In this document: positions 1-64,000 of the stretch, one piece after another
Position numbering within the stretch: the first letter of the stretch is position 1
Layout: each line of letters begins with the position of its first letter
From: a virus
UHGV virus genome: UHGV-1558314
Reading direction: 5' to 3' (one strand)
DNA length: 64,000 nt
Notes under the pieces: generated by a model
The model's input: the letters and a program-made list of their open reading frames with translations, nothing else
What the model was told of the DNA's origin: nothing
Databases searched by the model: none
Program-made: the position numbers and the translations under genes

Positions 1-1417
1 CATATTGTGTAGACGCTTTTTGACGTTCAACATCATTCTTGAAATTGTTTGTATTGAGCTTTGACATCACAGATGCAATGTCAGAGTCAAGCACCGACAT
101 TTCTTGCTGAACTGCTCGTTTTTGATTGTACAATGACAAAATTCGAGATTTGTCAGTGTTGTCAATCAAATGCGTGTTAAGCTGAATGACTTTGAATGCT
201 TCTGCAGACAATTGCAAACGATTTGGCTTAATTGCATATTGCGATGGCGCAAGCATATCAGTAGTCAATGCGGCAATATAAGTGCCAATTGATGCGTCGC
301 CATGTGACAACATATACGAGTTTGCATTGACAAGCTCATTTGTTGCAGTACGAATTGTAAGTGTTGCAGTGTCAATCAAAACTGCTGGGCTGTACTGAGC
401 TACTGTGTTATATGCATCATGCACAGGCGACAAGAACAACACGAATTTTTCAGAATGTCGAAGTGGTACTTCAATGACTTTTCGAACAATGGGCTCTACA
501 AAGACGAGGTCAGTGACTTCTACATTCAATGCATTCAAGCCTGCAGTACGCTGCAGTATACATGTTTGCGACAGTTTGTCAATCGAAACAATTTGCAGTA
601 ATACTGAACCAGTTGGGTCTGACAATGTGTCACCGACTTTCAATGTCAGTGAACCAGCAACTTTTGCGTCAATTGCATCATATACAATGCTGTCAAGTTT
701 GACAGCGATTGTGCCATTGTTCGCATTTTGCTTCTTGAGAATTTTGAAGCTGCCACTTGATGCTGCTCGTCGTGGTCGCAGATTAACTGTGAAGTCTTCA
801 AGAGTATAGTCATCATCAGTATGCCAGCCATGCGCATCAATTTCAGCAAGCAATGCAGCATGGCTCATTTCAATGCCTGTTTGTGTCACAATTTGCTGCA
901 ATGCAGCAAACATGACGTCTGAGCATATGTACTTTGTAACTTGACATTGTTTAAGATACGATGATGCTTGACCAGTCACATCAATTTGCACGTGCATACC
1001 AAGCGCTGTTGCGCGTTCAAGCATATCATTGCCAAGTGCGACAACATTGTTATCTTCTGCTATCGTGCCTTGCAAAGTTTTCAAAGTCTCAGGCTGATTC
1101 AACAAGCTCATATGCACCATTGTACGCATATTGTTGTTTGCATCTACAAGTTGTGCATACAACTGCTCGCCATTATTTAAGCCTATCAAGACTTTCATAT
1201 TTTGCTCAATGACAGTCATGCGACGTTGAATTGACGCAAAGCTTGGCACAGTAATGCTTGTTGTGTTGCCATCGTCATTTGTCAATGTTATTGTGACTGT
1301 ATCTTCTGATGATGACACTGCAGCTTGCAGCACATCAAGGTATTGCAGACTATTGTCATACAGTTGCTTAATGTCTGACAGCAATTGTTGCATTGCATTT
1401 GTTGAAACTTCTGACAT
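1..1417 (-). CDS. hypothetical protein, 3' end beyond window (at least 472 aa)
   Basis: Manual reverse translation: ATG at 1417-1415 opens a continuous frame (MSEVSTNAMQQLLSDIKQLYDN...) with no stop before position 1. Absent from ORF track because it has no stop in window. Antisense ORFs 405..809 etc. are low-complexity. Confidence 0.5.
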   Translation of the reverse strand, partial: MSEVSTNAMQQLLSDIKQLYDNSLQYLDVLQAAVSSSEDTVTITLTNDDGNTTSITVPSFASIQRRMTVIEQNMKVLIGLNNGEQLYAQLVDANNNMRTMVHMSLLNQPETLKTLQGTIAEDNNVVALGNDMLERATALGMHVQIDVTGQASSYLKQCQVTKYICSDVMFAALQQIVTQTGIEMSHAALLAEIDAHGWHTDDDYTLEDFTVNLRPRRAASSGSFKILKKQNANNGTIAVKLDSIVYDAIDAKVAGSLTLKVGDTLSDPTGSVLLQIVSIDKLSQTCILQRTAGLNALNVEVTDLVFVEPIVRKVIEVPLRHSEKFVLFLSPVHDAYNTVAQYSPAVLIDTATLTIRTATNELVNANSYMLSHGDASIGTYIAALTTDMLAPSQYAIKPNRLQLSAEAFKVIQLNTHLIDNTDKSRILSLYNQKRAVQQEMSVLDSDIASVMSKLNTNNFKNDVERQKASTQY

Positions 1418-1503
1418 ATGCTTAAAATGTGGTGTTTGAATATGTACAAACAAAAAGACTGCTGCAAATTATTGCAGCAGTCTTTGATAATTGCTTGTTT
1501 ATG

Positions 1504-2397
1504 CTATGTCAATGCAATAAAGACATCACCAGATTGCTCAGCCTCAAGCTCTTTTTCAACTGTCTGTTGCATTGTTTGACCTTTTGACGCAAGTCTATCA
1601 AAGTTAATGCGAACATTGCCGGGCAACTTGAAGTCATATGTGCCAATGATATCTGCAAGTTCTTGCATGCATTGACCAGTGCAGTATCTCAAGAAACGCC
1701 TGTCTTCATACAATGATTGCAGTGGCACTCTTACCCAACACATCAACACCAAATCAGACCCTTCATTGTCACCAAGAATGTTCAGCTTATGACTAAATCT
1801 GTTGAAGTTATACGTGATTGTTCGTTGCAGAATGCTTTCATACGTGCCAATTTCATACATTGTCACCCACAAGTCATCTGCAATTGATGCATTTTGAGAA
1901 CCTGCAGGCCCAGCGTAGTTAAATGACACACCATTTGCCTCACTGTAGAAATTGATTGAATTGCTAAGCAGTCGTTCAAGATAGAAATTTGCACGCCGCA
2001 TTGATAACTTATGCTGCGATTCAAGTAGCTGAACATCTGATACAGCCCAGATTTGTGGCGGCAATTTGACAATTTTGTTTGCGCCATCAGTCATGTCAAT
2101 ATCGCGAACAACAAACCAGCGCTCTTCAAGAGCAGACTCAGAATGTTCAAAGAACCATTCTGCACAAGTCTCAATGATTTGTGGCATACGAGTCTTCGGA
2201 ATTGCAAATGGCAATGCACAGCCTCGTGTGACTTCTTGTACAAGTCGCTCAATAAATCGCAAGTCTATGCTGTAGTCATATCGAGAATTGATATTTTCGA
2301 CTTCAGGCTTATTGCACGCAGTTGTTGTAGCACCTTCAACTTTCCAAGAAGTTGCACCATCATTAAATTCTGCTTGTGGTTTACGATTGACTTTCAT
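1504..2397 (-). CDS. hypothetical protein (297 aa), possibly virion-associated
   Basis: Long ORF in track, co-directional and tightly packed with neighbours; no recognised motif. Confidence 0.5.
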   Translation of the reverse strand: MKVNRKPQAEFNDGATSWKVEGATTTACNKPEVENINSRYDYSIDLRFIERLVQEVTRGCALPFAIPKTRMPQIIETCAEWFFEHSESALEERWFVVRDIDMTDGANKIVKLPPQIWAVSDVQLLESQHKLSMRRANFYLERLLSNSINFYSEANGVSFNYAGPAGSQNASIADDLWVTMYEIGTYESILQRTITYNFNRFSHKLNILGDNEGSDLVLMCWVRVPLQSLYEDRRFLRYCTGQCMQELADIIGTYDFKLPGNVRINFDRLASKGQTMQQTVEKELEAEQSGDVFIALT

Positions 2398-2846
2398 AGA
2401 GTTTGTCTTACAACAAGTTGAATGACCGGCATATTGTACACGTCCATTTTGAATATGTCTTCGCCTTCTGTCATTAGCAATGCATCAAGAACCGCATTGC
2501 CAATGGGTGAATTCATAAACATTGACGTGCTATTAAGTGCCAATTCAGCCAAATATGTAGAAATATCTACATTATCGCCAGGTCGCATTTCCTGACGTAT
2601 ATAATAAGGGTCGTTTGGATTATCCAAGTAATCATTCCAGCCAAAACCATCGGGCTGCTTAGTATAAGCAATATCAGTAAAACCAAGCTGTGCTCTTATC
2701 ATCTTATCATTGTCAAGTAACTTGTACCAAACTTGGCCATCAGCAGATACCATGTAATTTGATGGCACAGTTAAGTTGTACTTTGATTTTGCTTGTGCAG
2801 CAGTTAATACGCCGCTTTCAAATGTGAAGCCAGCTGTTGCATGCAT
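2394..2846 (-). CDS. hypothetical protein (150 aa)
   Basis: ORF track; 4-nt overlap with the downstream gene typical of phage operons. Confidence 0.5.
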   Translation of the reverse strand: MHATAGFTFESGVLTAAQAKSKYNLTVPSNYMVSADGQVWYKLLDNDKMIRAQLGFTDIAYTKQPDGFGWNDYLDNPNDPYYIRQEMRPGDNVDISTYLAELALNSTSMFMNSPIGNAVLDALLMTEGEDIFKMDVYNMPVIQLVVRQTL

Positions 2847-2915
2847 AGCATTTTGTGCTCTGTAATGTTATTGAGTTACACGTGACATATGAGTCTCAAT
2901 TTTATTGTGTTTGTT

Positions 2916-2985
2916 TATCTATCAACTTGTGATTATCTCTATCTATCAACTTATGATTGTCCATCTCTTATCAAAGTTGTGATGT
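2916..2985. repeat. imperfect direct repeats (about 23-28 bp period, unit TATCTATCAACTT[G/A]TGAT)
   Basis: tatctatcaacttgtgattatctc / tatctatcaacttatgattgtccatctc / ttatcaaagttgtgatgtcaacttatggtg read directly in the intergenic region upstream (minus sense) of gene 2394..2846. Confidence 0.5.
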
Positions 2986-2989
2986 CAAC

Positions 2990-3601
2990 TTATGGTGCAA
3001 CAATCGGTCCGCCACCAGGCAGACTTGAGCATGTTTGCATGTACGAGTACAACAAGTTGCCAATGTTCTGCATAATGTTTGCAAACATAAGTGCAATGCC
3101 TCGCAAATCTGCTTCGCCTTCAAATGTGTTGATAAATGCTTGCTGAGCGCATGCAAACATTACTGGCACAGTCGATGCACTTGTCATTGCTATCACAGGT
3201 CCACCAGGCGACAAGGGCAGCACCGGTGGTGATGCTGGCACAGTTAAGTTTGTTGGAATCCATGCTGCAACTGCTGCAGCATAGGGCTTAAAGCCATTGC
3301 CAAACTTTATTGCAATGTTCTTTGGGTCTGCTTCACCTTGAAAAGTTTCTATAAGTGCTTGTCTGCCTGCTTCAAATAGAGATTGCTCAAGTGTAGCAGT
3401 TGGACCTGCAGCTATTGGACCGCCGACAGGCAAACCTGTGCAAGTTGCAATGTAGCTTGCTACACCTGTAGCAAACAATTGACTGAATTTGTTGGCAAAC
3501 TTTGATGCAATTTGTGGTCTATCAAGCTCACCTTGAAAAGTTGCAGTGTATGCTTGATATGCAATTGGCTGCACAGCAGCTTGCAATGTAGCGCCTGACA
3601 T
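2990..3601 (-). CDS. hypothetical protein with three internal repeats of about 70 aa
   Basis: ORF 2990..3664 trimmed to internal Met (MSGATLQ...) so it does not overlap the upstream gene. Motif F-x-GE-x-D...IA-x-KFAN-x-F occurs three times (TFQGELDRPQIASKFANKF; TFQGEADPKNIAIKFGNGF; TFEGEADLRGIALMFANIM). Confidence 0.45.
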   Translation of the reverse strand: MSGATLQAAVQPIAYQAYTATFQGELDRPQIASKFANKFSQLFATGVASYIATCTGLPVGGPIAAGPTATLEQSLFEAGRQALIETFQGEADPKNIAIKFGNGFKPYAAAVAAWIPTNLTVPASPPVLPLSPGGPVIAMTSASTVPVMFACAQQAFINTFEGEADLRGIALMFANIMQNIGNLLYSYMQTCSSLPGGGPIVAP

Positions 3602-3602
3602 A

Positions 3603-3887
3603 TCAATCCAACAATTGAGCAGCAGCAACTGCGCCAAGTGCTGCAGATATGAATGATTGCGCAATGTATGATAAACTCCAGCAACGTTCTATTGCATAGA
3701 GTTTTGACAAGCCACATGCAATAATGTCAAGTGTTACTGAAAGTAACGTAACTACAAGCAAATGTGTTCGCAATGGCACTTCAATTGTGTCGTATGTCAT
3801 TAGTGTTGTTGCAAATGCAATGAATGCGATTATTACGCAGTGCAGCAGTGCAAACATCAAGCGTTCAATGAAATGTTGACTGTTCAT
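3603..3887 (-). CDS. small membrane protein (two predicted TM helices)
   Basis: ORF track; hydrophobic stretches LLHCVIIAFIAFATTLM and LLVVTLLSVTLDIIACGL. Confidence 0.45.
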   Translation of the reverse strand: MNSQHFIERLMFALLHCVIIAFIAFATTLMTYDTIEVPLRTHLLVVTLLSVTLDIIACGLSKLYAIERCWSLSYIAQSFISAALGAVAAAQLLD

Positions 3888-3889
3888 AT

Positions 3890-4768
3890 TTAGTCTTGGC
3901 CTTTATCAATTGTTGCGATTTTTGATAGTGTCTCAGGCAAAAAGTTTGAGTCTTTCTTATGTGTACTGTTTGATGGCTGCTGCACTTTTGTAGGATATGT
4001 TCCAAACACAGGTGCGAGTGGACTTGTGTATGGATTGCCTTGAGCTGTTGTCTGGAGCTGCTTCATGACTTCTGCAAGATTGTCAACAACTTCTTTCACA
4101 TAGTCAAGAACATTTTGATGCGCAGTTTTGTTGTCATCTCCAACTACACAAGGCTGTTCTGATTTATCTGTGCTGCCAAAGCTCAAATGACCATCAGCAG
4201 TCATATGAATGACTCCATTTTTGTCAGCATCAGTAGTCATATGAATTGACTTGTCCTTGCGCAAATTGATGTCTGTGCCATTGTAGTGAATATGCCAGCC
4301 TTGTTCAGGTGTCCACCAAATGCCAAACTTGCCCTCTGTGCCATATCGTTCAGCATCATCATAGACAACAATCTTTGCTTTGGCGTTTTCATCACCAATG
4401 ACATCTTTTGCGATATCTGAACGAGAATCAAGATGCATCCAAGTCATATTGTAAACACCTCGACTCAAATCAAGCATAACCCAGTCACCCACAATTGGCG
4501 CATCATACATGTTCATCATGCTGCTATCTGCATAGCACCATGGCAGCTTGTCTGTAGCAATTTCATTGTCAGCAAATCGAGTAAAGCCATCAATTTGACA
4601 GCGTATACGACATTGTAACATGTCATCATCAACATCAACAACTTCACCAATGAGCTTAACTGGCATACCCTCTGTCAAAGACCCAATTGATGATGCAGTT
4701 ATTGATGCATTGTATGCTGATATCTTTTCAAACAGCTCTTCTTGAGTAACAAGCAACATATCAGACAT
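3890..4768 (-). CDS. putative baseplate spike/hub protein (gpV/gp5-like OB-fold motif)
   Basis: ORF track; YDAPIVGDWVMLDLSRGVYN resembles the P-x-VGD-x-V...G motif of gpV/gp5 N-terminal domains. Remembered motif, not searched. Confidence 0.35.
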   Translation of the reverse strand: MSDMLLVTQEELFEKISAYNASITASSIGSLTEGMPVKLIGEVVDVDDDMLQCRIRCQIDGFTRFADNEIATDKLPWCYADSSMMNMYDAPIVGDWVMLDLSRGVYNMTWMHLDSRSDIAKDVIGDENAKAKIVVYDDAERYGTEGKFGIWWTPEQGWHIHYNGTDINLRKDKSIHMTTDADKNGVIHMTADGHLSFGSTDKSEQPCVVGDDNKTAHQNVLDYVKEVVDNLAEVMKQLQTTAQGNPYTSPLAPVFGTYPTKVQQPSNSTHKKDSNFLPETLSKIATIDKGQD

Positions 4769-6198
4769 TACATTGAATCTTCATACACATTGATACGACC
4801 AAGCTTTGGTAGTTTGCTTTGGTCTGGTTCATACACAGGATTTGCAAGTGCTTTCTGTGATAAGTTGTCATCATACTTTGTTACTGCAGACCCTTTGAGC
4901 AATTGCTTTGCTCTTGAATATGCAAACTGTGGATTTGTCAATGCTGCAATTTCAACAGAATTCAAGCCATAAACATTGCCAACAGTCTTGCCAACAAGTA
5001 TTCGACTTGCTTGCATATTGATTTCAGCCAACGCATTTGCTGCAGTAGACAAAGCAAACTCTTTTGCATATTCAAGCGCTTCTTTAGCCGCTTTATTGAC
5101 TGCGTCTTTGAGCAATTGTTTGACTGATTGACCTTTCATTGTCGACACAACTTGCTGTGTAATCTTGCCGTATTTGCTGTCTTTTGCAAGCTTGACAAAT
5201 TGCTGGCCGTACGTCTCTTTCTTTTTCTCAACTGTTTCTGATGTATCAGTGTCACTAAGAATTTTTTGAGACTGCACTACAAGGCCCTTATGGCTATCTT
5301 TCATTGCTGCAAATGCAGATGAAATTGACAATGTGCCATATGACACTTTGATGTTGTTTGTCGCCATTGTAGGCTCAGCAGTGTTGTCTATGTCTTGTAC
5401 AAAATTTGCGCCAGAATCGGGCATAAATGCACATTGCCCAAAATTGAAGAGCACATACTGACCAGCATTGATTACGACTGCAATGTCATCAGGTCTTGCC
5501 ATTTGAGTTGATGATGACACGCCTTCTATGCGTGCTTGCTGAATTGCTTTGATGTCTTCACCGTAGTTTGCAACTTCTGTTCTCGTATCACCAAAACTGT
5601 GCTCTGACATACCAAGCATTTGCTCAACTTCATTGTCAAGTTTTAATGACTTGTCATCTGCAAGTTCTTCTTGGAATATGCGAACTTCTGTTACATACAC
5701 AAACATATTGAAGCGTTGCAAGTTCAGTGGTAGCACATAGACCATGCGGTCGTAGTCATATAACACTTGCTTGAGCAGTGTGTTAATTGTCGCAAATCGC
5801 CAGTCAACGCTTTCTGTCACAGTAAGCCCAATGGTTTTGTCATTCAAAATGACTTCTTTCATTGTTCGCTTATATGCGTCAGCAAGTCCTTGAATGCCTG
5901 TAAAGCAATGAAACGCAGAGTCCTGAATTGCTTGCAGCATCTTTATGACAATTTCAAGCTGTGCATATCGTGTATCATCACCAATTCGCTTCAAATACGC
6001 CAATGCGCTGTTCTTAAACTTAGCATCTGCAAGTAAACCCATTTCAGAGTCAAAGTTAAAGAACACTCTGAATGTCAAATATGTTGGGTCTTGATATGCA
6101 TTGCACAACACACCATTTATGACCTCTGGGTCAAGTGACATGAACTGGTATACACCATTGAACATGTCTATGCGTGAAGTTGCGTGATTTGATGGCAT
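4768..6198 (-). CDS. hypothetical protein (476 aa), likely virion-associated
   Basis: Long ORF in track; no recognised motif. Confidence 0.5.
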   Translation of the reverse strand: MPSNHATSRIDMFNGVYQFMSLDPEVINGVLCNAYQDPTYLTFRVFFNFDSEMGLLADAKFKNSALAYLKRIGDDTRYAQLEIVIKMLQAIQDSAFHCFTGIQGLADAYKRTMKEVILNDKTIGLTVTESVDWRFATINTLLKQVLYDYDRMVYVLPLNLQRFNMFVYVTEVRIFQEELADDKSLKLDNEVEQMLGMSEHSFGDTRTEVANYGEDIKAIQQARIEGVSSSTQMARPDDIAVVINAGQYVLFNFGQCAFMPDSGANFVQDIDNTAEPTMATNNIKVSYGTLSISSAFAAMKDSHKGLVVQSQKILSDTDTSETVEKKKETYGQQFVKLAKDSKYGKITQQVVSTMKGQSVKQLLKDAVNKAAKEALEYAKEFALSTAANALAEINMQASRILVGKTVGNVYGLNSVEIAALTNPQFAYSRAKQLLKGSAVTKYDDNLSQKALANPVYEPDQSKLPKLGRINVYEDSM

Positions 6199-6304
6199 AT
6201 TGTGTATAGTTTGCTTTCTTAATTTTTGGATATATACACATGCTCAAACTGCACAAAAAACTTCGCATCAATAACTTGATGCGAAGTGTACTCAATGTAA
6301 TATG

Positions 6305-7966
6305 CTAACGACCGTAGCTGTATGCATTTGCTTTATCAGCATTTGCTTTACGTGCATTGTTTCGTTGAGTTTGACTACGAATTGCTTTCTTATTGCCAGA
6401 TGCTGCAAGTGCATCATTGTACTGCTTAACTGCTGCATTGAGCTCGTTCACAAATTGCTGTGTATTGCATTGTTCAAGCAACAGCATGTCAGATGTCAAT
6501 TGCGCTGACTCAGTATTATCATTGAGCTGCTCCAAATCACGACAATTGTAATATGTGGTGACGTCATCATCTGTAATGCTGACACAAGTTGATGCAAATG
6601 CCACTGTAGGCTTAGCAATGTTGCATTCATATTCATAGTATTTGACGTCTTGATAGTCATATCCACCACTCAAGCGCTTAACTTTGACATTATTGCGAAC
6701 TTGTTCTACTTTCTGAATGTTTGCTATCTGTGCAAGCTGTGCATACTTAGACGCATCAATGGTTGCAACTCCAAGTGATTCAGATGCTTTAATGTCTTCA
6801 AGCAATTCATAAATTGCTGCAGCAATGTTTGATTTGATGCCTACATAATTTGCTGTTAGCTGCTGAGGCGTACGAGCTTGTTCAACAATCTTTACATTTT
6901 GACGAAGCTTAGCAAAGTTGTCAGTGCTTGTTAGCAATGCATTGTAGAGCAAAGTGTCATTTGCAGGCTCACCACCGTATTTGGCGCATAATGCATCGTT
7001 GGGCTTGCCAAACACGTCTTCAATACGATTTGCGTAGATACCAGTTGGAATTCGTGCAGCACTTCTGTTTGTCACATAGATTTCATTACCAGATTCATCG
7101 CAAATTGCTAAGTAACTGTTGTCTTCTGTGTATACTCTGCAAGTTTTGCCTTTGATATTTTTGAGCTTATATTTGCGATTGTTACTGTCAAACCATACGC
7201 TGTCGCTTTTAATGACATTGCCATCAGTGTCATAATTTGCAAACCACTGAAAAGTTTTAGAATTGAAACTCTTAGACTGCACTGCATCATTAGGTTCCCA
7301 AGTTGCATTTGGCAGCTGACGAGCATGCGTAGTCAATTCATATCGTCCATCGTCAGCATTCCATGTTTTTGTAATGATATGCGCCTTTGTTTTGTCTGTC
7401 CATACAGTGCAAGTGCCATCAGATGTTCGCTCAGAATACATTTCGCCAATAGGACTGATTTCCCAAAAGATGTCACCAGTTTTGCCAGCAGTCTGTATAA
7501 ACTTGCGATTGTCTTCACCAGTGATTCTATCGATGCGACCAACAAGTTCATATTTGCTTACAGTGTATTCATAGCCATTGTCGTCATATGCAATAGTGTG
7601 TTTGAGTCTGCACTGATATTTGCCATTGTCGGTATACAACTCCTGATAAACTTCACGGCCTTTGCTGTCATATGACCACTTGCCTAACAGTTGACCAAGT
7701 GAATTGTATTCAAGCCAAGTGCCTGACTGCTTGCCATCATTGTCCCAAGTTCGAATCATAGCAAGTTGAGCGTTATCGAACCACTGTTCGTCTTTAATGA
7801 CGACGCCTGCAGCATTCGTAGTAGTTCTACTACGCAAGCATTTGTCTACAAGACTTCCGTCTTTAAGTGTTTGCCAATGCGTCGTCGTGACTTTTTGTGC
7901 GTCTGCGTTTACATGCATAAGCACACTTGCCGCTAATACAAGCAGCAACATTTTTAGTGTTTTCAT
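6305..7966 (-). CDS. secreted repeat protein with N-terminal signal peptide and MORN-like repeats
   Basis: N-terminus MKTLKMLLLVLAASVLMHVNADAQ has basic n-region, hydrophobic core and A-x-A-like site. Body has W/Y-x-Y-x-x-x-G repeats (TWLEYNSLGQLLGKWSYDSKGREVYQELYTDNGKY). Confidence 0.55.
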   Translation of the reverse strand: MKTLKMLLLVLAASVLMHVNADAQKVTTTHWQTLKDGSLVDKCLRSRTTTNAAGVVIKDEQWFDNAQLAMIRTWDNDGKQSGTWLEYNSLGQLLGKWSYDSKGREVYQELYTDNGKYQCRLKHTIAYDDNGYEYTVSKYELVGRIDRITGEDNRKFIQTAGKTGDIFWEISPIGEMYSERTSDGTCTVWTDKTKAHIITKTWNADDGRYELTTHARQLPNATWEPNDAVQSKSFNSKTFQWFANYDTDGNVIKSDSVWFDSNNRKYKLKNIKGKTCRVYTEDNSYLAICDESGNEIYVTNRSAARIPTGIYANRIEDVFGKPNDALCAKYGGEPANDTLLYNALLTSTDNFAKLRQNVKIVEQARTPQQLTANYVGIKSNIAAAIYELLEDIKASESLGVATIDASKYAQLAQIANIQKVEQVRNNVKVKRLSGGYDYQDVKYYEYECNIAKPTVAFASTCVSITDDDVTTYYNCRDLEQLNDNTESAQLTSDMLLLEQCNTQQFVNELNAAVKQYNDALAASGNKKAIRSQTQRNNARKANADKANAYSYGR

Positions 7967-8273
7967 TGTTTGTTGTTATTTGAGATGGTTTTGGGCAAGC
8001 TGCAAAGAATGGATTGCATTTGTAGTTGTTCAGTCGCAAATCATCATACTGTGACTTGTCAATGTATTGCACTGTGACTTTGTTAAACGCTAGTTTGACG
8101 CCAAATCGAGCAGCGCATTGGCCATATAACATATAACGATAATTGACGTTCTTACGAGATATGCTGCTGTCCTTATTAAAGGATATTTTTCGTGTGCTTA
8201 TGTATGCAAATGTAACATCGCCGTCAAGACATGTAAACTTGCGTGCATACACATATACTAGAACAGTTTTCAT
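7863..8273 (-). CDS. doubtful small ORF
   Basis: ORF 7863..8375 trimmed to internal Met; its 3' end overlaps the signal-peptide gene start by about 100 nt and it is Cys-rich. Confidence 0.2.
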   Translation of the reverse strand: MKTVLVYVYARKFTCLDGDVTFAYISTRKISFNKDSSISRKNVNYRYMLYGQCAARFGVKLAFNKVTVQYIDKSQYDDLRLNNYKCNPFFAACPKPSQITTNNENTKNVAACISGKCAYACKRRRTKSHDDALANT

Positions 8274-8277
8274 AGCA

Positions 8278-9543
8278 TTACCGATATTTGATGTGCCATG
8301 GCCGCATAAATGCGCATGCATTAATGCAGTTTGCATACACATATCGAAGCATTGCAATTGCATTGCTGACATCACTTACTGCAGCAGGCTCATAATTTGC
8401 ATGGCCGCCAATCTTAGCATTCAAAGCATCACGAGTAATTGGTGCAAGACTCCCATTTCTGAGTTCAGGCCATAACTGTGCTGCAAGTGATGCATTGTTT
8501 ACAATGGCTTGCTTATGAAATATTGCATTTTCTCGTGCGTTCTTTTTGCAATTTGACTGCCATATGCCATACACAAAGTATGGCTGATGCATAACCACAC
8601 AATTGCCAGACAGCTGCAAAATTGCATGCACAAAGTCGATTGCAGTGTCTGCATCAAGACCCTTTGTTTTGCAATCATTGTAATCGATATTGTACAACTT
8701 AAGCCACTCTGCATCGAACATCTCATATGGGTCATTGATGTAAATGTGCTTGAACCATAGCAATTCTGCATCAGAAGACATCACTGCAATGTCTACTTGT
8801 GCAATACGCTGCCAGTTGTCATCAAATATGCTGCTTGGGATGCTGTCATGCTTTACGCCACTGTAGCATGTCATTGCTGCAGTGCAATGCAGCATAGGCC
8901 AAACTTGAAGTCGCTTGCAGCATTCTGCAAAAACATCTGCGCATGCATTGACATCAGCAAGGGCGTCATGAGCAGATTCAAAGTCATGACCGAACAAACC
9001 TCGATATGCATCGACAAGTTTTGCAGACCCATTGCTCAAATGCTTTGCAAAGCCTTTGTACAGAAACTTTGTGTCAATGACGGGATATTGAGTCATGAAG
9101 TTTGCAGTTTTGCAACGCTGACATTCATAATCGAGAATCGTCAAGTCATATGGTGCGTTGTGTGCAATAAGATGCGTTACACCAAAACGCTCCAAGTCAA
9201 GTCTGAACTGGTCAAGCACTTTTTGCATTGGCTCTCCATGTTCATACAACTGCGCCATAGTATGACCATGCACAGCAAGAGCTTCTGCTGGCATATCATC
9301 AAAACTGCTGTTGAATCTGCCAAGTGGCATTACAAGCATGTTGTTTCGATGCAGTTCTATAATGTTGCCCGCATAGTCAAGTCTGAAGATTTTGTATGCA
9401 AGCTGAACTACAAATGACATCTCTTGCAAATCAATGACATCTTGCTTATGCCAGTAATCGACTGCTAACCCTGTTGACTCTACATCAAACGCTGCGCATA
9501 CAAGCTCTGTGATATGCTCTTTGCTTTTATTGATATGTTCCAT
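8278..9543 (-). CDS. DEDDh-type 3'-5' exonuclease (DnaQ/DexA-like) with C-terminal extension
   Basis: Exo motifs AFDVESTGL (D-x-E), LIAHNAPYDLTIL, SAHDALADVNAC (H-x4-D) in the N-terminal 200 aa. Confidence 0.65.
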   Translation of the reverse strand: MEHINKSKEHITELVCAAFDVESTGLAVDYWHKQDVIDLQEMSFVVQLAYKIFRLDYAGNIIELHRNNMLVMPLGRFNSSFDDMPAEALAVHGHTMAQLYEHGEPMQKVLDQFRLDLERFGVTHLIAHNAPYDLTILDYECQRCKTANFMTQYPVIDTKFLYKGFAKHLSNGSAKLVDAYRGLFGHDFESAHDALADVNACADVFAECCKRLQVWPMLHCTAAMTCYSGVKHDSIPSSIFDDNWQRIAQVDIAVMSSDAELLWFKHIYINDPYEMFDAEWLKLYNIDYNDCKTKGLDADTAIDFVHAILQLSGNCVVMHQPYFVYGIWQSNCKKNARENAIFHKQAIVNNASLAAQLWPELRNGSLAPITRDALNAKIGGHANYEPAAVSDVSNAIAMLRYVYANCINACAFMRPWHIKYR

Positions 9544-9545
9544 GC

Positions 9546-10178
9546 TTATAAGAATTTTTCTGCAATCAAGCCAGGTGTAAAATCAGGATGGAACTGCAGA
9601 GGCCCATTATCAATGACATTGATTTCGAGATGATTGCCATCGATGTCTATGACAGACGCTTTGTCAAAGCCTACAGGGCTATTGTAGATGTACGCATTGC
9701 CAGATTTGTCAATGACAATATCACCATGAACAAAGTATTCACGCTCAGTTACAGCAAAGCCTCCGCAAGTTGCAGTGTTGTCTGACTCTTGTTTGACATC
9801 GTAGTCAGCTTTCAATGCTTGTGCAAGCGTAATGACATCTTTGCTGTACTTTCTGCGGCCAATAGGCGTGTCAATCATATTGATGAGCGACGTAATTTTG
9901 TCTTGCGGCGACATGTTCATAGCAGCATATTGCAATGCTGACATACAATGTAGCAATTCGCATGTATCAGTTGTAATACGACAAATCTGACAAACGTCAC
10001 CAATTGCAATGTCATCAATGTTGTCGCATTTTATTGATGTCACCAATAACTTTACGTTGTCATGCATGCACGATACTACAATAGAACTGATGCTGTTATC
10101 ATAATAACGTTCAATTTTTGTCACGGTTGCAATGCGGTAATTGCTGCGCTCTATCATGCGATAATTTGTTTTATTCAT
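9546..10178 (-). CDS. hypothetical protein (start uncertain)
   Basis: ORF 9546..10277 trimmed to internal Met MNKTNYRMIERS to avoid overlap with the upstream small gene. Confidence 0.4.
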   Translation of the reverse strand: MNKTNYRMIERSNYRIATVTKIERYYDNSISSIVVSCMHDNVKLLVTSIKCDNIDDIAIGDVCQICRITTDTCELLHCMSALQYAAMNMSPQDKITSLINMIDTPIGRRKYSKDVITLAQALKADYDVKQESDNTATCGGFAVTEREYFVHGDIVIDKSGNAYIYNSPVGFDKASVIDIDGNHLEINVIDNGPLQFHPDFTPGLIAEKFL

Positions 10179-10392
10179 ATGTGTAAGTGTGAAGTTGTTC
10201 AAAAAGGTCTTCAATTGAGTTTGTTTCAAATGCAAACTCATCTTTTGATATGCAAGTGACCATATAAATGCCATCAATATTTACAATGCGGCAATCATGG
10301 CCATCTGGGCTGAACTTCTTGTCTTTGTACAGAATTTCAGCCATGATGAGTCGTTGGTTAAGCGTAAGTGGATTGCTATAGAATCGTTTCAT
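10171..10392 (-). CDS. hypothetical small protein (73 aa)
   Basis: ORF track; operon packing. Confidence 0.4.
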   Translation of the reverse strand: MKRFYSNPLTLNQRLIMAEILYKDKKFSPDGHDCRIVNIDGIYMVTCISKDEFAFETNSIEDLFEQLHTYTYE

Positions 10393-10396
10393 ATCA

Positions 10397-10618
10397 TTAA
10401 GCTTCTTTGAAATTCAAGCAATTATTGAACCAGAGTTCTTCTGCAATCGTAAGCTCCAGTTCAGAGCAGTTATTCTTAATGAAGTCAGTCGGGTCATAAT
10501 TGAAATACACATATTCACCTGAATAGTGAAAAGGCTGTTCCATAGCAATCAATGCGAACATTAAACTGTCGATGTCCCTTTTATTGCCATATGCTACGTA
10601 AACTTTAATCTGTTTCAT
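10397..10618 (-). CDS. hypothetical small protein (73 aa)
   Basis: ORF track; preceded by a conserved promoter motif and a 5' UTR (AACCTCTACAACA-ATG) shared with gene 43203..43514. Confidence 0.45.
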   Translation of the reverse strand: MKQIKVYVAYGNKRDIDSLMFALIAMEQPFHYSGEYVYFNYDPTDFIKNNCSELELTIAEELWFNNCLNFKEA

Positions 10619-10635
10619 TGTTGTAGAGGTTTTAT

Positions 10636-10664
10636 ATTATATATTGATATATTACAACATTTGT
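10636..10664 (-). promoter_or_regulatory. conserved phage promoter motif (ATGTTGTAATAT...TATAAT)
   Basis: Minus-sense AAATGTTGTAATATATCAATATATAATATAAAACCTCTACAACAATG; the -10 TATAAT lies about 20 nt before the ATG. Confidence 0.45.
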
Positions 10665-10710
10665 TGTCAATTTGCACAATTGTTGTTAACAAAATGCATT
10701 ACATTGACAA

Positions 10711-10744
10711 AAAAATAAAGGCTCAGTTTGTATAACTGAGCCTC
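10711..10744 (-). terminator. rho-independent terminator after thyA
   Basis: 10-bp stem AGGCTCAGTT/AACTGAGCCT with 5-nt loop, followed on the minus strand by TTTATTTTTTTG. Confidence 0.55.
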
Positions 10745-10763
10745 TTGAAATGACACGAACTTA

Positions 10764-11822
10764 TTACTGCTTCAAGCCTGTGAACAGTTCATACTTGAAT
10801 GCAGGCCCTGCTGTGTAAGCCTCAAAGTAGAAGTCACCAATATTGATGCTTGCAATAGCGTCATCGACAGCTTTCTTGTAGCCTACACGTTCAATTGTCT
10901 GCTTATCGCATTTACGCCAATATGTGCTGTGCATCATAAGCGTGGGTGATGCAGCATAGTCTACTGCAAGCTGTTGTTTTGCAGTGTCAATGTGATGTTC
11001 ATAGATGTGCACATCATTGCCAGTCCAAATGAACTCTCTTGCCGCACAGTTAGTCAATGTTGCAACAATATGTGTAAGCAATGCATATGATGCGATATTG
11101 ATGGGCACACCAAGACACATGTCACAACTACGCTGAGTAAGCGCACAGTCAAGCCACATGCTTGGTACTTGAGCAGAATCAAGGCATTCTGCAGAACAAT
11201 CATGCACAAGCATGCTATCATTAGCAATCTGAATTCGTTCTTCAAGAGTCATTGGCTGACAATTGAACTGAAACAGCATATGACATGGCGGCAATGCCAT
11301 CTGAGACATTTGTGCAGGATTCCATGCAGACACGACTTTGTAGCGGCCAGTTGGATTGATGACAATGTCTTTAATGCAAGTTGCAAGTTGGTCATATCCA
11401 CTGTCATTGAAGTTGCGCCACTGATACCCATAGATAGGTCCGCAATCACCATACTCAGGCTTGCTGAATTTTGTGTTATGCAGTTCTGTGCACCAAGTTT
11501 CAAAGTCGACATCTTCACCTGGATGCAGTTTACGCCAATGACGATATGCATCCTGATGCCAGAACTTTGTAATACCAAGCGTGTCAAGCGTTTTTACATT
11601 TGTATCACCTGACATAAACCACAGAAGTTCTCCAATGACACCCTTGACAAACATTCTCTTGGATGTCAACAGTGGAAAGCCTTTACGCAAATCAAATCGC
11701 ATTGATTCTACAAACAATGACTTTGTGCGAGGCATGTTTTCACGAGCAGGCTCCTTAAATCTGCCATGTTCAATAACATTGTTAAGTACTCTCAAGTACT
11801 CAGTGTCGTGTTTGATATTCAT
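10764..11822 (-). CDS. thyA: thymidylate synthase (ThyA family, with insertion)
   Basis: FPLLTSKR, VVSAWNPAQ, catalytic ALPPCHMLFQF, and LGVPINIASYALL with Asn at the base-specificity position (uracil-specific). Confidence 0.8.
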   Translation of the reverse strand: MNIKHDTEYLRVLNNVIEHGRFKEPARENMPRTKSLFVESMRFDLRKGFPLLTSKRMFVKGVIGELLWFMSGDTNVKTLDTLGITKFWHQDAYRHWRKLHPGEDVDFETWCTELHNTKFSKPEYGDCGPIYGYQWRNFNDSGYDQLATCIKDIVINPTGRYKVVSAWNPAQMSQMALPPCHMLFQFNCQPMTLEERIQIANDSMLVHDCSAECLDSAQVPSMWLDCALTQRSCDMCLGVPINIASYALLTHIVATLTNCAAREFIWTGNDVHIYEHHIDTAKQQLAVDYAASPTLMMHSTYWRKCDKQTIERVGYKKAVDDAIASINIGDFYFEAYTAGPAFKYELFTGLKQ

Positions 11823-12483
11823 GAATGGGATGTTTATGAGTGTCTAATGATATGTCTGAGAATTCATATGCATACTTTGATATTGCAACACCATTTGCAT
11901 CTTCAAATGCTTCTGTAAAGTTGCTATCAATCCATCGTTTGACAGACTTAACTCCGCCTAAATGACATGCTGCAAGCAATGACGCTTCGGTTATTGTAAA
12001 TGTGTTATCATTGTATGTCGCTTTACGCCCAATTGCGTCATAACAACCGTAGTGCTGCAGCAATTCTTGTTGACGTTCAAGTAGCATATGCTGCACCGCA
12101 ATCTGCTTTGTAGAATCTTTAGCAATTTCTTGCAGTGAACAAGTCAATCCTTTGTATCGTACCAAGTCATCATGAGCAATCTTTGTTAGCTGCCATCGAC
12201 CTGTTGCGCCAAATCGATTTGTGATATGCCAACGATTGCGAGATTCAAGATAGCCCAGCTTATCTAAGTATTCTGCAAAGCTGCAAGTTTCTGGTTCAGT
12301 GACGTCTAACAAGACGTGCACATTTGACAAATTTGCGACTGGCGCATATGTGACATGTTTTGTTGCAGTGCAATCACATAATGTCGGCCATGCAATGATA
12401 AAAGCAACACCAATTTTGATGAGCGATTCACATAATCTTATCATTTGTTTGAAATTAGTGAAGAGCACTTGCAGGCAGCTCAA
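11800..12483 (-). CDS. hypothetical protein (227 aa; start uncertain)
   Basis: ORF track; overlaps thyA start by 23 nt; no confident motif. Confidence 0.4.
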   Translation of the reverse strand: MSCLQVLFTNFKQMIRLCESLIKIGVAFIIAWPTLCDCTATKHVTYAPVANLSNVHVLLDVTEPETCSFAEYLDKLGYLESRNRWHITNRFGATGRWQLTKIAHDDLVRYKGLTCSLQEIAKDSTKQIAVQHMLLERQQELLQHYGCYDAIGRKATYNDNTFTITEASLLAACHLGGVKSVKRWIDSNFTEAFEDANGVAISKYAYEFSDISLDTHKHPIHEYQTRH

Positions 12484-12509
12484 TCTCCTGACAGTACACT
12501 GTCATGCAA

Positions 12510-14387
12510 TCAAAAGCCTGCAAAGAAATCAGCATCAGCAGCATCTTGCTGCGATGTTGACTCTTGTTCAATCACAAATCGACTGTGCAACTTTTGATTA
12601 TGTTTTATGTATGGCATAATGCGCCGGATTGATTCATCAATGACAAACGTTTCACACCAGTCATTTGCATGTCGAATGCCTCGACCAACTGACTGTACGA
12701 AGCTTTGATAGCACTTATTGCGATACCAGCTTTCGTGATTTGCAGCTTTTGTTTTGACTACGATATCACCAAGTGATTGCCAAGGTAATTTTGCAACAAT
12801 TTGACATCTACAACGATTGTCTGGTAAGTCAACGCCTTCAGTAATGCTAAAGCCTACAAGTACGTAGTTAGTGCCATCAGCAAGCATTGCAAGTTTGTTT
12901 TGTTTATCTTCAGCATTGACATATGTCAGCATTCTGCGTTTGTGCTTGCTGTTATTGATGATATAGTTTGCAATGTCTCGTGTTGATGTGTGTATGATAC
13001 AGTTGCAGTCATGCGTGTCAAGAATGCTGTCAATCTTCTCAACAAGTCGAGGCATATTTGCCGCTTTATTCTTGTAGCTCAATGACAACGCAGGCCTGCA
13101 CAGTACAATGGGGGATTTGCTAAAATCCCAATCAGGCTCCATGTAGAATGCTACATAGTTTTTGATGCCATTGAGTGCAGCAAATGTGTCGATGTCACCA
13201 ATTGTCGCTGACATCCACAATTGTGCGTGTGTAGCATCACTGTGATGCACCAGCGTATTTGCAAGAAGCTCATCATTGACACATTTGAATTGCAAGCTGT
13301 TTGTTGCAGCGTCAAGTACTACAAGCATGTCACCAGGTGATTGTTCAGTTGCATCAAGCATTGTAATGATTGAATATGACAACGTATCACAGCTGGCAAC
13401 AAAGCGAATGAACGCTTTCTCAAATTGACCAAGTATTTTACCAGAATCCTGAAGTTCACTTAGCTTGTCATATGCAGTATGCAAAAAGTCTACAAGTTCT
13501 GACAACTGCTGTGCAAGCACTCTTGCTTCTGCTCGCATTGTTGCAATGTCATATTGTGTTGTTGCAAGCTTAATGATTGCTTTGACTTGTGCAAACACAT
13601 TATTGCGAAGTTCTACATATTTATTCTGATTTTCAAGAGTCATGATACCTGCAATCAGTGACTCGGCCTTTGTGCAATTCTGAATGAATCGAGGACCAAT
13701 TGACGTGTAAAGAAAGCCTGACAAAATGTCATCAATCTTATGGCACTCATCGAATATTGTCAATTCACGAGGCCCAAATAAGTTTTTGACGCAATTGACT
13801 TGTATCAACCAGTATGCATAATTGAGCACAGTGCAATTTGCTGCTGCAGCCTTTTGACGAGTCTGCAAATATGCGCATTTAGGTCCGCATGGCAATGCAA
13901 GAGCTTTCTTTGATGACAGCCCGTCTTGCTGGCATTTGCCCATACTGAATGGCAGCCCATTGACATGACAAATGTAGTTGTCTCGACCTTTGAGCATTAC
14001 ACAACTTCTGAATGCTGAAGTAGTTGTATCTGCTTTAGCATTGTTGTCGTACAAATATTGCTGAATGAACTTGTCGTACTGGTCTTGCAGCAGTTTATCA
14101 GAAGTCAGTACATACGACTTAAAGAACGTTGCACAAAACATTGCAACCACAGATTTCCCCGTTCCAGTCGCGCCCTGCAACACAACATTTTGCCCATTTG
14201 CAATGCAACGAATGATGTCAATAATTAGTTGACGTTGAGTTGCGTCAAAACGTGCTTGGTCCCATTTGCATGTCTTTGATTGTGCAAGATATGCTGAGAA
14301 TTTGTCGATATGTGCTACAATGAGCTCATCAAGCTCTTGCTGAGACTGTTCTTCTGTCTTATGTTCTGTTGGTGTTAGTCTACCCAT
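12510..14387 (-). CDS. XPD/DinG-like (Rad3 family) SF2 DNA helicase with Fe-S Cys cluster
   Basis: Walker A VLQGATGTGKSVV, DECH box IFDECHKIDD, motif VI VQSVGRGIRHANDW, and four Cys between motifs I and II (ICH, KCQ, PCGPKC). Confidence 0.7.
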   Translation of the reverse strand: MGRLTPTEHKTEEQSQQELDELIVAHIDKFSAYLAQSKTCKWDQARFDATQRQLIIDIIRCIANGQNVVLQGATGTGKSVVAMFCATFFKSYVLTSDKLLQDQYDKFIQQYLYDNNAKADTTTSAFRSCVMLKGRDNYICHVNGLPFSMGKCQQDGLSSKKALALPCGPKCAYLQTRQKAAAANCTVLNYAYWLIQVNCVKNLFGPRELTIFDECHKIDDILSGFLYTSIGPRFIQNCTKAESLIAGIMTLENQNKYVELRNNVFAQVKAIIKLATTQYDIATMRAEARVLAQQLSELVDFLHTAYDKLSELQDSGKILGQFEKAFIRFVASCDTLSYSIITMLDATEQSPGDMLVVLDAATNSLQFKCVNDELLANTLVHHSDATHAQLWMSATIGDIDTFAALNGIKNYVAFYMEPDWDFSKSPIVLCRPALSLSYKNKAANMPRLVEKIDSILDTHDCNCIIHTSTRDIANYIINNSKHKRRMLTYVNAEDKQNKLAMLADGTNYVLVGFSITEGVDLPDNRCRCQIVAKLPWQSLGDIVVKTKAANHESWYRNKCYQSFVQSVGRGIRHANDWCETFVIDESIRRIMPYIKHNQKLHSRFVIEQESTSQQDAADADFFAGF

Positions 14388-14404
14388 TCTAAATGAGATT
14401 TAGA
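14388..14404 (-). promoter_or_regulatory. palindromic leader element TCTAAATGAGATTTAGA abutting the helicase start codon
   Basis: Perfect 7-bp inverted repeat with 3-nt spacer at positions -1 to -17 from the ATG; identical element at 21342-21358. Confidence 0.5.
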
Positions 14405-14626
14405 TTATGTTCGAATATATGAGAACATATATTATTTGTAAAGATATAATACTACAAACAGCACACATTTGCACTTTGACATAACTGATTGAGTATCAAT
14501 CAATTATGAGTTTATAAAAGTTTTTCAAAAGTAGGGTGTTGTTGTTTGAGTAGAGTGTTGTTAATGCTGTCAGCTGTCTTGTTAGCATTATCGATTGCTT
14601 GCAAACTATCAGCCGTCATAGAACAT

Positions 14627-14666
14627 CACAAAAGCAAGCAGACTACAATTGCAGTCTGCTTGCTTT
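14627..14666 (-). terminator. rho-independent terminator (13-bp stem) followed by TTTTGTG
   Basis: AAGCAAGCAGACT / AGTCTGCTTGCTT stem; near-identical palindrome at 30977-31004. Confidence 0.55.
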
Positions 14667-14687
14667 GACATATGTGTAGCATATAGC

Positions 14688-15044
14688 TTATTTGCACATA
14701 AACAATGCAGCAAACCAATTCACTGGCTTGTCAATAAGCTGCTTCCACATAGTCCAATTGTACATGCCATGTGCAAACATTGTAAGAGCAAACAGCAGCA
14801 TACACATTGATACAAGCCAATCAGCAAATGGCATATTGCCCCATCGAATGTACTCGAAAATGCCAACTTTAACAAGCTGAGCAAACAAAATGAGCATTAC
14901 AGCCATTGCAAGTCGCGTCCAGACTACATATTGCTGAGTCTTATCTACAAACTTTGCAATCAATGCTGGCACAAAGTACATAATGTATGCAAACAGCAGC
15001 AAGCAAAAGCCTGCATACAGCAGATTAGAAATAAAAGCTCCCAT
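14688..15044 (-). CDS. integral membrane protein (3-4 TM)
   Basis: ORF track; strongly hydrophobic segments (FCLLLFAYIMYFVPALIA, AMAVMLILFAQLV, LVSMCMLLFALTMF). Confidence 0.45.
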   Translation of the reverse strand: MGAFISNLLYAGFCLLLFAYIMYFVPALIAKFVDKTQQYVVWTRLAMAVMLILFAQLVKVGIFEYIRWGNMPFADWLVSMCMLLFALTMFAHGMYNWTMWKQLIDKPVNWFAALFMCK

Positions 15045-15047
15045 ATT

Positions 15048-15929
15048 CTATCGTTTGAATTTGATGAAGTGTTCAGCATCGAGGCCCTCAAATACATACG
15101 GGTCAAGAGTTTCCCAGAAGTTTGAGTATGTCGTTGTCTTTGCAATGCTTGTTTGCTTTGACAAGTTCATATTTGGGTAGCCAAGCATTGCATAGTGTCG
15201 CTCATATATGTGCATTGACGTCGCATTATGCACATATGCGCCAAGCTTAAGACCAAGTTCATTTGCGACAAGTTCTTGCAACAAAGTGAATGCAAACTGG
15301 TCGTTGCAAAAGCCCCAAATGACATCATTGCTTCGCATGTATGTTGTCAAGTACAGCTTATCACCACGAACATTGAAAACAAGATTCAATGTGCATGGCA
15401 TGTCTTTGCCAGTGTAGTTTGCATATTGCGGCTCATAAATGCTAATAACTGCTCGTCTTGTGCATTCATGATTTCGCAAACGTTCAATGACATCTGCAAT
15501 CTGCTTGTGCCAAATTGCGCCATACTGTGAATTGACATTGACACCATCGTCGCTGAATTGCTTCCAACGAGGCAAATAACGTTCAATGCATTCAACTGCA
15601 GGATTGGCTGTCATGTACCACGCAAATTCTGCAGCAGCATTGAGCTTTTTCCATGGTCGTACGTCAATCTTGATTTGCCGCTGTGAAGGGTCCTGAATAA
15701 CTACAGACACATTCAGCAATTCTTTTGTTCGAGTCACTGTTTGTGCATTGTTGCCCTTTGATTCTACAAACTCACCTCTACAATGAAGTTCATACAAAAT
15801 TGAGCGAAATGCTTCTGTTGCAGTGTTTTCAATGATTGTCGTCTGTTGATAACATAAATTTGACGACAATGCTTCAGCATCATTGTACTTTATGCTGTCA
15901 TTGTCATAAGGTGAATTTTTTGTGTGCAT
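15048..15929 (-). CDS. deoxycytidylate 5-hydroxymethylase (T4 gp42-like, ThyA fold)
   Basis: Catalytic Cys in DMPCTLNLVF; YMRSNDVIWGFCNDQFAF closely resembles gp42 NMRSNDVVFGFRNDYAW, with Asp at the position equivalent to ThyA Asn177 / gp42 Asp179. Confidence 0.7.
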   Translation of the reverse strand: MHTKNSPYDNDSIKYNDAEALSSNLCYQQTTIIENTATEAFRSILYELHCRGEFVESKGNNAQTVTRTKELLNVSVVIQDPSQRQIKIDVRPWKKLNAAAEFAWYMTANPAVECIERYLPRWKQFSDDGVNVNSQYGAIWHKQIADVIERLRNHECTRRAVISIYEPQYANYTGKDMPCTLNLVFNVRGDKLYLTTYMRSNDVIWGFCNDQFAFTLLQELVANELGLKLGAYVHNATSMHIYERHYAMLGYPNMNLSKQTSIAKTTTYSNFWETLDPYVFEGLDAEHFIKFKR

Positions 15930-15953
15930 ATTTTGGGATGTTTGTTTTTGTTA

Positions 15954-17048
15954 TCATACAACGACGGTATCTCGTTTGCAATCTGTTCTGTCGAATATCG
16001 AGCAACAATATGATGCAGATTGCTCTTTGATTGCAATAGCTTCGTCATTGTCAAGTGATGAAATACCATCTATGTATGCTTTTGTATTGCCAGCGATGTC
16101 ATCATTTGTTAGCAATGCTGCACGACGTTCAGTACCAAAGAAGCCAAAGCACAATTGACGCTGCAATGCTTCACGAGAAATCTTGTCATCAAACTCGGAT
16201 TTCATGTGTTGCATAAATTCGACAATATCATCAATGTCGCATTGAGTAAAGTCAATGTACAATTTATGCATGTACTTGAATCGTTTGTAGTCTGTTGCAA
16301 GAATTTCTGGGTGCACAATGAACAACGTCTTTTTGCTGTCTATTGGATTTGCAATGACTGACGCTTGAACATAATCAACAAGCACGCCAGATTCACGAAG
16401 TTGCTCAACTGTTTTGCCAAATATATGCCCAAACGTGTCATCAAACCACTTCAAGTATACTTCGTTGTCTTCATCTTTTGATGCGCCAACAATGTAAATC
16501 TCATTGACTCCAAGCGCTTTAAGACGAGTGTCAGATAGCATCGTGTTCAATTGATGCTGCACATACAGCATTGGGCTGCTATGCAAAACTGTTTTGACAA
16601 TCTCACAAGCAATGTCCATATATGCATAGTCAAGCTTTGCAGATTTTGACACATACACTGCACGTTGCTGCAATGGCTCAATTGCTGAGCATGTGGTCAC
16701 AAAGTTGCCAACACATTCTGCTACTGCAATGTCATGCAAGTCATCTGCAATGTACACAATACTTGACAAGTCATCAAATGTTTGAACAAGTTGCTGAAGC
16801 TTTGTTTTGTAATTGCAGAGCATCAATGACTTGATGTTGCAATTGCCAAGCATTGTCTTGATGAGTCGTTGACCTGCTTCAGTGCTGTCACCAGAAATGA
16901 CATGCACATCGCAGTCAAACCAGTTCAACATGTCGATTGCATGCCGAACGCCATATTGCATTTGTTTTGCGAACTTGCCAGATTCATTGAACAGCATTTC
17001 ACCTGACATAATGCCGTCAAAGTCACATACGATTTGAAGTCTGTCCAT
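15954..17048 (-). CDS. HAD-superfamily phosphatase domain protein with uncharacterised C-terminal domain
   Basis: N-terminal IVCDFDGIM matches the HAD motif I (D-x-D-G). Confidence 0.5.
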   Translation of the reverse strand: MDRLQIVCDFDGIMSGEMLFNESGKFAKQMQYGVRHAIDMLNWFDCDVHVISGDSTEAGQRLIKTMLGNCNIKSLMLCNYKTKLQQLVQTFDDLSSIVYIADDLHDIAVAECVGNFVTTCSAIEPLQQRAVYVSKSAKLDYAYMDIACEIVKTVLHSSPMLYVQHQLNTMLSDTRLKALGVNEIYIVGASKDEDNEVYLKWFDDTFGHIFGKTVEQLRESGVLVDYVQASVIANPIDSKKTLFIVHPEILATDYKRFKYMHKLYIDFTQCDIDDIVEFMQHMKSEFDDKISREALQRQLCFGFFGTERRAALLTNDDIAGNTKAYIDGISSLDNDEAIAIKEQSASYCCSIFDRTDCKRDTVVV

Positions 17049-17052
17049 GTTG

Positions 17053-17358
17053 CTACAATTTTGAAGTTAAGTCAATTCGAATTTTGTCTGCGTTGCTTTG
17101 GTCAACAAATCTGTCATCAAAGAAACATTCAACTACGACAAGCTTCTTTGAATTCACAAATTCGATTAGCGATTTTTGCATTGCATCAAGTTGCTTCATG
17201 CATTTACAAAAGCTGCTGTATGACATGATTTGCTTTGGTAACATATCAAATGCGTCTGCAATTCGCTGATGAGCAATCTTTTTTGATGTTGCAATAATGA
17301 CATCTGCTTTGTTGTCATTTGCATGATTGCCAAATATCGCAATATGGTAAACTTTCAT
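17053..17358 (-). CDS. hypothetical small protein
   Basis: ORF 17053..17385 trimmed to internal Met MKVYHIAIFG. Confidence 0.35.
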   Translation of the reverse strand: MKVYHIAIFGNHANDNKADVIIATSKKIAHQRIADAFDMLPKQIMSYSSFCKCMKQLDAMQKSLIEFVNSKKLVVVECFFDDRFVDQSNADKIRIDLTSKL

Positions 17359-17412
17359 TGTATGAGTGATTTTGCTGTTATACATTTATGTTATATATGC
17401 ACATTGTGCCAG

Positions 17413-20400
17413 TTAACAAATTGATGACGTGCCATCAGTATTTGCTACAACTGTCAATGCACTATCAAACTCATCTTGTTGCAATACATGGTCAACTATG
17501 AGTGTTTTGCGAATTGCAGAAAGCTTGGTAAGCAACTGCATCAACACTTGCTGATAATTGATATTGTTGACATCATGCTCAGCGCCAACAATCTGCCCAT
17601 TGCTAAGCTTGCCACTGATTTCGTCAATGAGCAAGATGTTGCCCACTTTGTTTAAGCGTTGAGTCAAAATGAGATGCACGATTGCAAGACCTGCGAAAGT
17701 TCCTTCCATGCCAGACATTTGACTTACACTTCGAATTGACTTCGAGCCCATCAAGTCAATCATCTTCAACACATTGTTGTCATTGATGTCAAAGAACACT
17801 CGGTAGTTCAATGAATCCAGCAAATCATTGAGCTGTGCATTCAGTGATGTTGCAATTGCTGCAAAGACATATGAAACTAAGCCTCGTTTGCTTGTGCACT
17901 GCTTATATGCATTGTACACCAAGTTTGCAATGTTCCACTTTTTCGAAGCTTGCAAATCTTTCTTGAGAGCTTCAATTCGCACATTGTTTGCTGATAAGTC
18001 TGCTTGCATTGTTGCAATTTCTGCATTGATGCTTAGCAGTTTTGAGTTCGCTTCAGTTTCATGCTGCTTAGCATCATCAATGTCGACTTGCAATGCAGCA
18101 TTTGTTGTAATATGCTGCTGAGTTTGCTGTGCATGTTCAAGTGCAAATGCTGCAGCAGTCTTATCAATCTCAAGTTGTTTAAGCGCAGACTCATATGTCG
18201 CTTTCTTATCATACTCTGCTTGAGCAATTTCAAGTTCAGCATTTATTGCAGCCAGTTCTGATTCTACTGTAGATTTTGATTGCAATACATCTTGCTTTGC
18301 TTGTTCAGCTTTACGTTTGATGTCTGCAAGTTGATTTGTGATATCTGCAATTTGCATTTTGACTGCTTCGACTTCAAGCAATGTTGCTGCAGTAGCCATT
18401 GGTTGTGCAATGAATGCATCTAAGTCTCTTTGCGCATTGACTACAGTTCTCTGCAAATCATTGAGCTTTTCTGCATGCATGTCATATGCTGCTTTGTGTG
18501 CTGGATTCAGTGCAGCAATTATTGCATTTGAATCTGTAACATCTATGATTGCTGCTTGCAGTTGCTCAATTTCATACTTCAAATTGCCAATTTTGACAAC
18601 ATTCTCATTGAATTGCTCTGTCTTTTGCGCACATTCTTGACGCAACTTAGCAAGCTCAGTTGACAACCACAGCTTGTATGCTTGTCCTGTGCCAGATGTC
18701 AAGTCATTTGTACATACAGGGCATTTGTCGTTTTCAAGTTGCTTTTGCTTGTCTATAACATTGTCGATGTTTGTTTTTGCAGCAGATATTTCTGTTCTAA
18801 GTGCATTTTGAACAGTGTTGATGTCTTCAATTTGCTTTTGCAAAGCATCTATTTTTGCCCGAGTGTTTGCATTGTACGACTTGCCAAGATTTATCAGCAC
18901 AGAATCAATGTGCTGCTTTGCTGCATCATATGCAAGCTTTGATTCATCAAGCTTTGTTCTGTACAATGACTCTGCATGCGCAACTTCTTTCTGCACTTTT
19001 GCAGATAGCTCATTCTGTTTTGTAAGCAGCTCAGCATATGTATTGTGCAGCTGTGAGCCAGATGCTATGACATTTGTGTATGCTGTATTAGCTTCATTGT
19101 CAATATTAGTGAGTTGCTGCTCAATCTGTGCTTTTGCTGTTTGCAACTTAGACATATCTTGCAATGCAAGTGCAGCAATGTCAAGCTCAACTTTGTGAAT
19201 CTTTGCAATGATGCCATCGATATTTGCTGTTGCATCTTCTATAGTTAAGATGTCTGCAGGAATTTGATGTAGTTTCTTTGAGAGCTCTTCTACTTTTGCA
19301 CGAGCTTTTGTAAGCTTCGCGGACCACTCTTTTTGATTATCTTGTCGTAACTGCAAAGAGTAATTGAGTTCATTGCAAGTTGTATTGAGAGACTCAAGTT
19401 CTGCTTTTATTGCAACATCAGTCAATGCGGGCTTACTAAGGCCATCAAACAATGCAGCCTTTGCAGCATCATTAGAATTGCCAAGCTGTACAAATGTATT
19501 GATGCCAAGAGTATCAAGTAGCCAGTCATTCAATGAATTTGAGTCCATTGCAATGATTTGGTCAAGTAGTGTCTGATTGATACAAACATATCGCGACAAT
19601 TCCCAGATAGAGCCAAAGATTGCATATAGCGTGTCTTTGATTTCATGCTGCGGCACTACGTAGTCATCTGACAATCTTACAAGCTGAACAGTCTCATTGA
19701 CTGCTGACACGTTATCTCGCCATGAGCCATCTGCATTTATTCGAGAACCTCGTTTGAATTTGCGTTCAAGTGTTCGAATCAATTTGTAGTGAACATTTTG
19801 ACCTGCTACTACATGCACAAAGACACAAGAAGCTTCAAGCTTATCATATGACTCATTGTCAATCAATTTGTCATTGAAGTATGTCAAAGCGTTCTGCTTT
19901 GTTGCTGCAGAAGACTGTTCAGCGTCAATAAAGCCAGTCAGCAGCCATTTGATAAGTCTGAAGATTGTAGTCTTGCCATTGCCATTGTTGCCTCTAACTT
20001 GTGTAAGCTGTGCAAGATTGTCAAAGCTGACATCAACATCTTTCAATGCCATGAACTGATTTGCTTTAACATTTTGAATGACATATTTTGCAACTTCAGT
20101 GTCAAAAGACAATTTATCAATTTGTTCATCAATCAATGACTTGAACATGTCAACAAACTGCTGAGCATCTTCAGTAGCAACTATGGCATTGCGTTCAATG
20201 TATGCATTGACCCAGTCAAGTGCAGCGTCTTTAAGCCATTCAGCAGTTTGAACCTTTTGCAGCAAATTGTCGCCATTTGCGTCTACAGCATTGATTGAAT
20301 CAATGACAGCAGAATCATACAGAATGTCAATTGCAGCAACAACATATGAACTTACAAGATTCTGTGCAATGCGCTCAACAATACCAGACAGTTCGGGCTT

Positions 20401-21339
20401 TGTGACCTTTGACTTGATTTTGATTTTATTGATGCGGCCAGGGTTGATGAGTGCAATCTTGTCTGTTTTGACATCATTATCAATTGTGATTGTATGATAA
20501 TGCACAAGCTGCTCAAGTGGATGCCACTCTACCACAATTCGCTTGTTGTCAATATCGATGTCAAGCAAGTTGTAGCCATGTTCTGCAGTACCATGCTGTA
20601 TTGCAGTGTCATTCAACAAATAGTCGCCTTCACCAAAATCTCTGACAATTGGCGAGCCGCAATATGTTAATGTCTTATCACCAGCAACCCATATTGCATG
20701 CTTATGAATGTCACCCATTGCAACAAAGTTGCTATTAAATTGCATTGCATCTATACGACTGTCATTGTCACCACGAACAATACAATCATCAAAGTTGACA
20801 CAATTCTTTACAGGGTCATGGAACAGCTCAATGACACACATTGATGACAATGCTGCAATCTGCGATTCATCAAGTGATGCCCAAGGCGAATATGTGCCAC
20901 CAGACCACTTCTCATTTTGAGCCCATACTGCAGCAGCAAAACCAGGTGCAAGCAGTTCAACTCTTGAACTGTTGATATACTTGATTCGCTTGTCATCAAT
21001 TGCAGTTACAAGCTTGTCAATGCTATCTGTCCACTGCATTTGTGAACCATCACCAGCATCAAATGTGTTATCACGTTGCTTCAAATCATGATTGCCAGCA
21101 GTAATGACAATTTGAAGCTTGTCATTGACTTCAAGCATGCCTTTGAGCAGCTTAACAAACAGCGACTCTTCAAGTGAATTGCTATTCCAATGCTCAAACA
21201 CGTCGCCGACAATGAATACAAACTCAACTGACTTTGCTTTGTCAATTAGTTGTTTGTTGATGTGCTCATATTCTACGAAACGTCGTAAATGACCTTGTCG
21301 AACATTATATTGAATGTCTGCTATGTGAAGTGCTTTCAT
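17413..21339 (-). CDS. fused Mre11/SbcD nuclease - Rad50/SbcC ATPase (1308 aa)
   Basis: N-terminal phosphoesterase motifs VFIVGDVFEHW, VITAGNHDL, GDIHKH; Walker A GNNGNGKTTIFRLIKWLL; coiled-coil with zinc hook DKCPVCTNDL; signature SGMEGTFAGLAIV; Walker B LLIDEISGKLS. One uninterrupted ORF. Confidence 0.75.
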   Translation of the reverse strand: MKALHIADIQYNVRQGHLRRFVEYEHINKQLIDKAKSVEFVFIVGDVFEHWNSNSLEESLFVKLLKGMLEVNDKLQIVITAGNHDLKQRDNTFDAGDGSQMQWTDSIDKLVTAIDDKRIKYINSSRVELLAPGFAAAVWAQNEKWSGGTYSPWASLDESQIAALSSMCVIELFHDPVKNCVNFDDCIVRGDNDSRIDAMQFNSNFVAMGDIHKHAIWVAGDKTLTYCGSPIVRDFGEGDYLLNDTAIQHGTAEHGYNLLDIDIDNKRIVVEWHPLEQLVHYHTITIDNDVKTDKIALINPGRINKIKIKSKVTKPELSGIVERIAQNLVSSYVVAAIDILYDSAVIDSINAVDANGDNLLQKVQTAEWLKDAALDWVNAYIERNAIVATEDAQQFVDMFKSLIDEQIDKLSFDTEVAKYVIQNVKANQFMALKDVDVSFDNLAQLTQVRGNNGNGKTTIFRLIKWLLTGFIDAEQSSAATKQNALTYFNDKLIDNESYDKLEASCVFVHVVAGQNVHYKLIRTLERKFKRGSRINADGSWRDNVSAVNETVQLVRLSDDYVVPQHEIKDTLYAIFGSIWELSRYVCINQTLLDQIIAMDSNSLNDWLLDTLGINTFVQLGNSNDAAKAALFDGLSKPALTDVAIKAELESLNTTCNELNYSLQLRQDNQKEWSAKLTKARAKVEELSKKLHQIPADILTIEDATANIDGIIAKIHKVELDIAALALQDMSKLQTAKAQIEQQLTNIDNEANTAYTNVIASGSQLHNTYAELLTKQNELSAKVQKEVAHAESLYRTKLDESKLAYDAAKQHIDSVLINLGKSYNANTRAKIDALQKQIEDINTVQNALRTEISAAKTNIDNVIDKQKQLENDKCPVCTNDLTSGTGQAYKLWLSTELAKLRQECAQKTEQFNENVVKIGNLKYEIEQLQAAIIDVTDSNAIIAALNPAHKAAYDMHAEKLNDLQRTVVNAQRDLDAFIAQPMATAATLLEVEAVKMQIADITNQLADIKRKAEQAKQDVLQSKSTVESELAAINAELEIAQAEYDKKATYESALKQLEIDKTAAAFALEHAQQTQQHITTNAALQVDIDDAKQHETEANSKLLSINAEIATMQADLSANNVRIEALKKDLQASKKWNIANLVYNAYKQCTSKRGLVSYVFAAIATSLNAQLNDLLDSLNYRVFFDINDNNVLKMIDLMGSKSIRSVSQMSGMEGTFAGLAIVHLILTQRLNKVGNILLIDEISGKLSNGQIVGAEHDVNNINYQQVLMQLLTKLSAIRKTLIVDHVLQQDEFDSALTVVANTDGTSSIC

Positions 21340-21341
21340 AT

Positions 21342-21358
21342 TCTAAATGAGATTTAGA
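21342..21358 (-). promoter_or_regulatory. palindromic leader element TCTAAATGAGATTTAGA just upstream of the Mre11-Rad50 start codon
   Basis: Same 17-bp palindrome as at 14388-14404, at -3 to -19 from the ATG. Confidence 0.5.
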
Positions 21359-21386
21359 TTATATGTTGATATTGTACAACATGCAA
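21358..21386 (-). promoter_or_regulatory. sigma-70-like promoter TTGCAT-N17-TATAAT with conserved TTGTACAA core
   Basis: Minus-sense TTGCATGTTGTACAATATCAACATATAAT, about 18 nt upstream of the ATG at 21339. Confidence 0.55.
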
Positions 21387-21418
21387 AATGCACTTGCATT
21401 TTGATACAACGTATGTCA

Positions 21419-21766
21419 TTATTTTGCAAGCATTTTGCTGATTGCATCTATCACAGTTTCACTGAGCAAGTAGTAGACAACGCTTATCAGCAATGATATC
21501 AGTACTGCAGCTGTGATAAATTGCAACGCATTCACAATTGCACGCACAAATGTTATCTGTGTGTTGTATGCAAGCACTATGCAGCATAGCACAATAATGA
21601 CACACCAGACTACAATTGCATATGCAGGCATCAATGAATTTGTCCATATGCAGTACAATACAGTAGTTAGCATCAAAAATGCTATTGCTCTGATGACTGA
21701 CACAATGATGTCTATGTAGAGCTTCATTACACGTAAATGAACTCTTGGCTTATGCGGTTTCATCAT
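21419..21766 (-). CDS. small membrane protein
   Basis: ORF 21419..21829 trimmed to internal Met; hydrophobic segments IIVSVIRAIAFLMLTTVLYCIW, AIVVWCVIIVLCCIVLAY, AAVLISLLISVVYYLL. Confidence 0.4.
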   Translation of the reverse strand: MMKPHKPRVHLRVMKLYIDIIVSVIRAIAFLMLTTVLYCIWTNSLMPAYAIVVWCVIIVLCCIVLAYNTQITFVRAIVNALQFITAAVLISLLISVVYYLLSETVIDAISKMLAK

Positions 21767-23001
21767 GACTTTATGTACAATTCTGCAAGTTGTCTGGTGT
21801 ACAATCGTGGATTGTGATATGCTTTCCAATATGCAGTAGACTTTATTGCAGCAAGAATCTCATCATAATGTTTGACTGCTTTTGCTACAACTTCATCAAG
21901 TACATGCAAATCTTCTACACTAACAAGCAGCCATTTTTCTACAATGTCAATGAATTCTTGATTGCAATTAAAGCCATATTTGTAGTTGCAAGTGTCAAGT
22001 ACAAGTGGGATGCAGTCATTTGTCAGTGCTTCAAAAAATCTACGAAGACTGAAACAATTCTCATCATATGATGGAATGCTTAATGTAAACTTGGCAGTCT
22101 TGATGAGTTGCAAATACTCTTCGTATGGAATCAGAGGACCATTGTGCTTCCACTGATTGTTATGTCGTCTTGTTGTGTACTTGAACAAAAACTTTGAACT
22201 GTCAAGCTCACAAAGATGGTCCATGCGTAAAATGTAGTTATAGCGGTCTCTTCTATCAGGCCAACTGTCAGTCATTGCAAACACAAAGTCTCTTTGCTTG
22301 TCACATTTTGCTGACATACCTCTATGCTGACACATGCAGTACCAATATTGCTGCGATGGACTGAACTCGAACTTTGAGTGATGCTCACTGCCATCTTTGC
22401 ATTGTTGAACGTAAATATTGTCAGGCACAAAGTGAAAGTAGAAATGTCGAATTTGCAAGCCGTCAATGTAGTCAAGCTTATGCTGCAATGGGTCCTCACA
22501 GAAATTGTAACACTGAATGCGTTTTGCTGCAGCATACTCAGCAACTATGAATGTGCACACCCATTGCAATGCGATGTCTTCACTCTTCAAAAAGTCAACA
22601 AGTGGCTCATTTGGATGCGCTTTGCATTCATTGAACATTTTGTACCACTTGCATTGCTCCATGTCATACTTGGAGACTGTATTGCCATTAAAAAATGACA
22701 CAGTATCAATTTTGAATGCCTCAAGTTGTTTATGCACAATGTCGATTGCTTGTGCATATGTGACAGTCTCATCAGACATTATTTGTGCAAACTTGATTGG
22801 ATGCGCATGCAAATTTGCAATTGTGTCTGCTGACATTTTGCGCTGTGTATGATAATCGACATACAAAAACTGACACTTGTCTGTAAGCAATTCAAGCATT
22901 GCTACAGATTTCCATCGAATTGCTTGAAAGAAATTGAAGTGCGCAGTTTGAAAAATGAGATGCGTAGGCTTGTCAGAATGAGTCAAAGTTTGCATGGACA
23001 A
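21763..23001 (-). CDS. putative DNA glycosyltransferase, GT-B-like (paralog A1)
   Basis: Paralogous to 26026..27582 (shared EDPLQHKL[D/N]YID, SPSQQYWY, IPSYDENCFSLRRFFEALTNDCIPLV). The C-terminal S-L-R-x-F-x-E...P-L-V patch resembles the catalytic region of phage beta-glucosyltransferase. Family assignment is from memory. Confidence 0.45.
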   Translation of the reverse strand: MSMQTLTHSDKPTHLIFQTAHFNFFQAIRWKSVAMLELLTDKCQFLYVDYHTQRKMSADTIANLHAHPIKFAQIMSDETVTYAQAIDIVHKQLEAFKIDTVSFFNGNTVSKYDMEQCKWYKMFNECKAHPNEPLVDFLKSEDIALQWVCTFIVAEYAAAKRIQCYNFCEDPLQHKLDYIDGLQIRHFYFHFVPDNIYVQQCKDGSEHHSKFEFSPSQQYWYCMCQHRGMSAKCDKQRDFVFAMTDSWPDRRDRYNYILRMDHLCELDSSKFLFKYTTRRHNNQWKHNGPLIPYEEYLQLIKTAKFTLSIPSYDENCFSLRRFFEALTNDCIPLVLDTCNYKYGFNCNQEFIDIVEKWLLVSVEDLHVLDEVVAKAVKHYDEILAAIKSTAYWKAYHNPRLYTRQLAELYIKS

Positions 23002-24158
23002 ATGTCGCAGTTATGTTGATGTTTGTGTTTATTTATGAAGTCATATGTCACTGCAAAAAAGTGCTTTGCAATGTCATATCGAGTTTTCAAATATGCTGCT
23101 TGTCGTTCACAAAATGCTGCATAAATATCTGGGTGTTGTTTGAATGCTGCAATGCGTTGCTGTACTTGTTCTGCAGAATGCACATATGACACTTTGCTCA
23201 AATATACATCATCTGCAAATAATCGTTTGTCTTTGTCAACTGCGCAATCAACAAAAGTTGCAATTCGTGCAACAATTGCTTCACCGACACGATTTGGTAT
23301 TAGCCCATATTGCTCATATTGCTGTTCGCCGATAGCAATGTGTGCTGCTGCATATGACATTGCATATGGCACACTATAAAATGGCACACTAAAATCAAAT
23401 GAACAATTTGACTGCAGCAATTGTGTTTGTGCATCAGACAATCTACTTGTCAAGTTGCCTGTATATTTGTGCTCACCAAGAAAACTTGAGCGACAGCCTG
23501 AATCTACATAGTATCGAATGACTTTGTTTATGCGACTGTCAGATAGCATATGCCAATCTCTTGTAGCATATATCAAGTCTACTGTTTTTGCGCCAATATG
23601 ACGAGGCTCTATCGCAACATTGCTGTATGTTGGCAGCATAAACAATGGCAGCCATTTGACATTGTTGAACACTGAATGCTCATTTGACAAATTCATGCAC
23701 TGGCTAAGTTCAAGTACTGGCTCATCATACACGCCATGTAGCTCAACTCTGCCTGCATGCACAAAGTTGACACGCTTAAATGGAAATCGCATATCAGTGC
23801 AAACTGTCATTCTTGCTGCAATAGACATTCGCCACATAGCATGCAGCTTAACAACTGCTTCTGCTTGAGGTCGAGGCAACATATTTAGCAAATCAATCCA
23901 GCCGCCCCACAAAATCCAAACATCATTTGAACAGATGTTGAATTGCAAACTCAATATGTCTTCTACTGTTGTAGCAATAATGTCATGCCCATTGATGCTT
24001 GCAAGGTGTTTTCGTTGATTTGCAATAATAATGACTTGACTGAATGGAGACTCTGGAAATGACACAAGCGCTTTTGCAAACAACACGGGTTCTTGCGACA
24101 CCAAGTTGTTTGAGTATGGGTCGATTATGCAATCAAGCTTGTGTATGAAGAGTCTCAT
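22983..24158 (-). CDS. hypothetical DNA-modification-associated protein (paralog B1)
   Basis: Paralogous to 27579..28745 (similar N-termini MRLFIHKLD / MSKLFILKFD; shared L[L/I]PNR[W/V]-x-E-x-[V/I] near C-terminus). Sits immediately upstream of A1, as B2 does of A2. Confidence 0.4.
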   Translation of the reverse strand: MRLFIHKLDCIIDPYSNNLVSQEPVLFAKALVSFPESPFSQVIIIANQRKHLASINGHDIIATTVEDILSLQFNICSNDVWILWGGWIDLLNMLPRPQAEAVVKLHAMWRMSIAARMTVCTDMRFPFKRVNFVHAGRVELHGVYDEPVLELSQCMNLSNEHSVFNNVKWLPLFMLPTYSNVAIEPRHIGAKTVDLIYATRDWHMLSDSRINKVIRYYVDSGCRSSFLGEHKYTGNLTSRLSDAQTQLLQSNCSFDFSVPFYSVPYAMSYAAAHIAIGEQQYEQYGLIPNRVGEAIVARIATFVDCAVDKDKRLFADDVYLSKVSYVHSAEQVQQRIAAFKQHPDIYAAFCERQAAYLKTRYDIAKHFFAVTYDFINKHKHQHNCDICPCKL

Positions 24159-24889
24159 TTTGCAGATGATTCAAAAAATTTGTAGACATCGCAGTTAGCA
24201 ATGTGGTCATTCCAAGCATCTTCAGAGTCTGCAACAAAGCCACAATGACAGCGTTTTGGCTGCCAAACTGGTTCAACTACTGCAGGCATTGCTTCTTCAA
24301 TAGTGTTTGCAGGTTCATTATCTGCTGGCAATACTTCAACGTCTTCAACTTGTGCTGCATCTTGTTGTGCACGCTGCTCAATGACATTGCCCTCAAAGTC
24401 AAACTGAATGCCAGCTTGTTCTGCTTTTGTACGATTATTACGAGCTACGAACAAATACGCAAAGATGAATTCGACAAGCGCTATGGCAAGTGACTTCAGT
24501 GCATTGACAAGAAGCATGATGCCTGTTGATAAATGGCCGTCAAAGCTCAAAAACACGAACACACATGTAAAGCATGACATAAACACTGCAATCAGTGGAA
24601 TGTTCTTGTATTTTGGCAACAAATCAGAGTTGACTGATGTAAGCAACACAACGAATTGATAACCTATTGCAAGCCAATAGTCGCCAAACACTGCATAGAT
24701 ATGCGTAGTGATGCCAATAAGAAATGTGATAGTCACAATCATAATGAGCAACACACTTGTCAGAAAGTCTGCAATAGAATTGCTGAGCTTGTCATACCAG
24801 TGTTTGTTGACAATTGACGTGTTGGCTACGCGCACTTTACTAAGTGCATCTATGCCGCTTTTGATATTTGATTGTGCTTTCATACACAT
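24155..24889 (-). CDS. membrane protein with C-terminal Cys/His cluster
   Basis: Four hydrophobic segments; C-terminal RCHCGFV...HIANCDVY could bind zinc. Confidence 0.45.
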   Translation of the reverse strand: MCMKAQSNIKSGIDALSKVRVANTSIVNKHWYDKLSNSIADFLTSVLLIMIVTITFLIGITTHIYAVFGDYWLAIGYQFVVLLTSVNSDLLPKYKNIPLIAVFMSCFTCVFVFLSFDGHLSTGIMLLVNALKSLAIALVEFIFAYLFVARNNRTKAEQAGIQFDFEGNVIEQRAQQDAAQVEDVEVLPADNEPANTIEEAMPAVVEPVWQPKRCHCGFVADSEDAWNDHIANCDVYKFFESSAK

Positions 24890-25030
24890 ATAACGTTATA
24901 TCATATCTACACACAAAGCAAATGCTACTGCAAGTGCAGCCATAATTGCATATACGACTATCGATGCAGTATAATCTGATTCAGGATTCCACTTATCAGG
25001 TGTGTTAAGCTTGTGATACTTGTCTCGTCT

Positions 25031-25082
25031 CATCTTGAGTCAAAAAATGATGGCTGCTGCTACATTTTGTGAAATCATGTGC
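25031..25082 (-). promoter_or_regulatory. hairpin plus U-tract (possible attenuator or terminator) between promoter and gene 24155..24889
   Basis: 12-bp inverted repeat GATGGCTGCTGC / GCAGCAGCCATC with 20-nt loop, followed on the minus strand by TTTTTT. Confidence 0.4.
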
Positions 25083-25124
25083 AGCAGCCATCTGGCAGGT
25101 TTCTTGCTTTGTAAAGCTTGGATA

Positions 25125-25153
25125 GAGGATGGATTTTATATGTTGATATTGTA
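25125..25153 (-). promoter_or_regulatory. sigma-70-like promoter TTGCAT-N17-TATAAA (second copy of conserved motif)
   Basis: Minus-sense TTGCATGTTGTACAATATCAACATATAAA; spacer identical to the copy at 21358-21386. Confidence 0.5.
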
Positions 25154-25195
25154 CAACATGCAAAATGTATTTGCATTTTGATACAACATATATTG

Positions 25196-25411
25196 TCATT
25201 TTGCACAGTCTGATGCAATTAAATCTTTGTCAAAGCATTCATCTATAATGTCTTCAATAAGATACGCTTCGACATTGTTAAGCTTCAAGATATCTACGAG
25301 TTTTGCTTTGATATCGCAAGCTAATGCAGATTCGACTGTATGCAATATGACTGATGATACGACATGCTTGTCTGTCATCATTTGTAATTGCTGTGGTGTT
25401 ACTCTACTCAT
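25196..25411 (-). CDS. hypothetical small protein (71 aa)
   Basis: ORF track; 4-nt overlap with the upstream kinase gene. Confidence 0.35.
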   Translation of the reverse strand: MSRVTPQQLQMMTDKHVVSSVILHTVESALACDIKAKLVDILKLNNVEAYLIEDIIDECFDKDLIASDCAK

Positions 25412-25980
25412 GCGCCAAGTTCAGCTAAGCATTTCAACACATTGTCTTGCAGACTTGCATTGTTGTCAATTTCGACAATATGCAATGGTGAGTTCTTTCG
25501 CCACTCATCATATGCAGCAATCATTTCATTGCGTTTGCTGACATCAATGTTGACATCACCGCAAAAATTATCGACAAAATCTGGCACAACATCACGCTTG
25601 CATAAGAACACTACGTGCGGCAATGTTGCAAGCTTCTTTTCATATGCTTCAAAGAATGCTTGATGCTTATCAGTGTGCAGCTCTTTGTAAAGCGTTGTGT
25701 TGAAGATTTGATGCGTGATGAATGAACGGTCACACAAAAACGTTGCTTTGCCAAAGCCTTGAGAGTCATTTCCAATGAACTCTAAGAAGAAGCGCCAATC
25801 ATAAAAGAACGCTTCATTGAGGTCCCAAGGTTCGGGCATTGGGTCATCACCTGACTCATGCTGCTGCCACCAAGAACGAGATGTTCGTTTGCAATTGATA
25901 AACCATGGGCGCCACTTCATCAATTCATTGATGAGTGTTGTTTTGCCTGAAGCTTCTACACCTTCAAATATCGCTATCAT
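25408..25980 (-). CDS. P-loop deoxynucleoside monophosphate kinase (thymidylate kinase-like)
   Basis: N-terminal IAIFEGVEASGKTTLI (Tmk-type P-loop) and CDRSFITHQ (DR[Y/S]-like motif). Confidence 0.6.
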   Translation of the reverse strand: MIAIFEGVEASGKTTLINELMKWRPWFINCKRTSRSWWQQHESGDDPMPEPWDLNEAFFYDWRFFLEFIGNDSQGFGKATFLCDRSFITHQIFNTTLYKELHTDKHQAFFEAYEKKLATLPHVVFLCKRDVVPDFVDNFCGDVNIDVSKRNEMIAAYDEWRKNSPLHIVEIDNNASLQDNVLKCLAELGA

Positions 25981-26025
25981 TGTGTATTATGTTTGATTTT
26001 TGATTACAGTACAACGTAGTTATGC

Positions 26026-27582
26026 TCATTGCACTTCTACGAATGGCTCTTTCAACACAAAGCTGTCACCATTGCAACATGCGGCTGAGCCATCGTCTGC
26101 ATCAAGTGCGCATGACATATCAGACTTGCAGAACTTGCAATATGAACATGACCATGCATGACTCATAAAGTTGTTTGCTTCACAAATTACACAGCGCTCA
26201 TGTGAAAGTGTATTGTCGCAATTGTCACAAGACTTCTTGATTGGCACATCTTTATTGATATATGCAAGATGCAATGCAATATCATACACAAAGTCACCCG
26301 TATATTGCTGAATGAAATCAGTGTGCCACAACTCTTTTAACAATTGTGTATGTCTATATGGCTGAACAATGTCTTCAAGATGCTGCAAGTCATCATCGCT
26401 AACCATGAGCTTCTTAATGACAAACTGTTTGAACTGCGGCCATCTGTCAAACATATAGAGTTTGCATGAGTTGTGCACAAGTGGAACACAGCCAAGCACA
26501 ATGCTTTCACAGAATCTACGCAAACTAAAACAGTTTGCATCATATGACGGCACAATCAATGTGAATCTGCTATGCTTGATGAGTTCAAGGTATGTGTCAT
26601 ATGGCAGTAGCTTGTCTGACAATGGCTGCTGTTGCTTGTCCCTGCTGAAAAATCTGAACACAATGCCTTTATCAATTGCATCTTGATTGTGCAGATGCAT
26701 GAGTTTGTTGATGAGTTCTGTGCGTTCAGTTTTGTCTCGCCAAGTATTCGTCAATGCAAATGCAAAATTCAGTCGCTTGTCATCAAACGTCGCTTCAATG
26801 TCATCCCAAGTTTTGTCATGCAAATACCAGTATTGCTGTGATGGGCACCATCCATAATATGCAATAGCGTCTTGTTCTGCTGTAACGTCATACACATATG
26901 CAGAATTGTATTCAAGGCCAAGCCCTTTGACATTGTTGCAGTCATGAAAGTACCAATGCTGCACTTTGAATATCTTTGATGCACTGAATGCGCTTTCATA
27001 TGGCCCTGAATAGCGATAGTCAATGTAATTGAGCTTGTGCTGCAATGGGTCTTCGACAAAGTTGTTTATGACTGTGCCTTGTTGTTTGCCATTAGTCTTG
27101 CGAGCATTCAATGCAATATTGTACTGCATAATGACTGACAGCATCTCATACACTACATACATGAGTGCTTTGTAGACTGAGCCTGCTGCGTCAATTAGCG
27201 GCAAATCACGTTTGACTGATGCAGTACCAAATGTCTTGCAATATGCAGAAAATGTATCAAGTTCTGCCTGTTGAAATGAATTGCATGCGCCATTGAATAT
27301 GTTGAATGTTGCAATGTAGCTCATATTACAAGATGTCATTGACATATCAAGACGCTTCATAATGTCAGCAATGCGACATTGAGCAAAATCTGACACATCA
27401 ACATATTTGACATGATGACCTGATGCAGTCAAGCCAACTGCGACTTCTTTCATTTGTGGCACAAAGCCTACTACAATGAACAAGTCATCTTTGTTTGCTC
27501 GTTCAAACATTGCTGCACTTTTCCAAGTCAATGAATTGAAAAAGTCTATGTAGCCAGTCTGTGTGATGATATGTGTTCTCAT
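26026..27582 (-). CDS. putative DNA glycosyltransferase, GT-B-like (paralog A2) with Cys-rich C-terminal tail
   Basis: Paralog of 21763..23001 (VEDPLQHKLNYID, CPSQQYWY, VPSYDANCFSLRRFCESIVLGCVPLV). Extra C-terminal Cys cluster (CDNCDN...CVICE...CSYCKFCK). Confidence 0.45.
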   Translation of the reverse strand: MRTHIITQTGYIDFFNSLTWKSAAMFERANKDDLFIVVGFVPQMKEVAVGLTASGHHVKYVDVSDFAQCRIADIMKRLDMSMTSCNMSYIATFNIFNGACNSFQQAELDTFSAYCKTFGTASVKRDLPLIDAAGSVYKALMYVVYEMLSVIMQYNIALNARKTNGKQQGTVINNFVEDPLQHKLNYIDYRYSGPYESAFSASKIFKVQHWYFHDCNNVKGLGLEYNSAYVYDVTAEQDAIAYYGWCPSQQYWYLHDKTWDDIEATFDDKRLNFAFALTNTWRDKTERTELINKLMHLHNQDAIDKGIVFRFFSRDKQQQPLSDKLLPYDTYLELIKHSRFTLIVPSYDANCFSLRRFCESIVLGCVPLVHNSCKLYMFDRWPQFKQFVIKKLMVSDDDLQHLEDIVQPYRHTQLLKELWHTDFIQQYTGDFVYDIALHLAYINKDVPIKKSCDNCDNTLSHERCVICEANNFMSHAWSCSYCKFCKSDMSCALDADDGSAACCNGDSFVLKEPFVEVQ

Positions 27583-28745
27583 GATTTGAATGTTTGTTCA
27601 AGAATTGTGTAACACTGCACAATCATTACTGCAAGAGCTTTTTGCTGTGCTTGTTTGCAATCATCAAAATTTGTGGGCGCAGTGCGTACGCGTGTTTTGC
27701 TATTAAGTGTCGCAAATGTCGCGTAGTCATCGAAGCCTATAATGTCAGCAAATAGGGCAATTGGCTTATAATCTACAAGTATGTTGCAGCAATTTGCAAG
27801 TACGCCTTCAACCCATCGATTTGGCAGCAAGTCTGCTTGCACATACAATGAATCACCAACTACAAGATTGTATGCCGACTGTGACATTACACGCGGCATT
27901 GCATCGTATGTGACTTTGTATTTAAGTGTAAAGTTTGGTGCTGCTGATTTAATCGCAGACAAAATTGTGTCATCAAGATATGATGTTATGAGACACGTGT
28001 CGCACATATGTATGACAAATTGTTCAATCACACTTCTACGATACTCGTCAAGATATGTGAAACCTGCACAACTTGCACAGCATGCATATTGCTGCTTTAT
28101 GTCAGCAAAGCTACGCACATGAGCTTCAATTGCATTTTGCATCGTTACTTGTAGTTTAAGCAATCTTGGCTCTTTAATGTATTGAAGCTTCAATGCATTG
28201 ACTGCTGCAATGATTTGCAATGGGGCAAACACACATTGAGACTCATCAAGCCAAGCGTATTTGAGATTTTTGTGCTGGCATAGATGCGTAATGTTGTCTT
28301 TTTGTGATTCTAAGTACTCTTTGTAATTGTGCAATCGCTTTGTCAATGTGCATTCTTTATCAAAGTCGAATCGCAAATCAGTTGTTAGTGTAAATTTGCG
28401 AGCGTTTGACAAACACCATGTTTTGAATGCATTCCACAGAACATCTTGCTGAAATTCTGAGCAATGTTCAAGAGCAGCCTTTGAACCTTGCCAGAATATT
28501 GCGCAATCATCTGATTTTGCGCACTTCAGCATATCTTGCCATGCATGTATGTTATTGATAATATGCACATTATCATACACAAGCTCATCAAGTATTGCAT
28601 GCTTGTTCTCAGGGTCGCCAAACACATATACAGCATCAAACATTGTCTGCACAAAACCTGCAAATGCAATAGGTTCTGTATGCTTAAGATGCTGTACGTC
28701 TGAACGCACGCATGTGTCAAATTTCAAAATGAATAGTTTGCTCAT
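27579..28745 (-). CDS. hypothetical DNA-modification-associated protein (paralog B2)
   Basis: Paralog of 22983..24158; same position relative to its A partner. Confidence 0.4.
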   Translation of the reverse strand: MSKLFILKFDTCVRSDVQHLKHTEPIAFAGFVQTMFDAVYVFGDPENKHAILDELVYDNVHIINNIHAWQDMLKCAKSDDCAIFWQGSKAALEHCSEFQQDVLWNAFKTWCLSNARKFTLTTDLRFDFDKECTLTKRLHNYKEYLESQKDNITHLCQHKNLKYAWLDESQCVFAPLQIIAAVNALKLQYIKEPRLLKLQVTMQNAIEAHVRSFADIKQQYACCASCAGFTYLDEYRRSVIEQFVIHMCDTCLITSYLDDTILSAIKSAAPNFTLKYKVTYDAMPRVMSQSAYNLVVGDSLYVQADLLPNRWVEGVLANCCNILVDYKPIALFADIIGFDDYATFATLNSKTRVRTAPTNFDDCKQAQQKALAVMIVQCYTILEQTFKS

Positions 28746-29442
28746 ATACTTTGCAATTATCTATTACATGTTGATATTGTACTTCATCTATGATGTGATT
28801 TGCAATGACACCATATGAGGCGTCATACATTGGCATCTTCTCATATGACAATGCTGCGTCAAGATTGCATATCACATAATTGCAATGCACAATGTCATCT
28901 ACATTGTCACTAACTGCTACGATATTGACACACTTTGCAAGAAATGCATCATCAAAGTCTACTTGATTGCATGCAACCTCATAATCTGCTGCGCTTCTTG
29001 GGTACCAATATAACTCAATGCCAGCACTACTAAGTAGTCGCAAGCCATCTATGTGATGATACAAGTCAACAAAATGCACTTGCTTAACGCCTGCTTGCAA
29101 AATAAGCTTTGCGCAATCAATGCATGGACTGTATGTTACATACAGCACTGCGTCATTTGCGGTCGCATTGCCATATTTGCACAGCTTCATCAATGCGTTT
29201 GATTCTGCATGCAAAACTTCTTTGTTGGTTTTGATACCTGCCGATGTTGCATGCTCACAACAATTTGACATGCCAGTTGGCATGCCATTGTAGCCATCTG
29301 AAATTATGCAACCATTTTTTACAAGCAATGCGCCAACTTTTGCTCGCTGAGCATATGAATTTAATGACCAAAGCTCAGCCATTTTAAGATATATGAGATT
29401 TCGTTGAAACTGCTTTGTTTCAGACCAAGTTAGCCATTTCAT
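28717..29442 (-). CDS. dCMP deaminase (zinc-dependent cytidine/deoxycytidylate deaminase family)
   Basis: Zinc-ligand motifs LHAESNAL (H-A-E) and YSPCIDCAKL (P-C-x-x-C). Confidence 0.8.
   Translation of the reverse strand: MKWLTWSETKQFQRNLIYLKMAELWSLNSYAQRAKVGALLVKNGCIISDGYNGMPTGMSNCCEHATSAGIKTNKEVLHAESNALMKLCKYGNATANDAVLYVTYSPCIDCAKLILQAGVKQVHFVDLYHHIDGLRLLSSAGIELYWYPRSAADYEVACNQVDFDDAFLAKCVNIVAVSDNVDDIVHCNYVICNLDAALSYEKMPMYDASYGVIANHIIDEVQYQHVIDNCKVYEQTIHFEI
28763..28791 (-). promoter_or_regulatory. partial copy of conserved promoter motif inside the 3' end of the dCMP deaminase gene
   Basis: Minus-sense GAAGTACAATATCAACATGTAAT, about 18 nt upstream of the B2 start codon at 28745. Confidence 0.35.
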
Positions 29443-29446
29443 ATGC

Positions 29447-30829
29447 TTACAGTGAGTTTATAATTTTGATAAAGTCTGTTACAATGTTTGTATGCAACTC
29501 AATGAGATAGTTGTCTTGTAATGTCATAAGCTCATCAAGTTCATCTACACTTAATGACTTGAAGACTTCTGCACAATGCTTGGCATTTTTGATGTGTGCG
29601 ACTTTATGATACTTGATAAAGTCAGGACACACACAATTATTCACGTACATACAAGGCAAGCCTGCAAGCATTGATTCAGTTGCTCTGAATGTAATTGCGT
29701 TGCATTGTTTCATATTCTCTTCACACACAATGTATGCAAAGTCGAACTGCGACAAGTATGTTAACATGTCAAAATACTTGATTGTGCCATTATAGACATG
29801 TGGCATATCAATGTCGATATTGCCGACAACATGAGTTTCGATGTCTGCGCAGCCAAGCAAATCAATGACTTCTTGTTTGCGTTCAGCGCACATGTCATTC
29901 CAAGCAACCATCGGCATTGCAGTAGTCAACTTGCCTGATTGCAATTTTGCTAAACGTTTTTCGTTATGTGATGCATACAATGGAATGCCTTCAAGTCTTG
30001 CATGCTGAATTGTGTTGACATTGATTTCTGTCAGCATTGACAACGCATTATGCATGTTCTGTGCTTGTGTGACAACTGTCATCTTTTTGCAGCGCAATCT
30101 AAAGTTTGCAATGTGTGGCACGAGTCGTAAATCATACCACAGCCATACAATGTCACCCTTCCATGACTCAATAAGCTGCTTGTGCTGTTTGTAGATGACT
30201 GACTGACTCATCAAGTCATTCATTGCTGAGCATACAATGTACAACACACCATATTTGTCAATTGAGTGCTGCACATAGTCAACTGAGCAGCATAGCACAT
30301 CTTTGTCGAAAAGTTTTGGGTCATGCACTTCTGCATCATCTACAATAAGATGTGCCTTGTATTGATGCTGCTTTGTTGCATCAATGATGCGAGCAATTGC
30401 AAAGCATTCTCTACTTTGAATGTCTGTCTTATCTTGTCGTGGTTGGTCTTGTGTTCGTACAGGATATGCAGGCTTAAGTATTACAGGCACAAAATGTGTT
30501 TTTGCAGAATATGGTGCATCTACTGCAGCAAACTCCGCGTTGCATCGTTGTGAATGCAGATGTCGTGCATATGATTGCAACAATTCATGAATCATTGCAA
30601 TGTACTCTTTCAATTCAAACAGCTCGTGTACAGTTGCGTTTGTTATGTCGACTACGACAGTTTGTCGCACAATTGGATACACACAAATAACGTAATCATT
30701 ATATGATAGTGGAATGCCTATAAATGCTGAGCATCTGTTTCGAAGCCATGCAATGCAATCAGCGTCAAACACAATTTCATATTGCTGCTGCAAAGCATTT
30801 AATTGCGCTATAATCAAATCATTGTGCAT
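29447..30829 (-). CDS. putative glycosyltransferase-like protein (family C)
   Basis: C-terminal ITFRATESMLAGLPCMYV resembles the GT-B acceptor/donor motif (R-x-x-E...G-x-P). Confidence 0.4.
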   Translation of the reverse strand: MHNDLIIAQLNALQQQYEIVFDADCIAWLRNRCSAFIGIPLSYNDYVICVYPIVRQTVVVDITNATVHELFELKEYIAMIHELLQSYARHLHSQRCNAEFAAVDAPYSAKTHFVPVILKPAYPVRTQDQPRQDKTDIQSRECFAIARIIDATKQHQYKAHLIVDDAEVHDPKLFDKDVLCCSVDYVQHSIDKYGVLYIVCSAMNDLMSQSVIYKQHKQLIESWKGDIVWLWYDLRLVPHIANFRLRCKKMTVVTQAQNMHNALSMLTEINVNTIQHARLEGIPLYASHNEKRLAKLQSGKLTTAMPMVAWNDMCAERKQEVIDLLGCADIETHVVGNIDIDMPHVYNGTIKYFDMLTYLSQFDFAYIVCEENMKQCNAITFRATESMLAGLPCMYVNNCVCPDFIKYHKVAHIKNAKHCAEVFKSLSVDELDELMTLQDNYLIELHTNIVTDFIKIINSL

Positions 30830-30845
30830 ATTCGTATTGTTTTAT

Positions 30846-30874
30846 CATATATGAATATATTGTACAACATGTAT
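30846..30874 (-). promoter_or_regulatory. conserved promoter motif (ATACAT-N17-TATATG variant)
   Basis: Minus-sense ATACATGTTGTACAATATATTCATATATG, 16 nt upstream of the ATG at 30829. Confidence 0.45.
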
Positions 30875-30970
30875 TGAGCTTTTGCACAACATATGTTGTT
30901 AAAATATCATCATTGTACAACATAAAGCGCATATTTGCACGTTGTGTTGCTAAAAATATTGTTATTGTAC

Positions 30971-31004
30971 ACAAAACAAGCAGACTGCAATTGCAGTCTG
31001 CTTG
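30971..31004 (-). terminator. rho-independent terminator (perfect 28-bp palindrome) followed by TTTTGT
   Basis: CAAGCAGACTGCAATTGCAGTCTGCTTG; stem near-identical to the hairpin at 14632-14666. Confidence 0.55.
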
Positions 31005-31051
31005 CACTTGTTATTAACCCTTAAAATCAATGACACTATGTCAATGTCATT

Positions 31052-31597
31052 TTAGTTTGCGTCCGCTTCCTGCGATTCAGCTTCAGCAGACTTTTCAGCA
31101 AGTTCTGCTTGCTTGCGTTTGTCAATTTCCTGCAAGCAAGTATCAAGTGCAGTAGCATTTTCACGATACTGCTCGTCGAACTTCTGTACTTCTGCTGCAG
31201 GTGCCTCAAGCAGATTGTTGAGCGAATCCAGTGCTGCAGCAACCTGAGCACCCTTGAACTTCGTTGTAGATACTGCACGAACAATGTACTTGAACTCGAA
31301 GATGCCCATGGTGCTTCGTCCTTTTGCAGCGTCAGTAGCCCATGCAGCAAATGCGACAACATCACGCATAAGTCGCATATCAAACTCAAGCTGCGGCAAA
31401 ACAAGTTCGCACACATTACGTGCAACAGACTTGAGCAATTCGCCATCAGTCGTGACAATCATCTGCATTGACTGCGATTTGTCTTCGAGTTCTTTTCGAG
31501 CTTCACTGAGCAACTTTTCAAGTGCTTTCAGCTGCTCCATTGTCATGTCTTTGAGTTCAGTTGCAGGCTTTGCTGCAACAGCATTTTTCTTTGCCAT
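31052..31597 (-). CDS. hypothetical protein (181 aa), predicted helical with acidic C-terminus
   Basis: ORF track; charged, Ala/Lys/Glu-rich sequence. Confidence 0.45.
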   Translation of the reverse strand: MAKKNAVAAKPATELKDMTMEQLKALEKLLSEARKELEDKSQSMQMIVTTDGELLKSVARNVCELVLPQLEFDMRLMRDVVAFAAWATDAAKGRSTMGIFEFKYIVRAVSTTKFKGAQVAAALDSLNNLLEAPAAEVQKFDEQYRENATALDTCLQEIDKRKQAELAEKSAEAESQEADAN

Positions 31598-31610
31598 ATG
31601 AATAAATGTG

Positions 31611-32171
31611 TTATGAGATGATTTTGATGATTGCTAATGCTAATGTTGCTAAGCACAATGCGCTTAACAGAATCTTCCATATTGTGGCAGAATATCTTAA
31701 CAATCGTAAGGGCTGTTCTTCTGCATATGCAAGATATTCGAGTTCAGCAACATTTGACATCACTGTTCTAATGATGCCATTGCCAGTGTAGTTATGTCGA
31801 AGTGTTACGACATCAAGCAGATTGTTTTGCACAAGTTGATTGAAGACAGGTTCCATGCGTTCATGCATGATGTGCTCAACAATTGCGACTGAGTCAAGTG
31901 CTTCAAATTCTGTGCCCTGTATTGTTGCAATGACTTCAGCAGGGAGCTGCGTATGCACAATGAGACATCGTTGTTCATTGAACAATGCAAATCCACTGTT
32001 CTTCAAAAATGTCAAAAAGTACTCATGCTCAGGGTCATTAAGATAGTCAAGCAGATATTGATGCCACTTGTTAGCTTCTGCATCAAGCTTGTTTAGACGT
32101 CGAATGACACCAAATGGCCATAGAGCCAATTTGGTATTGTGGAGGACGGTTTTATATTTCATATGCATCAA
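31611..32171 (-). CDS. hypothetical protein with C-terminal membrane anchor
   Basis: ORF track; C-terminal ILLSALCLATLALAIIKII. Confidence 0.45.
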   Translation of the reverse strand: MMHMKYKTVLHNTKLALWPFGVIRRLNKLDAEANKWHQYLLDYLNDPEHEYFLTFLKNSGFALFNEQRCLIVHTQLPAEVIATIQGTEFEALDSVAIVEHIMHERMEPVFNQLVQNNLLDVVTLRHNYTGNGIIRTVMSNVAELEYLAYAEEQPLRLLRYSATIWKILLSALCLATLALAIIKIIS

Positions 32172-33166
32172 TGTTCAAGATGACATGCACCATTCTGACA
32201 GCCCGCATTGCCATCTGACATGCTTGCAAGATTTGCATTGCTGTCACCACCAGCAGCTTGACCAATATTACCAGATGAGCCAACAATGCTTATGAGTCTG
32301 CTGTCAGACATTGCAGAGCCTGCATTAGCCGAACCTGATTTGCTTGGCAATGATATTCTGGCTTCATCATAGTTGCCACCAAAAGTGATGTTCAAGTCAA
32401 GTGTAGAATCATCACCATCAATATCAATGTTGTGCTCGTAGTCTGTGATGATGTCATCGCCAGCCCATATATTATCGCCAGAATTAATTGCAGGATATTG
32501 CAAGTGTAATGTCAATGGAAGCTTGATGACTGCATCAATGTCTTCTTTGCCATGCGCAATTGTATGCTGAGCATCCATAGAAGACACATCGAATTCATAT
32601 GACGCGCCATGCATAGTGCCCGCCCAGACAAAACCATACATGTTCAACTGATACAGCTTGCTAAGCAGATACTCGTAAGTCTCAAGCGCAGTTAGCCAAT
32701 CTGTTGAAAACACTTGAACATTGATTGCAAAATCTACTGGTATTCGTCTCATTGTGCTATACAATGCAGCAGGCACGCTGTCAATTGTAGCAATCAAACG
32801 AATCTGTGTATCTTGCATGCCAAGCGCTTGTTTGTTGATTCGAGGCGACTCTACTTCAACAACGCATCGCGGCACAGTTTGAACAAAGTTCTTCGCGTCA
32901 ACAAATGCATTTTCAAGTGAATTTGTTGGTGTATTGCCAACTGGGCTTGAGCCTTTACCAACAAGTTCACCTGACCAATATCGTTGGTCGCCAGTGCTCA
33001 GCATGTATGTAGGCATATTCAGACGAGCATACAAATCAGACAGCAGGCCAATAAATGCATTACGAAAGAAGTGCTGAAATGTCACGTCTTTTGCATTGAC
33101 TTGCTGTTTGATTGCAGCTTGAGCTGATTTCAGCTCAGCCGAGCCTCTGTTCAGTGAATCTTTCAT
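32168..33166 (-). CDS. hypothetical protein (332 aa)
   Basis: ORF track; Gly/Ser-rich C-terminal tail. Confidence 0.45.
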   Translation of the reverse strand: MKDSLNRGSAELKSAQAAIKQQVNAKDVTFQHFFRNAFIGLLSDLYARLNMPTYMLSTGDQRYWSGELVGKGSSPVGNTPTNSLENAFVDAKNFVQTVPRCVVEVESPRINKQALGMQDTQIRLIATIDSVPAALYSTMRRIPVDFAINVQVFSTDWLTALETYEYLLSKLYQLNMYGFVWAGTMHGASYEFDVSSMDAQHTIAHGKEDIDAVIKLPLTLHLQYPAINSGDNIWAGDDIITDYEHNIDIDGDDSTLDLNITFGGNYDEARISLPSKSGSANAGSAMSDSRLISIVGSSGNIGQAAGGDSNANLASMSDGNAGCQNGACHLEH

Positions 33167-33597
33167 TGGTCAAGCATATCATTAGCAGCTTTTTGCTGCA
33201 TAACGAGTTTTAGCAAAGCGTCATTGCCCTGTGATTCAAGCATGTTTTTAGCTATGATGAGCTTGTTTGTGTATGACAACTGGTCCCAACAAAGCTTTGT
33301 GTCAAGCTCATAGTATGTGTTGATTGCATCAAACACATCGATAAGCTGCAAAGCGTTTTTTGTTAACGCAGCGCATTTTGCAATGCACTCATTGTACTTT
33401 GTAGGTTCAATGAACTTATATTTGCGAAGTCTTATTCTAATGTACCTGTGATACGAAGACTTTTGCAAAAACTGTTCTATTGTAGATGTTGCTAATGCTA
33501 CTACAGTGTCGTCATTGATTGAAAGCTTGTCGTATTTGATTTCAAACCGCTCAAGTTCCGTAGATAGCCATTCATTGTCAAATATCGACTTACCCAT
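33163..33597 (-). CDS. hypothetical protein (144 aa)
   Basis: ORF track; operon packing. Confidence 0.45.
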   Translation of the reverse strand: MGKSIFDNEWLSTELERFEIKYDKLSINDDTVVALATSTIEQFLQKSSYHRYIRIRLRKYKFIEPTKYNECIAKCAALTKNALQLIDVFDAINTYYELDTKLCWDQLSYTNKLIIAKNMLESQGNDALLKLVMQQKAANDMLDQ

Positions 33598-33621
33598 AGT
33601 GTATGAACTGCTTGTAGCGTG

Positions 33622-33939
33622 TTATTGCATATTGTCGACAATCAGTTGTTCAAGTGCAATAGCTGACAATGCACCAGTTGCACGACCAGCTTCAATGCAA
33701 TCACGAAAGACAATTGTCGTTGGTACTGAACGAACATTATGAGTGCTATCAAGCTCATCGCACTCTTCAACATTCACTTCAGCAAATGTCACCTTGCCAT
33801 TGAATTTCTTTTCAGTTGACTCGAAAATTGGTGCATAGCCTTGACAAGGCACGCACCATGGCGCACTGAACTTCACTACAACGAGTTGATTGTTTGCAAG
33901 TGCTCGAGCCATTTCGGCTTTATGTTTGAGTTGCAACAT
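33622..33939 (-). CDS. thioredoxin
   Basis: Active-site APWCVPCQ (W-C-x-P-C) in a 105-aa protein of thioredoxin size. Confidence 0.75.
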   Translation of the reverse strand: MLQLKHKAEMARALANNQLVVVKFSAPWCVPCQGYAPIFESTEKKFNGKVTFAEVNVEECDELDSTHNVRSVPTTIVFRDCIEAGRATGALSAIALEQLIVDNMQ

Positions 33940-33981
33940 ATCTTTTTATGTTTGTTTGTTGACAATATATGTATATTTGCA

Positions 33982-34437
33982 TTACTCATCATCTTCTACA
34001 GCAAGAACAGCTTCAAGCAATCTTGCGGTGCCTTTGCTAATGTTCTTGTCTTTGACGTTGGTGAGCTTTTTAAGGTCATACTGCATGATGCGCTCAAGCT
34101 TCTTTGCAGACTTGACTATGTCAACATCTTCAGCACGCATTGCTTTTGCAATTTGTGCAGCAAAGATGCACTTGTAGATATCAAGTTCTACGAAATCTGC
34201 TGCTTTGATGTCCTGTTCTTTGTACAGCTCAGTCAATGCTAAGCCAAACTGATTTGACGCTCTGTCAAAATCAACTTTTGTTGCGGGCTGTTGTGTTGCA
34301 TTTGCTACAGCTTGAATTCGCTTTGTGACAAGCAAATAAGTGTCAAACACACCTTTGAGGTCTCGCTGCTCAACTATAGGCCGCAGCATTTCTTTGATTT
34401 CAGTAGAATTGAACGGTTGCATATTGTTTATTAGCAT
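33982..34437 (-). CDS. hypothetical protein (151 aa)
   Basis: ORF track. Confidence 0.45.
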   Translation of the reverse strand: MLINNMQPFNSTEIKEMLRPIVEQRDLKGVFDTYLLVTKRIQAVANATQQPATKVDFDRASNQFGLALTELYKEQDIKAADFVELDIYKCIFAAQIAKAMRAEDVDIVKSAKKLERIMQYDLKKLTNVKDKNISKGTARLLEAVLAVEDDE

Positions 34438-34455
34438 TTATATTGATAATGTACA

Positions 34456-36051
34456 TCAAAGTTTGAATTTTTGCACTTTTGCATCTACTGGCATCTTTTC
34501 AGCGTCATAGATTCGTTTTCGAGCAGCAAAGTGTTGCATGTCATAATTGCAGTAGCAGTAGCCTTTGCGAAGCTTGACAAGCATATCACTGTGAATTGTA
34601 AGCTTATGTGCAATATCAATAATGATTGCTTTCTGCTTAAGTGGATGCTTACGCAACAGTCGCCCAATTGACTGCAATGTTACGTTGTCAGATTTGCCAA
34701 TCATCAAGAATGCAGCATAAAACCAAGCATGCACAGATACGCCTGTAGATAATGTGCCAGTTGTTGCAATCATGATGTGTCTATCAGGCTCTGCTTCCAT
34801 CATTGCAAGCATGTCTTTGCGTTCATGCAAGGGTACATCACCTCTAATGATGTGAACAACCTTGTCAACACCAGACTGCTGTATGAATGTTTGACATGCA
34901 TCATAGATGTTCTGCACATGGTCTCGTCGTTTGCAAAGCACAAGAGCATTTTTGTCAAGCGAACAAATGATTTTTGCAATGAGCTTGTTAGCATCGACGT
35001 AGTTCATGCAATGATGTTGTTCTGCTGGAAGCAGTCTTGCAGTGTTATCAAACACTTCAGGATGCTCTTCAAGATACTGCACAAATGACGCATCATATTC
35101 TGCTGAATGCTCAATGACTACTCGTTTAATTTCAAAGTCAGACACGATGTTCTTTTCGAGTGCTTGAGCTACACCAAATGTACCCAATATTGGCCCAATG
35201 TAAGATTCAATTGTCAAACGAGCTGCAGTGTGCTCAAGTGGCAATGAACCAGAAACTCCAAGACGATAATGAGCTTTTGTGCAATGACTGAAGATTTCAC
35301 GAATTGATGCTGCAGGTGCACCATGAGCTTCATCAGTTACAATGAAGTCGAACTGTTCGAAAAAATCTGCTGGCATATTAACAAGACTTTGATATGTGCC
35401 GACAACCATATCTGCATCTTGCATCTTGTACTCATTGCGAACGCCTGAATGGATTTTGTAGAGCTTGTAGTTCTTGTTTGCTAAATCTGACTCATTTTGT
35501 TGATAGCTGACAACAATATCGTCAAATGCTTGTGACACGAGATGCACCGAGGGCACAATCATAAGTGTTTTGCCATTGATTCTCTTGCTATCTTTTAAGA
35601 AGCGACTAATTACATAAACAAGAGCTGTTTTGCCATAAGAAGTCGCAAGGCGTAAACAGCATTTCTTGAATTTGCAAGCAGTCAAAATAAACTTGAGCTG
35701 GTCGTCACGCATGTCAAATGGCATGTCAAGACATTCTGCCCATTGCTCAAGTTCTTCAAGCGACACAATGCGGTCAAAGTTGTCAATGAGGCCCTCAATC
35801 TTGACTTCGTATGGAATTGGCTTACGCAATTGTAAGTCCCAAATACGCTTCCATAAGCCAAATGGTAGGTATATGCCATTAAACACATAGCAAATTTGCC
35901 CATTCCAATCTGTTTTGCGCCCTTTGCGCTTATTGACTGCTGCTGCAACAAAGTTTGGCACTTCTGCAGTAGCTTCAGCGTATAATTGCTTGGCTTCCAA
36001 ATCATTTGCTTCGACAATCTGAAGCAAATCACCTATGACTTTGAGTCTCAT
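34456..36051 (-). CDS. SF2 DEAH-box DNA helicase (UvsW-like)
   Basis: Walker A LATSYGKTALVYVI, DEAH box FIVTDEAHGAPAA, motif VI LQSIGRLLRKHP. Confidence 0.65.
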   Translation of the reverse strand: MRLKVIGDLLQIVEANDLEAKQLYAEATAEVPNFVAAAVNKRKGRKTDWNGQICYVFNGIYLPFGLWKRIWDLQLRKPIPYEVKIEGLIDNFDRIVSLEELEQWAECLDMPFDMRDDQLKFILTACKFKKCCLRLATSYGKTALVYVISRFLKDSKRINGKTLMIVPSVHLVSQAFDDIVVSYQQNESDLANKNYKLYKIHSGVRNEYKMQDADMVVGTYQSLVNMPADFFEQFDFIVTDEAHGAPAASIREIFSHCTKAHYRLGVSGSLPLEHTAARLTIESYIGPILGTFGVAQALEKNIVSDFEIKRVVIEHSAEYDASFVQYLEEHPEVFDNTARLLPAEQHHCMNYVDANKLIAKIICSLDKNALVLCKRRDHVQNIYDACQTFIQQSGVDKVVHIIRGDVPLHERKDMLAMMEAEPDRHIMIATTGTLSTGVSVHAWFYAAFLMIGKSDNVTLQSIGRLLRKHPLKQKAIIIDIAHKLTIHSDMLVKLRKGYCYCNYDMQHFAARKRIYDAEKMPVDAKVQKFKL

Positions 36052-36065
36052 GACATGACTTGTTA

Positions 36066-36105
36066 AATGAAAAGAGGCTCAGACAAACAATGTCTGTCTG
36101 AGCCT
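36066..36105 (-). terminator. rho-independent terminator after the SSB gene
   Basis: 12-bp stem GAGGCTCAGACA / TGTCTGAGCCTC, followed on the minus strand by TTTTCATTT. Confidence 0.55.
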
Positions 36106-36131
36106 CGAGCATCTTTGATGCGCTTGTACTG

Positions 36132-37265
36132 CTACTTGAGCCCATTGATGAATGCTTCAGTTTCAGCATCCATCGTTGCTGCTGCAGGTGCTGCTGCTGG
36201 AGCTGCTGCAGGTGCAGGCTCTGCTGCAGGTGCTGAAGCTGCTGCAAACGGGTCAATAGCTGTCTGAGCTGCTGGTGCAGTAGCAGGCGCAGCTGCCGGA
36301 GCTGCTGCAGGTGCAGGCTGAGTAGTCTGTGCCTGCTGAGCTGCTGACGAATTGATGACAATGTCAGGCCAGATATCCGACACATCCTTGTAGTTAGCAA
36401 GGCGCATCTTAACCTGACGCTTGATGTCATCAGAAGCTTCGTGGTAGCCCCACTCCTTTTCGACATTCGGGTACTCCTTGAGCATGTCGACAATCTGCTG
36501 CATGATTTGCTGCTTGTATGCAGGGTCAGTGTCATACTTCGCCTGGTCAACAAGGCTGCCATCTGCAAGCAGCATCGACGATACGTTGGGCGAAATCGTC
36601 GAAGTCTCGTAGTCACGCATTTCAACGCCATTGACGTCTTTAAGCGTAATCTTCAAGAGAATGTCGTGGCCCTTAACAGGATGGAACATGTCCATAGGCT
36701 GAGCGCCCATTTGGATGTCTTCGTCGGTCGGCTTCATTGAGCTCAGCATTCTTTTATACAATGCAGCAGGGAGTCGATATGGGAGTACTTTCCCAACGTT
36801 CTCAGGGTGCACTGAATCAGCTTTGATTTGCACGAGGCAAGTGTACTGACTCTGCATACTGAACTCTCGCTTTGCAAGCGCTTCCTGCTGAGCATCCTTG
36901 GTATTGATGAGTTCCCAGTAGAACGCCGAAATGGGGCACCAACCGTAGGGTTTCATCAAATTTTCCGGATTTTCAGGATGCGGATTAGGCGAGCTCGGCG
37001 AATTGTAGCGGAAGCCCTGATTATGGCCAGTTGCAAACCAGTAATAACGAACGATTGAAATCGGTACTGCTGGGTCTGCTAAATTCGGCAATACGCGAAT
37101 AACTGCACGATAAACTTTGTCCTTTGGCGAATCCTGCGGCTTAGGATTGAAGAACTCAGGTCCTGCAGAACGTTCCGGCTTAGCAAAGCTTGCTACATTG
37201 TCCGGCTGGACATCAAAGATTGACAGCGGCTGATTACCGGTCTGTCCATTTTCAATTTGTGACAT
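36132..37265 (-). CDS. single-stranded DNA-binding protein (T4 gp32-like) with Ala/Pro-rich linker
   Basis: RAVIRVLPN and HPENVGKVLPYRL resemble gp32 core segments (AVIRFLPS; APENEGKVFKYRF), recalled from memory. Codon usage is visibly G/C-richer than neighbours. Confidence 0.55.
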   Translation of the reverse strand: MSQIENGQTGNQPLSIFDVQPDNVASFAKPERSAGPEFFNPKPQDSPKDKVYRAVIRVLPNLADPAVPISIVRYYWFATGHNQGFRYNSPSSPNPHPENPENLMKPYGWCPISAFYWELINTKDAQQEALAKREFSMQSQYTCLVQIKADSVHPENVGKVLPYRLPAALYKRMLSSMKPTDEDIQMGAQPMDMFHPVKGHDILLKITLKDVNGVEMRDYETSTISPNVSSMLLADGSLVDQAKYDTDPAYKQQIMQQIVDMLKEYPNVEKEWGYHEASDDIKRQVKMRLANYKDVSDIWPDIVINSSAAQQAQTTQPAPAAAPAAAPATAPAAQTAIDPFAAASAPAAEPAPAAAPAAAPAAATMDAETEAFINGLK

Positions 37266-37337
37266 CGCAATAAATTTTTAGAAAGTTTAACAAAAAGTTT
37301 GAAATGAACTCTTCAGAAAATCTTCAGAAGTTTATTT

Positions 37338-37398
37338 GTTATTTGTATATGTATTGTGCAACATGCATATTCATATTGTATATGAATATGATACAACA
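37338..37398 (-). promoter_or_regulatory. two tandem copies of the conserved promoter motif upstream of the SSB gene
   Basis: Minus-sense TTCGCATGTTGTATCATATTCATATACAAT and ATATGCATGTTGCACAATACATATACAAAT. Confidence 0.45.
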
Positions 37399-37416
37399 TG
37401 CGAATATCATTTGCAC

Positions 37417-38553
37417 TTATCTTGCATGACCGCAATCGTACACTGCAACATAACCAGCATCAATCATAGTCTGTTCATCTTGACCACAGTCTTCAATGTG
37501 CTCTTTTGTCTTCAAATGACACCAGTGCTTACGAATTGTTGACTTGTCATCTGACAGTTGCGGATTGAGCACAAAATCAGTTGAGTCTACTTGTTCACCT
37601 GCAAGATGCTTTCTAATGGCGTCAATGACTTCGTTGTCATCCATCCATTCGAATATTGTAATGCAAGTGTAGCCATGTTTGAGAGCAAGTTGAGCTTTGT
37701 CGAAGTGGTAGAATTTGCCAACTGGCTTATTGTGTTTTGTGCGCCCAGTTAAATATGCAAAGCCATATGTTGCATTGTGTGACCAAAGAGGATTAACTTC
37801 AATCAAAAGTTTGCAGTGTTCATTACAATAATCAAGGTCATATGACCATCGTCCAAGATTGACATTATCAAGCCCGCAATCAATACCAAGTTCTTGCAGC
37901 AATTTGTCATGCCACCAATGGTTTGTTTGCGATTTTATATGACCTTGAGCATTACGGCATTTAGTAGTCATACAAAACCATGGCACACCATGTCGTTCCA
38001 TATTGACTTCTTGAACGCGTTCAAGATTGCCGCTCTTATTGCCATAACGTTGCTGTTTTGTTTGCAATGCAGCATCAATATTGCCCCATGCATTGCCATA
38101 TCGTTTTACAACAGTTTGTCTACGTTTTTCAACATCACAGCACTTATTGCCATATTTACGCAATTTAGTGTCAAATGCTTTTTGTGTATTGCCTACGCCA
38201 CGTTTGACCCATTTGCGCTCTTTGCCTTGTTGACATCGTTCTTGGTTACCCCATGTGCTGCCATATCGTTCTAAATTTGTTTGTCTACGTTTTTCAACAT
38301 TGCCTGCTTTGCATCCATATCGTGCTAAATTTGTTTGTTGTTGTTTAGCTACGCAATCTTTGTTACGTGCAGGAAATTCAACGCCTAATGAACGTAGACA
38401 GCCAATTCTACGATTATAATTACGTTTAATATTGCCGTGTGATGTTTTACAAGGCCCATATCTTACAAACTCAGTTGTTCTCAACAACTCATCTCGCTCT
38501 TGCTCAAGCTCTGCAATGCGCTTCTCAAGAGCTTCACCAGTTAGTGGCGTCAT
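37417..38553 (-). CDS. basic tandem-repeat protein with C-terminal restriction-endonuclease-like domain (putative homing-type nuclease)
   Basis: Five to six tandem repeats of about 22 aa with consensus [K/Q]-x-QTN-L-x-RYG-x-x-x-GN; C-terminal DLDYCNEHCKLLIEVNPLWSHN resembles the D...l-IEV-[D/N]-G...H patch of Vsr/DUF559-type nucleases. Tentative. Confidence 0.4.
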   Translation of the reverse strand: MTPLTGEALEKRIAELEQERDELLRTTEFVRYGPCKTSHGNIKRNYNRRIGCLRSLGVEFPARNKDCVAKQQQTNLARYGCKAGNVEKRRQTNLERYGSTWGNQERCQQGKERKWVKRGVGNTQKAFDTKLRKYGNKCCDVEKRRQTVVKRYGNAWGNIDAALQTKQQRYGNKSGNLERVQEVNMERHGVPWFCMTTKCRNAQGHIKSQTNHWWHDKLLQELGIDCGLDNVNLGRWSYDLDYCNEHCKLLIEVNPLWSHNATYGFAYLTGRTKHNKPVGKFYHFDKAQLALKHGYTCITIFEWMDDNEVIDAIRKHLAGEQVDSTDFVLNPQLSDDKSTIRKHWCHLKTKEHIEDCGQDEQTMIDAGYVAVYDCGHAR

Positions 38554-39305
38554 TTCACTTCAGGTTTTGCTTGCTTGGCCAACTCAGCTTCAGCATTGAA
38601 CTCTTTGCCCTCAGCTTTCATTGTTTCAGCATAAGTCTTTTCATCAGTGTAACGTTCTACGTCATCACCAAGCAGTTTTGCAACTTCATCATCTGCTTCA
38701 AACAATGGCTGTGGATTGTCATCATTGTCATCTTTGAGTTGCTCAAATGTGCTGTTATGCTTTTCTGCAATTTTGATGAGGTCAACGATTGAACGAGTTA
38801 CGAGTTCACCATTGATGCCTGACTGTTGTTCAGATTGACCAGAGCCTTGTTGCAATTCTGCTTGAGTTGCTCGAACATTATTATTGAGTGATGCAAGTAC
38901 ATTGGGAAGAGTTCGACAATATGATATATACTGCTGAACCAACGACATTGCATCATTCTGCAGTTTGATGAGAAATGCAAACTCACCCATGCCTCCGCCT
39001 TGTGCATCAATGCGCTCGAATACTGAATCAAGTGCATGCATTGCATAGAACACTTGTTTGCAAAGTAAATTGATGTTTGTCTTCTCCATCTCGATTGATG
39101 CATCGATAAACGGTGACTTAACATCTGCTGCTATGCACAATTTGCGAACTTCGTCAACATATTTTGAACACTTGTCAAGTGTCTTGTCAAGTTTGCTTCG
39201 GTCAAACTGCTTGTAAACTTCTAATGCATCGCTTACTTCTGCAGCATCCAATATTGCATTTGCTGCAGCCAATTCTGATTCTCTGCTCATCTCAAAATGG
39301 TCCAA
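38550..39305 (-). CDS. hypothetical protein (251 aa)
   Basis: ORF track. Confidence 0.45.
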   Translation of the reverse strand: MDHFEMSRESELAAANAILDAAEVSDALEVYKQFDRSKLDKTLDKCSKYVDEVRKLCIAADVKSPFIDASIEMEKTNINLLCKQVFYAMHALDSVFERIDAQGGGMGEFAFLIKLQNDAMSLVQQYISYCRTLPNVLASLNNNVRATQAELQQGSGQSEQQSGINGELVTRSIVDLIKIAEKHNSTFEQLKDDNDDNPQPLFEADDEVAKLLGDDVERYTDEKTYAETMKAEGKEFNAEAELAKQAKPEVK

Positions 39306-39901
39306 GCTTCAATGATTGCTGAAAAATCTTCAAAGGGCATTGTAGTGTAGCCGGAATCACCCCAAGATATACCCCAGCTATTCTTGATGATGAATGAGTC
39401 TTTTGTATAGCCGACAATTGACACTGCATGACCACCAAAATTGCCATCGCCTTTCCAAAAATGCTCAGCATCAATGTCTTTTACGAGCATACCAACAAAG
39501 ACAGGCCCATTTGCTACAACAGCAGATTTGATTTCATCAATTGTGTAGCAACGTCTGTATGCAGTTATTGGCAATTGCTCTGAGCCCTTTGACATTTTGA
39601 TTGGCTGTGCTTTGAGTAGCTTAAAGACGTCACGTGGAATCATGCCCTCTTGAGGCTTATTTGAACGACGCTCATACAATGCTTTGATGTCAAGCTTGCC
39701 TTGCATAGACAGCACAGAAGACCACCAGTCAATCATTGTTGCTGCTGTGTAAGCTGCACACATTGATGTACTGCCTTGGTCTTCTACTTGAAGCTGAGCA
39801 AGCTTATATGCAAGTGGCAAGTCGGTTTTTGCGTCAAAGCGCAAGTCTCTGTCATCTTGTGGTGACTGGATGTAGCCCAGTCCATATGTCATCTGTTTCA
39901 T
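39287..39901 (-). CDS. papain-like (C1 family) cysteine peptidase
   Basis: Catalytic motifs in order: QGSTSMCAAYTAA (Gln...Cys), GGHAVSIVGY (His), KNSWGISWGDSGY (Asn-Ser-Trp). Confidence 0.6.
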   Translation of the reverse strand: MKQMTYGLGYIQSPQDDRDLRFDAKTDLPLAYKLAQLQVEDQGSTSMCAAYTAATMIDWWSSVLSMQGKLDIKALYERRSNKPQEGMIPRDVFKLLKAQPIKMSKGSEQLPITAYRRCYTIDEIKSAVVANGPVFVGMLVKDIDAEHFWKGDGNFGGHAVSIVGYTKDSFIIKNSWGISWGDSGYTTMPFEDFSAIIEAWTILR

Positions 39902-39916
39902 ATCAGATAGTGTATA

Positions 39917-40213
39917 TCATTGTTCATGCCAGTGTCCTGTCAAGTCAAACATTGCTTCACGTTGTGCCTTTGTGCATTTTGCAATGTCGTCAATAATCCA
40001 ACGCGGAGTGCTTCCCCAGTTGCAATATCGAATATAGCCTAATTGCTCAAGTTCTGCAACTGGGTCATACGCAAGACTAATTGGCATATTGTATGCATCA
40101 AACAGTTCTGGTTTGAGCTTTTGCAACAATATGTCAGCAGTTTTGTTATGTTCAGCAAAGCCACAGTAGGTGACTTGACCTGATGAGCTTAACCAGCAAG
40201 ATTGCATTGTCAT
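39917..40213 (-). CDS. hypothetical protein (98 aa)
   Basis: ORF track. Confidence 0.4.
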   Translation of the reverse strand: MTMQSCWLSSSGQVTYCGFAEHNKTADILLQKLKPELFDAYNMPISLAYDPVAELEQLGYIRYCNWGSTPRWIIDDIAKCTKAQREAMFDLTGHWHEQ

Positions 40214-40572
40214 TCATTTGGTTGAGGCTCAATTCGCATCACTACACGCACAGAATCTCTATAAGGATAAACTGACGCAACAATCAAATACCAACGTTTG
40301 TCGTCGACTTCGCCATTTGACTTGATGTATGGCGCAGAAGTAGTAATGTATCGAGCATGTTTGAATGTCGTATCTACTCTTGCAGCAAGACAGGTAGAAT
40401 CAGTCGTTTGAGCATGCCACACATCAATTTCTGGTAAATACGTGTTATGAGCATTGCATACACTATCAACAAATTCTCGTGGTTGCAAAGTGACAGTTGA
40501 CACATATATTGGCTTAACTGCAGCGCATGCAATGCATGCAATTGCAATGAACAACAATGTAAATCGTTTCAT
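40210..40572 (-). CDS. small secreted or lipoprotein-like protein
   Basis: N-terminus MKRFTLLFIAIACIACAA is a signal peptide with Cys near the predicted cleavage region. Confidence 0.45.
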   Translation of the reverse strand: MKRFTLLFIAIACIACAAVKPIYVSTVTLQPREFVDSVCNAHNTYLPEIDVWHAQTTDSTCLAARVDTTFKHARYITTSAPYIKSNGEVDDKRWYLIVASVYPYRDSVRVVMRIEPQPNE

Positions 40573-40576
40573 ATTC

Positions 40577-40846
40577 TTAGACGTTTTGTAGTTCTACAAT
40601 ATCATATCGCTTATGCAATTCAGACCAGTCACGAACGTAGCCTGTCATAAAGACATGCAACATGTATGGCTTGCTGTCAACATACTTGACTGCACCTGCA
40701 GCATCTTTGATTTGCTTGGCAGTTAGCCAAACTTCTGCGTTGTTACTTGTGTATACGCAATGATACACAGGCTCTGACAATTCAGTCACTGTGATTTTCT
40801 TGCCATTGCGCAATATGCATCGTACTTGTTTGCCCATTGCTTGCAA
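40577..40846 (-). CDS. small hypothetical protein (paralog of 41180..41476)
   Basis: Shared segments VTELSEPVYHCVY / ITELAQPVFPCFVY and GYVRDWSEL / GYVRGWTEL. Confidence 0.4.
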   Translation of the reverse strand: MQAMGKQVRCILRNGKKITVTELSEPVYHCVYTSNNAEVWLTAKQIKDAAGAVKYVDSKPYMLHVFMTGYVRDWSELHKRYDIVELQNV

Positions 40847-40886
40847 TTTATGATATTGTTAAGATATCTACAAAAAGCAATGCACT

Positions 40887-41183
40887 CTACAAAAAGCAAT
40901 GCACCATAAAACCCAAGAACATAATTATTGCAGGCTGCATGATGCAATACATAAAGAACTGTGCAGCAATCGGCAATTCATTGAACTTGTTGACTGTGTC
41001 ATGATTCTTGAACAATGCCAGTACAAATGATATCCCAATTGCATGCTTAAGCGATAACGCAGTCAATGCGGGCCACACAGGCATCACAAACCACTCCCAG
41101 AAGTTCATAATAATGCAGCCATTCAGAATATAGCCTAACAGCATGAACATAATGCATGCAACAGTTGTCAGAAAGTTTTTCAT
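40887..41183 (-). CDS. small membrane protein (3 TM; holin-like candidate)
   Basis: ORF track; three hydrophobic segments in a 98-aa protein. Confidence 0.4.
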   Translation of the reverse strand: MKNFLTTVACIMFMLLGYILNGCIIMNFWEWFVMPVWPALTALSLKHAIGISFVLALFKNHDTVNKFNELPIAAQFFMYCIMQPAIIMFLGFMVHCFL

Positions 41184-41476
41184 ATACGCTCAAGTTTTAT
41201 GATGTCAGTTCTTAATGATTTGTATACAGCAAATAATTCAGTCCAGCCTCGTACATAACCAACGCCAATTACATGCAATGCATGTGCATCTGGTTTTGTA
41301 TGGCAATGTCTTGCATGAGGCTGCTGTTCAAGTTCTGCTTGTGTAAGATAGACCTTTGATGTGTCATCATACACAAAACATGGAAATACTGGCTGTGCAA
41401 GTTCTGTTATGTCAATGTCTTGACCATTAGATAGCTTTGCAAGATATAATGTATTGGATTGCATATTAGCTTGCAT
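41180..41476 (-). CDS. small hypothetical protein (paralog of 40577..40846)
   Basis: See 40577..40846. Confidence 0.4.
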   Translation of the reverse strand: MQANMQSNTLYLAKLSNGQDIDITELAQPVFPCFVYDDTSKVYLTQAELEQQPHARHCHTKPDAHALHVIGVGYVRGWTELFAVYKSLRTDIIKLERI

Positions 41477-41477
41477 A

Positions 41478-42401
41478 TTACATTGAGATGTTAAGAATTC
41501 GCTTGACTACAGAATCGATATCATTGTTTGCAGCATTGCACAGTTCCATGCGAACATTAGAATCAATGAACAAGTTATGAAACGTTGACGCAGCTTGAAC
41601 AAGATGACACCAGATTGCTCGTCTACACATTGCAAGTTCTCTGTCAGCTTTGCTGCATTGCATGAGATACGAGTTTGCTCTATCACTGTAATATGACTGA
41701 GCATACTTGCATTGACGTTCAGCGTCATTTACAATGTACATGTATGGAGTCTTGACGTCAAAGTAAATTTTGCAATACAATGACTTGTCATCAATTGCAA
41801 AGTCATCAATATTGACAGTCAAATCTGTCATTGCATACGTCAAACCTCTGTCATGCAAATATGCAAACATTGCAGTATAGCATTGATGCAATGTAGCAAT
41901 CAATTCACATTTGTCAGTTGACTGAACAACTTTGTATGCTGCTTTGATTGCCTTTGCATATATGAGCTGCAAACACAGCTCTTTGCGACGCAATGCTTTG
42001 CGTTCAAATTGTCGCTCATATTTGATGTGCTTACGTATGCGTTTGCGTTCTGTAAGCAATTTCGACAAGTCAATACGAATGTATTTTGATACATTTGTAA
42101 CAGCGGTGTCAATACTGTGCCACTGTTCAATGTCGTCAATGTCAAGTTCATGCGCAAGTGAATGTGACACTCTGCCGTACATGTATAAGACTTTGCAGTT
42201 GTCATCGCATAATGCATACATACACCATGATGACAGTTCAATGTCATGCTCAAATGTGGCAAAATCAACTTCTACTGCAATATTTGCGTTTGTGCATATG
42301 CATTTTTGAATGTCAATGTCACTTAAGTACCACTTGAAAAATGAATCGACTTCTGCAGAATGTTGACTTATGATGCGCTTGAACAGCTTGTTCGATTTCA
42401 T
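41478..42401 (-). CDS. hypothetical protein (307 aa)
   Basis: ORF track. Confidence 0.45.
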   Translation of the reverse strand: MKSNKLFKRIISQHSAEVDSFFKWYLSDIDIQKCICTNANIAVEVDFATFEHDIELSSWCMYALCDDNCKVLYMYGRVSHSLAHELDIDDIEQWHSIDTAVTNVSKYIRIDLSKLLTERKRIRKHIKYERQFERKALRRKELCLQLIYAKAIKAAYKVVQSTDKCELIATLHQCYTAMFAYLHDRGLTYAMTDLTVNIDDFAIDDKSLYCKIYFDVKTPYMYIVNDAERQCKYAQSYYSDRANSYLMQCSKADRELAMCRRAIWCHLVQAASTFHNLFIDSNVRMELCNAANNDIDSVVKRILNISM

Positions 42402-42688
42402 GCTCGTATAAGTTTGATGACACAGTGCCTACAAGTAGCAAAAGTACTCAATATTGTTTCTACTTTGACACTGTACTGCACATCAATGACACGATATGTG
42501 CCACACAATGCAGACATTTCTTGACGACGTTCTGCAGGTACATTGACACTGTCTGTCAAATTGATGATTGCACCAATCTGCATAGATGACATGACTGCAA
42601 ATTGTTCTGGACCTACTTCTGCTTTGCGATATGCGACTTGTTTGTTGTTTTCGCAAATACTGAATGCTACTGTATAATCTGGTGTCAT
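42398..42688 (-). CDS. hypothetical protein (96 aa)
   Basis: ORF track; 4-nt overlap. Confidence 0.4.
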   Translation of the reverse strand: MTPDYTVAFSICENNKQVAYRKAEVGPEQFAVMSSMQIGAIINLTDSVNVPAERRQEMSALCGTYRVIDVQYSVKVETILSTFATCRHCVIKLIRA

Positions 42689-42700
42689 GATAGTCGCGTT

Positions 42701-43180
42701 TTATTCATTATCGTCATCATATCCCATGCAATCTTCAAGACTTGCAAAGTCATCATCAAAGTCATCGAATTCAGGCTCTTTATTGCACCATTTGTAAGGT
42801 GGATTGTTGAGCAATTCAAGCTCTATTGCATTTGACTGTGCAGAAATCGGAACATATTCGAATGCTTCGACTGACATATCAAATTTGATGCAATGCAGCC
42901 ACGGAAACATATCAGTGTCCTCATGCACAATGGGCTGACGAACGTAGTCTTTCATTGCAATGAACTTGCTGCTGTTGTCCCAGTCTTCAATAGGAATTTC
43001 AAACTGTGATATGGTCGTATGACAATCGTCAAAGAAATTGCAGGATACGCCTACAATAACGTGCGTGTCTGTACGTTGACGTTCTATTGCAAGAAAGTCG
43101 TGTTTCTTGGAAAGATGAACTTCTCCATGCTTCTCTAAAAAGATTTTAAGAAGCTCTTTGTTAATGTCATTGATATTCAT
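42701..43180 (-). CDS. hypothetical acidic protein (159 aa)
   Basis: ORF track; acidic C-terminus. Confidence 0.4.
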   Translation of the reverse strand: MNINDINKELLKIFLEKHGEVHLSKKHDFLAIERQRTDTHVIVGVSCNFFDDCHTTISQFEIPIEDWDNSSKFIAMKDYVRQPIVHEDTDMFPWLHCIKFDMSVEAFEYVPISAQSNAIELELLNNPPYKWCNKEPEFDDFDDDFASLEDCMGYDDDNE

Positions 43181-43202
43181 TGCTGTAGAGATTTTATGAT
43201 GT

Positions 43203-43514
43203 TTAATACTGAGTTTTTGCAGATATAGCTACTTTAATTGCTGCTTTAATTTGTTCGATTGCATCTTGTGAGAACAATTCTGGCACTGCTAAATAGTGAT
43301 ACCATGATGTTGGCGCTGCCTGCATATCAGTTCGTTTAATTGCGAACCGAAGTTCTTTTGGTGAACCAAGGCAACCCATATATTGGCAGCTTATTAGCTT
43401 AACTTGCACATTGTTAATGCTGCTATGAATAGCAAGATGAGACAGATTTATTCTGTCATAGAATTTTAGATGCTTGAGTTGTTTTTCAATTGCTTTGAAT
43501 GCGTTTGTATTCAT
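43203..43514 (-). CDS. hypothetical protein (103 aa)
   Basis: ORF track; promoter/5' UTR (AAACCTCTACAACA-ATG) near-identical to that of gene 10397..10618. Confidence 0.4.
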   Translation of the reverse strand: MNTNAFKAIEKQLKHLKFYDRINLSHLAIHSSINNVQVKLISCQYMGCLGSPKELRFAIKRTDMQAAPTSWYHYLAVPELFSQDAIEQIKAAIKVAISAKTQY

Positions 43515-43587
43515 TGTTGTAGAGGTTTGTATACTATATTGATATATGATAATTGTACTACAAATTTATCAAATTTGCACTGATTTA

Positions 43588-43696
43588 ATATATAATATGT
43601 CAATAAATTTCACATATAAAGTCTTTTCGCTTATGAAAACTACTCAACTCTGGTTTGAACGCCAGCAGTCAATCGCGGGGGGGCTCTTCGTGACAC
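43588..43696. repeat. left arm of a near-perfect inverted repeat of about 109 bp
   Basis: tatataatatgtcaataaatttcacatataaagtcttttcgcttatgaaaactactcaactctggtttgaacgccagcagtcaatcgcgggggggctcttcgtgacac; its reverse complement occurs at 46611-46721 with one small indel. Confidence 0.85.
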
Positions 43697-43749
43697 AGGC
43701 ATGCGCATATACGTGCGTGACAATGCTGATAACATTGTTAATGGGCTAA
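43633..43749 (+). other. short leader ORF (MKTTQLWFERQQSIAGG...) containing a G7 tract, in the +1 frame relative to downstream gene 43701..44333
   Basis: ATG at 43633; G7 at 43677-43683. The gene A frame is open from 43659 through the G tract, so a -1 shift or one extra G fuses leader and gene. Confidence 0.5.
43677..43683 (+). repeat. homopolymeric G7 tract (candidate slippage site)
   Basis: cgcgggggggctc read directly. Confidence 0.9.
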
Positions 43750-44333
43750 CTTGCTATTTGCACTGTATTGAAACAGGTCGAACACTTCAAAGAGACTTGC
43801 ACACAAGCAATAATGGTGATGGCGTCACATTTTACATAACTGGTGATGACTATAAGCAATTAGTCGGCTCAACAAAAGACGCACAATTTTATCTTATTGA
43901 CACGCCTGATGCTGCAGATATGTCTTGGTCATCTGCAGCATTTACACTTAGATATGGCGCAGATATAGTTAACAACACACTAAATGTCAATATTGAAGCG
44001 TTCAAATCATGCGAAGTAACAATAACTAACAGTGGCAATACATGCAGTTGCACCGCAATGCTTGAATCTGCATTGCCAGTGGCAATTAAACTGTCAACAA
44101 TTTGCAATACATCAGTAGCATCTAATGTCGATGTGTCAGTTAACATAGCTGCAAATAGCTTGACTGCTAATTTTAGAGTTGGCAATAGCTTATCTGCAAA
44201 ATTGACGCATGTCGGCATATGGTCTATTGCTAATGCTTCTTATGTTTCACCAATATATGAGGGTGCTATAATTGTGAAAACACTGAACGACATATTTCAC
44301 GTGTTCATAACAGATAAGACAACACTTGGCTAA
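43701..44333 (+). CDS. cassette gene A (210 aa), candidate variable fibre or receptor-binding protein
   Basis: ORF track; first plus-strand gene after the strand switch; starts 5 nt after the IR. Confidence 0.5.
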   Translation: MRIYVRDNADNIVNGLTCYLHCIETGRTLQRDLHTSNNGDGVTFYITGDDYKQLVGSTKDAQFYLIDTPDAADMSWSSAAFTLRYGADIVNNTLNVNIEAFKSCEVTITNSGNTCSCTAMLESALPVAIKLSTICNTSVASNVDVSVNIAANSLTANFRVGNSLSAKLTHVGIWSIANASYVSPIYEGAIIVKTLNDIFHVFITDKTTLG

Positions 44334-44368
44334 GTGTACATATCTTACAACATTCAAACATATAGCAT

Positions 44369-44425
44369 ATGAAAACTCCACAATTTTGGTTTGAGCGTCA
44401 ACAAGGGCTAGCGGGGGGGCTCTAA
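44369..44425 (+). other. leader ORF copy B (MKTPQFWFERQQGLAGGL, 18 aa) with G7 tract
   Basis: Diverged at nucleotide level from the IR copy but conserved as peptide. Stop immediately after the G tract, while the gene B frame opens immediately before it. Confidence 0.5.
44413..44419 (+). repeat. homopolymeric G7 tract
   Basis: gcgggggggctc read directly. Confidence 0.9.
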
Positions 44426-44462
44426 ATTAGTCTACCTGCAACTTGTTATTGGCGACGCTTCG

Positions 44463-44891
44463 TTGTACAACTTTGGCACTACTGAAACAATGGCGATACA
44501 AGGTACAATATCGCTTGACAATGTCACAGTTAACATACCAACGTCAGGCTTTCCTATCAAAATGATGGAATGCCGCGGTGGTGAAACTCATGCAATTGGT
44601 GCGTTAATGATGCCAAAAGCTTATGACTACTCAAACTTTGCTGCAAAAATTGGTTTTGGCTGCTATGCAGCAGATGGTCGTGGCACTGGCAACGTTTACA
44701 ACATCAATGTGTATGCCAACATTAACAACACAAGCCCTGGTGGTAATCCCATACTGTTAACTTCTATGGCATGGCAATATCCATTAGGCGTTGGTGATAA
44801 GCTTACATTGCCAATGTCAAATCCATCTGTCAAAGTTAACAATGGAGATATCGTGTCAATCATACTTAAGAATGCAAGGAAAGTCAGCTAA
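44463..44891 (+). CDS. cassette gene B (142 aa; start uncertain)
   Basis: ORF track uses a TTG start; in-frame ATG at 44490. The frame is open upstream to the G7 tract (RGGSKLVYLQLVIGDASLYNFGTTET...). Confidence 0.45.
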   Translation: MYNFGTTETMAIQGTISLDNVTVNIPTSGFPIKMMECRGGETHAIGALMMPKAYDYSNFAAKIGFGCYAADGRGTGNVYNINVYANINNTSPGGNPILLTSMAWQYPLGVGDKLTLPMSNPSVKVNNGDIVSIILKNARKVS

Positions 44892-44975
44892 CTGACAGAT
44901 GCATCACATATAAGCAATGCTCCACTGAGAAATCTCAGTGGAGCATTTTTTGTGCTGTTTGGCAATTTTAGACAT

Positions 44976-45386
44976 CTATATGCTATAGTATGCCCTATTG
45001 ACAAGCAACACATAGTCACCACACAGTAATGCAGCGTACGACATCATGCAATCATCTTGCGGCGCACTGACATCTGCATATCCTTTTGCGTACATAACCA
45101 TGTTGTTGTGCACAAAGTCAACTTTAGCATTTGCATAAATTGCATCAGTGCCACGGTCAACTATAAATGATTCACCGCGTTCAAGCGCATTTGCATTAAT
45201 TGTCACGGTAGATGTACCAGCATTAATGCTGTACAATGTATTTGGCACAGCATTAATGCTGGTACTTGATACCGTCATAAACTTAGCAGCAAATATGCTA
45301 TCAACCAAATCACCAAATTGTGCTGAGGTGGGTTTATCTCCGGTTTCAAAATACGTTTTGAGTACCGAACGTGTTTGAACTGCCAT
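44976..45386 (-). CDS. tail-fibre-like protein (cassette gene D, 136 aa)
   Basis: N-terminal LKTYFETGDKPTSAQFGDLVDSIF resembles a motif I recall from phage tail fibre/collar proteins. Not searched. Confidence 0.45.
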   Translation of the reverse strand: MAVQTRSVLKTYFETGDKPTSAQFGDLVDSIFAAKFMTVSSTSINAVPNTLYSINAGTSTVTINANALERGESFIVDRGTDAIYANAKVDFVHNNMVMYAKGYADVSAPQDDCMMSYAALLCGDYVLLVNRAYYSI

Positions 45387-45404
45387 ATGTTTCGATGTTT
45401 TAAG

Positions 45405-45587
45405 TTATGCAATGTGACATGAAAGCAACACTGCAAACTTTTCATCGAATGCAATGTCACCTACGTTATAACAAGAGATTGAGCCAGATATGTGACCCCC
45501 CCAATTCAATTTGAATGTCATAAAGCTTATGAGTTTGTAAATGTTTGTTTTGTTTATATATTTTGACTGCCCATATGTACATATCAA
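45405..45587 (-). other. small upstream ORF (60 aa) containing a G7 tract, in frame with and 6 codons upstream of gene D
   Basis: ORF track; ...FKLNWGGHISG... spans the G7 tract. Confidence 0.3.
45496..45502 (-). repeat. homopolymeric G7 tract (C7 on plus strand)
   Basis: gtgaccccccccaatt read directly. Confidence 0.9.
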
Positions 45588-45658
45588 AACAACATCTTAG
45601 TTGTTTTGCATCTTGCATCAAAACAACATCTTAGTTGTTTTGCATCTTGCATCAAAAC
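45583..45658. repeat. tandem direct repeat (34-bp unit, 2.2 copies), each unit containing a 9-bp-stem hairpin
   Basis: atcaaaacaacatcttagttgttttgcatcttgc repeated; CAAAACAAC / GTTGTTTTG inverted repeat inside each unit. Confidence 0.8.
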
Positions 45659-45895
45659 TCATAGGCATTGCATTCAAAGATGAAGATTTTACAGCAGACA
45701 TTGCACTTGATAACGCGTCATTTTATGATGGCCAAACTGCATGGCTAACTGGAAAGCTTCTGGCAGCATTGTGTTAAGTATAAAACAGTTACATTGAAAG
45801 CTAACACAACAGTAAACATCGCCATTTAATGCACATCAAAAACTCCACTGAACAATTAAGTTCAGTGGAGTTTTTGATGTGTAGTGTGCAAAATA

Positions 45896-46549
45896 CTACA
45901 ACATATTCCAGTTTGTTATGTCATACATGTTGAAGCTGAACGCTGATGTGATGTATCCAAGAGTAGTCAAGATGTCCACACCAACTACAGGGTCATTTGC
46001 AATAAGCAAAATACAGTTAGTGACAGACGTATCGACCATATTGTCTGCTTGAAAATCATTGTGCATCAACCAGTCAGCAAAGCAGATGTCATAGTACACA
46101 GGATTGCCTGCAAATACTTTATCATTTCCAAATGCTTCTGATGGGTGCGACAATGTAGATGCAAGCAGTTGAATGTCTTCATCTGTGCAAGACGATTTAA
46201 TGTCATCAAGCACAATTGCTACACGCTGCTCATTTGTCTCTGAATCACCTCTATGAATTTCATGAATCCAAGGCAAGCATGCAAGTGCATCACCACATGT
46301 CAAATTGACATTATCAAGTGTCTCGCCTTGACCTGCGTAGCAATATAAAGTGGAGCCAGTGCCATAACGTAGACAGTCATTTATGCTGACATTATCAAGA
46401 TACACTGAACAAATTGACAATGCACCTGCACCAAGCCTGTTTGCAGGAATTGTCAACTTATATGTTGGCACGCCATTTGACTGCACTGTAATAGGCGAGC
46501 CCGCTAATAATTCACCAGTGTCAGCATCATAGCATTCGACTTCTTGCAT
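45896..46549 (-). CDS. cassette gene C (217 aa), candidate variable fibre or receptor-binding protein
   Basis: ORF track; its frame is open upstream through the IR G7 tract (TPAVNRGGALRDTIISGTINKADGSLLEAAYAT-MQEVECYD...). Confidence 0.5.
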   Translation of the reverse strand: MQEVECYDADTGELLAGSPITVQSNGVPTYKLTIPANRLGAGALSICSVYLDNVSINDCLRYGTGSTLYCYAGQGETLDNVNLTCGDALACLPWIHEIHRGDSETNEQRVAIVLDDIKSSCTDEDIQLLASTLSHPSEAFGNDKVFAGNPVYYDICFADWLMHNDFQADNMVDTSVTNCILLIANDPVVGVDILTTLGYITSAFSFNMYDITNWNML

Positions 46550-46610
46550 AGTCGCATATGCAGCTTCAAGTAGTGAACCATCTGCTTTGTTGATAGTGCC
46601 GCTGATAATA

Positions 46611-46721
46611 GTGTCACGAAGAGCCCCCCCGCGATTGACTGCTGGCGTTCAAACCAGAGTTGAGTAGTTTTCATAAGCGAAAAGACTTTTTGTATGTGAA
46701 ATTTATTGACATATTATATAT
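46611..46721. repeat. right arm of the inverted repeat (reverse complement of 43588-43696)
   Basis: Direct comparison of both arms; includes the leader ORF start (ATG at 46674, minus) and a G7 tract. Confidence 0.85.
46624..46630 (-). repeat. homopolymeric G7 tract (C7 on plus strand)
   Basis: gagcccccccgcg read directly. Confidence 0.9.
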
Positions 46722-46734
46722 CAGGCAGCAATAT

Positions 46735-46775
46735 GCACAAAAAAGAAGAGCATCGGTTAAAAACCGATGCTCTTT
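46735..46775 (-). terminator. rho-independent terminator after BACON-like gene
   Basis: Stem GAAGAGCATCGGTT / AACCGATGCTCTTT, followed on the minus strand by TTTTTTGTG. Confidence 0.55.
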
Positions 46776-46822
46776 CAAGTTCTGCTGTGAACTGTTCAAT
46801 AGTGTAATCTTGTTGTACTCGA

Positions 46823-47437
46823 TTACGATACAGTCCACGGGCAGTTTGCGGTAACCGTAACCGTAACGGCAGGAGTACCGGCCTGAGGAATCGTGATTTC
46901 CTGCTTGTCGAGTACCAGCGTCGGGTCACCAGCAGCCTGAACGATTGCAATCTGAGCAGTCTGGGCACCGTTGGCAGTTACCAAAATCGATGTCGTGCGC
47001 TCGTTAATCGTCAAGTTGGCAGGAATGTCAAGCTCAATGCTGAAAGCAAACTCGGCGTTGGCACCAGGGTCACCAGTGATTGCTACGCCATTGTTGGTTT
47101 CTACACCAGCAACTGCGTACTTTTTAGGCAGTTCGATAACAAACTCGCCGCCCTCAACGATGCTGAACGTCAGCTTCGATGAGTTAGATACACCGGTTAC
47201 GGTAAGAGTACCGCCAGCTTTAGGAGCTGACATCTCTGAGCCGTTGTCAAATGACACGAACTCAGCCTTTGCAGTCTGCTGTACATTGTACGTTGAAGGC
47301 GCTGCAATACCAGCACCCTGAACGGTTACAACACCAGTACGTGCAATACGACCAGTGTGGGCGTCAGCAGAGTTGGAAATTGAACCATTACCCGAACCAG
47401 ATGTCGGGCTAAGTTTCAACCATGCGGGTTTAGCCAT
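46823..47437 (-). CDS. BACON/Ig-like domain protein (204 aa)
   Basis: N-terminus MAKPAWLKLSPTSGSGNGSISNSADAHTGRIARTGVVTV fits the BACON pattern (W-L...SP-x-SG-x-G...R-x-G-x-VTV) and ends ...VTVTANCPWTVS. Codon usage is G/C-richer than its neighbours. Confidence 0.5.
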   Translation of the reverse strand: MAKPAWLKLSPTSGSGNGSISNSADAHTGRIARTGVVTVQGAGIAAPSTYNVQQTAKAEFVSFDNGSEMSAPKAGGTLTVTGVSNSSKLTFSIVEGGEFVIELPKKYAVAGVETNNGVAITGDPGANAEFAFSIELDIPANLTINERTTSILVTANGAQTAQIAIVQAAGDPTLVLDKQEITIPQAGTPAVTVTVTANCPWTVS

Positions 47438-47495
47438 TGTTCAAAATTGTTATTAAGTGAGTGTATATGTTTAACACAAATTCGATGATTGCTCA

Positions 47496-48095
47496 TCAAA
47501 GAATTTTCCAAGAAGCGTTTGATGTCAAATTCATTGTGATTGTCGTGCCATCATCATCAACTGTCACAGATTCTGTACTCAGCACAAGAGTTGCTGCAGC
47601 AGCTGCTTGAGTAATGCTAACATTCAATGATTTGCCACCAGGAGTTGTCACTGTCAATACAAATGATTTCTGTTCAATTGTCAAATTTTGCGGTATTGTA
47701 GCTTCAATTGACCATGCAAACTTTGCAATATATCCAGGGTCATTTGCAATTGCTGTGTCATTTGTTGCAGCGACGCCATTTGCTGTGTACGCAGTCGGAA
47801 TGCTAAGATTCGGATTTGTAGTTGCAAACTTAAGTTTTGCTGCGTTAGACTCACCAGAAACAACAATTTTTGTGGTTGCCGCAGAAACATTGTATGATGT
47901 TGTGCCAGATACAAATTCTGCAAGAGCAGCTTGGTTGATTGTTGCTTGCTTTGTAACTGTTGGTGTGGTCTTCGTTTGCACAGTCGCAATTGTGCTACGA
48001 ATGCCTCTGCCGGTATGAGCTCCTGCAGTAAATGCCAGGATATCATTACCCTCACCAGACATTGGTGAACACTGTGCCCATATAGCTTTTGCCAT
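47496..48095 (-). CDS. BACON/Ig-like domain protein (199 aa), paralog
   Basis: N-terminus MAKAIWAQCSPMSGEGNDILAFTAGAHTGRGIRSTIATV parallels 46823..47437 and 48167..52495. Confidence 0.5.
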   Translation of the reverse strand: MAKAIWAQCSPMSGEGNDILAFTAGAHTGRGIRSTIATVQTKTTPTVTKQATINQAALAEFVSGTTSYNVSAATTKIVVSGESNAAKLKFATTNPNLSIPTAYTANGVAATNDTAIANDPGYIAKFAWSIEATIPQNLTIEQKSFVLTVTTPGGKSLNVSITQAAAAATLVLSTESVTVDDDGTTITMNLTSNASWKIL

Positions 48096-48166
48096 TGTTA
48101 CTGTGCAATTTTTAATTGTTTGACATGATATTTATATGCATTGCTTAAGCAATGTTGAATTGACAT

Positions 48167-51100
48167 TTATCGAACAAGGAATGATGTACCAACAACCATA
48201 TTCGGGATTGCCAAGCCATTGCCAGACTGGCTTACTGCAACTGTGCCACTTGTGTAGCCTGACAATGCAGCAGTAATTGTTGCCGACCTGCTGTTATCTG
48301 AACCCCAGTTGTTTGCAGCTGACAATGTCGAACCGCTGATTGTGAATGCACCATTGTTCGATGAGTACGTTGGAGTAACCGCAGCATCTGATGTTGTAGA
48401 CTGACCTGTCGTGTACTTTGTGACAGTTCGACCTGTCGTAGACAATGTTGCAGTGCCACCAGCAGCCCCAAAGCTTGTAACAGTTGAGCTGACAATCAGA
48501 GTCTTCGTAGTCGAAGTCACACTGTTGGCTTCCTGTGTAGCAGTGATTGCTTTTGAGCCAGTTTGACCATTCAACGCAACCGTCATATTGACTGTAGCGG
48601 TTCTTGCAGAACCAGCAGTTGTGCCACGATTTGCAGCAGTCAATGAACCGGTTGTACTACTGTTAAGCGTAAAGCCAGTAGTTGTAGCCATACTGTATGA
48701 AATTGTACCGCCAGATGTAATAGTAGTTTTTGAACCACTTGTGTACGTTGCTGTCTGCGAGTATGCTGGCGTGCCTGTTGGAGTCTTTGTTGCACCTGCT
48801 GCAGCAAATGTTGCATATGATGTTGCTGTAGTAACTGTGACTGCGCTGTATGATACACTGTTAGCTGCTTGATAAACATCAAGAGCTTTTGTAGCAGTCT
48901 TAGACCCTTCACCAGTAGCAGTTGCAGTCAAAGTGCCAATCTTTGTACGAGCTTTGACTGTAGTGCCAAGCGATGATGCGCTGACTTTTGTGCTATACGC
49001 AATGCTAACTGAACCTGGCCTTGTGCTGCCAGACGTATATGTAATTGTCTGTGATGCACTGATGCCAGACATTGATGCAACTTCACCGCCACCAGCAGGA
49101 ATATCTGACACAGTTCCACCAGAAATTGTAACCGCGCCATATGTCGTAATTGCATTTGCAGCTTGGTACACATCGACTGCTTTTGTTCCAGATTTGCCAT
49201 TGACTGTTACTGTAACAGTAGATGTTGTAATCTTTGTGCGGGCTTTAGCAGTAGTGCCAAGTGAACTACCAGACACTGCGCCAGTAGACGTTGTTACACC
49301 AGTGCCAGACCATGATTTGCTGCCACCAGACGTAACTGTCTGTGTTGAGCCACTTGACCACATAACTGATTGACTGAATGACACTGAAGGCGTAACTGAG
49401 CCACCCTTTGCAGGAACATCGCTATAAGTCATCGAAACTGTGGGCGTACCATATGTAGCAGCATTAGCATTTTGAGATGCAGTAGCAGTCTTTGTTCCAC
49501 TGATGGCTTTTGTGCCTGCAGCATTGTATGACGCAGTAGGCGTCCATGTAGCTGTTACAGTCTTTGTGACTGTCAGCGATGTAGTTGCGCCACTTGCAGT
49601 AGTGCCTTTTGATGATGCGGTTATAGCACCAGTAGATGTATTGAGTGCAGTGAACAATCCTGATGCGCCTGGCCAACTATATGATGTTGTAGTTGACAAT
49701 GAACCATACGTAGATGCTGGCGCAGTAGTTGAAGTACTGCCACTACTAAAATGGTATGTTACTGTGTTTGCACCATTTGACGGTGTAGATGTTCCGCCAC
49801 CTGCAGCAATTGCAGGATATGACATCGAACCAACTGCAATATTGAGTGCAGTCACATAGTTGCCTGCCTGATAAATCGTGGCAGACTTGCTGGCAGATTT
49901 GCCATTCATTGTGACTTTAACAGTCAGTGTGCCTGCAGTAGTCTGGTTAGATATTGCGGTGTCTTTTGATTGCGCAGTGACTGTTGACGTATACTCAATT
50001 GTTCCGCCGCTTGTCAGTGTTTCTGTCGTCTTTTCACCAGTAGCATATGTCGTAGTTTTGACCTGCGAGTAAGTTACTGTGCCAGATTTTACAGAACCTC
50101 CGCTTGCTGCAATGATAGTTGCAGACGGCGTCAAGTTAACTGTGATATCGCTATATGTAACTGTGCCAGCAGATTGAGCTGCTTGATAAACATCTGCAGC
50201 TTTTGATGCAGACTTGCCATTGAGTGCTACTGTGACAGTCAATGTGCCAATCTTTGTTCGTGGCTTAACTGTTGTGCCAAGTGATGATGCAGTGATACCT
50301 GCTGCTGGACTGTATGAAATTGTTGCACCAGTAGTGATGTTCTGTGTTGAAGTTGATGTGTATGTTGCAGTCTGCGAATATGACACATTGCCGCTCTTAA
50401 TTGTACCACCAGTTACAGGAATATCTGCTACAGTGAAGCTTGAAATTGTAACTGCGCCATATGACACAGTGTTTGCAACTTGCTTGACTGTGCAAGAACC
50501 AGTTTTTGTAACACCGCCCTCAGTATATGAGCCAGAAATTGTAATGCTGCGTTCTGCGCCTACGACTGTTGTGCGATTTGCTGCAGTTACTGTAGCAGTC
50601 GACAATGTAAAGCCAGTTGCTGAACCGCTAAGTGTTGCAGATACTGCAGCAGATGACGTTGAGCCTGATGCATATGTGTATGACGCTGTTGAAGTGATTG
50701 TAGTTGAACCGCCACCAGCTGCCAATGTTGCAGCGCCAGGTGTCAATGTCAAGCCATTCAGCGTCTTTGAGTTTGCAGTTTGTGTTGCAGTAGCAGTTTT
50801 TGTAGCAGACTTGCCATTGATTGCTACCGTAACTGTGACAGCATTTGAAGCATCAGTAGAGCCTACATATGATGTGCCCATTGACGTTACAGTCAATGCG
50901 CCACTTGTCGTATTCAATGTCCAGCGTGACTTAGCAGTCATTGCATAAGACAATGTAGCGCCACTTGTCAATGTGCCACCTGAGCCAGCTACGCCATTCC
51001 AAGTCCAAACTTGTGAATATGAAACAGTTGGGTTTGATGTACCACCAGCAGGAGCAATGTTAGCATATGAGAATGTTCCAATGACAGGCGTTGCATAGAC

Positions 51101-52495
51101 TTTAGCACCTGCAGCTTGGTTGAACGTAATATCTTTTGATGCAGACTTACCATTTGCAGTGACTGTCAAGGTGACAACAAACCCATTACGTGCAACAGTA
51201 GAATTGTTGTTTGTCACTGTGACATTCAAGCCAGACAAGCTGTAGCCTGTTGCAGCAGTTTTGACGGCAGCAGTCCATATGCCGCCTGACGTGTTACTAT
51301 CAGTTGAGCCGCTGCTGTATGTCATTGACTGCGTAAATGTTGCAGATGCATTAGCTGCAACAGTTTGACCTGCTACTGCAAGAGCAACTGGTGTTGTCTT
51401 TGTAATGACTGGTGTGCCGTATGTAATGCTGTTGGCTGCTTGTGTAATTGATACAGTAGCAGTTGCATTGCCATATGACGCTGTGCCGCTAAATGACCGA
51501 GCATCACCGACAGTCTTACCACGATTTGCAGATGTTACAGAATTTGCAGATATTGTAAAGCCTGTTGCAGTGCCTGTAATTGTTGGCTTGACATTTGTTT
51601 CAGTAGATGTAACAACACCGTTCCATGTCACAGTGTACGTACCAGTGATGGTTGATGTTCCACCTGCTGCAGTATGACTTGTTGAATATGTGTTCAAAGC
51701 AAGTTTGTACACAACTGAACCTGCAGCTTGTGAGCATTTAACGGTCTTCGATAATTCATGACCACTTACAGTCAGTGTTGGTGTAACTGCTGCAGTTGAC
51801 GTGTTGTTCGGTGTATTGACAGTGATTGTTGCAGGACCTGTGCCAGATGCTTTTGAGACTGACCAACCTGCAGGTACGCCCGAAATTGTCCATGCAAAGT
51901 CAGGATTACAAGAAATTGCGAATGTCTTCGATTCACCCTTTGCAACAAATGACAAAGTTTCTGGTGATACTGCCAATGTTGCACTTGCACCAGCTTGATT
52001 TACTGTAAATGTTGCAGACTTGCCACCAGGCGTTGACAATGTGAAAGTGAATGCCTTTGCAGCGATTGCAGTATGTGCAGCAATCTGCACTCGTACAATG
52101 ACTTCAAATTCTGCATTGACACCAGGGTCATTGTCAAAATTTGTATTAAGCGCATAATCTTTGCTTGCAACAGTTACGCCAAGCACTGTGCCACTTGCAG
52201 TACCGCCAGTACTGCCAAGCACAAGTTTTTGTGCATTTGTGACACATTTCAATGTTGCAATAGTGCCACCATTTGACGCAATGTTTGTAGATGCAACTGT
52301 AGCTCGTATAGTTTCACCAGGAGACTCTTGCAATACTGCACAGTTTTCAGTTACTACTGGTGAACCTGTAGTTGTTTGCGCAGTAAAGCTGCCAGACCTG
52401 TTATTTCGACCAGTATGCACAGATGCTTTGACAGACAACTGTGAGTTGCCTGTGCCAACATCAGGTGTAACTGTCAACCAAGTAGGCTTTGCCAT
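48167..52495 (-). CDS. giant Ser/Thr/Gly-rich fibre or adhesin-like protein (1442 aa) with N-terminal BACON-like domain and about eight tandem Ig-like repeats
   Basis: N-terminus MAKPTWLTVTPDVGTGNSQLSVKASVHTGRNNRSGSF; repeated T[L/V]TV-x-x-NGKS-x-[ST]K...YQAAN modules of about 100 aa. Plus-strand ORFs here are antisense artefacts. Confidence 0.65.
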   Translation of the reverse strand: MAKPTWLTVTPDVGTGNSQLSVKASVHTGRNNRSGSFTAQTTTGSPVVTENCAVLQESPGETIRATVASTNIASNGGTIATLKCVTNAQKLVLGSTGGTASGTVLGVTVASKDYALNTNFDNDPGVNAEFEVIVRVQIAAHTAIAAKAFTFTLSTPGGKSATFTVNQAGASATLAVSPETLSFVAKGESKTFAISCNPDFAWTISGVPAGWSVSKASGTGPATITVNTPNNTSTAAVTPTLTVSGHELSKTVKCSQAAGSVVYKLALNTYSTSHTAAGGTSTITGTYTVTWNGVVTSTETNVKPTITGTATGFTISANSVTSANRGKTVGDARSFSGTASYGNATATVSITQAANSITYGTPVITKTTPVALAVAGQTVAANASATFTQSMTYSSGSTDSNTSGGIWTAAVKTAATGYSLSGLNVTVTNNNSTVARNGFVVTLTVTANGKSASKDITFNQAAGAKVYATPVIGTFSYANIAPAGGTSNPTVSYSQVWTWNGVAGSGGTLTSGATLSYAMTAKSRWTLNTTSGALTVTSMGTSYVGSTDASNAVTVTVAINGKSATKTATATQTANSKTLNGLTLTPGAATLAAGGGSTTITSTASYTYASGSTSSAAVSATLSGSATGFTLSTATVTAANRTTVVGAERSITISGSYTEGGVTKTGSCTVKQVANTVSYGAVTISSFTVADIPVTGGTIKSGNVSYSQTATYTSTSTQNITTGATISYSPAAGITASSLGTTVKPRTKIGTLTVTVALNGKSASKAADVYQAAQSAGTVTYSDITVNLTPSATIIAASGGSVKSGTVTYSQVKTTTYATGEKTTETLTSGGTIEYTSTVTAQSKDTAISNQTTAGTLTVKVTMNGKSASKSATIYQAGNYVTALNIAVGSMSYPAIAAGGGTSTPSNGANTVTYHFSSGSTSTTAPASTYGSLSTTTSYSWPGASGLFTALNTSTGAITASSKGTTASGATTSLTVTKTVTATWTPTASYNAAGTKAISGTKTATASQNANAATYGTPTVSMTYSDVPAKGGSVTPSVSFSQSVMWSSGSTQTVTSGGSKSWSGTGVTTSTGAVSGSSLGTTAKARTKITTSTVTVTVNGKSGTKAVDVYQAANAITTYGAVTISGGTVSDIPAGGGEVASMSGISASQTITYTSGSTRPGSVSIAYSTKVSASSLGTTVKARTKIGTLTATATGEGSKTATKALDVYQAANSVSYSAVTVTTATSYATFAAAGATKTPTGTPAYSQTATYTSGSKTTITSGGTISYSMATTTGFTLNSSTTGSLTAANRGTTAGSARTATVNMTVALNGQTGSKAITATQEANSVTSTTKTLIVSSTVTSFGAAGGTATLSTTGRTVTKYTTGQSTTSDAAVTPTYSSNNGAFTISGSTLSAANNWGSDNSRSATITAALSGYTSGTVAVSQSGNGLAIPNMVVGTSFLVR

Positions 52496-52550
52496 TTTAT
52501 GTCGTTTTGTTATTTTCTGTGATATTTACACACACAATGTAACTTGCATT

Positions 52551-54479
52551 TTATCGAACATGCCAAAGAGTGTTCGACTTCACATTGACAGAGCTCTTAA
52601 AGTTATTATGACTACATAGCCAAACATGCGACTTATCAAGTTCTGCATAGGCATCTGACTTTAAGAATGCTTCAGAAGATTTGCTTGTCTGTTGCTTTGT
52701 CATTGATGCATCGCCTACAAGCATTGCAGTAGAGCCTTTGTACACTTGTTGCGCGTCATCTGCAATCAATGTAGCTTCAAACGGCTGTTGCTGCATAAGC
52801 AATGCAAGCGTAGACCTACATGCATCTTTGTCTACTCGTATATGTGTGATTTTGCCAGCAAAGCCATACAGCTGAACAATGTCTGAGTCATTTGACCAGT
52901 CATGCAAAATTGATGTAGACTTAACAACTTCTGTCAAGATTTGCATGTCATTGACTATGGTCGATGTTGACAAACTCAGTACAAGTTCAACGTCACCATT
53001 GTTAAGATTGCGTTGTCTAATGACTACGCCGTTCCAGCTCTTGCAAATCTTATCATCTACGCTTGCTAAGCTTTCGCCAGTTTTGACATCAAGCACATGT
53101 AACAAGCCAGATGACACTGCAAGCATCAATCTGCCAAGTCGCATCAGTTGCCATGATGCTGCTTGAGCTTTTGCATTGTCTTCAAGCATAAACAAGCAAC
53201 ATGCAGACCAATCTGACGTATCAAGTGATTTGACATACTCAACTGCAATGTCATTGCCAACTGCATTCATATCATAATATGCAGCAGACACTGGCACATA
53301 TTTGAACGACAGCGGTGATTCATTTACACTGACTGCTTTATGAATGAATCTACGATTAGTTTCGTACATGCTCAAGTCGACATGCATGTCATTAACAAAC
53401 ATATTGAGAGCAATGTCTTCGACTTGTTCAGTTGCAACTTTGTCTGCATCAAAAGTATCGAATGTTTTTGTGAGCTCGTCCAAATTAAGTATCTCTTTCA
53501 CATCATCAGCAACTTGCATCTTAGACTCGTCACGATATTCAGGTCGATGCTCATATGACTTCAATGTTAGCTCATAATATGGCGTTGATAACATAATGCC
53601 ATTTGGATGCTGCACAGATGCGACTTCAAGCATTCGATTTGCTATTGGCACGTAGCAATAGTCAAATTGCTGCGGCTGCTTGCCAATGCCAAATACTCGT
53701 TCATATTCTGCTTTTGGCACATGAGCTGTTATGCATTGTTCAAAATCAATGTCAAATGCGTCATATGTGACTTTGTTCGTGCTAAATTCATTGTCAACGA
53801 CCATCAACTTCAGCCACTTAACTGCGCCAGTATGAATCAAATCATATGCACGCAATGATGCAACACGATGTTCATCTGACACTTCATGACTAAACCAGAT
53901 AACAACATGACCAAGCTGACGATTCACAGCATTTACAATGTTGTCTTGCAATGCTATAGCATCTTGCATGTGCGTGTATGGATTGTACAGATGATTGTCT
54001 GATTCAATGACAATTGATGCTTGTTTTGCTGGTGCAAAAATCTCGTCAGCATATGTGACATTGTCAACAGACTCTTCATTGACTTTGATGTCTTCAAGCA
54101 CGTATGAGTCATGACGAACATTTGCTGCATCTGTCCATTGCTTGCGCCATGCAATATCAACAATCATAATGAACTTGACATACACTGGTTCGTCCGCAGT
54201 TGCATATGCAAGTACAAACTCATTCAAATGCGTTGCAGCATCATACACAGACCCAGGCTCAGACCACGTCTTGCCTACATCTACAGACCATTTGAACTGC
54301 ACATTGAGCATTGCATGACATTGCTCAGCATTGTCGACAAGCTCAATGTTATTCAATGAGCCTTTGATATCTGCAGCAAATTCAAGATACAGCGTAGAAT
54401 CTTGTCTTACGATGATGCAATCGTCATCAGCCCTTTGTGACACTGACTGCTTTGTTGATTCGTTTGATGACTTTGCCAT
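52551..54479 (-). CDS. hypothetical virion structural protein (642 aa)
   Basis: Long ORF directly upstream of the fibre genes; no confident motif. Confidence 0.45.
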   Translation of the reverse strand: MAKSSNESTKQSVSQRADDDCIIVRQDSTLYLEFAADIKGSLNNIELVDNAEQCHAMLNVQFKWSVDVGKTWSEPGSVYDAATHLNEFVLAYATADEPVYVKFIMIVDIAWRKQWTDAANVRHDSYVLEDIKVNEESVDNVTYADEIFAPAKQASIVIESDNHLYNPYTHMQDAIALQDNIVNAVNRQLGHVVIWFSHEVSDEHRVASLRAYDLIHTGAVKWLKLMVVDNEFSTNKVTYDAFDIDFEQCITAHVPKAEYERVFGIGKQPQQFDYCYVPIANRMLEVASVQHPNGIMLSTPYYELTLKSYEHRPEYRDESKMQVADDVKEILNLDELTKTFDTFDADKVATEQVEDIALNMFVNDMHVDLSMYETNRRFIHKAVSVNESPLSFKYVPVSAAYYDMNAVGNDIAVEYVKSLDTSDWSACCLFMLEDNAKAQAASWQLMRLGRLMLAVSSGLLHVLDVKTGESLASVDDKICKSWNGVVIRQRNLNNGDVELVLSLSTSTIVNDMQILTEVVKSTSILHDWSNDSDIVQLYGFAGKITHIRVDKDACRSTLALLMQQQPFEATLIADDAQQVYKGSTAMLVGDASMTKQQTSKSSEAFLKSDAYAELDKSHVWLCSHNNFKSSVNVKSNTLWHVR

Positions 54480-55977
54480 TTCGAGGATTTATGATTGCAA
54501 GTTCAATATCATAGTCGCCGATATGACGAAAATGATGTCTAAAAAGATATTTGTCAGATGTAGCTTCAATGACTCCACCAGATATTGCATTGCGATATGT
54601 GCATGTCCATTTGATGTCATGTGGAGCATAAGCATATGACAGCTCATCTGGGAAGCAGCACACTTGACTACCAACTGTCACAGTTGCGCCATTGTCAATC
54701 TTGCAAAACCTTGTATCATTTGGTCTACGTTGCACTGCATAGTGATGTTGACATTCAAACATATCTGATTTGATTGACAAAGTTTGCCAAGGTGATTCAA
54801 TGAGATATCGAGGCTTTTGAGACTCTTCACTTACAAGTTTACAATGTAACCCAAGATTTTCAAGCTCTTCAACAAGTTGAGTGTTTGCAATGTGTAGGGT
54901 GTAGTGTTTGTCATTTGTGTGTATTTCCACATCATGCTCAGTAGCATCAACGACATCTGCAATGATTGTCGCAGGCCAATTGCCAGTCAGCTCAAAGTCA
55001 TCAAATGAGAAATGCAAATCTGTTTTGACATGCAATTGTGCTCTGCTCATAGGCTCTTTGCTGTACGCATACAATGCCCATTGCATTGAATTGTCAAGCA
55101 TCTGAATTTCTTGCACAGACCATGTAAACTTCACAAATTGTGAATCTGCTTGCAATTCACAGTAGTCATTGATTTGCTTGAGCAAGTCTTTAACATCTGT
55201 GTATGCAATGTTGACTTCATCTGCGTCAACTTGAACGCCATCGACATCGACAAACTCAGACATCGACATTGCAAACGTGCCAGCACCTTCAATATCAATT
55301 TGCATGTTCAGATATGTTGAGCCGTACTGCAACAATCGCATGCAATCAGAATCAATAAGTTTGATGTCATTCAAATGGTCAAGCCATAGAACATTTGATT
55401 GCGCCTTGTCAAGATTGTAGAGCCATTTTATGATTGAGCCGTCTTTTTTGACATTTTCTGGGTCAAATACGTTAGGGTCTGGGTAGCTCATGAAATCTGG
55501 CACACCCAATGCTTTGCGTGTGCTATAGAACAATGTAGCATTGTTCATGCCTGCAATGTCAATAGACTCATCAGGCTCTTGAAGCTTTGCAGCAATTTGA
55601 GACAATGAATTGCCAGCATATGACTGCTCAAGTGAATGTAGTTTGCAGTCTGCAATAGCAATGACGAAGTTTGCTTGCAATTCTACGATGTTCAGTGTGC
55701 GTTTGAACACTTGCACTTGACCATAGCAATCTTTGAGAGTCAACACAAGTTCATATGCACCTGCAGTTGTTATGCCAAGCTTAAGATGCTGTTGAACATC
55801 AAGATACGTTCTGTCAAACACAAGCTTGCCAGATTCATCATAGATTTCATATGTAGCTTCTCTACAATTTTGTATGAGCGCAGATAAGTCTGCGTCTTTT
55901 GATGACCATGCTGCAATTGAAATGTCTATAATTGCTACATTGTCTCTGTAAAAAAGCCCTATAGGTTGCGGATTCAT
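54427..55977 (-). CDS. hypothetical virion structural protein (516 aa)
   Basis: ORF track. Confidence 0.45.
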   Translation of the reverse strand: MNPQPIGLFYRDNVAIIDISIAAWSSKDADLSALIQNCREATYEIYDESGKLVFDRTYLDVQQHLKLGITTAGAYELVLTLKDCYGQVQVFKRTLNIVELQANFVIAIADCKLHSLEQSYAGNSLSQIAAKLQEPDESIDIAGMNNATLFYSTRKALGVPDFMSYPDPNVFDPENVKKDGSIIKWLYNLDKAQSNVLWLDHLNDIKLIDSDCMRLLQYGSTYLNMQIDIEGAGTFAMSMSEFVDVDGVQVDADEVNIAYTDVKDLLKQINDYCELQADSQFVKFTWSVQEIQMLDNSMQWALYAYSKEPMSRAQLHVKTDLHFSFDDFELTGNWPATIIADVVDATEHDVEIHTNDKHYTLHIANTQLVEELENLGLHCKLVSEESQKPRYLIESPWQTLSIKSDMFECQHHYAVQRRPNDTRFCKIDNGATVTVGSQVCCFPDELSYAYAPHDIKWTCTYRNAISGGVIEATSDKYLFRHHFRHIGDYDIELAIINPRNGKVIKRINKAVSVTKG

Positions 55978-55988
55978 TATATTGCAGT

Positions 55989-56438
55989 CTATTGATGATT
56001 GTTGTTATCGCACTTATTGAGCAACTGGTCATAATACGTTTGCTCTGTCTTACGCTGCTGTTCTATCAAAATGATGATTTGTTCCATCTGAATTTCAAAC
56101 GCGGCGTTTTTGCGAACAAGTGCCTTATGTTGCTCAGCAGTCAATGATGCGTCAAGAATATCCAACATATCTGCATAATATGCAGCAATAATTTTGTTGT
56201 ATTGCTGCATTGCAGTTTGCAATGACTCAAATGACTGGTCAGATAATGTTGACAAAATCTGAACATGCATTTTGTCTGTCAAGCCAATTTTTGCTTGCAG
56301 CAAATCACGTTCTGCTGAATGCTTTCTGTCAATGTTGATGATAAACATCATCAAAATCATCAATACAAAAGCTATAACAGTCTTGTAGTTCTTGTCATCA
56401 ATGAATCGCAGCAAAAATATGTCTAAAAACTTTTCCAT
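55989..56438 (-). CDS. hypothetical protein with N-terminal TM segment (149 aa)
   Basis: ORF track; VIAFVLMILMMFIINI hydrophobic segment. Confidence 0.4.
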   Translation of the reverse strand: MEKFLDIFLLRFIDDKNYKTVIAFVLMILMMFIINIDRKHSAERDLLQAKIGLTDKMHVQILSTLSDQSFESLQTAMQQYNKIIAAYYADMLDILDASLTAEQHKALVRKNAAFEIQMEQIIILIEQQRKTEQTYYDQLLNKCDNNNHQ

Positions 56439-56440
56439 TG

Positions 56441-57790
56441 TTACTCTGCGATTTCCCAGATTCGTGTTCGTTTATTTGCTATGCTTCGTACAACAGCATC
56501 ATCACCTATGTGAACATCCAATGCTCGATTTGACGTCAATGTGATGTTCTTTGTGCCACCAGGCTGCTCAAATGACAAGTTAGCTTTGTCAAGTTCAAGC
56601 AATGGGGCCAAGTCCATGCTTTGGTCAATAAGCCAATCAAAGTACTCAGCGTCAATTTGTGTCGTGTCAATGTCTGCTTCAGTTACTACAAAAATGTCAT
56701 TAAGCTTGTTTGGTCTAACAGTGTCACCAATTGGCTCAAATGCAGTGCTTGACAGAAGCATTGTATGTGGACGAATGTAAATGATGTCTTCATCTACAAA
56801 TGCATTCATATCTTTGACGACAATTTGTGCTGCAGGAGTGTATGGCTTTGACGTCACAATTTCTGCATTGTCTGAGCCATACAAATACCGAGCCATGTAG
56901 GATGCAAAAACATCAATGCTGACATCTGCAAAATGAATGTGCTCTGGCAAAAAGACATCTTCAAGAATCATGACAAGATACTGCAGCTTCAGCAACAAAT
57001 CTTGATTGTCTGCCATGTTCTTGACAAATTCAGGCATGCCACAATTCAGATATTTGCCAGACGCTTCATTGTATTCATAGGTCAATTGCAGCAAATTTGT
57101 GCGTTTGTACATGCCTGCGTATGGCGAAATGTCATCTTGCAATGACAATAATGTTCTGTTGTTGCCATCAAGTGATTTGAGCACTTCATAGATGCGAACA
57201 GCTTCACTGTAGCCAAGCCAGTCTAATGCAGCATGCAACCCATTGTATGTACCAAGCTTACTGTCAATGTCATCTCGTCGTATGAGCCACTCTCTTGCTT
57301 TGCTATTCTGCAATATGAAGTCAACGACATCTTGTCGAATGTCATTCAGCATCAATGCTTTGTTGTAGTACTCAAGATAGTCATGACCCATATTAGACAT
57401 CATGACAAGCAAGCGTTCATCTGCGTCAACGACTGTAGCAGTCACATTGACATGCAATGCAATGCCATCAACGACAACTTCAATTGCACAAACATTATTG
57501 CCAACATCAACAGCGTTGAATATGATGTTTGCAATCATATCATTGTTGACAAGATGTCGAGTAGTCTTATCTACAAGCAGCAATTCATTGTTCTCGTCAA
57601 CTGCAAAGAAACTCAATGCAGATGATAGCAATCTGACTGTGCATTCAACATTGTCTGAAAACAATGATGCAATGTTATATGTGCCCTTTGACACATTGCC
57701 AAGCTCTATGTTAGCGCCGTCATAGATGCGCTTGCCGAATCTGTCAAAAATGTTTATTGCAGCCATGTTACAGTTTCTTATCGATGTCAA
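56441..57790 (-). CDS. hypothetical virion structural protein (449 aa)
   Basis: ORF track. Confidence 0.45.
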   Translation of the reverse strand: MTSIRNCNMAAINIFDRFGKRIYDGANIELGNVSKGTYNIASLFSDNVECTVRLLSSALSFFAVDENNELLLVDKTTRHLVNNDMIANIIFNAVDVGNNVCAIEVVVDGIALHVNVTATVVDADERLLVMMSNMGHDYLEYYNKALMLNDIRQDVVDFILQNSKAREWLIRRDDIDSKLGTYNGLHAALDWLGYSEAVRIYEVLKSLDGNNRTLLSLQDDISPYAGMYKRTNLLQLTYEYNEASGKYLNCGMPEFVKNMADNQDLLLKLQYLVMILEDVFLPEHIHFADVSIDVFASYMARYLYGSDNAEIVTSKPYTPAAQIVVKDMNAFVDEDIIYIRPHTMLLSSTAFEPIGDTVRPNKLNDIFVVTEADIDTTQIDAEYFDWLIDQSMDLAPLLELDKANLSFEQPGGTKNITLTSNRALDVHIGDDAVVRSIANKRTRIWEIAE

Positions 57791-58010
57791 AGTATGACGT
57801 AAAGCGATTCACAAATTCAACAAACAAAATCGACAATGCATCACACATGCCAATGAGAGTTGACACGCCAAAATACGCTGCAACTCTTGTGCTCTTATTG
57901 AACACTACTCTACTATATACGCCACTCTGCCATGATGGCTTTGCGGTGACAAGCATTGATTGCTTGATTTTGTCTCTTGTTGTGAAATTCGATTGCATAT
58001 TTGTGAATCA

Positions 58011-59621
58011 TCAACATTCTACATACGAGCCATCAGTGTTTTCAACAAGCACTTTGATGCTCAAGCCCACATCTGTGCCTTGCTGACTTCTTATCAATGG
58101 CACAATGTTTTTTGATTGTGGTGCAATGTTGCCCATATTGTCAATGTGCTCGTCATTGCCAATAAACTGTACATCCACTGATTTGATGACATCAAGCTCT
58201 TCAAGTTTTGCAATTGCAGCAGAACGACTAACGAATGTCGATGCATTTGACCATGAGTCTTCTACAAATGTTTTTGCAGCATCAAGCAATTGCTGCTTGA
58301 CGTCTTCTATATTTTGCAGTACTGCGGTCTTTTTGACAAGAATGAGCATCTGATAAAATTCAAGTTGCACAGTGTCAAATTGTACATCAGTTAGCAGCAC
58401 ATAGTCACCAGTGTTTTCAATAGCATTGTTCAGATATTGTCTATCTATAGAGTCAATCGTAAATTCTGCTATTGGCAATGACCAGTAGTCATACACTATT
58501 GAGCCTGCTTTGACATACTTGTCTGCAATGTTGGGCACCAGTACAACATGAATTGTCTGAGTCTCTGTATTTGACCAGACATCAAGTATCTTATACTGGC
58601 CAAAACGTGACATGAATGCTCTGATTGAATCTGCTGAGTGCAACACAAGTGCCCTGTTAATTGAGCCTGCATGTGAACGTATCGATTCGATGTCTTCACC
58701 ATTGTAACCACCTACAATGTCTGTCAACTGTTCAATGACTAATACACCCTTTGGGCTTACAGCAGTAGTGTTTGCATCATACATGCCATTGACCCATTCA
58801 AATGTTGCATCATTGTCAATCAAAATGTTTCCTGCATAGCCCTCACATGCAGTGTATTCTACATTGACGACTGCATTTTGTGCAGGAATTTGACCAGCAG
58901 TACCATTGCCAAACACAATCTGTAGTTTGCCATCATATGACCAGCGTTCAATGTACCCCTTGCTGTATCGGTCCATTTCATCAAACCCTGCATAGCAAGT
59001 CCACAGCTCATTGCCAACTGTGACAGTCAATGAATCCTCAGACACAATCAAGTTGCGCTCTTCGATAGTGAATGTTGTCATTGACTCACCATCAGAAATA
59101 TATTGCTGAGACTTGCGTTCACCTTGTCTAACTGCGAATTCATATCGTACACCCGTCAACTCATTGTTGATGTTGAGTTGCGCAAAGTCTTGATGCATGT
59201 CGATGTAGTACATCAGCGAGTTCTCTTTGCATTTAATTGCAGCATATCGCTTAATGAACACAGTCGGGCCAAGCTCTTTAACTGCGTCATATGAAAAACT
59301 TAATGCAATTTTGCCTGATGCTGCAATGCCACCAACACATTTGTAGCATGCAAGCTGCGCAAGACCTCGTACAGATGCAGTTTGTTCTGCAGTAAGCAAG
59401 TTGTTTTCTTTTGTGCCTACTACAATTTGCGTAAAGATGAGTGACGCAAGTTCTCTGAAACTCTGAACAAGAATTCCAAAAATTGTATATTTGCCATACT
59501 GCTTCTTTGTAGAGTTCAGCAAATTCTGCAGCCAAGTATCTATAGACTGTGACACGCCTGAATATGACATTTGCATTTTCTGCATCCATGTCATATTGTC
59601 ACGAGTGTTATTTGTGCGCAT
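58011..59621 (-). CDS. hypothetical virion structural protein (about 536 aa; start reassigned)
   Basis: ORF 58011..59723 begins by translating the tandem DNA repeats (MCAYSKRLILICAHSKR...), so the start is moved to an internal Met (MRTNNTRDNMTWMQKM...). Confidence 0.4.
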   Translation of the reverse strand: MRTNNTRDNMTWMQKMQMSYSGVSQSIDTWLQNLLNSTKKQYGKYTIFGILVQSFRELASLIFTQIVVGTKENNLLTAEQTASVRGLAQLACYKCVGGIAASGKIALSFSYDAVKELGPTVFIKRYAAIKCKENSLMYYIDMHQDFAQLNINNELTGVRYEFAVRQGERKSQQYISDGESMTTFTIEERNLIVSEDSLTVTVGNELWTCYAGFDEMDRYSKGYIERWSYDGKLQIVFGNGTAGQIPAQNAVVNVEYTACEGYAGNILIDNDATFEWVNGMYDANTTAVSPKGVLVIEQLTDIVGGYNGEDIESIRSHAGSINRALVLHSADSIRAFMSRFGQYKILDVWSNTETQTIHVVLVPNIADKYVKAGSIVYDYWSLPIAEFTIDSIDRQYLNNAIENTGDYVLLTDVQFDTVQLEFYQMLILVKKTAVLQNIEDVKQQLLDAAKTFVEDSWSNASTFVSRSAAIAKLEELDVIKSVDVQFIGNDEHIDNMGNIAPQSKNIVPLIRSQQGTDVGLSIKVLVENTDGSYVEC

Positions 59622-59648
59622 ATCAGTTAATTTGTTTGTATATGTATT

Positions 59649-59722
59649 CGAATGTGCACACATGAGAATAGGTCTCTTCGAATGTGCACATATGAGAATA
59701 AGTCTCTTCGAATATGCGCACA
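59649..59722. repeat. tandem direct repeat (30-bp unit, about 2.5 copies) with TGTGCACA palindromes
   Basis: cgaatgtgcacacatgagaataggtctctt / cgaatgtgcacatatgagaataagtctctt / cgaatatgcgcaca; related atttgtgcgcatatc at 59611-59625. Confidence 0.8.
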
Positions 59723-59752
59723 AAAAGAAGAGCTTGCATATGCAAGCTCTTC
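59719..59752 (-). terminator. rho-independent terminator (26-bp perfect palindrome) followed by TTTTTGTG
   Basis: GAAGAGCTTGCATATGCAAGCTCTTC, downstream of gene 59795..60178. Confidence 0.55.
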
Positions 59753-59794
59753 CATCGCCAAAACCTATCTAATTATGGAAACACCTCTGAAAGG

Positions 59795-60178
59795 TCAAAT
59801 TATGAATCGTTTTGTGATTGGCCTGAAGTCTTCTGGCAAATCATAACGTTTTGTGATTGTTACATCGCAAACAAGCAAATCGTTCATTTGTGTAGCAGAT
59901 TTTGTAATGAAACAGTTGACAGACCATTCAAACAAATGCTGCGTAACGCTATAGTTTTTGAGTGCAGTAATGATATGTGATTGAATTGTTGCTGTCGAAA
60001 TGCTTCTGTGATAAAGCGCAGCATCAATCTTCTCGACATCAAACATAATGTCAATTTCATTCAAAAAGACACGCAATGAATCTGTTGTTTGCAATTCATC
60101 ATCTTCTTGAGTTTCTACAAAGTCAATACCTTGTAGCTCTTGTGACATTTGTGATGTATCGAAACGATTATCTGACAT
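59795..60178 (-). CDS. hypothetical protein (127 aa)
   Basis: ORF track. Confidence 0.4.
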   Translation of the reverse strand: MSDNRFDTSQMSQELQGIDFVETQEDDELQTTDSLRVFLNEIDIMFDVEKIDAALYHRSISTATIQSHIITALKNYSVTQHLFEWSVNCFITKSATQMNDLLVCDVTITKRYDLPEDFRPITKRFII

Positions 60179-60184
60179 GATATG

Positions 60185-61495
60185 CTATGCTGTTTGTTGA
60201 ACATTGACAGTCACAAGCACCTGTTTACCAGGCTCCTGCGATTTCATTTGACGTGACACTTCAATGAATGCATCAAGCAATTGCGCAGGTGAAACAGTCA
60301 TGCCTTGCTCCATAAGCTGCTTACGCAATGCTGCGATTTGCTGACTTGCATTTTGGTCATTGCCAATTGACAACATTAGTGAATCAAGTCGACGTCCAAG
60401 TTCTGCAACTTTAAGTTGAATTGACTGCAATTGCGATGCTGAATCTGCAAGTTGACTGATAGCTTGCATGTACAAATCAAGCGACACGCCATCAATGTTC
60501 GACACTTCAATTGGTGCAAGGCCGACATTGCATGAGCTTACTCGAGTGCAAATGCGAAATGCGATTGCATTTGCAGAGCCATCATCAGACATTGCTTTCT
60601 TAACAAAGCGTTGCATGCTATAGCCTCTGCCACCTGATTCTTCATATCGATTGACAAAGAACAATGAGTGCAAGCATCGTGTTTTGATAGATGGATTTGA
60701 CTGCAGCCAAACATCACAATACAATGCAATGCAATTGAATTCAATGTCTTCATTGAATGTTTCATAATCTGAGAACTGCAGCTTCAATCTGTCAACTGCA
60801 CGGCTCAAACTGTATCGACTTGCAGGTTCTACGACATCTGCATTGTCATAGATTGCTTTTGTGAATGTCGTGTCGCCATCTTCAAGACCTTGCGCGTTTT
60901 CTTGAAATGTTTCTGGCACATAGCCAACTTCAATGTCTGGATATGTTGCAGCAGTCCACTTTGCATTGCATCGCTTTGCATTTGCAGGTATGTACAGATA
61001 CTGTTCTGTGTATGACATGCCGTTAAGCTCAACTACACCAAAATCTATCGCATTGCCAATGTATGTAACAAGCGGCTGCCAATCTGAACGTTGCACGAAT
61101 GCTGCGCCATCTGCAGTAGACTCAAGTTCAAGAGCAGAAGCCTTTTGAAACATCTTCCACAACGCAGATTCTGTGAATGTTTCATTGGCAGACTCCAGCA
61201 ATGACGTTGCAAGCAATGAGCAGTTGTCGAGGTAGTTTTGACACAATGCTGGCACAAGAGCATTGGCGTCTTCGACCATCGTAGTGTCATTGAACTCTGA
61301 TGGATGCACAAAGAACTTTTGCCCATTGTGCTCAGCGTCATTGTACCAATCTGGAATGTTCAAACAAGCAAACACAGATGGTGACACGACAATGTCGTGA
61401 TTTAATGTCGCATTTGTCAGTAGCGTATTTGTGTCAGTGAACACAAGTACAGTGCCTTGTGTTAACTTTAACGGGTCGAAAACGGAAACTCTCAT
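60185..61495 (-). CDS. hypothetical virion structural protein (436 aa)
   Basis: ORF track. Confidence 0.45.
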   Translation of the reverse strand: MRVSVFDPLKLTQGTVLVFTDTNTLLTNATLNHDIVVSPSVFACLNIPDWYNDAEHNGQKFFVHPSEFNDTTMVEDANALVPALCQNYLDNCSLLATSLLESANETFTESALWKMFQKASALELESTADGAAFVQRSDWQPLVTYIGNAIDFGVVELNGMSYTEQYLYIPANAKRCNAKWTAATYPDIEVGYVPETFQENAQGLEDGDTTFTKAIYDNADVVEPASRYSLSRAVDRLKLQFSDYETFNEDIEFNCIALYCDVWLQSNPSIKTRCLHSLFFVNRYEESGGRGYSMQRFVKKAMSDDGSANAIAFRICTRVSSCNVGLAPIEVSNIDGVSLDLYMQAISQLADSASQLQSIQLKVAELGRRLDSLMLSIGNDQNASQQIAALRKQLMEQGMTVSPAQLLDAFIEVSRQMKSQEPGKQVLVTVNVQQTA

Positions 61496-61497
61496 TG

Positions 61498-61932
61498 TTA
61501 TAAAATTGTCAATCGATGCTCTGCATCAGTTTGCTCACTGTTAAATGTCACTGTCACTGAGTGCTCAGTGTCATTGAAACTTGCAATGCATTCATGCTCA
61601 ATGCCTGCAATTCGCAAATGCACATCAGCAAAAGTCTTGTCAATTGTTGATTTGATGACATACACATATTGCGGTGCTTGTGATTCAAGTCGAGTAACAG
61701 TCACATACTGATTGTCTACTTGCTCTTCACTATTTACAAGCTCAGTCAATGTTGGCTTTACTACACTGACATGTGCAAACTGCAATGCTTTAAGTACTGC
61801 TTTGCTTCTTGAATCTACTTGTTGCTGATTTGACACCAGCAGTTTGATTGCAGAGTATGGTGTCTCTACATTAGCATCAATAGTATTGAGTGCAATAGGC
61901 TTTACAGTAGCCAAAAATTCTGCAAGTGTCAT
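61498..61932 (-). CDS. hypothetical protein (144 aa)
   Basis: ORF track. Confidence 0.4.
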   Translation of the reverse strand: MTLAEFLATVKPIALNTIDANVETPYSAIKLLVSNQQQVDSRSKAVLKALQFAHVSVVKPTLTELVNSEEQVDNQYVTVTRLESQAPQYVYVIKSTIDKTFADVHLRIAGIEHECIASFNDTEHSVTVTFNSEQTDAEHRLTIL

Positions 61933-61933
61933 A

Positions 61934-62464
61934 TTATGAAAGCTGAGCCGTAGTGTACCAAGTTAAGTCAGATTCATTGTACGTCAATGCAATTGTAAGA
62001 GCTTGACCAAGTTGCTGTGACAATTGCTTACATGAATCAATGAATGCTTGCATATCTGCATATGACTTTGTGTAGAACATGCCCCATTCTGTTGTATTGA
62101 CTGCGACATTATGAACATCTGCAAGATGACAGACTTCTACAGATGATACATTAAAGTCTGAGCCATCTTCATCAACATGATGCACATTGTTTGCGCACCA
62201 ATACTGATACAAACGAGCTTTGTCTGATGCAGTCATGTCAAACTGCATGCGTTGAGCAATTGATTCATCGACATTATCAATGAATTGCTTTGCTGACTTT
62301 GATTCAAGCATCGCATGATGCAGTGTATGATTTGCATGCCAGTCTGGAGTGCCGATTGCTACGCTAAGCTGATTTTCAAACACAAATTGTTGTGCTTGAG
62401 CTTCTTCGTAGCATTGTGTCCATGTCTTTGTCATGTTGTTTATCTTAAGTTTGTATATGTACAA
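61934..62464 (-). CDS. hypothetical protein (176 aa)
   Basis: ORF track. Confidence 0.4.
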   Translation of the reverse strand: MYIYKLKINNMTKTWTQCYEEAQAQQFVFENQLSVAIGTPDWHANHTLHHAMLESKSAKQFIDNVDESIAQRMQFDMTASDKARLYQYWCANNVHHVDEDGSDFNVSSVEVCHLADVHNVAVNTTEWGMFYTKSYADMQAFIDSCKQLSQQLGQALTIALTYNESDLTWYTTAQLS

Positions 62465-62490
62465 ATAATGTTGATGTTGTATTGAAGCAT

Positions 62491-62533
62491 CGCAAAATAA
62501 GGCCAGACTACTCGGTTGAGCTTGCCTGGCCTT
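62491..62533 (-). terminator. putative terminator after sigma factor gene
   Basis: 8-bp stem AAGGCCAG / CTGGCCTT with long loop, followed on the minus strand by TTATTTTG. Confidence 0.35.
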
Positions 62534-62551
62534 TCAAATGCATTTTGCTTA

Positions 62552-63448
62552 TTACAGTGTTCCGCAAAGCAATTCACGTAAATCCATGCCGGCTTGTGTA
62601 CTGTACTGAGCAATAAGATTACGTTCTGAATCAGACATACTCCAATAAATCTTATGCAGAGCTCTACGAATAATAGTATGAATGCCAGATGTGCTACAAT
62701 TGAACTTCTTTGCAAGTTCTGCATGAGTTAACAAATCAGCATCGCCAAGGCCATACACATGTGTGAGTACAAGCTTTTCATTTTGAGTGAGTTGTTCAAA
62801 TGCTCTTTGCAGAATCTTTGTGATACGTTTGTGAGCATCTTCGATTTCAAGAACTTCTTGGCCTGTTTTGAAGTCTGACCTCAAATCATTCTGAACTGGT
62901 GACCATGCGTCACCATCTTTGTCAAGTGTAGTGTCATCCTTGCTGATGAATTGCTTGCCTTCAAGAGCTCTTTCATATGCTCCACGAATACCAGTAGATA
63001 ATTGTTGACTTGTCAGATTGAGTTCGTCAAGCACATATTTCTTAATCCAAGGATATGCATATGTGCTAAACTTTGCTTCACGAACTCCTGCAGGCAATAC
63101 GCCTTCTACGTAATTCTTGGCTGCTATTGACAATCCAAGATTGCCTGCTTGAATGACGTCATCAAATGGAACCGAGCGTTTGCCAGATGCGAACCATAAG
63201 CTTCGTGCAACTGATATGACCAATCTTAAACAAGATTTGATAAGAGCTTCACGATTTTCTTGAGTCTTCTTGAATCGAGTAACATCACAATATCGCTTTG
63301 CAGTAGCCAGCGATTTGACTTCTTCAGGAGTAAGCTCATTCTCCATCCTCATTTGCTTGAGCTCTTCCTTTGTGTATAGACGTTCTCTTGTGATTCTACC
63401 TACGTCCTTTACGTAGCCTTGATTGATTTGTGAATTTGAACCTGCCAT
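62552..63448 (-). CDS. sigma-70-family RNA polymerase sigma factor (regions 2 and 4)
   Basis: Region 2: DDVIQAGNLGLSIAAKNY and FSTYAYPWIKKYV; region 4 HTH: LTQNEKLVLTHVYGLGDADLLTHAELAKKFNCSTSGIHTIIRRALHKI. Confidence 0.7.
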   Translation of the reverse strand: MAGSNSQINQGYVKDVGRITRERLYTKEELKQMRMENELTPEEVKSLATAKRYCDVTRFKKTQENREALIKSCLRLVISVARSLWFASGKRSVPFDDVIQAGNLGLSIAAKNYVEGVLPAGVREAKFSTYAYPWIKKYVLDELNLTSQQLSTGIRGAYERALEGKQFISKDDTTLDKDGDAWSPVQNDLRSDFKTGQEVLEIEDAHKRITKILQRAFEQLTQNEKLVLTHVYGLGDADLLTHAELAKKFNCSTSGIHTIIRRALHKIYWSMSDSERNLIAQYSTQAGMDLRELLCGTL

Positions 63449-63581
63449 GGTTGTGTAACTTATTTAGTTTTAATTTGTTATATAAATTTAATCATTTTTT
63501 GTCACATATGAAAATGTTTTGCACATTATTGTCACATAAAGTGTAAAAAAGTTATGAACATTTTGTTAACACATGTAGACA

Positions 63582-64000
63582 TCAAACCATTTCATTCAAC
63601 TTGTCGACGTTCTTTTTAGCGTCTGCACTTTGTACAAATGCATAGACATTATCATAGACTTTGCTAATTGCTGCATCTGTGTAATCATAGAAGCTGTGTC
63701 GAGTTCTTGAAGTTCTGCCACCTTTGATGCCAAGTGATGCTTTGTCAGAATCTGATGGTTTCCAATATGTTCGTCCAAACCCCGTAGATAGAATCATACT
63801 TTCCACGCCAGACCTATCTCGTGGCATAGCATGTTTCAAATGGCAAGTTACAATGAAGTCAGTTGGAAAGTCATCATAGCCAAGCTCACTTGATGCAGGT
63901 TGAATGTCAGTCTTCGTTAAGATAAGATTGCCAATGCTTGCTATGGGTCGAAGTGGGTTTCCTAATAGCAAGTGCCATTCGCCGATGGCGTCGCCCTTCA
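63582..64000 (-). CDS. hypothetical protein, 5' end beyond window; weak calcineurin-like phosphoesterase resemblance
   Basis: Frame is open to the window edge (…KGDAIGEWHLLLGNPLRP…); the listed ORF start at 63971 is a TTG. GD-x-x-G...LLLGN loosely recalls the GD...GNH[DE] metallophosphatase motif. Confidence 0.35.
   Translation of the reverse strand, partial: KGDAIGEWHLLLGNPLRPIASIGNLILTKTDIQPASSELGYDDFPTDFIVTCHLKHAMPRDRSGVESMILSTGFGRTYWKPSDSDKASLGIKGGRTSRTRHSFYDYTDAAISKVYDNVYAFVQSADAKKNVDKLNEMV

What the first reader, a model, noticed from the sequence alone, without database searches (positions are those of the whole stretch)
45405..45587. Fourth G7 tract inside a short ORF just upstream of the tail-fibre-like gene D
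The G7 tract at 45496-45502 (minus sense AATTGGGGGGGTCAC) lies in a 60-codon ORF that ends 6 codons before the ATG of gene D, in the same frame. The arrangement differs from A, B and C because no shift is needed, but it is another homopolymer within about 100 nt of a cassette gene start and could modulate transcription or translation by slippage.
Basis: seen in the sequence. Interest (0 to 1): 0.5.

Follow-up and report, generated by a model that had tools for sequence, protein, structure and literature searches.

The report
Hypervariable poly-G tract before phage fibre gene
A run of seven G's just upstream of a small tail-fibre-like gene in a large uncultured phage is one of several mutation-prone "switch" tracts: its length ranges from 7 to 11 in related phages, it sits in a short upstream reading frame, and it probably tunes how much of the fibre protein is made.

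Summary
G7 lies at 45496-45502 (minus sense), inside the mechanical 60-codon ORF 45405-45587. That ORF ends 18 nt before gene D's ATG, in the same frame. The tract is not chance: GG/CC are strongly avoided here, so 0.04 G/C runs of 7 or more are expected in 64 kb, and 4 occur, all within 3 kb.

In 11 independent assemblies of related phages the flanks are nearly invariant. The tract reads 7, 8, 9, 9, 10 (five times), an interrupted 10, and 11.

The tract belongs to a portable leader (ATG, four codons, AAY-TGG-Gn). Elsewhere in this lineage that leader opens real cassette genes, which are ON or OFF according to tract length. At D the leader is only an upstream ORF. Lengths of 3n+1 give 38-39 codons that run through a conserved predicted hairpin clamping D's start. 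Other lengths stop 74-79 nt upstream of the ATG.

My best reading, inferred and not shown, is a length-dependent translational-coupling switch or tuner for a tail-fibre/adaptor-like protein. The main rival is a hypermutable relic with no effect on D.

The closest precedent is the hypermutable polyG tracts of Campylobacter phages. I rate this a new variant of a known kind, of moderate interest.

The parts
45496..45502 (-). Poly-G tract, G7 in this genome. The orthologous tract is G8, G9, G9, G10 (five times), GGGGGAGGGG and G11 in ten other assemblies.
45405..45521 (-). Leader upstream ORF ('type-2 leader'): ATG at 45521, MTFKLNWGG..., 38 codons, then TAA at 45407-45405. It lies in frame with gene D and ends 18 nt before D's ATG.
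   Evidence: It has the same ATG(-19)/AAY-TGG-Gn architecture as the leaders that open the C' (165 aa) and F' ORFs in the relative.
45405..45587 (-). This is a mechanical ORF and its 5' third is probably not translated.
45462..45468 (-). Early stop codons of the two other frames, in UAACGUAG: UAA (45468-45466) for 3n+2 tracts and UAG (45464-45462) for 3n tracts. They lie 3-9 nt 5' of the predicted structure.
45376..45459 (-). Predicted RNA structure: a long inner hairpin (UUCGAUG...CAUCGAA) ending 5 nt before D's AUG, plus an outer helix pairing with D codons 2-4. The last 62 nt before the ATG are identical in the 8 contigs aligned and in the 3 added later by inspection.
   Evidence: MFE -25.2 kcal/mol, z -2.4; alignment fold -29.8 kcal/mol; no covariation because the sequence is invariant
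44976..45386 (-). Gene D, 136 aa. It has an invariant N-terminal 33 aa (MAVQTRSVLKTYFETGDKPTSAQFGDL.DS) and a variable beta-sandwich body. It is a recombinant: the 5' end of the first D-family gene (g1) joined to the body of the second (g2).
   Evidence: structure and fold matches
45583..45658 (.). Perfect 34-nt tandem repeat, 2.2 copies, with 21-nt core TTTTGATGCAAGATGCAAAAC. It lies upstream of the leader. Copy number and spacer vary in relatives (3.4 copies in L044). Unique to this spot in the window.
45832..45881 (-). Perfect 22-bp hairpin followed by a T-run after gene A. It looks like a terminator that isolates the D transcription unit from upstream.
   Evidence: I5
44916..44947 (.). Bidirectional terminator-like hairpin between the convergent genes D and C.
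46624..46630 (-). Sister tract of cassette A, in a type-1 leader (MKTTQLWFERQQSIAGG, ATG at 46674). G7 is OFF; G8 would give 259 aa.
43677..43683 (+). Sister tract of cassette B (type-1 leader, ATG at 43633). G7 is OFF; G8 would give 233 aa. ON alleles exist elsewhere: pure G8 in L049 and interrupted GGGGGTGG in L046.
44413..44419 (+). Sister tract of cassette C (type-1 leader variant, ATG at 44369). G7 is OFF; G6 or G9 would give 173-174 aa.

Best explanation
The G7 is a hypermutable poly-G repeat, prone to slipped-strand mispairing. It belongs to a conserved, portable 5' leader module (ATG, four codons, AAY-TGG-Gn) used by a family of variable virion-surface cassette genes. These lie next to the BACON-domain fibre genes of a roughly 175-kb phage of a Bacteroidota-type lineage. 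In sister cassettes the tract joins leader to body and switches the gene ON or OFF. In front of the D family the leader is a separate upstream ORF, and the tract sets its frame. With 3n+1 G's (G7 here; G10 is the mode elsewhere), ribosomes starting at the leader ATG translate 38-39 codons. They pass through the conserved hairpin that clamps D's initiation region and terminate 18 nt before D's AUG, which favours unfolding and re-initiation (coupled, high expression). With 3n or 3n+2 G's they stop 74-79 nt upstream, at the foot of the structure, giving weaker or different coupling. Tract length would thus stochastically switch or tune production of the D-family tail-fibre/adaptor-like protein. 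Shown: the tract, its non-random occurrence, its length polymorphism, the frame consequences, the shared leader architecture and the fold of D. Inferred: translation of the upstream ORF, the RNA structure, and any effect on D. The confidence given is for the full coupling mechanism; that the tract is a genuine hypermutable element of this cassette family I hold at about 0.9.
For: (1) Non-random occurrence: 4 G/C7 runs observed against 0.04 expected, all at the 5' ends of cassette genes. (2) Length polymorphism with conserved flanks in 11 independent samples: 7, 8, 9, 9, 10 (five times), interrupted 10, and 11. (3) The same leader architecture opens real ORFs in the relative: C' is in frame for 165 aa at G7, and F' is in frame at G9. 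The leader ATG is therefore a credible translation start. (4) Sister tracts act at the DNA level: a pure G8 ON allele of B occurs in L049, and a locked ON allele (GGGGGTGG) in L046. (5) Seven of 11 samples have the 3n+1 frame, including the window's G7 (= G10 minus 3) and the one interrupted, stabilised allele in L048. Binomial P=0.039 against 1/3, not corrected for shared ancestry. (6) The 3n+1 frame stays open to the same TAA in all 11 contigs, while the peptide is not conserved (2 synonymous and 5 non-synonymous changes among the 8 aligned), as expected for a regulatory upstream ORF. (7) A stable predicted structure embeds D's start. The second D-family gene in relatives has an analogous hairpin (z -4.9), with the upstream gene's stop codon abutting a helix that pairs with its AUG. 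D-family starts therefore look built for coupling. (8) D folds like tailspike or fibre N-terminal anchor and adaptor domains, such as CBA120 TSP4 N-terminus, T4 gp9/gp10 and Mtd N-terminal-domain proteins.
Against: There is no expression data of any kind. The transcription start is unknown, because no promoter could be placed by sigma-70 or Bacteroidota consensus. The RNA structure has no covariation support, since the sequence is invariant; one or two pairs are broken in single sequences. The early stops of the other two frames sit just 5' of the structure, a geometry like that between g1 and g2. All three frames might therefore couple, and tract length might matter little. The enrichment of the 3n+1 frame may simply reflect a shared ancestral G10. 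An 18-nt gap between stop and start is longer than in typical tight coupling (my own knowledge, not tested here). Some +/-1 differences between assemblies could be homopolymer consensus noise.
Confidence: 0.45

Rival explanations
1. Hypermutable relic. The leader and tract are left over from a cassette whose body was replaced by a D-family gene with its own start codon. The tract still slips because it is long, but its length has no effect on D.
For: D has its own ATG, conserved as the start in distant homologues. No tract length fuses the leader to D. The locus is visibly rearranged by recombination: the window's D is a g1/g2 chimera, and leaders are swapped between cassettes. The uORF peptide is not conserved. 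All three frames occur in nature.
Against: An unselected G9-G11 run should decay by interruption or contraction. Instead, 10 of 11 samples keep a pure tract of at least 7 G's in a genome that otherwise purges G/C runs. The leader ATG, its context and the open 3n+1 frame are kept in all 11. The single interrupted allele is in the 3n+1 frame.
Confidence: 0.3
2. Transcriptional device. The tract lies within or next to the D promoter, or acts as an RNA-polymerase slippage or pause site. Its length would change promoter geometry relative to the upstream 34-nt repeats, or change transcript yield, as with homopolymer-controlled promoters in Bordetella fim or Neisseria opc/porA (those examples are from my own knowledge).
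For: The tract lies in a 450-nt gene-free region bounded by a terminator. A unique, copy-number-variable tandem repeat that could bind a regulator lies about 80 nt upstream. Tract lengths vary in single-nucleotide steps, as they would for a spacer.
Against: No -35/-10 or -33/-7 pair brackets the tract. The only sigma-70-like match (45587-45560) lies upstream of the leader ATG, and promoter-like hits are not enriched over shuffles. There is no TAnnTTTG box. The identical leader architecture is demonstrably coding in C' and F', which places the tract inside the transcript there.
Confidence: 0.13
3. Recombination junction. The G tract mainly marks, or promotes, the crossover point at which conserved leaders are exchanged between variable cassette bodies. 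Length variation would be a by-product.
For: Leader swaps have their homology break at the tract. The window's C (type-1 leader) and C' in the relative (type-2 leader) share sequence only from the G tract onward. L045 carries an A/B-type leader on a C body, joined at the tract. A 134-nt, 97% inverted repeat of the A and B leaders flanks the cassette block.
Against: At D itself the sequence is conserved on both sides of the tract in all 11 contigs; the variable junction lies about 200 nt further on, inside D (codons 22-30). No recombinase domain was found in the neighbouring ORFs scanned, and no inverted arrangement was seen in any contig. A boundary between homology and non-homology at the tract is expected anyway if the tract ends the conserved leader.
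Confidence: 0.06
4. Chance homopolymer or sequencing/assembly artefact.
For: Homopolymers are error-prone, and +/-1 differences between assemblies could be noise.
Against: Only 0.0003 such tracts are expected in this region. The tract is present at the same position in 11 independent assemblies from different sources, with lengths spanning 7-11.
Confidence: 0.01

Closest known systems
Hypermutable polyG tracts in receptor-binding-protein genes of Campylobacter Fletchervirus phages (Sorensen et al. 2021, Cell Rep 35:109214; cited in PMC12823448, PMC10877375 and PMC8696038; the paper itself is not held)
   Same: This is also a phage, not a host, carrying several poly-G tracts in virion-surface or fibre-type genes. 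Tract length varies and sets ON/OFF states, creating phenotypic sub-populations. The sister cassettes A, B, C, F' and E' fit this directly.
   Different: There is no sequence relationship: nothing in the INPHARED phage collection matches this region. The nearest cultured relatives are Chryseobacterium and Tenacibaculum jumbo phages at about 26% amino-acid identity. Here the tracts sit in short conserved leader modules at the extreme 5' end. The D tract is not in the fibre gene at all but in an upstream ORF 109 nt before it.
Simple-sequence-repeat contingency loci of bacteria (Campylobacter, Neisseria, Haemophilus, Bordetella homopolymeric tracts; e.g. PMC1891110, PMC5084427, PMC2831843)
   Same: It is a homopolymer far longer than the genome background. 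It lies near the 5' end of surface-structure genes. It shows length polymorphism with conserved flanks, and locked alleles arise by interruption.
   Different: It is carried on a virus. For D, the frame that switches is that of an upstream ORF, so the effect on the main gene must be indirect (coupling) rather than a simple frameshift or promoter-spacer change.
Upstream-ORF / leader-peptide translational coupling, in which a terminating ribosome unfolds the downstream start (general bacterial and phage mechanism; my own knowledge)
   Same: There is a short upstream ORF with a conserved start and an unconserved peptide. Its stop lies close to the next AUG. A stable structure is predicted over the downstream initiation region. 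The same geometry occurs between the tandem D-family genes in relatives.
   Different: Which stop codon is used is set by a hypermutable DNA repeat, not by a physiological signal. I know of no described case of a homopolymer-controlled upstream ORF in a phage, and two literature searches found none.
Invertible or shuffled tail-fibre segments (Mu Gin, P1 Cin, shufflons) and diversity-generating retroelements
   Same: The biological goal is the same: alternative fibre or receptor-binding variants encoded in one phage genome. An inverted repeat flanks the cassette block. D's fold resembles proteins annotated with the Mtd N-terminal domain.
   Different: No recombinase or reverse transcriptase was detected in the neighbouring ORFs scanned. 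No alternative orientation was seen in 11 contigs. Variation is by repeat length, not inversion or mutagenic retrohoming.

Membership tests
SSR (homopolymer) phase-variable / contingency locus | Uninterrupted homopolymer much longer than expected from genome composition, in or just upstream of a gene | tested here: met
   G7 lies 109 nt before D's ATG. Only 0.04 runs >=7 are expected per 64 kb and 4 are observed, all at cassette 5' ends.
SSR (homopolymer) phase-variable / contingency locus | Tract-length polymorphism among close relatives, with conserved flanks | tested here: met
   Eleven samples read 7, 8, 9, 9, 10 (five times), interrupted 10, and 11. The flanks are about 97-100% identical.
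SSR (homopolymer) phase-variable / contingency locus | Length change alters expression of the associated gene (frame or promoter spacing) | tested here: inconclusive
   Length changes the frame and stop position of the upstream ORF (38-39 codons against 18-20) but never D's own frame. For sister cassettes the frame switch is direct, and ON alleles exist.
SSR (homopolymer) phase-variable / contingency locus | High-frequency, reversible length heterogeneity within one population | not testable with these tools
   Only assembled consensus contigs are available, with no reads.
Phage polyG-controlled receptor-binding proteins (Fletchervirus type) | PolyG tract inside the coding sequence of the fibre/RBP gene | tested here: not met
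   For D the tract is in a separate upstream ORF, and D starts at its own ATG. The feature is met for the sister cassettes A, B and C.
Phage polyG-controlled receptor-binding proteins (Fletchervirus type) | The controlled gene encodes a receptor-binding or tail-fibre protein | tested here: inconclusive
   The model has pLDDT 86.6. Foldseek matches N-terminal anchor and adaptor domains of tailspikes and baseplate fibre connectors at E 1e-4 to 3e-6 and TM about 0.5. There are no Pfam or PHROG hits. Receptor binding itself was not shown.
Phage polyG-controlled receptor-binding proteins (Fletchervirus type) | Evolutionary relationship to Campylobacter phages | tested here: not met
   No DNA or protein match to any record in the phage collection for this region. 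The nearest relatives infect Bacteroidota. The resemblance is analogy, not homology.
Regulatory upstream ORF with translational coupling | Conserved start codon and context; open frame kept; peptide sequence not conserved | tested here: met
   The ATG and its context are identical in all 11 contigs. The 3n+1 frame is open to the same TAA in all. Substitutions among the 8 aligned are 2 synonymous and 5 non-synonymous.
Regulatory upstream ORF with translational coupling | Stop codon close to the downstream start, and a structure occluding that start | tested here: inconclusive
   The stop lies 18 nt before the AUG in the 3n+1 frame. The predicted structure has energy -25 to -30 kcal/mol and z -2.4, but no covariation.
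Regulatory upstream ORF with translational coupling | Downstream translation depends on upstream ORF translation | not testable with these tools
   This needs reporter fusions or ribosome profiling.
Promoter-spacer homopolymer switch | Tract lies between promoter elements, or between an activator site and the promoter | tested here: inconclusive
   No hexamer pair brackets the tract, and there is no Bacteroidota -7 box. However, the promoter consensus of this phage is unknown.
Programmed -1 frameshift / transcriptional slippage site | A slippery run gives access to a long ORF in another frame | tested here: not met
   At D both alternative frames close after 9-11 codons. The sister type-1 tracts do form a G_GGG_GGG heptamer leading into long -1 ORFs, so this reading remains open for A and B only.
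Site-specific invertible fibre segment (Gin/Cin/shufflon) | Inverted-repeat sites plus an adjacent recombinase, with both orientations found | tested here: not met
   An inverted repeat is present. No recombinase domain was found in the neighbouring ORFs scanned, and gene order and orientation are the same in all contigs.

The most novel reading that the evidence does not exclude
A large gut or environmental Bacteroidota-type phage runs a multi-locus poly-G 'phasotype' system: 4 tracts in this window and at least 7 in a relative, built from two portable leader modules. One tract works by a mechanism not described before. A hypermutable repeat sets the frame of an upstream ORF, which in turn gates translation of a tail-fibre/adaptor operon through a conserved RNA clamp. 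Virions from one burst would then differ stochastically in fibre composition and host range.
Probability: 0.3. Interest if true: 0.75.

Novelty: new variant of a known kind. Interest (0 to 1): 0.55.

Why it matters
Repeat-driven phase variation is textbook for bacterial surface genes. In phages it has so far been documented essentially only for Campylobacter phages. Finding a whole set of poly-G-controlled cassettes in an unrelated, uncultured, roughly 175-kb phage lineage suggests the strategy is more widespread. These cassettes have conserved plug-in leaders, naturally occurring ON, OFF and locked alleles, and one tract placed in an upstream ORF. The strategy may help phages cope with hosts, such as Bacteroidota, that themselves phase-vary their surfaces. 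It also has a practical side. Such tracts break assemblies and create apparent pseudogenes, so annotation pipelines will systematically miss these genes. The D tract in particular offers a simple, testable model for a mutational switch acting through translational coupling.

Tried and rejected
- **Phage record searches.** A DNA search (blastn) of the cassette region and a protein search (tblastn) with a 518-aa ORF elsewhere in the window found nothing in annotated phage records.
- **Domain scans.** Pfam and PHROGs gave nothing for cassettes A-D.
- **Metagenome scans.** Two scans with conserved leader blocks found nothing.
- **Genome-collection scans.** Two scans, with the leader block and the type-1 leader, found nothing, so there is no host clue.
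- **Viral contig collection.** It holds only one close relative.
- **Distant D-like genes.** Thirty-one other phages with D-like N-termini have no upstream G tract, so the feature is specific to this lineage.
- **Rfam.** Only sub-threshold chance hits, mostly on the terminator hairpin.
- **Promoter consensus scans.** Neither the sigma-70 scan nor the Bacteroidota TAnnTTTG scan was informative.
- **Local hairpin at the tract.** The tract does not form a meaningful hairpin with its own flanks (z +0.7).
- **Rejected readings.**
  - Chance occurrence.
  - Assembly artefact.
  - Fusion of the leader to D by slippage; both other frames contain stops.
  - TAA read-through as an N-terminal extension; homologues start at D's ATG.
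  - An invertase system; no recombinase was found and no flipped arrangement was seen.
- **Not available.** The Sorensen 2021 paper is not held, so its details are cited only through papers that cite it.

Full report
**1. Observation**

Read on the minus strand, the region is ...AAGCTTTATGACATTCAAATTGAATTGGGGGGGTCACATATCTGG.... The G7 occupies 45502->45496. Three-frame translation shows the ORF ending in TAA, then six sense codons (LKTSKH), then D's ATG in the same frame.

In the whole 64-kb window there are only four G/C runs of 6 or more. All are 7 long, all lie between 43677 and 46630, and each is G-rich in the sense of the gene that follows it.

The genome avoids GG and CC: P(G|G)=0.075 and P(C|C)=0.122. 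A first-order model therefore expects 0.04 such runs per 64 kb (Poisson P about 1e-7 for four). It expects 0.0003 in D's 510-nt upstream region. Outside the cassette block there is a single G5 and nothing longer. An independent Logan assembly, 100% identical over 1946 nt, carries the same G7s.

**2. Context: a block of poly-G-led cassette genes**

Three of the tracts (A at 46624-46630 on the minus strand; B at 43677-43683 and C at 44413-44419 on the plus strand) lie in codons 16-18 of a conserved leader, MKTTQLWFERQQSIAGG ('type 1', with its ATG 44 nt before the tract). The leaders of A and B, with their upstream DNA, form a 134-nt, 97% inverted repeat (43588-43696 / 46611-46721).

In this genome all three are out of frame with their bodies. 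A and B need G8, and C needs G6 or G9.

The block lies directly after three BACON-domain proteins, of 204, 199 and 1442 aa. The window has no close relative among annotated phages. Its SbcC-like protein is about 26% identical to those of Chryseobacterium and Tenacibaculum jumbo phages. This points to a large phage of a Bacteroidota-type lineage.

**3. Relatives**

One 174.6-kb IMG/VR contig is about 93-95% identical across the region. The protein database holds 43 D-family proteins. Contigs were fetched for twelve of them, counting the window's own D.

In the IMG/VR relative the tracts differ from the window. A' is G6, B' is G7, and D' is G10. There are also extra cassettes: E' (G8), F' (G9), and X' (G7, elsewhere in the genome).

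Two cassettes there are in frame. C' carries a different, short leader (MNITMNWGG, 165 aa at G7), and so does F' (MQIPRNWGG, G9). This defines a 'type-2' leader: ATG, four codons, AAY, TGG, Gn, with the ATG 19 nt before the tract. The sequence in front of gene D (ATG ACA TTC AAA TTG AAT TGG GGG GG, MTFKLNWGG) is a type-2 leader.

ON alleles of a type-1 cassette also exist. L049 has a pure G8 B allele, called as 234 aa. L046 has an interrupted GGGGGTGG allele with one continuous 233-aa ORF. Leader-body fusion is therefore the real product, and the tracts act as DNA-level switches.

About 24 type-1 tracts were examined and only these two were ON. G_GGG_GGG in the leader frame is a perfect -1 slippery heptamer. 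Programmed slippage therefore remains an additional possibility for A and B.

**4. The D tract across samples**

In 11 independent samples the leader is nearly invariant, from the tandem repeats to D's codon 20. The tract itself varies:
- G7: window
- G8: L046
- G9: L043, L045
- G10: L001, L041, L044, L047, L049
- GGGGGAGGGG: L048
- G11: L038

With 3n+1 G's the leader ORF is 38-39 codons and ends 18 nt before the D-family ATG. With 3n+2 it is 18-19 codons, leaving a 79-nt gap. With 3n it is 20 codons, leaving a 74-nt gap. No length joins it to D.

Seven of the 11 samples are 3n+1. These include the window's G7 (= G10 minus 3) and the single interrupted, stabilised allele. The binomial P is 0.039 against 1/3, uncorrected for shared ancestry.

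Substitutions inside the upstream ORF are mostly non-synonymous. None closes the 3n+1 frame. The 62 nt before the ATG are identical in all contigs. Thirty-one more distant phages with D-like N-termini have no such tract.

**5. What is downstream**

In relatives the leader precedes a first D-family gene (g1), whose body occurs in at least four versions. After a 75-nt spacer comes a second gene (g2), which has its own upstream region and no tract.

The window's D is 100% g1 over nt 1-65 and 98-100% g2 from nt 90 onward. It is a g1/g2 recombinant that lost the g1 body, so a g2-type body now sits directly behind the leader.

The family has an invariant 33-aa N-terminus and a variable body. The AlphaFold model (pLDDT 86.6) has two N-terminal helices and a beta-sandwich. 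Its best fold matches are N-terminal anchor and adaptor parts of tailspikes and baseplate fibre connectors: CBA120 TSP4 residues 1-250, T4 gp9 and gp10, the KP1 baseplate and a Pa223 capsid spike. Among viral models it matches proteins annotated as Mtd N-terminal domain or tail fibre. 'Tail-fibre-like' is thus supported at the fold level, with modest TM scores of about 0.5.

**6. Mechanism**

D is its own transcription unit. A perfect 22-bp hairpin with a T-run follows gene A at 45832-45881. A bidirectional terminator lies at 44916-44947.

Upstream of the leader is a perfect 34-nt tandem repeat (45583-45658). Its 21-nt core is unique in the window, and its copy number varies among relatives.

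Folding of the RNA between the tract and D predicts two elements. One is a long hairpin ending 5 nt before the AUG. The other is an outer helix pairing with codons 2-4. The energies are -25.2 kcal/mol (z -2.4) for the single sequence and -29.8 kcal/mol for the alignment. There is no covariation, because the sequence does not vary.

The spacer before g2 in relatives has an analogous, stronger hairpin (z -4.9). There, g1's stop codon abuts a helix that pairs with g2's AUG. D-family starts therefore look designed for translational coupling to an upstream ORF, and for g1/D that ORF is the leader.

My best explanation is that tract length decides whether leader ribosomes traverse the clamp and stop 18 nt from D's AUG (3n+1), or stop at its foot (3n, 3n+2). 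That would switch or tune D translation.

This step is inferred. The early stops mimic the g1-to-g2 geometry, so all three frames might couple to some degree. No promoter could be placed, either by sigma-70 consensus (not enriched over shuffles) or by the Bacteroidota -7 box (absent here, and present before only 2 of 47 ORFs). No Rfam family matches.

**7. Rivals**

- **Hypermutable relic with no effect on D.** This is favoured by D's own start and by the recombination history of the locus. It is disfavoured by the maintenance of a pure long tract, the leader ATG and the open frame in a genome that purges G runs.
- **Transcriptional spacer or slippage device.** This is possible because the promoter is unknown. 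However, the same leader is coding in C' and F'.
- **Recombination junction.** Leader swaps do break at the tract in C versus C' and in L045. At D, however, both flanks are conserved, and the variable joint lies inside D.
- **Chance or artefact.** Excluded.

**8. Comparison with known systems, and novelty**

The closest described system is the set of hypermutable polyG tracts in receptor-binding-protein genes of Campylobacter Fletchervirus phages (Sorensen et al. 2021, as cited). The sister cassettes here work like that system but are unrelated in sequence and host lineage. They also use conserved plug-in leaders.

The D tract fails one defining feature of that system, because it is not inside the fibre gene. 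Instead it sits in an upstream ORF. Literature searches found no description of poly-G switches in Bacteroidota or gut phages, nor of a repeat-controlled upstream ORF in a phage. Absence from that library is not proof of absence.

My verdict is a new variant of a known kind, with interest 0.55. The hypervariability is well supported, and the specific mechanism at D is plausible but untested.

Noticed in passing
window 43633-43683 (+), 44369-44419 (+), 46624-46674 (-): Cassettes A, B and C share a 17-codon leader (MKTTQLWFERQQSIAGG) ending in G7, and all three are out of frame with their bodies here. Across about 24 such tracts in relatives only two are ON (pure G8 in L049; interrupted GGGGGTGG in L046). 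In the leader frame the tract is a perfect G_GGG_GGG -1 slippery heptamer, so programmed ribosomal or transcriptional slippage may add to DNA-level switching.
   Followed up: partly
window 43588-43696 and 46611-46721: A 134-nt, 97% inverted repeat (the promoter-proximal DNA plus leaders of A and B) brackets the 2.9-kb cassette block. No recombinase domain was found in the neighbouring ORFs scanned, and no flipped arrangement was seen in the related contigs. Many assemblies break at this repeat.
   Followed up: partly
whole window: GG and CC dinucleotides are strongly depleted (P(G|G)=0.075, P(C|C)=0.122, against a base frequency of about 0.2). Outside the cassette block the longest G/C run is a single G5. 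The cause is unknown; candidates are restriction avoidance or selection against slippage-prone runs.
   Followed up: partly
window 45583-45658: A perfect 34-nt tandem repeat (2.2 copies) with a 21-nt core, TTTTGATGCAAGATGCAAAAC, unique in the window. Relatives have 3-5 copies with 28- or 34-nt periods. In relatives it lies between the divergent D and F' leaders, so it is a candidate regulator-binding or promoter element.
   Followed up: partly
window 44976-45386 vs L037 110-1020: The window's gene D is a recombinant: nt 1-65 are identical to the first D-family gene (g1) of relatives, and nt 90-411 are 98-100% identical to the second (g2). A deletion between the conserved N-terminal coding regions collapsed two genes into one.
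   Followed up: yes
window 45387-45448 and the orthologous stretch in 10 contigs: The 62 nt immediately before D's ATG are 100% identical in all 11 samples, including the hairpin loop, although neighbouring sequence varies. This is more conservation than an RNA structure alone would require, and it is unexplained.
   Followed up: partly
L045 4420-4515 (and the same spacer in L037, L038, L043, L046): The 75-nt spacer between tandem D-family genes folds into a strong hairpin (-24.5 kcal/mol, z -4.9). The upstream gene's stop codon abuts a helix that pairs with the downstream AUG, a textbook translational-coupling geometry.
   Followed up: partly
L034 11442-11449 (-), L001 3575-3583 (-), L033 728-734 (+): The 174.6-kb relative has further poly-G cassettes absent from the window. 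E' (ATGAC-G8, more than 300 aa if G6 or G9) and F' (MQIPRNWGG, G9-G11 across samples, divergent from the D leader) lie in the cassette region. X' is a type-1 cassette about 69 kb away in the genome.
   Followed up: partly
window C (44369-44430) vs L034 9650-9700; L045 5440-5530: Leaders are exchanged between cassettes with the homology break exactly at the G tract. The C body carries a type-1 leader here, a type-2 leader in the relative, and an A/B-type leader in L045, where the B body is missing. Cassettes are gained and lost by leader-leader recombination.
   Followed up: partly
window 46823-47437, 47496-48095, 48167-52495 (all -): Three consecutive proteins start with a BACON-like domain (MAKP.WL...). 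The 1442-aa protein is a long Thr/Ser/Ala-rich repeat protein, probably a fibre or decoration protein preceding the cassette block.
   Followed up: no
window 59647-59722 and 40867-40904: Two other near-perfect tandem repeats: 30 nt with 2.5 copies, and 19 nt with 2 copies. Significance unknown.
   Followed up: no

What the first reader, a model, noticed from the sequence alone, without database searches (positions are those of the whole stretch)
45583..45658. Tandem 34-bp hairpin repeats between cassette genes C and D
Two and a bit copies of atcaaaacaacatcttagttgttttgcatcttgc, each holding a 9-bp-stem hairpin (CAAAACAAC / GTTGTTTTG), sit between the end of gene C and the upstream region of gene D. 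No U-tract follows in either orientation, so these look more like tandem protein-binding sites or RNA structures than simple terminators.
Basis: seen in the sequence. Interest (0 to 1): 0.45.

Follow-up and report, generated by a model that had tools for sequence, protein, structure and literature searches.

The report
Variable tandem palindromic repeats in a phage promoter region
The two-and-a-bit 34-bp hairpin repeats are real and belong to a small repeat family, specific to one lineage of ~175-kb human-gut phages, that sits just upstream of gene starts and changes copy number between strains. It is most likely a gene-control element rather than a terminator, and it is of modest interest on its own.

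Summary
Positions 45583..45658 hold 2.2 perfect copies of a 34-bp unit, each with a 9-bp-stem hairpin, and the motif is unique in the 64-kb window.

Nearly all genes here are on the minus strand. The array lies in a 509-bp spacer, about 170 bp after the strong terminator of the 217-aa gene and 61 nt upstream of a short leader ORF that precedes the 136-aa gene.

Related ~175-kb gut-phage contigs carry the array at the same place, but with 1 to 5 units of several types (28, 29, 33 and 34 bp). The loops vary. The invariant part is a polar 22-bp core, GTTTTGCATYTTGCATCAAAAC, that joins neighbouring hairpins.

In most relatives the array lies between two divergent gene starts. A second array lies between a DNA-ligase gene and the next gene. 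In both cases an ATG follows 35-36 nt after the last core.

This context rules out simple terminators. It favours a cis-regulatory DNA element (tandem factor-binding sites or tandem promoters, about 0.4). RNA-level hairpins (about 0.2) and a functionless minisatellite or recombination junction (about 0.2) are not excluded. The window's copy has lost its plus-strand target gene.

The more striking feature is nearby. All four G7 runs in the window sit at the 5' ends of the four shuffled cassette genes.

The parts
45583..45616 (+). Repeat unit A, copy 1 (ATCAAAACAACATCTTAGTTGTTTTGCATCTTGC). The hairpin arms are at 45585-45593 and 45600-45608.
45617..45650 (+). Repeat unit A, copy 2, identical to copy 1. 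The hairpin arms are at 45619-45627 and 45634-45642.
45651..45658 (+). Partial third unit (ATCAAAAC). Every array in every relative ends with such a partial unit, so each array ends with a complete 22-bp core.
45603..45624 (+). Conserved polar 22-bp core 1 (GTTTTGCATCTTGCATCAAAAC). It spans the right arm of one hairpin, the linker and the left arm of the next.
45637..45658 (+). Conserved polar 22-bp core 2.
45522..45582 (-). A 61-nt AT-rich spacer between the array and the ATG of the leader ORF. It is the candidate promoter region for the minus-strand unit and is 96-97% identical in relatives.
45405..45521 (-). A 38-codon leader ORF (MTFKLNWGG...) carrying a G7 run (45496-45502, read as C7 on the + strand). 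It lies upstream of the 136-aa gene. The run is G10 in relatives.
44976..45386 (-). The 136-aa cassette gene downstream of the array on the minus strand. Its N-terminus weakly resembles a Flavobacterium-phage 'structural protein'. The N-terminus is conserved and the C-terminus varies between relatives.
45651..45700 (+). Degenerate remnant of the plus-strand 5' module (AAAACTCATAGGCATTGCATTCAAAG...). It is an inverted copy of 45522-45536. In relatives this side carries an intact gene that starts MQIPRNWGG 35-36 nt after the last core. The window has no ATG and no G run here.
   Evidence: (I7, I5)
45832..45881 (.). A perfect 22-bp-stem bidirectional intrinsic terminator (-37.4 kcal/mol) that ends the 217-aa gene. 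It is the real terminator of this spacer.
45896..46549 (-). The 217-aa cassette gene upstream of the spacer on the minus strand.

Best explanation
The array is a lineage-specific cis-regulatory DNA element. It consists of tandem copies of a polar 22-bp core (GTTTTGCATYTTGCATCAAAAC) separated by short, self-complementary, freely varying spacers, and it lies in the transcription-start region of cassette genes. The cores are most likely recognised on double-stranded DNA by a phage (or phage-modified host) transcription component. They would act either as tandem operator or activator sites, or as tandem promoters of a rare class. This would control the gene that begins 35-36 nt after the last core on the + strand, and probably also the divergent leader-ORF/136-aa unit on the - strand. 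Copy number changes by slippage or unequal recombination and may tune expression. In this window the + strand target gene has been deleted, so the array now borders only the upstream region of the 136-aa gene. What is shown: the anatomy, the conservation pattern, the positions relative to genes, the copy-number variation and the non-terminator character. What is inferred: the binding of a factor, promoter activity and any tuning effect.
For: (1) Position. In relatives array 1 lies between two divergent ATGs, with the leader ORF 61 nt to one side and the MQIPRNWGG gene 36 nt to the other. Array 2 lies 2 nt after the NAD-ligase stop and 35 nt before the next ATG.
(2) Polarity and spacing. Both arrays have the same polarity relative to the downstream gene. 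The distance from the last core to the ATG is the same in both (35-36 nt), read directly from the sequences. The distance from TTTTGCAT to the ATG (40-41 nt) matches that of the phage's TGCAAA-N11-TGTWGTA promoters at 21400 and 25177.
(3) Conservation. The core is 97-100% conserved across 11 unit types and both loci. The loops are 63% conserved, vary between 5 and 6 nt, and the stems vary from 6 to 9 bp.
(4) No promoter of the phage's main class lies in the spacer, although each cassette gene is bracketed by terminators and therefore needs its own promoter.
(5) This phage often has tandem promoter-proximal duplications. There are paired TGCAAA-class promoters 30-53 nt apart. There are also 19-bp and 30-bp tandem repeats just upstream of other genes.
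(6) Copy number and unit type differ between strains whose flanks are 92-97% identical: one A unit; AA; AD; B'B''AAA; A'BB; and E A* B*.
Against: No transcription start, binding protein or expression data exist. The core matches neither the Bacteroidota TTTG/TAnnTTTG promoter form (checked by eye) nor the phage's own TGCAAA-N11-TGTWGTA class (PWM score -4 against at least 31 for members). Only two loci per genome carry the core, and no solitary cores exist in the window. That is few for a promoter class. A more distant relative has the ligase and the downstream gene only 48 bp apart with no array, so the array is dispensable there. The window's array has lost its + strand gene yet persists, which also fits a neutral relic. 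The whole upstream module is highly conserved (96-97%), so the identity of the units between genomes is not evidence of special constraint.
Confidence: 0.4

Rival explanations
1. The element acts at the RNA level. The array is transcribed as part of a 5' UTR or an intercistronic region, and its tandem AU-rich hairpins act as mRNA stabilisers, nuclease-processing sites, weak attenuators or binding sites for an RNA-binding regulator.
For: Array 2 lies between two co-oriented, closely packed genes with no other signal between them, so it is almost certainly transcribed. Hairpin potential is kept in all unit types: 96% of cells are paired, and there is one compensatory C-G to U-A change. Unit E pairs with a G-U wobble on one strand only (-7.8 against -1.8 kcal/mol). 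The linker can also serve as a constant 10-nt loop.
Against: Stability ranges from -1.6 to -10 kcal/mol, and the B units are only -4 to -5. Covariation is weak (39 of 500 shuffles). The best-conserved part is the single-stranded linker plus the outer arms, not the pairing as such. In array 1 the transcripts on the two strands diverge, so no single strand is favoured.
Confidence: 0.2
2. The array is a functionless minisatellite or recombination junction. A short palindromic sequence expanded by slippage and persists at a hotspot where cassettes are swapped, in the manner of PeSL junctions. It has no regulatory role of its own.
For: The sequence to the right of the array differs in each relative. 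The window has 170 unique bp, L006 and L018 have an intact gene, and in L010 the terminator follows after about 45 bp. Copy number and unit order are unstable. Degenerate units exist (A*, B', C', E). The array is absent from the homologous spacer in a distant relative. The window's copy has outlived the gene next to it.
Against: The 22-bp core stays near-invariant even in degenerate arrays and across two unlinked loci. Both loci share the same polarity and the same distance to the next ATG. Neutral decay should blur the linker as much as the loop.
Confidence: 0.2
3. The array is a set of replication-origin iterons next to an AT-rich unwinding region.
For: The units are direct repeats. They flank an AT-rich stretch (45535-45582). 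Large phages can have several origins, and array 2 lies in the replication module beside the ligase gene.
Against: The period is not constant (28, 29, 33 or 34 bp) and is not a multiple of the helical repeat. The copy number can be as low as 1 (L030). The array is absent in a relative. There is no adjacent initiator gene and no skew feature.
Confidence: 0.05
4. The units are ordinary intrinsic terminators or tandem weak terminators.
For: They are hairpins. Some unit variants are followed by CAUUUUGC. Array 2 starts 2 nt after a stop codon.
Against: There is no U-tract in the window's units. The stems are AU-rich (-9 to -10 kcal/mol against -37 for the neighbouring real terminator). The terminator scan does not detect them. 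In relatives array 1 lies between divergent gene starts, and in the window it lies 170 bp after a strong terminator.
Confidence: 0.03
5. The array mimics a CRISPR repeat, as an RNA anti-CRISPR ('Racr') or a mini-array.
For: When read out of phase, GTTGTTTTGCATCTTGCATCAAAACAAC is a 28-nt palindrome-ended sequence that superficially resembles GTTG...CAAC repeats. That resemblance is recalled from memory. The concept is described in PMC10651486, of which only the abstract in the listing was read.
Against: The 'spacers' would be 6 nt long and identical. The 22-nt core has no exact match in one genome each of 185,579 species. No cas context was found.
Confidence: 0.02

Closest known systems
PeSL (promoter-early stem-loop) regulatory cassettes of T4-type phages (PMC2839356, PMC4122927)
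   Same: Both are short, conserved, dispersed intergenic motifs that combine a transcription signal with a stem-loop. Both lie in a hyperplastic region of small, non-conserved genes and sit exactly at the borders of insertions, deletions and replacements between close relatives.
   Different: PeSLs are single units made of a strong sigma-70-type promoter plus an effective terminator, and they occur many times per genome. Here the units are tandemly iterated, the stems are AU-rich with no U-tract, no recognisable promoter consensus is present, and only two loci per genome carry the core.
Tandem palindromic operator arrays in divergent phage promoter regions (for example lambda OR1-3; from general knowledge)
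   Same: Both consist of several adjacent copies of a roughly 20-bp site with inverted-repeat ends, placed between divergently transcribed genes.
   Different: The core here is polar: only its outer 6+6 bp are palindromic and the central 10 bp are a direct heptad repeat. Copy number varies between strains. No cognate repressor is identified. A second array lies inside a co-directional gene string.
REP/BIME repetitive extragenic palindromes of enterobacteria (from general knowledge)
   Same: Both are roughly 30-35-bp extragenic palindromic units, sometimes clustered and often placed just after stop codons, with proposed roles in mRNA stability and protein binding.
   Different: REPs occur in hundreds of copies and cluster in alternating orientation. 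Here there are two loci, the copies are strictly head-to-tail, and the linker is conserved.
Promoter-region VNTRs that tune or phase-vary divergent genes (for example the Haemophilus influenzae hifA/hifB TA repeats; from general knowledge)
   Same: Both are variable-number tandem repeats between divergent genes, and in both cases other hypermutable tracts lie nearby (here, G runs at the cassette 5' ends).
   Different: Here the unit is 28-34 bp rather than 1-7 bp. No evidence shows that the copy number changes -35/-10 spacing or expression.

Membership tests
Intrinsic (Rho-independent) terminator | A G+C-rich stem directly followed by a U-tract. | tested here: not met
   The stem has 2 G-C pairs out of 9, and the following bases are CATCTTGC (+) or ATGCAAGA (-). 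The scan does not list it. Its energy is -8.8 to -10.2 kcal/mol, against -37.4 for the adjacent real terminator.
Intrinsic (Rho-independent) terminator | A position at the 3' end of a transcription unit. | tested here: not met
   In relatives array 1 lies between two divergent ATGs. In the window it lies 170 bp beyond a strong terminator. Only array 2 follows a stop codon.
PeSL cassette | A strong sigma-70-like early promoter within the unit. | tested here: not met
   Only weak 9-of-12 consensus matches overlap the array, at background frequency (17 found against 15.3 expected). The likely host is Bacteroidales, where this consensus does not apply.
PeSL cassette | A stem-loop that is an effective terminator. 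| tested here: not met
   See the terminator rows above. Function was not measured.
PeSL cassette | Many dispersed copies that flank indels in hyperplastic regions. | tested here: inconclusive
   The array does sit at an indel or replacement junction. However, only two loci carry the core in a 174.6-kb relative and only one in the window.
This phage's TGCAAA-N11-TGTWGTA promoter class | A match to the motif at the correct spacing, oriented with the downstream gene. | tested here: not met
   The motif has 8 exact sites, all on the - strand and upstream of genes, against 0.28 expected. A PWM built from 9 sites scores members at 31-40, but the array scores -4 (+ strand) and -10 (- strand). The - strand of unit A reads TGCAAA-N10-TGTTGTT, a near miss.
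Palindromic operator array | Inverted half-sites at a fixed spacing. | tested here: inconclusive
   In the hairpin phase the spacing between CAAAAC and GTTTTG is 6, 11 or 12 bp depending on the unit. In the linker phase, GTTTTG-N10-CAAAAC is constant in all units.
Palindromic operator array | A cognate sequence-specific DNA-binding protein. | not testable with these tools
   The neighbouring proteins have no Pfam or PHROG match.
Iteron-type replication origin | At least 3 direct repeats with constant, helically phased spacing beside an AT-rich region and an initiator gene. | tested here: not met
   Periods of 28, 29, 33 and 34 bp are mixed within single arrays. Copy number falls as low as 1. 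An AT-rich flank is present, but no initiator gene is nearby.
CRISPR array / RNA anti-CRISPR repeat mimic | Repeats separated by unique spacers of about 30 nt, or a repeat that matches a host CRISPR repeat. | tested here: not met
   There are no spacers. The core has no match in genome contigs. The stem-only scan, in the part of its listing that could be read, gave single palindromes only (the listing was truncated at 120 loci).
Structured RNA family (Rfam) | A match to a curated covariance model. | tested here: not met
   Nothing in 43400-46900 approaches a gathering score. The best hits are spurious miRNA hits on the terminator.

The most novel reading that the evidence does not exclude
The arrays are the operator or promoter sites of a dedicated phage switch. 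Together with the G runs at the 5' end of every cassette gene, this switch would stochastically diversify which of several interchangeable, probably host-recognition, cassette proteins a virion population makes. Gain and loss of 28-34-bp units would set the expression level of the two divergent units. That would be a VNTR-plus-homopolymer phase-variation system in a Bacteroidales gut phage.
Probability: 0.12. Interest if true: 0.65.

Novelty: new variant of a known kind. Interest (0 to 1): 0.35.

Why it matters
Taken alone, the array is a modest find. It is a lineage-specific regulatory-looking repeat with no homolog in curated RNA families, and its core has no exact match in the one-genome-per-species scan. 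Its value lies in what it marks. It sits at the control region of a cassette island in an abundant but uncultured ~175-kb human-gut phage, where gene content, repeat number and G-run length all differ between samples. If the cores are shown to bind a factor or to start transcription, they would give a first handle on how this phage group regulates its variable genes, and a defined 22-bp site for identifying the regulator.

Tried and rejected
- **Close cultured relatives.** A megablast of 43000-48000 against 50,697 phage records found no match, so no annotated close relative exists. Protein-level relatives are only about 29% identical jumbo phages of Chryseobacterium, Tenacibaculum and Sphingomonas.
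- **Protein families.** Pfam and PHROG searches of the flanking and cassette proteins gave nothing except BACON domains in 46823..47437 and 48167..52495.
- **RNA families.** The Rfam search gave nothing.
- **Host-type promoter.** The Bacteroidota form (TTTG ... TAnnTTTG) was checked by eye on both strands of all unit types, and no unit fits.
- **Phage promoter class.** The array is not a member of the TGCAAA-N11-TGTWGTA class (PWM).
- **Solitary cores.** There are none elsewhere in the window at up to 3 mismatches.
- **CRISPR mimicry.** The idea is not supported.
- **Hairpin covariation.** It is too weak to argue for structure.
- **Special sequence constraint on the units.** This argument was rejected because the whole upstream module is 96-97% identical between genomes, more than the coding genes at about 92%.
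- **Array as a recombinational enhancer.** This is a crude test.
- **More relatives.** Searches of IMG/VR with flanking proteins returned only one contig. The relatives came instead from exact-protein look-ups of cluster members.

Full report
**1. The observation**

TRF finds 45583..45658 with period 34, 2.2 copies and 100% identity. Its score of 152 is the highest in the window. Each copy holds a perfect 9-bp inverted repeat, CAAAACAAC / GTTGTTTTG, around a 6-nt loop.

The 24-nt hairpin, allowing up to 3 mismatches, occurs nowhere else in 64 kb, and shuffles give 0.00 matches. Each unit folds at -8.8 kcal/mol on the + strand and -10.2 kcal/mol on the - strand. No U-run follows the stem on either strand.

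**2. Setting in the window**

Almost all genes are on the minus strand. The array lies in the longest spacer of the region, 45387..45895 (509 bp). Read on the minus strand, the order is as follows:

- The 217-aa gene (45896..46549).
- A perfect 22-bp-stem bidirectional terminator (45832-45881, -37.4 kcal/mol).
- About 170 bp of sequence unique to the window.
- The array.
- A 61-nt AT-rich stretch.
- A 38-codon leader ORF (45405..45521, MTFKLNWGG...) that contains a G7 run.
- The 136-aa gene (44976..45386), followed by another terminator (44916-44947).

The phage has no close cultured relative. Its helicase is about 29% identical to those of jumbo phages of Chryseobacterium, Tenacibaculum and Sphingomonas. 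Two neighbouring proteins carry BACON domains.

Related contigs come from human-gut metagenome assemblies and reach 175-181 kb. I therefore take the window to come from a ~175-kb gut phage. BACON domains are Bacteroidetes-associated, which suggests a Bacteroidales host; that part is inference.

**3. The array in relatives**

A pattern scan and exact-protein look-ups of cluster members retrieved the homologous spacer from many independent assemblies. The array is always present at this place, but its make-up differs:

| Source | Array 1 composition |
|---|---|
| Window | A A + partial unit |
| L030 | A + partial unit |
| L018-22, L024, L027, L028 | A D + partial unit |
| L006 | B' B'' A A A + partial unit |
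| L010 | ...A' B B + partial unit (left side cut by the contig end) |
| L031, L032 | E A* B* + partial unit |

The unit types differ as follows:

- Unit D is 33 bp and has the loop TAAAT instead of ATCTTA.
- The B units are 28 bp and have only a 6-bp stem.
- Unit E is 29 bp.

Short-read contigs often break inside the array (L008; L010), as expected for a true tandem repeat. The flanking genes of these relatives are 90-93% identical to the window, and the left flank of the array is 96-97% identical. The array is therefore far more changeable in structure than its surroundings.

**4. What is conserved**

I aligned the 11 distinct unit types by hand:

| Segment | Agreement with the column majority |
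|---|---|
| Outer arms (CAAAAC / GTTTTG) | 100% / 97% |
| 8-nt linker (CATYTTGC) | 97% |
| Inner arm bases | 84-89% (absent from B units) |
| Loop | 63% (length 5 or 6 nt) |

The invariant element is therefore the 22-bp stretch GTTTTGCATYTTGCATCAAAAC, which runs from one hairpin into the next.

This core is polar. Only its outer 6+6 bp are palindromic, and the middle is a direct repeat, TTGCATC TTGCATC. Every array ends with a complete core.

A formal pair count on the hairpin gives 96% of cells paired. There is only one pair with a compensatory change (C-G to U-A, in array 2), and 39 of 500 shuffles score as high. The hairpin is compatible with the data, but covariation does not demonstrate it.

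**5. A second locus**

The 174.6-kb IMG/VR relative carries a second array about 41 kb away. It has two 33-bp units (C), with arms CAAAACAAT/ATTGTTTTG, plus a partial unit.

This array starts 2 nt after the stop codon of an NAD-dependent DNA ligase gene and ends 35 nt before the ATG of a Cys-rich 122-aa gene. It is conserved in seven further assemblies.

It is absent from a more distant relative, whose downstream protein is 63% identical. There the two genes are 48 bp apart. No other core exists in the relative, in the window, or in any other fetched locus.

**6. Position relative to genes**

In most relatives array 1 lies between two divergent gene starts. The leader ORF of the 136-aa gene is 61 nt to one side. 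On the other side a gene beginning MQIPRNWGG starts 36 nt after the last linker. L010 lacks the MQIPRNWGG gene, and there the terminator follows about 45 bp after the array.

The two 5' regions are inverted paralogues of each other (AAACTCA...ATG...AAYTG(n)). The window keeps only a degenerate remnant of the right-hand one, at about 45651-45700. It is detected as inverted repeat I7 and has no ATG and no G run. The window is therefore a deletion variant.

In array 2 the next ATG lies 35 nt after the last linker, with the same polarity. From TTTTGCAT the distance to the ATG is 40-41 nt in both arrays. The phage's main promoters at 21400 and 25177 show the same distance from their own TTTTGCAT.

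**7. What it is not**

- **Terminator.** It fails on composition, on the missing U-tract and on context.
- **Main phage promoter class.** TGCAAA-N11-TGTWGTA has 8 exact sites, all on the minus strand and upstream of genes, against 0.28 expected. The PWM scores members at 31-40 and the array at -4.
- **Host promoter.** By eye it does not fit the Bacteroidota TTTG/TAnnTTTG promoter form.
- **Known RNA family.** Rfam gives nothing.
- **CRISPR-like element.** The core has no match in one genome each of 185,579 species. Loci that share only the stem are single palindromes in all the rows I could read of a listing that was truncated at 120 loci.
- **Iteron origin.** This is unlikely because the period is mixed and the copy number can be 1.

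**8. Most likely mechanism**

Four features fit a cis-regulatory DNA element best, at about 0.4:

- The core is polar and invariant in sequence.
- Its distance to the next ATG is the same at two unlinked loci.
- Array 1 lies between divergent starts that lack any other recognisable promoter.
- This phage often has tandem promoter-proximal duplications. It has paired promoters 30-53 nt apart and other tandem repeats at 40867-40904 and 59647-59722 just upstream of genes.

The element would be either tandem sites for a transcription factor or tandem promoters of a rare class. Unit number would change by slippage.

An RNA-level role remains open at about 0.2, because array 2 must be transcribed. 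A functionless minisatellite at a cassette-exchange junction also remains open at about 0.2. It would explain the synteny break at the right edge, the degenerate units, the absence from a relative and the array's survival after loss of its neighbour. None of the three can be separated without transcript-end mapping or binding assays.

**9. Comparison with known systems**

The nearest described system is the PeSL cassette of T4-type phages. PeSLs are short promoter-plus-stem-loop units at the borders of indels in hyperplastic regions (PMC2839356, PMC4122927; abstracts read). The resemblance lies in the role as a junction and in the mix of a transcription signal with a hairpin.

The array fails PeSL membership on three counts: the sigma-70 promoter, terminator function and copy number. 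It also resembles operator arrays, REP/BIME elements and promoter VNTRs in single respects only. I rate it a new variant of a known kind, namely short dispersed intergenic regulatory or palindromic repeats in phage genomes.

**10. Context worth more than the finding itself**

- **G runs.** The only four G/C runs of 6 or more in the 64-kb window are all G7. All lie on the coding strand at the 5' end of the four cassette genes between 43677 and 46630.
  - Three follow a conserved 17-codon leader, MKT(T/P)Q(L/F)WFERQQ..AGG. The paralogues of this leader differ by synonymous changes, so it appears to be translated.
  - In the consensus sequences the leader is almost always out of frame with the main ORF.
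  - Run lengths differ between samples: G6 or G7 for the MKT leaders, G9 to G11 for the MQIPRNWGG gene, and G7 against G10 for the leader ORF of the 136-aa gene.
- **Inverted repeats.** The cassette block 43697..46610 is bounded by ~110-bp inverted repeats. One 3.5-kb contig (L009, 5x coverage) joins them in the inverted order. This could be a real inversion or an assembly chimera.
- **Invertase.** No Hin-type invertase was detected in the window by a crude test.

Noticed in passing
window 43677-43683 (+), 44413-44419 (+), 45496-45502 (-), 46624-46630 (-): These are the only four G/C homopolymers of 6 or more in the whole 64-kb window. All are G7 on the coding strand at the 5' end of the four cassette genes. 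Three follow a conserved leader, MKT(T/P)Q(L/F)WFERQQ..AGG, whose paralogues differ by synonymous changes. In the consensus the leader is out of frame with the main ORF; G8 would fuse cassettes 1 and 4, and G6 would fuse cassette 2. Run lengths differ between samples (G6/G7; G9 to G11; G7 against G10). This suggests hypermutable phase variation or programmed slippage in probable host-recognition cassettes.
   Followed up: partly
window 43588-43696 and 46611-46723; L009:2469-2581: Inverted repeats of about 110 bp, each carrying the MKTT leader and its upstream region, bracket the 2.9-kb cassette block that contains the hairpin array. Contig L009 joins window 42379-43696 directly to the reverse complement of 46723-45897, which means the block is inverted there. 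This is either a real inversion or a chimeric low-coverage assembly. All other relatives have the window's orientation.
   Followed up: partly
window 10653-10676, 14450-14473, 21371-21400, 25152-25205, 30863-30939, 37353-37415, 43556-43579 (all on the - strand): A phage-specific promoter-like motif, (G)TGCAAAT-N11-TGTTGTAcAATAT, has 8 exact sites against 0.28 expected. All sites are on the minus strand, 30-60 nt upstream of replication-module genes, and they often occur as tandem pairs 30-53 nt apart. It does not resemble the sigma-70 or the Bacteroidota consensus.
   Followed up: partly
L011:7339-7415 (IMG/VR contig positions about 41.7 kb); L033-L039 about 1437-1540: A second array of the same family (33-bp units) lies between the NAD-dependent DNA ligase gene and a Cys-rich 122-aa gene in relatives. 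This region is outside the window. The array is absent from the same spacer in a more distant relative (L040, L041).
   Followed up: yes
window 59647-59722 and 40867-40904: Two other perfect or near-perfect tandem repeats (30 bp x 2.5 and 19 bp x 2) also lie immediately upstream of minus-strand gene starts. The first sits right after a terminator. Tandem duplication of promoter-proximal DNA seems to be a habit of this genome.
   Followed up: partly
window upstream of 14387 and 21339; upstream of 10618 and 43514: Pairs of unrelated genes share near-identical leaders directly before the ATG: ACATAATCTAAATCTCATTTAGA in one pair and AAACCTCTACAACA in the other. These could be shared translational or RNA-level signals.
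   Followed up: no
window 45832-45881, 44916-44947; L031:2245-2295: The terminator hairpins of the cassette region share a core (CTCCACTGA...TCAGTGGAG) and are flanked by A and T runs, so they work in both directions. They form a small terminator family that travels with the cassettes.
   Followed up: no
window 41603-42378; L018, L030 and L031 between the 217-aa and 136-aa genes: Cassette content differs strongly between strains that are about 92-95% identical. L009 lacks the 307-aa gene. L018-type genomes carry two extra genes (164 aa and 187-248 aa). L031 carries three small genes behind a TGCAAA-class promoter, plus a duplicated 136-aa paralogue.
   Followed up: partly
window 48861-50290 (inside the 1442-aa gene 48167..52495): Cross-matches of about 71-77% identity between several 107-117-bp stretches point to internal repeated domains in the large protein that has an N-terminal BACON domain.
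   Followed up: no

What the first reader, a model, noticed from the sequence alone, without database searches (positions are those of the whole stretch)
46508..46674. Leader ORF C on the right arm: upstream frame reads as plausible protein for 25 codons before the annotated start
Reading the -1 frame from the G7 tract (46624-46630, minus strand) into gene C gives ...GGALRDTIISGTINKADGSLLEAAYAT-MQEVECYD... with no stop. The pre-ATG stretch has ordinary protein-like composition, suggesting the true N-terminus of C is the shifted leader rather than the ATG at 46549.
Basis: seen in the sequence. Interest (0 to 1): 0.7.

Follow-up and report, generated by a model that had tools for sequence, protein, structure and literature searches.

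The report
Poly-G on/off switch in gut phage
Gene C of this uncultivated human-gut phage really begins at the upstream "leader" start codon, but a run of seven G's after 15 codons puts this copy one G out of frame. It is one of several slippage-prone poly-G switches that turn a small family of phage genes on and off.

Summary
A leader ATG lies at 46674, a G7 tract at 46630-46624, and 25 stop-free codons in gene C's frame precede the called ATG at 46549.

The window holds only four G7 tracts (0.07 expected). All four lie in a 3-kb cassette (43.6-46.7 kb), each just after a short leader.

Across 26 related gut-metagenome contigs, C's tract is G6 in 9, G7 in 16 and G8 in 1. Eleven contigs of one strain are identical over 3.36 kb except at four poly-G tracts.

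- At G8 the leader fuses in frame to give a 259-aa protein, MKTTQLWFERQQSIAGGALRDT…. That allele exists (P0016/L016).
- The 75 nt before 46549 evolve as coding sequence in C's frame. They are conserved in a 26%-identical homologue and hold a predicted first β-strand.
- No start codon exists in that frame upstream of 46549.

C's real N-terminus is therefore the leader. The window's allele (G7) is OFF.

The best explanation is a contingency locus: DNA slippage changes the G count. A −1 ribosomal or RNA-polymerase slip on G7 remains a possible contributor.

The kind is known (Campylobacter Fletchervirus phages, Neisseria opa genes). A shared promoter-leader-polyG module in front of unrelated genes in a gut phage is a new variant. 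The proteins' function is unknown.

The parts
46689..46721 (-). Promoter-like AT-rich segment of unit C (TATATAATATGTCAATAAATTTCACATACAAA). It is the outer part of the right inverted-repeat arm.
   Evidence: I3, 97% complementary to 43588-43620. One search shows it is shared with unit A, with a related ATTTTCACA motif in units F and L001. Promoter function is inferred, not shown.
46746..46774 (-). Terminator-like hairpin plus T-run ending the upstream BACON-domain gene, so unit C is its own transcription unit.
46611..46721 (-). Right arm of the inverted repeat: promoter, leader, G7 and 13 nt.
   Evidence: I1/I3. The junction of the natural cassette inversion lies inside it.
46631..46674 (-). 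Leader coding sequence: ATG at 46674 plus codons for MKTTQLWFERQQSI and the first two bases of Ala15.
   Evidence: The nucleotides are identical in all 19 C alleles then in hand (no later locus contradicted this). The peptide core WFERQQ is kept in unit B through 4 synonymous changes.
46624..46630 (-). Poly-G tract, G7 in this window (OFF). G8 is in frame with the leader ATG. G6 is in frame only with a TTG at 46652.
   Evidence: G6 in 9, G7 in 16, G8 in 1 of 26 contigs.
46504..46674 (-). The 56-aa ORF read from the leader ATG in the G7 state. Its part after the tract is not evolving as coding sequence.
   Evidence: in this frame 10 of 11 variable codons change the amino acid.
46550..46624 (-). 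The 25 codons (ALRDTIISGTINKADGSLLEAAYAT) of gene C's frame upstream of the called ATG. These are real coding sequence.
   Evidence: 8 of 12 variable sites at third positions; β-strand at residues 22-30 of the 259-aa form, pLDDT about 83.
45896..46549 (-). Gene C as called from the internal ATG (217 aa, identical to P0003). This is the body of the 259-aa protein.
45832..45881 (.). Perfect 22-bp hairpin just after the stop of C, probably a terminator.
   Evidence: I6.
43588..43696 (+). Left arm of the inverted repeat: promoter-like segment, leader ATG at 43633 and G7 at 43677-43683 of unit A.
43683..44333 (+). Body of gene A. ALRDTG precedes the called ATG at 43701. The product is 233 aa from the leader at G8.
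   Evidence: L016 carries G8 and a called 233-aa gene.
44369..44425 (+). Unit B leader ORF (MKTPQFWFERQQGLAGGL*) with G7 at 44413-44419.
44421..44891 (+). Body of gene B, open from the tract in the +1 frame. It is ON at G6 or G9 in this context. It is ON at G7 behind a short leader in the IMG/VR relative.
44916..44947 (.). Bidirectional terminator-like hairpin between the convergent genes B and D.
45405..45521 (-). Unit D short upstream ORF (MTFKLNWGG...) with G7 at 45502-45496. It never fuses to gene D.
   Evidence: The tract is G5-G10 in relatives.
44976..45386 (-). Gene D (136 aa), with weak similarity to structural proteins of Flavobacterium myophages.

Best explanation
Unit C is a contingency (phase-variable) locus of an uncultivated, roughly 175-kb human-gut phage.

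Inferred from the anatomy: transcription starts at its own promoter-like element and translation starts at the leader ATG (46674).

Shown:
- After 15 codons comes a slippage-prone poly-G tract.
- With eight G's the reading frame runs on into gene C and gives a 259-aa protein. It consists of a conserved 17-22-aa N-terminal peptide (MKTTQLWFERQQSIAGG-ALRDT) followed by a predicted β-sandwich and a C-terminal domain.
- With seven G's, as in this window, the leader ends as a 56-aa out-of-frame product and the full-length protein is not encoded. This is the OFF state.
- The tract length differs between otherwise identical genomes.
- The ON allele exists in nature.
- The stretch upstream of 46549 is coding.

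Inferred:
- Gain or loss of a G during phage DNA replication (slipped-strand mispairing) flips the gene between states.
- The same module sits in front of genes A and B here and in front of further, unrelated genes in relatives. A phage population could therefore carry many combinations of ON and OFF genes.
- The switching is frequent and reversible.
- The proteins are accessory virion or host-interaction proteins.
For: **The tracts are not chance.** There are four G7 tracts against 0.07 expected, all within 3 kb. Only one other G/C run of 5 or more occurs in the window.

**Hypermutability.**
- Eleven contigs of one strain, aligned over 3,363 columns, show 0 substitutions. The only 4 variable columns are the four poly-G tracts.
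- These contigs come from replicate extractions in the Costea 2017 study (PRJEB14847).
- In them C=G6 goes with E=G11 in 5 of 5 and C=G7 with E=G10 in 5 of 6. That is haplotype structure, not random assembly noise.
- A G5 run inside gene E is invariant in all 11.
- Census over all contigs: C is G6 in 9, G7 in 16, G8 in 1. A is G7 in 5, G8 in 1. F is G6 in 2, G7 in 9, G8 in 1. E ranges G7-G11. D ranges G5-G10.

**Frame logic.** From the leader ATG, C gives 19 aa at G6, 56 aa at G7 and 259 aa at G8 in every contig. A gives 38 aa at G7 and 233 aa at G8.

**Natural ON alleles.** P0016 (MKTTQLWFERQQSIAGGALRDTIISG...) sits in L016, where A is also G8.

**The pre-ATG stretch is coding.**
- Eight of 12 variable sites are at third codon positions (binomial p about 0.02), like the body at 59:23:19.
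- No ATG/GTG/TTG lies in that frame upstream of 46549.
- The BLASTP alignment with the L023 homologue starts at the first residue after the tract.
- The AlphaFold model places β-strand 1 at residues 22-30, before Met43.

**The leader peptide is conserved as a peptide.** Unit B keeps WFERQQ through 4 synonymous changes. L023 has MNTTRMWFERQQSIAGG.

**Precedent.** Phage poly-G switches are documented for Campylobacter Fletchervirus (Sorensen 2021, cited in PMC11959909). Contingency loci are reported in T2/T4 (bioRxiv 10.1101/2025.10.21.683753).
Against: - All length data come from assembled consensus sequences. No reads were available, so within-population heterogeneity and switching rates were not measured.
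- Many contigs are replicates of a few stool specimens, so the number of independent lineages is small (about 10 for C).
- The ON consensus state is rare: 1 of 26 for C, and one contig each for A and F.
- The modal length of nearly all long-leader units is G7, exactly one G short of ON.
- Unit B's tract is G7 in all 11 contigs.
- Both patterns fit a fixed 'G7 plus -1 slippage' design as well as, or better than, a free random walk.
- G7 is short for a highly mutable tract.
- Unit D's tract sits in a non-fusing upstream ORF, so 'in-ORF switch' does not describe every tract.
- No function is known for any of the proteins.
Confidence: 0.68

Rival explanations
1. Programmed recoding on a fixed G7. 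The ribosome slips -1 on the heptamer G GGG GGG, or RNA polymerase adds one G to the transcript. A set fraction of leader translation then continues into C, and G7 is the designed state rather than an OFF state. This could also act on top of DNA-level switching, as leaky expression in the OFF state.
For: - In the leader frame the codons are GCG GGG GGG, so the tract is a phase-correct X XXY YYZ slippery heptamer.
- The -1 frame is the productive one for A and C here, and for F, the L001 unit and the L016-type B in relatives.
- G7 is the modal length of every long-leader unit, and B is G7 in 11 of 11 contigs.
- The leader peptide and its nucleotides are unusually conserved.
Against: - Tract length varies at the DNA level (G6/G7/G8) in otherwise identical genomes.
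- Short-leader units carry G7-G11.
- Window unit B needs +1/-2, not -1.
- No stimulatory structure follows the tract. The fold of 46520-46700 has z = 0.28, with 123 of 200 shuffles folding as well.
- No Rfam frameshift element lies at the tract. The only frameshift-family match (DnaX, 18 bits against a 35-bit threshold, E = 0.88) lies upstream at 46720-46778 on the other strand.
- A -1 slip on G GGG GGG and RNA-polymerase slippage on G7 are not established as efficient (my own knowledge).
Confidence: 0.2
2. Gene C starts at the ATG at 46549 as called. The leader is an independent short upstream ORF (regulatory or meaningless), and the open pre-ATG frame is chance.
For: - Gene callers start 217-aa products at MQEVECYD in most contigs.
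- The distant homologue P0018 is also called from the equivalent Met.
- A 25-codon open stretch has about a 20% chance probability.
Against: - The codon-position pattern upstream of the ATG matches coding sequence.
- Protein-level similarity with L023 begins right after the tract.
- Predicted β-strand 1 lies upstream of Met43.
- The in-frame G8 allele exists.
- In the G7 state the leader ORF runs across the 46549 ATG in another frame.
- In gene A the corresponding internal Met is Val (GTG) in P0027, L002 and L004.
Confidence: 0.07
3. The tract-length differences are sequencing or assembly artefacts at homopolymers, and the real genomes all carry one length.
For: - Only assemblies were examined.
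- Longer tracts (G9-G11) are error-prone on short-read platforms.
- Contigs often break in this cassette.
Against: - G6 versus G7 is well within short-read accuracy (my own knowledge).
- States are correlated between tracts 2.4 kb apart.
- Control G5 and other homopolymers never vary.
- Differences recur across different studies and assemblers.
- Each length gives the predicted ORF pattern.
Confidence: 0.05

Closest known systems
Hypermutable poly-G tracts in receptor-binding protein genes of Campylobacter Fletchervirus phages (Sorensen et al. 2021, Cell Rep 35:109214; paper not held, known through PMC11959909 and PMC12823448)
   Same: Phage-encoded poly-G tracts inside the 5' part of genes in or near the structural module. 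Tract-length changes switch full-length protein ON and OFF. Several tracts occur per genome, which gives population heterogeneity.
   Different: - There is no sequence relationship (no DNA or protein match in the phage collections or PHROGs).
- The host lineage is different, probably Bacteroidota, judged from BACON domains and distant helicase relatives.
- Here the tracts follow a shared, portable promoter-leader module placed in front of unrelated small genes.
- A receptor-binding function is not shown.
Neisseria opa gene family: CTCTT repeats in the leader-peptide coding region of about 11 separately transcribed paralogues (own knowledge; background in PMC3745409)
   Same: A multi-gene family with a conserved leader-coding region. 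A slippage-prone repeat lies between the start codon and the mature part. Each copy switches independently, so expression is combinatorial.
   Different: The opa system is bacterial, uses a pentamer repeat rather than a homopolymer, has a signal-peptide leader and has homologous bodies. Here the leader is hydrophilic and not a signal peptide, and the bodies are unrelated in sequence.
Contingency loci (A/T homopolymers) in coliphages T2/T4, e.g. agt and rIIA (Gomez, Barrick & Waters, bioRxiv 10.1101/2025.10.21.683753)
   Same: Homopolymer slippage during phage replication creates reversible frameshift variants used as bet-hedging.
   Different: Those are scattered A-runs inside ordinary genes. 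Here G-runs are otherwise almost absent from the genome and are concentrated in a dedicated cassette behind a conserved leader.
Programmed -1 ribosomal frameshift sites (dnaX; phage tail-assembly chaperone G/GT)
   Same: A phase-correct X XXY YYZ heptamer (G GGG GGG), with the -1 frame encoding the long product.
   Different: The heptamer length is not conserved. No downstream stimulator is present. There is no family homology.
Invertible host-range segments (Mu Gin, P1 Cin; cited in PMC12823448)
   Same: An inverted-repeat-flanked cassette of small genes beside structural genes. Both orientations occur in nature.
   Different: No recombinase was found within about 10 kb. Every gene keeps its own promoter and leader after inversion, so inversion does not choose which gene is expressed.

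Membership tests
Simple-sequence-repeat contingency locus (translational phase variation) | Homopolymer or short repeat inside the 5' part of an ORF | tested here: met
   G7 at 46630-46624, 15 codons after the ATG at 46674.
Simple-sequence-repeat contingency locus (translational phase variation) | Repeat number varies among closely related genomes far above the background mutation level | tested here: met
   0 substitutions and 4 indel columns, all poly-G, in 3.36 kb across 11 contigs. C is G6 in 9, G7 in 16 and G8 in 1. Based on assemblies only.
Simple-sequence-repeat contingency locus (translational phase variation) | Length changes move the downstream ORF in and out of frame, and an in-frame allele exists | tested here: met
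   19/56/259 aa at G6/G7/G8. G8 allele P0016 in L016.
Simple-sequence-repeat contingency locus (translational phase variation) | High-frequency, reversible switching within a clonal population, with a phenotype | not testable with these tools
   Needs reads or a cultured phage.
Fletchervirus-type poly-G receptor-binding protein switch | Homology to Fletchervirus receptor-binding proteins | tested here: not met
   No match in the phage collection or PHROGs. Only 3 homologues in 1.84 billion representatives.
Fletchervirus-type poly-G receptor-binding protein switch | The switched gene encodes a receptor-binding or virion protein | tested here: inconclusive
   The cassette adjoins BACON-domain genes and the neck/baseplate module. 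Gene D weakly matches 'structural protein' of Flavobacterium phages. The C model has only a generic β-sandwich and no significant fold match.
Programmed -1 ribosomal frameshift site | X XXY YYZ slippery heptamer in the zero frame, with a productive -1 frame | tested here: met
   GCG GGG GGG, and the -1 frame continues into C.
Programmed -1 ribosomal frameshift site | Stimulatory downstream RNA structure | tested here: not met
   Fold z-score 0.28. No Rfam frameshift element at the tract; the one sub-threshold DnaX match (18 bits, E = 0.88) lies at 46720-46778 on the other strand.
Programmed -1 ribosomal frameshift site | Slippery sequence conserved in relatives | tested here: not met
   G6/G7/G8 polymorphism. 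G5 in L023.
Site-specific invertible segment (Gin/Cin/shufflon type) | Inverted repeats flank the segment and both orientations occur | tested here: met
   109-nt inverted repeat at 97%. L039/L040 join the left flank to gene C.
Site-specific invertible segment (Gin/Cin/shufflon type) | Adjacent invertase/recombinase gene | tested here: not met
   No recombinase domain in the ORFs scanned from 36 to 56 kb.
Site-specific invertible segment (Gin/Cin/shufflon type) | Inversion decides which coding segment is expressed | tested here: not met
   The promoter and leader lie inside the repeat, so each gene keeps them in either orientation.

The most novel reading that the evidence does not exclude
A human-gut phage carries an opa-like, combinatorial phase-variation system. 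A portable promoter-leader-polyG module is placed in front of at least 7 unrelated small genes (A, B, C, E, F, the L001 unit and a lipoprotein-like gene in relatives).

The conserved leader peptide (M-K/N-T-x-x-x-WFERQQ-x-x-A-G-G) would serve as a common docking or virion-targeting tag. Tract slippage would then decide which accessory proteins each virion carries.

The prevalent 'one-G-short' G7 state would be read through at low level by -1 slippage. Expression would then be graded: off, leaky or on.
Probability: 0.25. Interest if true: 0.8.

Novelty: new variant of a known kind. Interest (0 to 1): 0.6.

Why it matters
- **Rarity.** Phage-encoded phase variation was called "an exceptional case" for Campylobacter phages in a 2025 review (PMC11959909). 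It was only recently proposed for T-even phages.
- **What is new here.** An abundant type of uncultivated human-gut phage appears to devote a whole cassette to it, with a reusable switch module. That would explain how one phage strain keeps several virion or host-interaction phenotypes in a single gut.
- **Practical consequence.** Gene callers mis-annotate these genes, giving 217-, 251- or 259-aa versions of one protein, and assemblies break or invert at this spot.
- **Testability.** It gives a concrete hypothesis for public read data.

Tried and rejected
**DNA and family searches**
- DNA search of the cassette against 50,697 phage records found no match.
- Pfam and PHROG scans of A, B, C and D gave no meaningful family.
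- Searching 1.84 billion representatives with the 259-aa C protein gave only P0002 plus two distant relatives.

**Searches for the leader elsewhere**
- A query of three concatenated leader variants retrieved only the two F-unit products. The leader is therefore confined to this phage lineage, or ON forms are hidden inside clusters.
- The leader pattern scanned in bacterial genomes gave 10 hits. All were chance matches with no G tract.
- A metagenome scan gave only 4 contigs, and two IMG/VR scans found only one contig.

**RNA and structure**
- Rfam found only sub-threshold hairpin noise.
- The RNA fold of the leader region was not better than shuffles. A local pairing of the 5' UTR (CUUUUCGC) with the G tract is absent from unit B, so I did not pursue it.
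- The structure of C had mean pLDDT 56.5, with only residues 21-92 usable. The PDB fold search had no hit below E = 0.001 and returned generic Ig-like folds.
- The structure of A had pLDDT 36.6 and was unusable, so no fold search was run.
- The upstream ORF of unit D shows no coding signal.

**Other leads**
- The exact look-up of the window's own C protein (P0003) found nothing on record.
- The leader resembles the T4 capsid-targeting sequence (MKTYQEFIAE). This is recalled from memory and could not be tested, so I keep it only as a lead.
- A site-specific inversion switch was rejected. No recombinase was found, and the promoters lie inside the repeats.

Full report
**1. What is in the sequence**

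On the minus strand an ATG at 46674 opens a short leader, MKTTQLWFERQQSIAGG. Its last codons are formed by a run of seven G's at 46630-46624. In the leader frame the ORF continues for 56 aa and stops at 46504.

One base back, in the -1 frame, the sequence from 46624 reads ALRDTIISGTINKADGSLLEAAYAT. It then reaches the ATG at 46549, from which gene C (217 aa, to 45896) is normally called. That ATG is the first ATG/GTG/TTG in its frame after the preceding stop.

An open run of 25 codons would occur by chance about one time in five, so the case rests on other evidence.

**2. The tract is one of a set**

The 64-kb window contains exactly four G7 tracts against 0.07 expected. It has only one other G or C run of five or more. 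All four tracts lie between 43677 and 46630.

| Unit | Strand | Leader ATG | G7 tract | Body | State |
|---|---|---|---|---|---|
| A | + | 43633 | 43677-83 | to 44333 | same leader as C; body in the -1 frame |
| B | + | 44369 (variant MKTPQFWFERQQGLAGG) | 44413-19 | to 44891 | body in the +1 frame |
| C | - | 46674 | 46630-24 | to 45896 | the finding; body in the -1 frame |
| D | - | 45521 (short leader MTFKLNWGG) | 45502-496 | gene D, 45386-44976 | the leader ORF never fuses to D |

- A and C face each other. They share a 109-nt inverted repeat, 97% identical, that comprises a promoter-like AT-rich element, the leader, the tract and 13 further bases.
- Terminator-like hairpins separate C from the upstream BACON-domain gene (46774-46746). 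Another lies between B and D (44916-44947), and one follows C (45832-45881).
- The bodies of A, B, C and D are unrelated in sequence.
- The cassette lies between a replication module and a structural module.
  - Replication side: helicases and a gp32-like protein.
  - Structural side: three BACON-domain proteins including one of 1442 aa, a neck or head-closure protein and a baseplate wedge.

**3. Relatives and tract lengths**

- The element is a roughly 175-kb phage known only from human-gut metagenomes.
- It has no DNA match among deposited phages.
- Its helicase is only about 29% identical to those of Chryseobacterium, Tenacibaculum and Sphingomonas jumbo phages.

I collected 30 related stretches and counted the tracts.

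| Unit | Tract lengths observed |
|---|---|
| C | G6 in 9, G7 in 16, G8 in 1 (26 contigs) |
| A | G7 in 5, G8 in 1, plus one interrupted tract |
| F (relatives only) | G6 in 2, G7 in 9, G8 in 1 |
| E (relatives only) | G7 to G11 |
| D | G5 to G10 |
| B | G7 in all 11 |

The sharpest test is. Eleven contigs of one strain were aligned over 3,363 columns. They show no substitution at all, and the only four variable columns are the four poly-G tracts. A G5 run inside gene E never varies.

Those contigs come from study PRJEB14847 (Costea et al. 2017). From my own knowledge, that study split a few stool specimens over many extraction protocols. They are therefore replicate views of few populations, not independent lineages. 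Even so, the states are linked across 2.4 kb: C=G6 goes with E=G11 in 5 of 5 and C=G7 with E=G10 in 5 of 6. Random homopolymer errors would not produce that linkage.

**4. Where protein C starts**

- From the leader ATG the ORF is 19 aa at G6, 56 aa at G7 and 259 aa at G8 in every contig.
- The G8 allele exists. Protein P0016 begins MKTTQLWFERQQSIAGGALRDTIISGTINK... and is encoded in L016, where unit A is also G8 and is called as 233 aa.
- Among seven distinct C alleles, 12 sites vary in the 75 nt upstream of 46549. Eight of them are third positions of C's frame (p about 0.02). The ratio in the gene body is 59:23:19.
- In the leader (G7) frame, 10 of 11 variable codons would change the amino acid.
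- A homologue only 26% identical (L023) aligns from the very first residue after the tract. It has its own version of the leader, MNTTRMWFERQQSIAGG.
- The structure model is poor overall (pLDDT 56.5). It is fairly confident for an N-terminal β-sandwich (residues 21-92), whose first strand (22-30) lies before Met43, the called start. The leader itself is predicted to be disordered.

Together these results show that the coding region of C extends up to the tract. No start codon exists in that frame, so translation must enter from the leader.

**5. Mechanism**

The simplest account is a contingency locus. Slipped-strand mispairing during replication changes the G number. G8 is ON and G7, as in this window, is OFF.

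The rival that cannot be dismissed is recoding.
- For recoding: in the leader frame the tract is a phase-correct slippery heptamer (G GGG GGG). The -1 frame is productive for nearly all long-leader units. G7 is the modal length everywhere, and B never varies.
- Against recoding as the main mechanism: the DNA-level polymorphism itself, the absence of a downstream stimulatory structure (z = 0.28) and of any Rfam element, and unit B in this window, which needs +1/-2.
- I put the DNA switch at about 0.68. Slippage as the primary mechanism is at about 0.2, and it could also act as leakiness on top of the switch.
- At G6 a TTG at 46652 comes into frame, and gene callers then report a 251-aa product. 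Whether that start is used is unknown.

**6. The leader**

- Its nucleotides are identical in every C allele that was compared.
- They are also identical between A, C and the L001 unit.
- Unit B keeps WFERQQ through four synonymous changes, so the peptide itself is under selection.
- It is hydrophilic and is not a signal peptide.
- Short-leader units share only ...N-W-G-G.
- The identical modules suggest duplication or gene conversion.
- They also act as recombination substrates. Two assemblies from different studies (L039, L040) join the left flank through the repeat directly to gene C. The cassette is therefore inverted in them relative to the window.
- Each gene keeps its promoter and leader after inversion, and no recombinase lies nearby. 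I read the inversion as a by-product of recombination, not a switch.

**7. Function**

Function is unknown. No family, fold or annotated homologue was found for A, B or C. Gene D weakly resembles structural proteins of Flavobacterium myophages.

The position beside BACON-domain and tail genes, and the analogy with Fletchervirus, make accessory virion or host-recognition proteins the most likely role. This is inference only.

**8. Comparison and novelty**

- Poly-G phase variation in phages is documented for Campylobacter Fletchervirus and is described as exceptional.
- Homopolymer contingency loci were recently reported in T2 and T4.
- The architecture here is closest in logic to the Neisseria opa family: a conserved leader, then a repeat, then variable bodies, in many independently switching copies.
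- My literature searches found no description of such a system in gut or Bacteroidota-type phages.
- I therefore rate it a new variant of a known kind, with interest 0.6.

Noticed in passing
window 43588-43696 / 46611-46721; loci L039 and L040: The whole cassette occurs in both orientations in nature. L039 (which is L005) and L040 join the left flank (window 40316-43696) through the shared promoter/leader repeat directly to gene C. Many long contigs also end inside the cassette.
   Followed up: partly
window 45496-45521 (unit D): The fourth G7 tract sits in a short upstream ORF (MTFKLNWGG...) that is closed in all three frames before gene D. Its length ranges from G5 to G10 in relatives, and no coding signal follows it. 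Its role is unexplained.
   Followed up: partly
window 45583-45658: A perfect 34-nt tandem repeat (2.2 copies) lies upstream of unit D. Each unit contains the palindrome AAAACAAC...GTTGTTTT, and relatives such as L003 carry more copies. It may be an operator or regulatory site.
   Followed up: no
window 41602-42377: A 775-nt stretch inside ORF 41478-42401 is absent from relatives L002, L039 and L043, which are otherwise 93-96% identical on both sides. It is an insertion or deletion of unknown content.
   Followed up: no
L002 minus strand 11449-11442 (IMG/VR contig IMGVR_UViG_3300045988_152288): A lipoprotein-like ORF (MIKKMICIAVCAWMCASCEKNDGGG...) carries a G8 tract right after the lipobox cysteine and is in frame. 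This is another candidate phase-variable gene. It has no counterpart in the window.
   Followed up: no
L008 5722-6482 and L021 (unit F); L024-L027: Unit F is a paralogue of C split into a leader-fused 108-aa ORF and an overlapping 164-aa ORF. Homologues of both parts (P0017 and a 73-aa ORF) lie next to an IS1595 transposase on short contigs from other samples.
   Followed up: partly
window 44369-44419 compared with L002 9650-9680 and L016: Gene B has three different upstream contexts in relatives: the long leader, the long leader plus one T, and a short leader MNITMNWGG. All three keep exactly G7. Only the short-leader version is in frame.
   Followed up: partly
window 39287-39901 and 36132-37265: A papain-family cysteine protease domain (PF00112, E = 1.4e-10) and a gp32-like single-strand DNA-binding protein lie a few kb left of the cassette. 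The latter hints at a distant T4-like replication module.
   Followed up: no
L023 1-8 (Logan SRR14089581): In the distant relative, the contig ends in a G8-or-longer tract preceded by another short leader (MIISKCNWGG) on the opposite strand. That relative's C-like unit has only G5, two short of in frame.
   Followed up: no
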